From positions 1,091,563 to 1,117,007 of the forward strand of contig JAWQFM010000020.1 of NCBI GenBank assembly GCA_033442325.1: a DNA stretch of 25,445 nucleotides, given 5' to 3'. Position numbers and translations under genes: made by a program. Origin of the DNA: Salpingoeca rosetta. Lineage: Eukaryota; Protista; Choanoflagellata. This document shows positions 1 to 25,445 of this stretch, in pieces; positions within the stretch are counted from its first letter, which is position 1; the number at the start of each line of letters is the position of its first letter. The notes beneath the pieces are model-generated. The model ran no database searches and was not told where the DNA came from. It worked only from the letters and a program-made list of their open reading frames with translations.

Positions 1-5
1 GCGAC

Positions 6-86
<81 letters not shown>

Positions 87-87
<1 letters not shown>

Positions 88-250
88 ATCTCGGGAGGCG
101 GCGATGCAGCAAAAGACGAATTCCACCAGCTTTGGGCCGTACTTGCCGCTCAAAGCCTTGATGGTGTTTTCCCACTTGGCCGTCTGCATGGTGTTGTGGT
201 GAGAGAAGGGAGGTGGGTGTGAGCGTGCGTGGACCCACCACAAGCAACCT

Positions 251-291
<41 letters not shown>

Positions 292-306
292 CGGTTGACG
301 CACCAT
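87..306 (-). CDS. 5' part of a small intron-containing gene, hypothetical protein (M|TAKWENTIKALSGKYGPKLVEFVFCCIAASRD...); continues left of the window
   Basis: ATG at 306-304 is followed directly by a GTGCGT donor. The acceptor ...catgcag is at 186-184, the open exon runs 183-87, then a G|GTGTGT donor leads into a (GT)n tract. An alternative in-frame ATG lies at 189. Product not recognised. Confidence 0.5.
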
Positions 307-513
307 GATGGTTGCCGTGGCCGTCACTGCCTTCGTTCCTTTGCCGGTGACGCAGTTGATTGCTGGCTGGGAGAAGGGGTGGGTCGAGTGAGAGAGGCTC
401 GAACCAAGAAGGGGCGGTTGCGCACAAAACAAACAAGAAAAACAACAAAAACAAAAAAACACCGGGATGACGTATAATTCATATATGTTCTTTTCGCCCT
501 ATTTTCCCATCTG

Positions 514-587
514 GCATCTGTGGCGCAATTGGATAGCGCACTCGGTTCCGGTCCGAGAGGTTGCGGGTTCGAGTCCCGTCAGGTGTA
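514..587 (+). tRNA. tRNA-Arg, anticodon CCG
   Basis: Cloverleaf: acceptor GCATCTG/CAGGTGT, D-arm GCGC-AATTGGATA-GCGC, anticodon arm CTCGG-TT CCG GT-CCGAG, T-arm GCGGG-TTCGAGT-CCCGT, discriminator A587. No encoded CCA. Confidence 0.95.
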
Positions 588-591
588 CATG

Positions 592-597
592 TTTTTT
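592..597 (+). terminator. RNA polymerase III oligo-T terminator of the tRNA
   Basis: T6 run 5 nt after the tRNA 3' end, with longer T runs at ~609-630. Confidence 0.75.
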
Positions 598-734
598 GCT
601 CCGTAGAGGTTTTTTTTTTTTGTTTTTTTTGGGGTGGTCGGTCTGGCGGCTCACGTTTCCTGCTGCTACACACAACAGCAAAACAATCGATTCGTACCTG
701 CGTTTCAGTCACAGCCATCACACACCCGCACAGA

Positions 735-2623
735 ATGCGAGGTGGTTCTGTGCTCACCACCTTGTTCGCTGCTTTGGCAGTGGTGTGGCTGGGGCTGGGT
801 GATATTGAGGGTGTGGAGGCCGGCAGGCTCAGGGTGTACGCAAAGAGCGCCGAGGTCAGCGTATCGATCACGAATATCTTAGCTGGGGGGTTGAATGTGG
901 CTGCTAGGCTTCAAGTCGAAGGGGTCACAAGCTTCATCGAAACGCGACGGGTCGGGACCAACCACCCAACATGGAACCAATGGCTGGACTTTGGACGAAC
1001 AGACATTGGTCCCTCGGTCAGTGTTCTCAAGCGAGTATTCATTGGTGTACACCGGCTCAAAGATGTACATACATCCACAAGCGGAGTCAACACATATTAT
1101 TGTTCGCTGTCTTGTCACGTTACATTGCTTGAACCTCACAGTGTCGCATATTTGCACTGCTGTTCTGCGCAATTCATTGTTTTTGTTCTACAGGGGACGG
1201 TGCGGGCGCAAGTGGTCAACTACGACAACGGCGGGGGACTTGATGTGGTAAGCATCATGCTAGTCCGTGGTCTACATACACATTTATTCCAGATGTGCTT
1301 TCGTGCTTCCCCAAAGACATTTACATATGGCTTCAGTACTTACATTTGCGCACGTGTCGTTCGTTCGTATCACAGCGTGTCCAAGACAGGTTCAGCTTCT
1401 CGTTCAGCGGATGCAGCAAGCAAACGCGGTCCTTTCGTCTGACCAAAGAACTCTACCGGAGTGGTCCATTCGGCATGTCCATCTACATTGGCACCTCCAT
1501 CTTTGACTTTACCCTCGAGTACACCCCAAGTAAGCACCAGCAATGTGCTGATTGATACCTTGATACTGTATTTGTCCTGCGAGAAAGACACCCCTTGCCC
1601 GCGTCATCTTTCATCTGTTCCTTTCCTCACGCTCTCACGCGCACTCCACCTCCCCTCAACCCCTCCAACAGCCAACCTGTGCTCCACGTCCTATTGCGAT
1701 GCGACCTCGACCACGTGCTCCTGCCGCTCCGACAACAGCGCAACGTGCGTCACTGATGTTGTACCACCGCGACCACCGAGCCACGCGGTTGCTCACTTCC
1801 GATGTTTGTGCACGCTTCCCTGTTTTCTTTGTCACCTTCAACCTCCACCAAACCCCCAACCCCCAAACATGTCCATCAACCACCCTCCTCTCCCAATCCC
1901 TTGCAGGTGCTCCTGCAAGAGCGGGTACACGTACCTTGATGCCCAGCGCTGCCAAGAACGCAACATCTGCACCAACAACGTCAAAGGTTGCGACCTCTCC
2001 TCCACCACGTGAGTTGACCATGTGAGAGGGAGGACAGGAGAGCAAAGGAGGGTTGACTCGCATGCATTGTGCTGTCCAACAGCGCGACGCGACGCGATTG
2101 CCTCTTATGCCGTGGCACCCGTCGCACCATCCTCGTCCACACACCCCTCCCCTGTACTTCACCACCACCATCCCCCCTTTTCCTTCTCTCTGCTTTGACA
2201 ACAGGTGCCGCAAGACGGGTCCAGGCACGGCCGAGTGCGACTGCAAGGCCGGCTACCGCCGCAGGACCTCTACCTCATGTGCCGCCATCAACCCGTGCAG
2301 TGACAACCCCAACATCTGTGGCAGCAACTCCCAGTGCTCCATGACGGGACCAGGCACGTACAGATGCACGTGCGAGGATGGCTACTCCTCGTCTACAGCC
2401 GACAACAAGAACTGCAGGCCCATCGACAGGTGTGAACTGAACACGGACACATGCGACGGCAACAACACCATCTGCGAATACCTGGGACCAAACAGGTTCA
2501 AGTGCACGCCATGTCCAGACGGCCACAAGGCGACGGACGACGAGTGCAAGCAGATCAACCCCTGCATGGACAACGAAGGCATCTGCGGTGACAACGCGAC
2601 TTGTGAATTTGCCGGACGTAAGT

Positions 2624-2658
<35 letters not shown>

Positions 2659-4181
2659 CGTGTGCGTGTGTACATCAAAGCTGTGCATCCATTTTCATCG
2701 CACCTCATCTCACATGATTCCATCCGTATCGACTGTTTCCTCTGCTCTTTATCCCCCACGTCCCATGGTACAGCTGGCAAGTACGCGTGCCTGTGCGCGA
2801 GTGGATACGAGCACGACTCGCCCACAGACAAGTGCACGCCTATCAACTTTTGCGAACAGACACCAGGCCCTTGCGGCGACAACTCCAAGTGCTCTCCAAC
2901 AGGTGCTGTTTGTGTGTGTGCATGCGTGCGTCAGAGAGAGAGTGTGTGTATGTGGTGTATGTTTGTGCGTGCAGGTGGAAACGTGTCTGGTTCATCCCAA
3001 GCTTGATCCACACTCTCGATTCCACACTCTCGTCTCCTCGCTGCTGTCTCACCCTCATCTGCCTGCTTCCCCTTGCCCCTGCAGGTCCCGGCACATACAC
3101 GTGCCAGTGTGAGCAAGGGTACGAGTCCGATGACAATGCCCAGACGGTGAGTCGCACCATACCTTCCCCTAACGCATCTGCAACCACGCCGACCTCGAGA
3201 CACACACACACACACACACACTCTGTCACTCACCACGCACACACATACACACACACACAATGTTCATCCACAGAACTGCTCGCCCATCAACCGGTGCGAC
3301 ACGAACAACGGCGGGTGTGGTTCCAAGTCCCAATGCGATCACACGGGACCAGGCACGCGCAGGTGCACGTGCGACGCTGGCTACAGAAGCACCTCCAACG
3401 ACGGAGCAAACTGTGTGGTGGGTTCACGGTGCAGCTGTTGAGTGGCAGCTGTCATGTGCATGTGCGTGTACACTTGTGCTCCATCGCTCATTGTTGTTGC
3501 CTCTCGTCCCAACAACACTGCTCCTTGCATGACATGCGTTCACCCTTCGCACTTACACCCACCACCACCACCACTATCAACATTACAGGAGATTGACCCG
3601 TGTGTCACCGACAACGGAGGCTGCGGCGATGCAAGCACCACCCTGTGTGTAAAATGTGATGTGGTGCCTTGTGCTCCATCATTATTGTTGTGCTTGCAGC
3701 ATGCCAGCTTCTTTTGTGGCGCTTCCACTTGCACACCACCACCTGCCGTTCCCCTCACCATCACCATCACTCCAACACACCATCTGCTCCTGTGCTCCGC
3801 CATCTCTTCGCTGCAGGTGCACCAAGACGGGCCCGAACGAGCGCGAGTGCAGCTGCAGGGACGGATTCACGTCGGAGACGGGGCGCGACTGCATCTGGAT
3901 CAACCCATGCGTCAACGAGGACTACGGCGGCTGTCTGCAAGCAACAGAGATGTGAGCCTGTGTCTTGTTGTGCTGTTGTGTGCGTTGTATGCGTGTGTGT
4001 AGGCGTACATTGCATCTGCGCGTTCATCACCACCGATGTTGCTTGGCATTGCACCCCACCTGACTTTCGCACGCTTCCATCCTTCACCTCCACAACAACA
4101 GCTGCATGAACACGGGCCCCAATGAGAACAAGTGTGACTGCCGCACCGGCTTTCAGTTTGACGAAGAGACCGGACACTGCC

Positions 4182-4226
<45 letters not shown>

Positions 4227-4540
4227 GTTGGAGTTCTTGTGACACTGGCGTACATCATGTTGTTTCCCCAGACACATCACTGCACTGCAATGCATCTCTC
4301 AACTGCGCGCGCTCACGCATCAGCATTCTCTCCTCCTCTCGCTCCTCTCCTCACTCCTCCCCCTCCCACCACCGCCACCACCCAAAGTGCGGTGAGCGGC
4401 CGGCGTGCCCAGAGTTTTCGGCGTGTCAGGACTCTTCATGCGTGTGCGAAGGGGGTTTGCGGTTGGTGGAGACAGACGTGGGTGACTTAGCCTGTGCCCC
4501 AACAACAACAACAACCACCACCACCACCACCACCACCACC

Positions 4541-4586
<46 letters not shown>

Positions 4587-5782
4587 CCACAACCACCACT
4601 ACAACCACCACCTCTGCGTCCCCCATCGTTGTCATCACGACACCCTACACTGCGGCAGCAGGAACAACCACAACGACAAGCACAACCACGGCTGGCACCA
4701 CGACCGGTCGTGATATGCAACCACAGCCCACCTCCACCACGTCCACCTCTGCCGTGTTCACCATTGCGCCTCCGAATCGCCAGCGATCATCCACGTCATC
4801 TGCTGCAAATCCCGTTGTCATTGGTGCTGGTGCTGGTGGTGCACTCGTCGGGTGTGCACTCCTCATTATTGTTGTTGTCCTCTTTGTTCGACGTCGCCGC
4901 CGTGACCACCACGACGGACATCGCGACACGACAACTTCGGTGCCGCCGTCTCGTGCACCCACGGATGGCGGGGCTGTCCCCTCGTCGTTGTCGAGCATGT
5001 CAACCACCAACCCGCTGTTTGTTGGCGACGCCATGATGGAGCCAGCAAGCATGCAGCCAGCCTGGCTGCCCGAGGAGGAGGCAACCGCGTTTGATCTTGA
5101 TCCCAGGAACCACTACGACAACCTGTATGAAGATGATGTGGTGGACGAAGCTGACAACTACTACGAAAGCGTTCAGCCTGCTGATGACCAGGACAGGTAT
5201 TTGACGCCAGGCCAATCCAAGCTGTACGCCCCAGCATATCGTGTCCCGAACGTGATGGATGGTGGCGGTCCAACACAACACACCCACGACAGGGATCGGG
5301 GCTACGAGCAGCCTGCATCGACGCAGCAGCACTACTACGATCGTCCGCAGCCCGACGACGACAGCAACAACAACAGCAACAGCAACAGCAGCAGCCATGA
5401 CCATGAGCATGAATACCACCACTACGATTTTGTTGCGGCGCAACCAGAGTACGAGAACCCTGGCGCCATCTACGATATCGCCAGCGATCCTGTTCAAGTG
5501 CAGGGCGGGCAGGTCATGGATGATTACGCGCAGCTGCACGTCCCCTTTGCAACAAATGTAGCGACACAGCGCGAGCAGGGACGACGGCCACAGTCCAATG
5601 CTGTGTACGATGTGGCGTCCCCGTCTGCCCTCCTTGAACAACCCACTCATCACCACCAGCACCATCTGTATGAGCTTGGCAGCGATACAGGTGTTGACCC
5701 AGCAGCTCACAACGGTCTCCCCTCCACCGACCAGTCTGACCTCGCACCTGTCTACGACGTTGCGAGCGACTCACATGCATAA
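735..5782 (+). CDS. Type I membrane receptor-like protein (~1026 aa): signal peptide, C2-like domain, ~10 EGF repeats, Thr-rich mucin stalk, TM helix, Tyr-rich cytoplasmic tail
   Basis: 13 exons with GT-AG boundaries and consistent phase: 735-1016, 1194-1247, 1376-1529, 1672-1744, 1907-2008, 2205-2617, 2774-2902, 3085-3146, 3274-3417, 3589-3644, 3817-3951, 4102-4183, 4388-5782 (3081 nt). Hydrophobic N-terminus LTTLFAALAVVWLGLG; NHPTWNQWLDFG motif; repeated INPC..NNGGC...C..TGPG...C.C..GY EGF units; poly-Thr; TM VVIGAGAGGALVGCALLIIVVVLFV followed by RRRRR. Confidence 0.9.
4502..4612 (+). repeat. Coding (ACA/ACC)n trinucleotide repeat encoding the poly-Thr mucin-like stalk
   Basis: Seen directly; in frame within the last exon of the receptor. 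Confidence 0.95.
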
Positions 5783-6091
5783 CAACCAGCGCAGCAGAAC
5801 GGACCAAGGAGGAAAGGAGGAGTGAACAAGCGACTCGAGTGAGTGAGTGGAGGGGGGGGGGGGCATTGAGGGACTTGAGTGAAGGGTTGCAGGACGAGGG
5901 GCGGCTGTTGTTTGTGGCTTTCGTTCGAGATTTGTTGTGTCTGCTTCGTGCCTGTAGAGTTTTATTGAAATACACGGCCAGTTTTCCAAACTTGGGTGCA
6001 ACAGCCAGAAACAAACACCACACGACGCAAAGACACAACACCAACCACGACTACGACACAACACCAACTACACGACCCACGAGACGTAGCC

Positions 6092-6391
6092 ATGGGCGAC
6101 CGACGTGGAAACAACGGCGATGAGGGAGAGCAGGGGAGGTTTAGTCGTCGCCCCGTGCGTGGGGATGATGGCTTTGGCAGTGGTGAGCAAAGGGTGGAGT
6201 ACCCGTTCATCAAAGGGTTTGCAGCAGGATTGTTCGTTGCCCACTTCAACAGACACCTGCTGATGGGCGCCCTTCTCGGAACAGCGGCAGGCATGTACTA
6301 CCAGCAGGAGTTTGGGGCCCCAGATGTCAAGCAAGTATATGACGACACATGCGAAAAGCTCAAAGACCTGCTGAAGCCGCCCAAGAAGTAA
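6092..6391 (+). CDS. 99-aa single-exon microprotein, SLC35A4-uORF protein (SLC35A4-MP)/STMP1 (DUF4535-type) family, probable mitochondrial membrane protein
   Basis: gccATGG context. The segment PFIKGFAAGLFVAHFNRHLLMGALLGTAAGMYYQQEFGAPDVKQ resembles recalled human SLC35A4-MP PFLKGFLAGYVVAKLRASAVLGFAVGTCTGIYAAQAYAVPNVEK and STMP1 GMYLAQNYDIPNL...KKPP. Confidence 0.8.
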   Translation: MGDRRGNNGDEGEQGRFSRRPVRGDDGFGSGEQRVEYPFIKGFAAGLFVAHFNRHLLMGALLGTAAGMYYQQEFGAPDVKQVYDDTCEKLKDLLKPPKK

Positions 6392-6525
6392 TCGTACGCT
6401 GTTTGTTCTGTGTTTCATACCCGCCTTCGTTGTGTCGAGTGCAGCTTGTTGTGTCGAGTGTAGCCATTTATGTTTGAGATGCATGTTCGTGTGTTCGACA
6501 CGACGCGACTAGCATGACGACGACC

Positions 6526-6571
<46 letters not shown>

Positions 6572-7028
6572 GTTGTTCTCGCTTAGTGTCTTCTTCGTTC
6601 TTTGTTCAGCTTGTTACCTTCCACTTGGCATTGACTGCGCTTGCACACCCGTCACCCTTTGTTGTGTTTCCCCTCCCCACATCAGCTTGTACAGTTGTTT
6701 CGCACGCTTTGCACACACTTTTGCCGCTTCGCCCCTCTTGATGCGTCTTTTGTTCCTCCTTGCTTGATTGATTAACTGGAAATGTATTGACAAGTGCTCG
6801 CCTGGGTCTGGGATGTGGTTTTTGCGGCCACTGCACAAGGCATAGCTTGGCCAGCCAGCGTGCACGCCACACAGTTATCCTCAGCCAGTTGAAAGGAAAT
6901 ACACAACAACGACATTGAAACCGACACACATCAGCGCTGATGACACGCATCAATACAACCTCACGTCACGCTCCAACTGAAACACACACACACACGACAG
7001 CTGTACAAGGTGTGTTCGTTCCTGCAGT

Positions 7029-15195
<8,167 letters not shown>

Positions 15196-15635
15196 AGCCT
15201 TCACCCACAAGCAGGTGCAGATGCACATGTGTGTGTGTGTGTGTGCGTGTGTGTGCGTGTGTGTGTGCGTGTGTGCGTGTGTGTGCGTGTGTGTGTTGTA
15301 ATGCGATGTGAGACGGTGGAACTCAAAGGCAGCATCACCATGCCAACCAAGATAGCGAGAGGGAAGTCGGGCACGCGGAAGGTTGGCAGTGCAATGCGTG
15401 TGTCTTGACATGACAACGTGGGTGGTTGGTGGGCTAGCTCGCCGCTTGCCTTCCCCATGAAGCATTTGTTTGGACGCACCTGTTGCTCATATCGTTTGGC
15501 GGTTCGATGTGGCGAAGGCGCACTTGTTTGCCCGCGCATGTGAAGACAAAGCGGGGTGGGAGCGCTGTTGCCCTGATGCACTTGACACGTTCAACGTGTC
15601 GTGCTGCCTATCATACAATCACAGGCGCGCGTTCG

Positions 15636-15726
<91 letters not shown>

Positions 15727-15826
15727 NNNNNNNNNNNNNNNNNNNNNNNNNNNNNNNNNNNNNNNNNNNNNNNNNNNNNNNNNNNNNNNNNNNNNNNNNN
15801 NNNNNNNNNNNNNNNNNNNNNNNNNN
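15727..15826. other. Assembly gap (100 N) within a (GT)n tract
   Basis: N run flanked on both sides by GT repeats. Confidence 0.99.
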
Positions 15827-15880
<54 letters not shown>

Positions 15881-16153
15881 ACGTCGCTCCTCTCCCACAA
15901 CAGCAAGCGCTGCAACGAAATAACTTTTTTGCGTTGGTCATGTTTTGCGATGGGGGGTGGTGGTGTGTTGTGTTCGGGTGCGAGCTCTTGTGGTGGCGGA
16001 AGATGGAGAGGTGCTTGTTAAGTACCTCGCTTTGCAGCGTGCGCGTCTCTTTGATCACAACCATTGCGAGCAAGCGGGTGCAGACAGACAGACACACACA
16101 CACAGACACACACAGACACACACACAGACACACAGACACACACATTCGATGCA

Positions 16154-16171
16154 TTACGAGGCAGCCTTGCT

Positions 16172-16206
<35 letters not shown>

Positions 16207-16450
16207 TGTTGCTGTCTCCATCACAGCACGTGCAGTCGTCTTCGCAGCGGTGTCTGCACGCATATGGGAGCGACTTGACAAACGCCCGTCGAAACGCAAT
16301 GGAGGGATCCGGAAGGAGCACCTGCAGCGACGTGAGTGAGTGAGCGAGTGTGTGTGTGTGTGAGCGAGTGTAAGTGTGTGAGCGAGTGTAAGTGTGTGAG
16401 CGAGTGTAAGTGTGTGAGCGAGTGTAAGTGTGTGAGCGAGAGAGAGAGAG

Positions 16451-16534
<84 letters not shown>

Positions 16535-18240
16535 TGTGTGTACGTGCGTGTGTTGAAGATGAAAGAGCTCCGACTGCACAAGCCACCGTGATATCCTCAA
16601 CGGCACAAAGGGAGCAGGGTTGGTGCTCACGTCACGCCAGAGGGGAAAGTCGAATGGAAGGTCGTCGGGCTGGATGGGAAGCCTCTCGAGCAGCAGCTGC
16701 AGCAGCGCTTGGTTCCCCTGCAATAGGAGCAGGCGGTAGAGGTTGTTGTGGTTATGGTAGTGCATGAGGTGGTGCATGTGGGGGATGATATGGCGGTGGT
16801 GCAGGTCGTGGTGCAGACGTGCAAGATGCGTGTTCAGGTGAGGTAAGCGACAGGCAACGGAAGCAAGATGCACAACATTACAAAGCAGCACGGCAGAACC
16901 CCACATTGCATTTCGTTGTGCTTCCATGCTGTCACGCTATTACCGCGTCGCTGAAGTGGAGACCGTCGTTGAGCATGGCCATCCAGTCAGCCTTGAACCA
17001 CTCCTTGTACAAATTCACGCAGGGCACATCCTGTGGCAGTGGAACAGAGGGAGGGAAAGAGGAGACAAGAGGTGTTGATGTGCGCAAGCAGTCTGGTGGC
17101 AGCATGACAGCTGCACACATTCACAGACAGATACACACACAGACCCACAGACAGACACACACGCATACACACACGCATACACAAATGCAGACACACAGAC
17201 ACACACACACACACACACACACGAGGCTCACGTGGCGCTCTGCGGCTCTTGAAGCAACGGCAGCATACCGCTGCACGTGTGTGTTGTGCCGCGTTGGCCA
17301 TCGCACGTGATCGACAGGTGGGGGTGCAATCATCACCACGTGCTGTGACGGCATCGTCATATAGAGTTGGTGTTGTGGAGGTGTGGGACGGCCACGATGA
17401 TGAGTAGACATCGGAGAACAGTGGCAAAGCGTGGTGTCAAATCAACGAGCAAAGTACCAAAAAGACGGACTGTGAACAAGGGCGTGTCCACTCACCTTTG
17501 CGCGCCTCTTGATGGTGGAAAGGATGGCGTCCAGGTTCTCTTCATACTCTTCGATTGGCACGTGTTGATCGCACTCCTGTGCAGCTGCAACACACAGTGT
17601 AGCAAAGGTACAGGGTCAGCAGGTGGACTACGCGACACTCATGTCTGCGCGAGCGAGAGTCAGTCACAGACAGACAGACAGCGGCAGGTACAGAGAGAGA
17701 CAGGCAAACAGAGAGATATGCGCACACACACTCACGGACGCATCGACACACACACAGACACACACACAGACACACACGCAGACACACACGCAGACACAGA
17801 CACAAACACACACACACACACATACCATCGTTGGCGCCGAAGAAGACGGTGACAAAGAGATGGGGATCAGCCTCGCCCTGCTCCGGAAAGATGTGCTTTA
17901 GCATGGCCCGTGCACTCCTAGTTGTGTATCCGCTGAACCCACGGTTCACCACGTCCACTTTGCGCTGAAACGCGTGTGCGATCCCTGCACCCCATCCCTG
18001 CGGCGCGAAGCTGTATTGGGTGATAGAGTCCCCAAACAGCACAGCCGTGTCCCTGCACAAGCGTGTTGATGGATGGGCGAGGTGGACGAGGCAACAGCCC
18101 AACAAACGCAACCGTTAGGCAGCGACATCAAGGGTCACTTCCCCCAAGCCAAAGCAAGCAGCCTAACACGTGAAGACAGCCGAGCACGCGAGCGAGCAAC
18201 CCAAGCAGGTGAAGTCGCACCTCAGTGGCGGCTGTTCCAT
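16154..18240 (-). CDS. IAH1: IAH1-like GDSL/SGNH esterase (~262 aa)
   Basis: Exons 18240-18221, 18052-17826, 17584-17496, 17342-17232, 17030-16944, 16717-16631, 16321-16154. SGNH blocks FGDSITQ, NRGFSGY, FFGANDA and DGLH; C-terminal FPLWRD. Confidence 0.92.
16359..16440. repeat. 18-bp minisatellite (gtgtgtgagcgagtgtaa) x~4.5, intronic
   Basis: Seen directly, in the last IAH1 intron. Confidence 0.85.
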
Positions 18241-18341
18241 CTCTGCTGTTGTCCGCTTTCCGTTGTTTTGTTTGTGTTGCGCTGACGCTGCTGTGGTGTG
18301 TGTGGCGTGTGTGTGTGTGGTGTGCGTGGGTGTGTGGCACG
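18241..18341. promoter_or_regulatory. Very short divergent region between IAH1 and vasohibin start codons (putative bidirectional promoter)
   Basis: ATGs at 18240 (-) and 18342 (+), with 101 bp between them. Confidence 0.55.
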
Positions 18342-20124
18342 ATGGAGCGCAGTGGGCCGCGAGCCAAGAAGGCAAAGGGGGAGGGCGCCGGGCATCAGGG
18401 GAAAGAGGGGAGGCAGCAACAAGGGGGAGGTAGAGGACAGGGAAGGAGGAAGAAGAAGGAGAAGGAGAAAGAGGAGGGGAAGCAGAAGAAGGAAGGGCGC
18501 GTGTATGATGCCATGTACCGAGATGAGACGTTTCCAATGACAGATGCATCTTGGGCGACGTTTGTGCACACGGCGACGACGCGGTTCAAGCAGGCCACCG
18601 CGCAGCTCGCAGCGAGCACGCACACTCAGCAGTCCAAAGACACGAACGACAAGCACAGCGCGAGCGATGGGGTGCTGCAGCCTGATGTTCCAGCAAACGT
18701 GGATGAGATGTTGAAGCTGGGTGGCGCCGTGCTTGATGTCAAGCCACCACAGCCGTTGCAGCAGCTCACGTCTGGCAACGTCGCTGATGCGTTGAAGGAG
18801 ACCCAACGGTTCCTGTGGAGGCTGCAATACAACCACACAGGCATGCAGTTCTTCCCCGTCAAGAAGTACCTTCCCCTCACCCGTCTCATGGAGGTGAGTG
18901 AGTGTGTGTGTGTGTGTGTGCGTGCGTGTGTGTGTGCGTGTGTGCGTGTGTGTCTGTGTGTGTGTCTGTGTGTGTGTGTGTCTGTGTGTGAATGCGCACT
19001 GGAGGGACATAGATGTACATTACGCGCACGATCAAGTGCTTCCAGTGACAGCCTGCACAAGCGTTGCTGACCCACGCTCCTCTGCTCACGCCCAACTGTC
19101 GCTCCTTTTGCCCTTGACAGCTTGGTCGCCTCATCTGTAGGACATGTCTGCCCATCAAGTGTTTGGAGGCTGTGATCGTTGCCCTCTACCTCTTGCTCCC
19201 CTTTGAGAATGTACGCTGGCACCCTCTGCCGCCTTTCCTTGTCTGCCTGACCCTGCCTCTGTGTCTCTCGCGCCTCGCTTGATCGCCCCACCCACCCTAC
19301 TTTGGCACCACCCCAACCGCTCGCCCTTCACATCCACCCATTCCACGACGTGCAGCTGCACCGGATCCCCATCAGCTTCAAGTCGCGCTTCTGCGGGCAC
19401 ACGTACCAGCACATTGTTCTTGGCGTGCATGTCAACGGCAAGTTTGGTGCGCTTGGTCTCTCCCGTCGCCAGCACCTCATGTACAAGCCCTGTCGCTACA
19501 ACTCCCTCGCAGCCCTCATCCGGGTACTGCACATGTGTGTGTGTTTGTCTTGTGTGCTGTGTTTGTCTTGTGTGCTGTGTGTGTCTTGTGTGCTGTGTGT
19601 GTTTGCGTGTGTCTTGTGTGCTGTGCGTGTGTGTCTTGTGTGCTGTGTGTGTTTGCGTGTGTGTGTGCCTCTGTGCGTGTGTGTGTATCTGCCTGTCCAT
19701 TCGTCATTCCATCTCTCCATCTCTCCATCTCTCCATCTATCCATTTCTCCATTTCTCCATTTCTTCGTCTCCCTGTCTGTCTCTGTCTGTCTCCGTCTCT
19801 GTGTTGGTGCTGGCGTGGTCCGTTCGTCATCCACGGAGCCTAACCCCCGCTCCCCCCGTATCACCGCACCACGTGCTCACTGCTGCAGGAGTACGAGCAG
19901 CGCTATGAGGAAGTTGGTCACACCCTCGTGCGTGTGCGCGTGGGACGCCCCATTCCACCAAGCAGACACAGCACCCAGGCCATTCCCTGGCGACATCTCA
20001 TACTCGTCATGAAGCGGGTGCGTGGACACGCGCGAAGGAGGGGGTTGGGGCTGGGTTTCGTCAACTTGTCAGTCATTCTCGCAAACGAACACACACACAA
20101 TTCACACACACACACACACACACA

Positions 20125-20166
<42 letters not shown>

Positions 20167-20603
20167 ACACACTCACACACACACGCTCACAGTTGGGCGA
20201 GGAGGACCTACGCAGCGCGTGCGAGCGGTACATGCGGCAGTTGCGAACGGGTACAGTTGAGAGCGGCGTGCGTGTGGTACGTGCCTGCAAGCAACGCAGC
20301 AGCAGGAAGCACTCGAGACCAAGTGCTGGGCGGCGGAAGAGGAAAGGTGGACAACAGATGGCAAGTAGGCATGATGATGACGGCGATGATGATGATGATG
20401 ATGATGATGATTATGATGGTGATGATGATGAGGATGAGGATGAGGATGATTATGATGGTGATGATGATGAGGATGAGGATGATAATGACAGTGAGGAGGA
20501 CAGTGCTTATGACAAGTGGGAGGACGCTGATAGTGATGGCGATGGTGATGGTGATGACACCACAACTGCGACGGCACGGCCAGCGTTTGAGATGCGCGTG
20601 TGA
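18342..20603 (+). CDS. VASH1: Vasohibin (tubulinyl-Tyr carboxypeptidase, ~449 aa)
   Basis: Exons 18342-18893, 19121-19210, 19356-19523, 19889-20017, 20193-20603. Motifs LQYNHTGMQFF, LPIKCLEAVI (catalytic Cys), PISFKS, QHIVLGV (His), GALGLSRR (Ser), LMYKP, IPWRH. VASH1 versus VASH2 cannot be resolved. Confidence 0.95.
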
Positions 20604-21332
20604 TGCTCATGCGGTGTGATGCGATGTTTATCGTGTGATGAGTGACTGCAGCCAGTTGTCTGTGTCTTAACCGTATTCGAAACGAAATGAGGCCAAAACG
20701 CCTTGCTGTGCCCGTAACATGAGAGCTTTAATTCCTTCACTCGCAAGGGGCATGAATGTCAACATGTGTGCATGTGTATGTGTGTGCGTGCGTGTGTGTG
20801 CGTGTGCGTGCGTGCGTGCACGTGTGTGTGTGTGTGTGTGATTGAGGGGACAACGGTTCACTTCCGTCATGGCGTGTGTTGCAGATCGCAATGACGGGAG
20901 AAATGGGCGTGTGTGTATTGTTTGGGGCAACAGGACACCAGACAGGGACACGAACCAAAAGAACAAGGGGAGCACAAGGGCTCACCCATCGCAAGGGCAC
21001 ATATGAACAGTGGCGACAGACGACAGGAACGGCGAGGATGGGCACTAGGGACAGCAGCACACGAGCGCAAACGTGTGTGAAGGAGGGAAATAGAAGAGTG
21101 GAAATAAAAGGTGTGAGAGGGCAACAGAGGGGAGAGGTGAGGAGGAAAGGACGGGAGATGAAGGAAAGGACAGGAGGAGAAGGAAGAGCAACGGGCAAGC
21201 ACGACGGAGGCAAATGGCGCCACGTGTGGATGCAACAACGCAAGCAGCGCAACAAAGACACGCCGCGCTGGTACGGTGAGGGGGGGCGGGCAGGCAAGCA
21301 CACCCCCCGCCTAATCTAGGGGCGCCCTGTGT

Positions 21333-22124
21333 TCAGAATGGGACGTGGCGGAAGAGGTAGGAGACGCTCTCGCCGTTGTGTGTGCGGCGAACGGCCTCAG
21401 CAAAGATGGGCGCGACGTTGATCACCTGGATCTTCTCGCACCGCCGGATCTTGTCCTCGTTCGGGCACGTGTTGGTAATCTTTGGGCGTACAAGTGAGTG
21501 AATGAATGAATGTGTGTGCGTGTGTGTGTGTGTATGTGAGTATGTGAGTGCGTGAGTATGTGAGTATGTGAGTGCGTGAGTGCGTGGGTGAGTGTGTGAA
21601 TGAGTGGGTGGAGTGAGTGATTACGTGTACGTGTTGCATAAGGAAGCAAGTACGTGCGTGTGTGTTTGTGTGTGTGTGTTTGTGTACGTACCACGACGGA
21701 ATGGATACGGGAGGCGTTGATCTTCTCGATTGCATCACGCGAAAAGAGGCCGTGCGTCACAATAGCAATCACACGCGACGCCCCGTGCTCAAGCAACCTG
21801 CACACGTGGCAAAACAAGAGGCAAAAAAAAAAAAAAAAAAGGGAGGCGTGTTGGAGGTGGAAGGGAAAATAAAGAGTGTGAGGAAAAAAATTGAGGTGTG
21901 AGAGGTGCCAAATTGTGAGAGCACACTGTACCATTAGCAGCACTCATCAACACGATCAGACCCTGCACCCCTTCCAACTTCTGCGCTGCAGGTATGTGTG
22001 TGCGACGTACTTGTCTGCGGCCTTGACAAGTGTGCCGCATGTGTCCGCAATGTCGTCCACAACAATGCACTCCTTCTCCATCACATCACCAACAAGCGTC
22101 ATGCTTGCAACCTCGTTGGCTTTC

Positions 22125-22218
<94 letters not shown>

Positions 22219-22232
22219 GGTGGTGGTGATGG

Positions 22233-22278
<46 letters not shown>

Positions 22279-23314
22279 GCGCCAAACGTTGGTGAGAAGC
22301 AGGCGACAAAACACAAGGCAATGAACAACAACAATGCCAGGGGTAATGGTGCAGAAACGGGTACAGCTCTGACGACAGTTCACAGTTCGCACCTTGCGCT
22401 CCTTGTGGATGATGGCAAAGCCGGCGTTGAGTTGGTCGGCAATGGAGGTCACGCTGCAGAGGTGGGGGGGGGGGTTATGGTGAGAGGGGGGGGGGTTGAT
22501 GGTGAGAGGGGTGTGATGGCGAGCAACACCGTCAAACCAGCGCACCACGTACAGGCGGGTAGCCACACGCGCACACAGACAGACGGACAGACAAACAGAC
22601 AGACAGACACACAGACAGACACACAGACAGACACACAGACAGACAGGCAGACAGACAGACAGACAGAGAAACACACAGACACAGACACACACACACACAC
22701 ACATACACACATACACACACACAGAAAGACACACATACACACACAGCAGGCGCGCGGGGGCGACCAACCGCTTTGCGCCGCCTGCGTCTGGGGAGACGAT
22801 GACGACATCGTCGATGTTCATGCTGTTCTCGCGGATGTGCTTGATGATGGCGGGCTCTGCATACAGGTTGTCGACCGGCAGGTCAAAGAAGCCCTGGCAG
22901 CCAGGGAAGGTGATGGTAGCGAGAGGGGGAGAGGGAGGGAGGAGGGGAGGACGGATAAGTTCCGCGTGAGTATGTTCAACGTGAGTGTGTTCAACGTGAG
23001 CATGGGTGACGCGCTGGCATGGTGTTGGGAGACAGCACAGCAGCGGCAACCGCGGTACAACACTGTAGAGGGCACTTCGAACCACGTCATGCCACACACA
23101 AGAACACAACAAAAGGCGGTAAGAATTAGAGATGGGGGTGGGGGGTTGGCACCTGGATTTGGGAGGCGTGGAGGTCCATGGTGATGATGTGGTCTGCGCC
23201 AGCGATGGTGAGCATGTTGGCAACGAGCTTGGCGGTGATCGGGGCACGCGACTGCACAGACAACGGGGAACACAGAGGGAGGGAGAGGGAAAGGAGTGCC
23301 ATCGATTCATCAGC

Positions 23315-23360
<46 letters not shown>

Positions 23361-23375
23361 CGTCCATCTCTCTCG

Positions 23376-23410
<35 letters not shown>

Positions 23411-24117
23411 GCTATGCATTTACACGTACATACTGGATCGGAACATCGTGTGCCTCAGTTGCATCCGATTCACACACACACACACACACAAAAAAAAAAG
23501 ATACACACACACACACGCACTGCACCTTGTCCTTCTTGTCCTGGCGGGCGTATGGGTAGATGGGAAGGATGGCGGTGATGCGTTGGGCAGATGCGTACTT
23601 GCAGGCACTGATCTGTTGGTGCGATCAGCCAGGTGGGCCGTGGGAAAGCATGTCAGGGAGACGCAGGAAGAAGTGCGCTTGTGTGTGTGAGATGAACACA
23701 CAACACCCATACACACACACACACATGTACACACACATGTACGCACGCCAGGCGCGGGTTGCGTACCATGATGAGGAGCTCCATGAGGTTGTCGTTGACG
23801 GCGCCAGAGCCGCAGCCGACGATGAACACATCCTCGCCACGCACAGAGACGCCAATTTCAACTCTGCAGGCACAGTGGTCAATCGGCATGAACCGTCAGC
23901 GATGAGCAGGAAGCAGATGACTGCAAAAACTAAACACATGACGCATGAGGCACTGCTTGCCGAGCAAGCAAGCACCCACCCACGATGTGTGGGCGGGGAT
24001 ATCATTCAGCTTACGCAGTCTCGCCGTTGGCAAACTTCTTCACGGTGGTTGGCTCCAGATCCAGACCAAGGCGGTCGCAGATGGCCTTTGCCAGGTGGGC
24101 GTTCTCCGTGCCTGACA

Positions 24118-24179
<62 letters not shown>

Positions 24180-24361
24180 AACAGTGAGCCAAGTAAGTGC
24201 GTTTGGAAGATACGCACAGAAGGTTACATGCAAGCAAACACAAATACATGCGCATACGTAGACACAACAGCAGCCACACACGCCCACATCAACACCAGCG
24301 TTTCATGGTTCATGAAAACCAAACACTCACCGCTGAGAACTCTGACGTTGCCTGTTGCCAT
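21333..24361 (-). CDS. PRPS1: Ribose-phosphate pyrophosphokinase (PRPP synthetase, class I), ~320 aa
   Basis: Exons 24361-24331, 24111-24015, 23863-23767, 23612-23526, 23251-23153, 22893-22769, 22453-22393, 22123-22011, 21797-21692, 21479-21333. Motifs [82 protein letters not shown]. Confidence 0.97.
22125..22279. repeat. (TTG)n/(GTG)n trinucleotide tract abutting a PRPS splice acceptor
   Basis: Seen directly; on the sense strand (CAA)n runs straight into CAG|AAAGCC. Confidence 0.95.
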
Positions 24362-24997
24362 TGTTGTGGTTGTTGGTTGATTAAAACGCGGGGTTGGTTG
24401 TAGTTGTTGCCGTCGTGTGTCGGTGCAGGGCTGCGAGCTATCTAGTGAAGCAGGTGACTGGTCAGCGAGAGGAGAAACAGGAGAGCTGCACTAATGTTCT
24501 GAGATGCGGCGTGGACGACGTGTGGCGTGGGCGTTGTTTGACAACAATGGTGATGGTGGTGATGACGGTGGTGCTTCGTGCTTGGTGGGGGGCACAAGGT
24601 CTGCCAAAGCCAAAGCCAAAGCCAATCCACGTGTGTTGTGCTGCTGCTGCTGCTGTTGTTTGGGCTTTCGCAAGCGCTCTGTGATTTTGTTCGCTGGTGG
24701 TGGTTGGGCGCGAATTGCAATTGGCAACGGCGGCGGGACAGGATGCAATTGGCAAAACCACACCCGGACACGACACAGGGAGCTGAAGTTGTTGTTGTGT
24801 GGTTGATGGATGTGTTGAGCGTTCTGTGCAGCAGCAGCGACGACCTGCGAGTGAGTGAGTGCGAGTGAGTGAGTGTGAGTGCGTTGGCAGGTTGAGTAGC
24901 AGCAACAAACAACAACAACCAGCAACAACAACAACAACAACCAGCAACAACAGCCAGCAACAAGACACGGGCTAAAGCAAGGCAGTCTCTCGTTGAC

Positions 24998-25220
24998 ATG
25001 GGCAAGGCAGCGATACCGATGATGACGGCAACGACCACGTTGCTGCTCGTCATGGCAGTTGCCGGCACCTGCTGCTGCGTCTTGCTATCATCCACAGCAG
25101 TGGCTGGGGAGGAGATGTGCACGCACCATGACGCCGGTTCACATGCACAGGAAGGAAACAAAGGCGCAGAAGCACAGGGCTCCTCGTGCGGTTGCGGCAG
25201 CTTAAGCAGAAATACAGCAA
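24998..25220 (+). CDS. SUMF1: First exon of a secretory protein, probably SUMF1/formylglycine-generating enzyme; partial, continues beyond the window
   Basis: MGKAAIPMMTATTTLLLVMAVAGTCCCVLLSSTAVAGEE...GSSCGCGSLSRNTA then a perfect A|GTAAGT donor followed by (GT)n. Signal peptide plus GSSCGCG resembles the recalled SUMF1 N-terminal GSCGCG motif. The catalytic domain is not in the window. Confidence 0.5.
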
Positions 25221-25228
25221 GTAAGTGG

Positions 25229-25306
<78 letters not shown>

Positions 25307-25445
25307 GTTTGTGTGCGTTTGCGTGTGCGTGTACAGTTGTGTAGTCGGATTCGTGTTCTGTGGGGTTGTTCTTGTGCTTGTTCTTGTGTTTTTGCTTGTG
25401 TGCATGACACATGGAAGCGGGAGTGGGGGCTTCACGCACGCGCAA

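Follow-up and report, generated by a model that had tools for sequence, protein, structure and literature searches.

The window that we have studied is a stretch of 25,445 nucleotides from the choanoflagellate Salpingoeca rosetta. It contains, in positions 735–5782 of the + strand, a gene which codes for a type I membrane protein: a signal peptide is followed by an N-terminal domain of about 134 amino acids, ten EGF-like modules, a poly-Thr stalk, a transmembrane (TM) helix and a tail of 297 amino acids. Judged by its sequence, this N-terminal domain is homologous to C2 domains. The gene adds one more member, which is partly degenerate, to a small S. rosetta family. We give a probability of about 0.6 to the reading that its product is a kinase-free single-pass C2-EGF receptor, whose C2 head would touch a membrane or a lipid and whose tail would signal through tyrosine phosphorylation. 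Few C2 domains are extracellular, and those that are known, in perforin and the Notch ligands, are central to animal immunity and development; here a C2 head, an EGF stalk and a phosphotyrosine-type tail are present together in the unicellular organisms most closely related to animals. The C2-EGF-TM-YxxP architecture is known already, since it was published in 2016 for two paralogues of this gene. The new features are the loss of most Ca2+-ligand aspartates in the window copy, and a stalk which has been homogenised among the copies while their heads stay apart.

The gene, its transcripts and its protein

The gene has 13 exons, which form a single intact frame of 1026 codons with its stop at 5780–5782. 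All 12 introns go from GT to AG and have sizes of 127–204 nt. The frame opens with the ATG at 735, as the original prediction had it, and the peptide strings quoted there are found in the translation. The start codon and the signal peptide occupy positions 735–821 (residues 1–29, with a hydropathy peak in residues 3–25). Cleavage is predicted after VEA and before GRLRV; the C26 paralogue retains the VEAGR junction. RNA coverage starts at or before position 700.

Three exons code for the N-terminal domain. Exon 1 (735–1016) is translated into the signal peptide and then GRLRVYAKSAE...NHPTWNQWLDFGRTDIGPS; its C2 part (822–1016, residues 30–94) contains strands 1–4 and loop 1 according to phmmer, hhalign and a fragment model. 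Strand 5 and loop 3 are assigned to exon 2 (1194–1247, residues 95–112), which is translated as GTVRAQVVNYDNGGGLDV. Exon 3 (1376–1529, residues 113–163 plus 1 nt) should provide the C-terminal third of the domain, which ends with FDFTLEYTP.

The ten EGF-like modules have 61 Cys across residues 164–600, and a Pfam scan of single exons gives EGF_3, FXa_inhibition and cEGF matches on the stalk. The first Cys-rich module is atypical: it starts in exon 4 (1672–1744) and ends in exon 5 (1907–2008), which also contains the start of EGF 2 and has a weak cEGF match. Exon 6 (2205–2617) codes for EGF 2–5 and matches EGF_3 in four stretches (E 3.1e-11). EGF 5–6 are found in exon 7 (2774–2902), EGF 6 in exon 8 (3085–3146) and EGF 7 in exon 9 (3274–3417; FXa_inhibition E 1.3e-7, EGF_3 E 6.6e-6). 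EGF 8 starts in exon 10 (3589–3644); EGF 8–9 follow in exon 11 (3817–3951; cEGF E 3.1e-4) and EGF 9 in exon 12 (4102–4183; EGF_3 E 0.0049). Module 10, with six Cys (CGERPAC...LACAP), occupies positions 4388–4501, the first part of exon 13 (4388–5782).

The rest of exon 13 is translated into a mucin-like stalk (4502–4807), which has 37 consecutive Thr (4502–4612) and is then rich in Thr, Ser and Ala; the poly-Thr tracts are longer in the paralogues. The TM helix (4814–4888, residues 705–729) is the top hydropathy window of the protein, with a mean of 2.9, and is followed by RRRRR. No other segment except the signal peptide is hydrophobic. About ten EGFs and a TM helix had been predicted, as we find; the predicted extent, 735–4500, has the right start but falls short at its end, since the TM helix and the tail lie beyond 4500. 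The tail (4889–5782, residues 730–1026 and the stop codon) contains 18 Tyr, one NPLF (5009–5020), five YxxP, two YxN and four Y[DE][IVL][AG]S motifs. The Pfam scan detected in it no kinase and no other domain. With its NPLF, YxxP and Tyr content it looks like the tail of a signalling receptor, not that of a DSL ligand.

Stranded RNA-seq reads and RNA contigs contain the joints 1016/1194, 1247/1376, 1529/1672, 1744/1907 and 2008/2205, so that exons 1–3 are joined to the EGF exons in mRNA, as expected from the prediction. Further RNA joints are 3417/3589, 3644/3817 and 3951/4102. Exons 7 and 8 are those of the gene model: for the join 2617/2774 the evidence is limited to paralogue-like reads and loose ends, and at 3082 and 3146 there are loose ends which agree with the neighbouring exons. 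The join 4183/4388 was not directly seen in the RNA reads; the AG acceptor at 4386–4387 preserves the frame into exon 13. RNA contigs specific to the window copy match exons 1 and 3 without a single mismatch, and the strand of the library agrees with an mRNA from the + strand.

The C2 domain and its relatives

When exon 1 is compared by phmmer with 1.84 billion proteins, the only real matches are four secreted astacin-(C2-EGF)n proteins from the ENA/Logan eukaryote assemblies (P0001, P0002, P0003 and P0006), with E values from 8.6e-8 to 1.4e-4. Each of their C2 repeats matches, and the matched stretches are Pfam C2 domains with E from 1e-30 to 1e-48. Six others (P0004, P0005 and P0007–P0010) were rejected, since each adds up weak matches to internal repeats. 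An alignment of exon 1 from three paralogues was compared by hhalign with 13 astacin-linked Pfam-C2 domains and reached 98.5% (E 1.6e-15). Taken by itself, exon 1 of the C26 paralogue scores 19.9 bits against PF00168, below the cut-off of 22 (E 9e-4, profile positions 1–59). Our Pfam scans were made on single exons; scanned in this way, the exons of the window, 1 and 3 included, have no C2 match. Word-index protein searches found nothing, whether made with exon 1 or with a reference which has no stops and spans the EGF exon of a paralogue.

Exon 2 of the paralogues aligns colinearly, immediately after exon 1, on the astacin C2 domains. A profile of exon 3 has no significant match with these domains; its local alignment with the nearest contiguous C2 domain (P0001:880–996, which we use as a proxy) is colinear with strands 6–8, with an insertion of 12–16 residues. 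The local alignment of the full domain with the proxy is also colinear, the terminal FDF/FDY strand included. These comparisons demonstrate the C2 homology of exons 1 and 2 at the level of sequence, and they suggest that the last third completes the C2 fold, probably with topology II. That an extracellular C2 domain is present, as had been claimed, is thus borne out by the phmmer and hhalign results together with the signal peptide, the EGF modules and the TM helix.

The astacin proteins resemble the window protein by having an extracellular C2 domain directly flanked by EGF. Both also have the GRLR[IV]YA start, the NPTWNQW[LI]DFG strand and a terminal FDY strand, and the identity between the astacin C2 domains and exon 1 of the window is about 30–35%. 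The astacin proteins differ in that they are soluble metalloproteases with 3–4 C2 repeats and a full Asp cluster, with neither a TM helix nor a Tyr tail.

Structural models were made for the exon 1 fragment and for the proxy, in place of the joined residues 30–163. The fragment model has a pLDDT of 82 and four strands in the C2 order; in Foldseek its 50 best matches are all C2 domains, with E values which are not significant (0.098 or worse). The proxy is modelled as an 8-strand C2 sandwich with a pLDDT of 94.7. Its structural matches of ranks 1–7 are perforin C2 domains (Z 15.2–15.9, rmsd 1.5–1.7 Å), a comparison which applies to the proxy and not to the window protein itself; cPLA2, E-Syt and Munc13 C2B follow at a distance of less than 1 Z unit. 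The C2 domain of perforin (PDB 4Y1S, 4Y1T and 3NSJ; fish perforin-like 3W56/3W57) is extracellular and adjoins an EGF module, like the one in the window. Topology II with an extra terminal strand is probably common to both, and the C2 loops of perforin and of the paralogues have Asp and aromatic residues. Unlike perforin, the window protein has no MACPF domain, since the Pfam scan gave no such match on any exon; its absence had been predicted. In the PDB sequence searches perforin is absent from the 40 matches found with profile A1 at E up to 10, and also from the best 60 matches of profiles A2 and A4. A PDB profile search with three paralogues had PI3K-alpha C2 as its best match, a weak one (E 0.13). 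A specific affinity to perforin C2 is therefore not favoured by the sequence: the description of the domain as perforin-like agrees with the top structural matches of the proxy and not with the best PDB sequence matches.

The C26, C16a and C16b paralogues keep four to five of the Ca2+-ligand Asp, flanked in their heads by aromatic residues. Such an Asp cluster with flanking aromatics is typical of C2 loops which insert into membranes. The window copy keeps two of the five (D105 and D111); the other ligand positions are replaced (T46/N47, N54 and N103). Loop 3, in exon 2, reads VVNYDNGGGLD in place of the WDxD...D of the paralogues. The hydrophobic residues of the loops remain in spite of the three replacements. 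As compared with the paralogues, lipid sensing by the window copy is made less probable by the loss of these ligands; since the hydrophobic loops are kept, its head is predicted either to bind without a canonical Ca2+ bridge or to have a shifted ligand.

A family of four genes

A search for paralogues with a signal peptide, C2, EGF and TM, which the original prediction had proposed, gave three in the same genome (own-genome matches with E 1e-20 and 9e-19), so that the S. rosetta family has four genes. Two of the paralogues, at the C16 loci, are PTSG_12435 and PTSG_12436, as identified by published tail peptides. They have been drawn as C2(-EGF)-TM-YxxP proteins (Shigeno-Nakazawa et al. 2016, Sci Rep 6:34349, Fig. 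6; PMC5043372). In the same work, YxxP phosphopeptides modelled on a different S. rosetta membrane protein, PTSG_05573, bound the SH2 domain of Monosiga brevicollis Crk (PMC5043372). The window gene lies on a different contig from PTSG_12435 and PTSG_12436 and is not named in that paper. The three of them have in common the signal peptide, the C2 domain, EGF-like module(s), the mucin stalk, the TM helix and a Tyr tail with YxxP and NPx[FY], although PTSG_12435 has only one Cys-rich module.

The three-exon structure of the C2 domain and its intron positions are common to all four genes, which also have NPx[FY] after the TM helix. The Tyr-containing tails are shared with the paralogues, and their motifs (YxxP, YxN and Y[DE][IVL][AG]S) are conserved in kind. 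The sequences GRLRVYAKS, PTWNQWLDFGR and FDFTLEYTP are invariant in all three EGF-bearing copies.

The head and the stalk of these proteins have diverged to a very different extent. The C2 heads are about 57% identical between copies: this is the value (57%) for the window copy and the PTSG_12436 locus (C16:1207419), whose EGF exons are 88–100% identical in nucleotides. Unlike PTSG_12436, the window copy has lost three Ca2+-ligand Asp, and its tail is like that of the C26 paralogue (85% of nucleotides) and not like that of PTSG_12436. EGF exons and introns together are 87–100% identical to those of the paralogues, in a mosaic pattern; exon 6 has 93–95% nucleotide identity with them, and exon 10 is 100% identical to the C16 paralogue. 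Judged by these identities, the EGF stalks have been homogenised by gene conversion (concerted evolution) and the C2 heads have diverged; gene conversion of the stalk accounts for the contrast between both parts. A head which evolves faster than neutral was considered and rejected: divergence is greater in introns 1–2 than in the C2 exons, and the C2 region has a dN/dS of 0.34–0.67. Since these values lie below 1, the head is under purifying selection. A relative-rate check with PTSG_12435 as outgroup (28% vs 31–33% identity) is not decisive.

A generic C2 profile also has matches on contigs C12, where there are several C2-like frames, C9 and C3. They seem to be ordinary C2 genes of the classic SDPYV type, without the signature motifs of the family.

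Possible function and alternative readings

In the receptor reading which we prefer, a C2 sandwich of type II, similar to those of perforin and cPLA2, would stand at the outer tip of a stiff rod made up of ten EGF modules and an O-glycosylated poly-Thr stalk, with a disordered tail which carries one NPxF and many tyrosine motifs (YxxP, YxN) on the other side of the membrane. The tips of loops 1 and 3 would touch a membrane or lipid surface, which might be that of prey bacteria, vesicles or another cell. This engagement would cluster the receptors; cytoplasmic tyrosine kinases would then phosphorylate the tails, and SH2/PTB adaptors such as Crk would be recruited, with actin-based uptake or adhesion as the outcome. 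Lipid binding and each of the signalling steps are putative. The engulfment receptors CED-1, Draper and MEGF10 also have an EGF-rich ectodomain, a single TM helix and a kinase-free tail with NPx[YF] and Tyr motifs, and by analogy the window protein may work in a similar way. The EMI domain of these receptors has no Pfam match in the window protein, whose N-terminal domain is a C2.

It is possible, though we consider it unlikely, that the protein is instead a passive component of adhesion or of the glycocalyx, with a C2 domain which binds protein or glycan and not lipid, EGF and mucin parts which serve as a spacer or coat, and a tail used only for endocytic sorting. The long poly-Thr region and the Ca2+ ligands lost in the window copy agree with this interpretation. 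C2 domains can act as protein-interaction modules, and the structural neighbours of the proxy include Munc13 C2A and the Nedd4 C2/Grb10 complex; NPxF is also an endocytosis signal. On the other hand, 18 Tyr with repeated YxxP, YxN and Y[DE][IVL][AG]S motifs, conserved in kind among the paralogues, speak against it, and the aromatic-flanked Asp cluster in the paralogue heads speaks for contact with membranes.

The receptor reading can be extended in a more specific and rather doubtful form: the four C2-headed receptors would sense bacterial membrane lipids, their diverged heads having different specificities on a uniform stalk with a common phosphotyrosine/Crk output. The ligands could be prey membranes or vesicle-borne cues such as sulfonolipids and lysophospholipids, which are bacterial cues that control rosette development. 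If this were true, the EGF-flanked extracellular C2 of the perforin type would be older than animals and might have been the source from which perforin obtained its C2 domain. The family offers four candidate genes, ready for knock-out, for the question of how choanoflagellates recognise bacterial membranes and lipid cues. Constant stalks with diverged heads, and a natural variant which is poor in Ca2+ ligands, are built-in comparisons for binding assays. The value of these genes is tempered by the earlier publication of the architecture for two paralogues and by the putative nature of the roles proposed here.

The window copy might also be a weakly expressed duplicate in drift, in which the original function of the C2 head has been lost and which is kept intact mainly through repair of the stalk by gene conversion; we find this rather improbable. 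RNA depth on its specific N-terminal exons (1–3) is low, about 1–10x, and therefore the copy could be weakly used or drifting. Two of five Ca2+ ligands remain, its branch is the longest in the family (dN 0.36–0.38 vs 0.175) with the highest dN/dS (0.47–0.67), and its EGF exons and introns are the mosaic described above. Nevertheless its frame is intact over 1026 codons, its splice sites are all canonical and used, dN/dS stays below 1, and the core C2 motifs are those which are invariant in the three EGF-bearing copies.

Far less probable is the proto-Delta proposal in the original prediction, an ancestral molecule similar to Notch ligands which would use its C2 and first Cys-rich modules for signalling in trans. 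The parts do come in the same order as in Delta/Serrate/Jagged: a signal peptide, an N-terminal extracellular C2, Cys-rich modules, an EGF array and a TM helix; the C2 domain of Notch ligands also binds lipids (PMC3888931). However, MNNL (PF07657) and DSL (PF01414) have no match on exons 1, 3, 4 and 5 of the window at E up to 1, nor on the paralogue exons at E up to 10; the lack of a DSL domain had itself been predicted. The 50 best structural matches of the proxy include no C2 domain of Jagged or DLL, the nearest relatives in sequence are the astacin-linked C2 domains, the EGF modules are of the EGF_3/cEGF type and the tail is of the receptor type. The likeness to Notch ligands is an analogy of layout only.

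Hardly any weight is left for a chance similarity in which the N-terminal domain would not be a C2, even if Pfam is silent on the window's own exons and the PDB profile search did not go beyond E 0.13: the significant matches of the whole-library search are confined to C2-bearing proteins and extend to every C2 repeat, hhalign agrees with them, the best PDB match is weak but is also a C2 domain, and the exon 1 fragment model resembles only C2 domains among its 50 best Foldseek matches.

The receptor gene and its transcripts

The receptor gene is expressed. Its product is a type I membrane protein which carries a C2 head on the outside, followed by a rod of EGF modules, a mucin stalk and a tail with Tyr and NPxF motifs; it has no kinase domain. 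The window DNA has a eukaryotic character: its introns are short and of GT-AG type, it contains (GT)n/(CA)n runs and its G+C content is 55%. In the gene model built here there are 13 exons on the forward strand, from the ATG at 735: 735–1016, 1194–1247, 1376–1529, 1672–1744, 1907–2008, 2205–2617, 2774–2902, 3085–3146, 3274–3417, 3589–3644, 3817–3951, 4102–4183 and 4388–5782. They form an open frame of 1026 codons. All 12 introns are GT..AG, with lengths of 127–204 nt. Long (GT)n runs are found directly after donor sites (2625–2670, 2905–2960, 3190–3264 and 4183–4226), and (CA)n-rich runs at other places within the introns. A tRNA-Arg (anticodon CCG, 514–588, forward strand) lies about 147 nt 5' of the start codon.

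The translation starts with a signal peptide (residues 1–29) and a Cys-poor domain (30–163), followed by ten EGF-like modules with 61 Cys (164–600) and a mucin stalk (601–702), which has 37 Thr in a row and is then Ser/Thr-rich. The poly-Thr tract is encoded by (ACA/ACC)n at 4502–4612. The TM helix (705–729, followed by RRRRR) is the sole hydrophobic segment besides the signal peptide. In the tail of 297 residues we count 18 Tyr, one NPLF, five YxxP, two YxN and four Y[DE][IVL][AG]S. All the peptide strings quoted in the original prediction are found in this translation; the TM helix and the tail lie past the end coordinate which it gave.

Splicing was followed in two stranded RNA-seq runs and one RNA contig set. 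The GT..AG joints 1016/1194, 1247/1376, 1529/1672, 1744/1907, 2008/2205, 3417/3589, 3644/3817 and 3951/4102 are present in RNA, so that exons 1–3 are indeed joined to the EGF exons and the original prediction passes its own refutation test on this point. For the other joins the RNA-seq gave only loose ends or paralogue-like reads, and 4183/4388 was not directly seen in either the runs or the contigs. RNA contigs cover 788–1015 and 1408–1529 with no mismatches and continue across the joints; they are gene-specific, since these stretches are only 59–75% identical to the paralogues. RNA depth over the gene-specific N-terminal exons is low, about 1–10x. Within the EGF exons, many of the variant letters come from paralogue reads which were cross-mapped. 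Intron 1 (1017–1193) has 177 nt, a multiple of three, with no in-frame stop, so that together with exons 1 and 2 it forms one open frame (ORF 561..1442). If retained, it would lengthen the protein by 59 residues, between the fourth and fifth strands of the C2 domain; we saw no reads in RNA which suggest this.

The N-terminal domain

Database and folding queries were made with single exons or relatives, whereas the gene model, local alignments, dN/dS and motif counts are based on the joined translation. A word-index search for a database entry of the spliced protein gave no match. Pfam gave no match on window exons 1 and 3, and exon 3 alone has no significant profile match. When 1.84 billion representatives were searched exhaustively by phmmer with exon 1, ten matched, and four of these are real (E 8.6e-8 to 1.4e-4); the other six were rejected as summed scores over unrelated repeats. 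The real ones are proteins of secreted type from eukaryote assemblies. P0001, P0002 and P0006 have an astacin protease with 3–4 extracellular Pfam C2 domains, while P0003 has three C2 domains with EGF and no astacin. In P0001 and P0003 EGF modules alternate with C2 domains. Exon 1 matches each C2 repeat of the four relatives, and paralogue exon 2 aligns right behind. An alignment of exon 1 from three paralogues matched 13 C2 domains of these relatives over 60 columns (hhalign 98.5%, E 1.6e-15). Exon 1 of the paralogue on contig C26 matches PF00168 by itself over profile positions 1–59, slightly below the cut-off (E 9e-4, 19.9 bits). The family and the astacin-linked C2 domains have common signatures: a GRLR[VI]YA start, NPTWNQW[LI]DFG in strand 4 and FD[FY] in the terminal strand. 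By local alignment exon 3 is colinear with C2 strands 6–8 and carries an insertion of 12–16 residues. A model of the window exon-1 fragment (66 aa, 16-row alignment) has four strands in C2 order, with pLDDT 82. We estimate a probability of about 0.93 that the N-terminal domain is a C2 domain.

In this fragment, loop 1 of the window copy (ITNILAG, residues 45–51) is predicted with modest confidence to form a short helix; it resembles loop 1 of the cPLA2 C2, which is helical and inserts into membranes. P0011 (L009:2001–4991, in a 366-kb ENA contig), also a eukaryotic secreted astacin protease with 3–4 extracellular C2 domains, has an intronless gene which adjoins TRAF/MATH genes. The term 'C2 domain' is absent from a 2023 review of astacin architectures.

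The domain had originally been called perforin-like, which is only partly borne out. Its nearest contiguous relative (P0001:880–996), modelled as a proxy, is an eight-strand sandwich with pLDDT 94.7. Foldseek places perforin C2 first (5UG6, 4Y1S; E 2e-7, TM 0.77–0.78) and cPLA2 C2 next (E 4.6e-7). In VIA-align ranks 1–7 are seven perforin or fish perforin-like entries (Z 15.2–15.9, rmsd 1.5–1.7 Å), followed by E-Syt C2B, cPLA2 and Munc13 C2B (Z 14.9–15.2), a tie with perforin by the rule of the tool. The best sequence-profile matches, on the other hand, are ferlins, synaptotagmins and PKC; perforin is absent among those listed. The mature protein begins right at the strand which is second in topology I and has an extra strand at its end, which suggests topology II, the arrangement of perforin and cPLA2. 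The window C2 appears to be of type II, with perforin C2 as its probable closest solved look-alike, by a thin margin measured on the proxy. There is no MACPF domain in the window gene and we find no evidence for a specific relationship to perforin.

Paralogues and their homogenised stalk

In the S. rosetta assembly (55.4 Mb, 68 contigs) we found three further members of the family, at C26:~1004936, C16:~1207419 and C16:~1202951; the last one lies in tandem with the second, upstream of it by 4.5 kb. Common to the paralogues is a three-exon C2 with identical intron positions. Each also has a mucin stalk and a TM helix, soon followed by an NPx[FY] motif, and a Tyr-rich tail. The supplement of Shigeno-Nakazawa et al. 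2016 (PMC5043372) reports the tail peptides YDTPRH, EYDLPR, YDNPR and DEYDYP, DEQQYDVPR, EYAVPR. They occur in the translations of both C16 loci, which are therefore the published genes PTSG_12436 (C16:~1207419) and PTSG_12435 (C16:~1202951), and they confirm S. rosetta as the source of the DNA. Fig. 6 of that paper draws the two as C2(-EGF)-TM-YxxP proteins. The window and C26 genes are not mentioned by name in that paper, and our literature search found no further paper mentioning the published ones. The window gene is a new member, poor in Ca2+ ligands, and the architecture of the family was already published. PTSG_12435 (within C16:1201500–1207400) has only one Cys-rich module, and its C2 is just 28–33% identical to the others of the family. 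Its tail ends in GFGFE..DLNV, similar to GFGFDDDMDV in PTSG_12436.

A three-way genomic alignment of the window, C26 and C16 copies separates head and stalk. The C2 exons have a nucleotide identity of 59–75% in pairs with the window copy and 65–82% for C26–C16; introns 1–2 are about 50% identical and unalignable, except intron 1 in C26–C16 (77%). Over 1672–4387, which runs from exon 4 through intron 12, nearly all exons and most introns are 87–100% identical, in a mosaic, although five introns drop to 66–81% in some pairs. The window copy equals C16 at 100% across 3589–3951, intron 10 included; intron 12 is 95% identical between the window copy and C26, and introns 3 and 5 are 97% identical between C26 and C16. 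Near-identity ends at the C2/EGF boundary. Such a mosaic of 95–100% identical tracts, introns included, bears the signature of non-allelic gene conversion between copies which lie on three different contigs. As read from the alignment, the outcome is a set of old heads, each conserved individually, on a homogenised stalk. The poly-Thr tracts are far longer and interrupted in the C26 and C16 paralogues, and as a result the stalk length differs among copies.

Possible function and alternatives

The C2 head may contact a lipid surface, which in the window copy would take place without the canonical Ca2+ bridge. Clustering could then lead to phosphorylation of the tail by cytoplasmic kinases, and the phosphorylated tail would recruit SH2/PTB adaptors. 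YxxP phosphopeptides from PTSG_05573, another membrane protein of S. rosetta, were bound by the Crk SH2 (PMC5043372). The nearest working analogy may be an engulfment or adhesion receptor of CED-1/Draper type, ahead of a Notch ligand, with no homology behind it. The function of the window gene is directly testable; S. rosetta is genetically tractable.

A passive adhesion or coat protein, a less likely reading, would also agree with the EGF rod and the mucin stalk; the Tyr motifs of the tail favour the receptor reading. That the window copy is a drifting paralogue is an unlikely alternative.

In the paralogues the Asp cluster typical of Ca2+-dependent C2 domains is retained, with aromatics on its flanks (D..SDxD in loop 1, WDxD...D in loop 3), whereas in the window copy T46/N47, N54 and N103 occupy ligand positions and only D105 and D111 remain. 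This loss of Ca2+ ligands is a new result, as are the branch length of this copy and the homogenisation of the stalk. The window copy is also the longest branch: its dN to the others is 0.36–0.38, versus 0.175 for C26–C16, and its dN/dS is 0.47–0.67, versus 0.34. Its loops are still hydrophobic (I, L, L, Y).

The original prediction stands as to what it observed, and its interpretation is supported in part: the C2 domain is, the proto-Delta reading is not. The likeness to Notch ligands is in layout only: MNNL and DSL have no match on any exon, the module which follows the C2 domain contains seven Cys without the DSL pattern, neither Jagged nor DLL C2 is among the best 50 structural rows of the proxy, and the tail resembles a phosphotyrosine docking tail. 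Finally, chance similarity of the N-terminal domain to C2 is very unlikely. The best 50 Foldseek rows of the exon-1 fragment are all C2 domains, yet with E of at least 0.098 for such a short piece.
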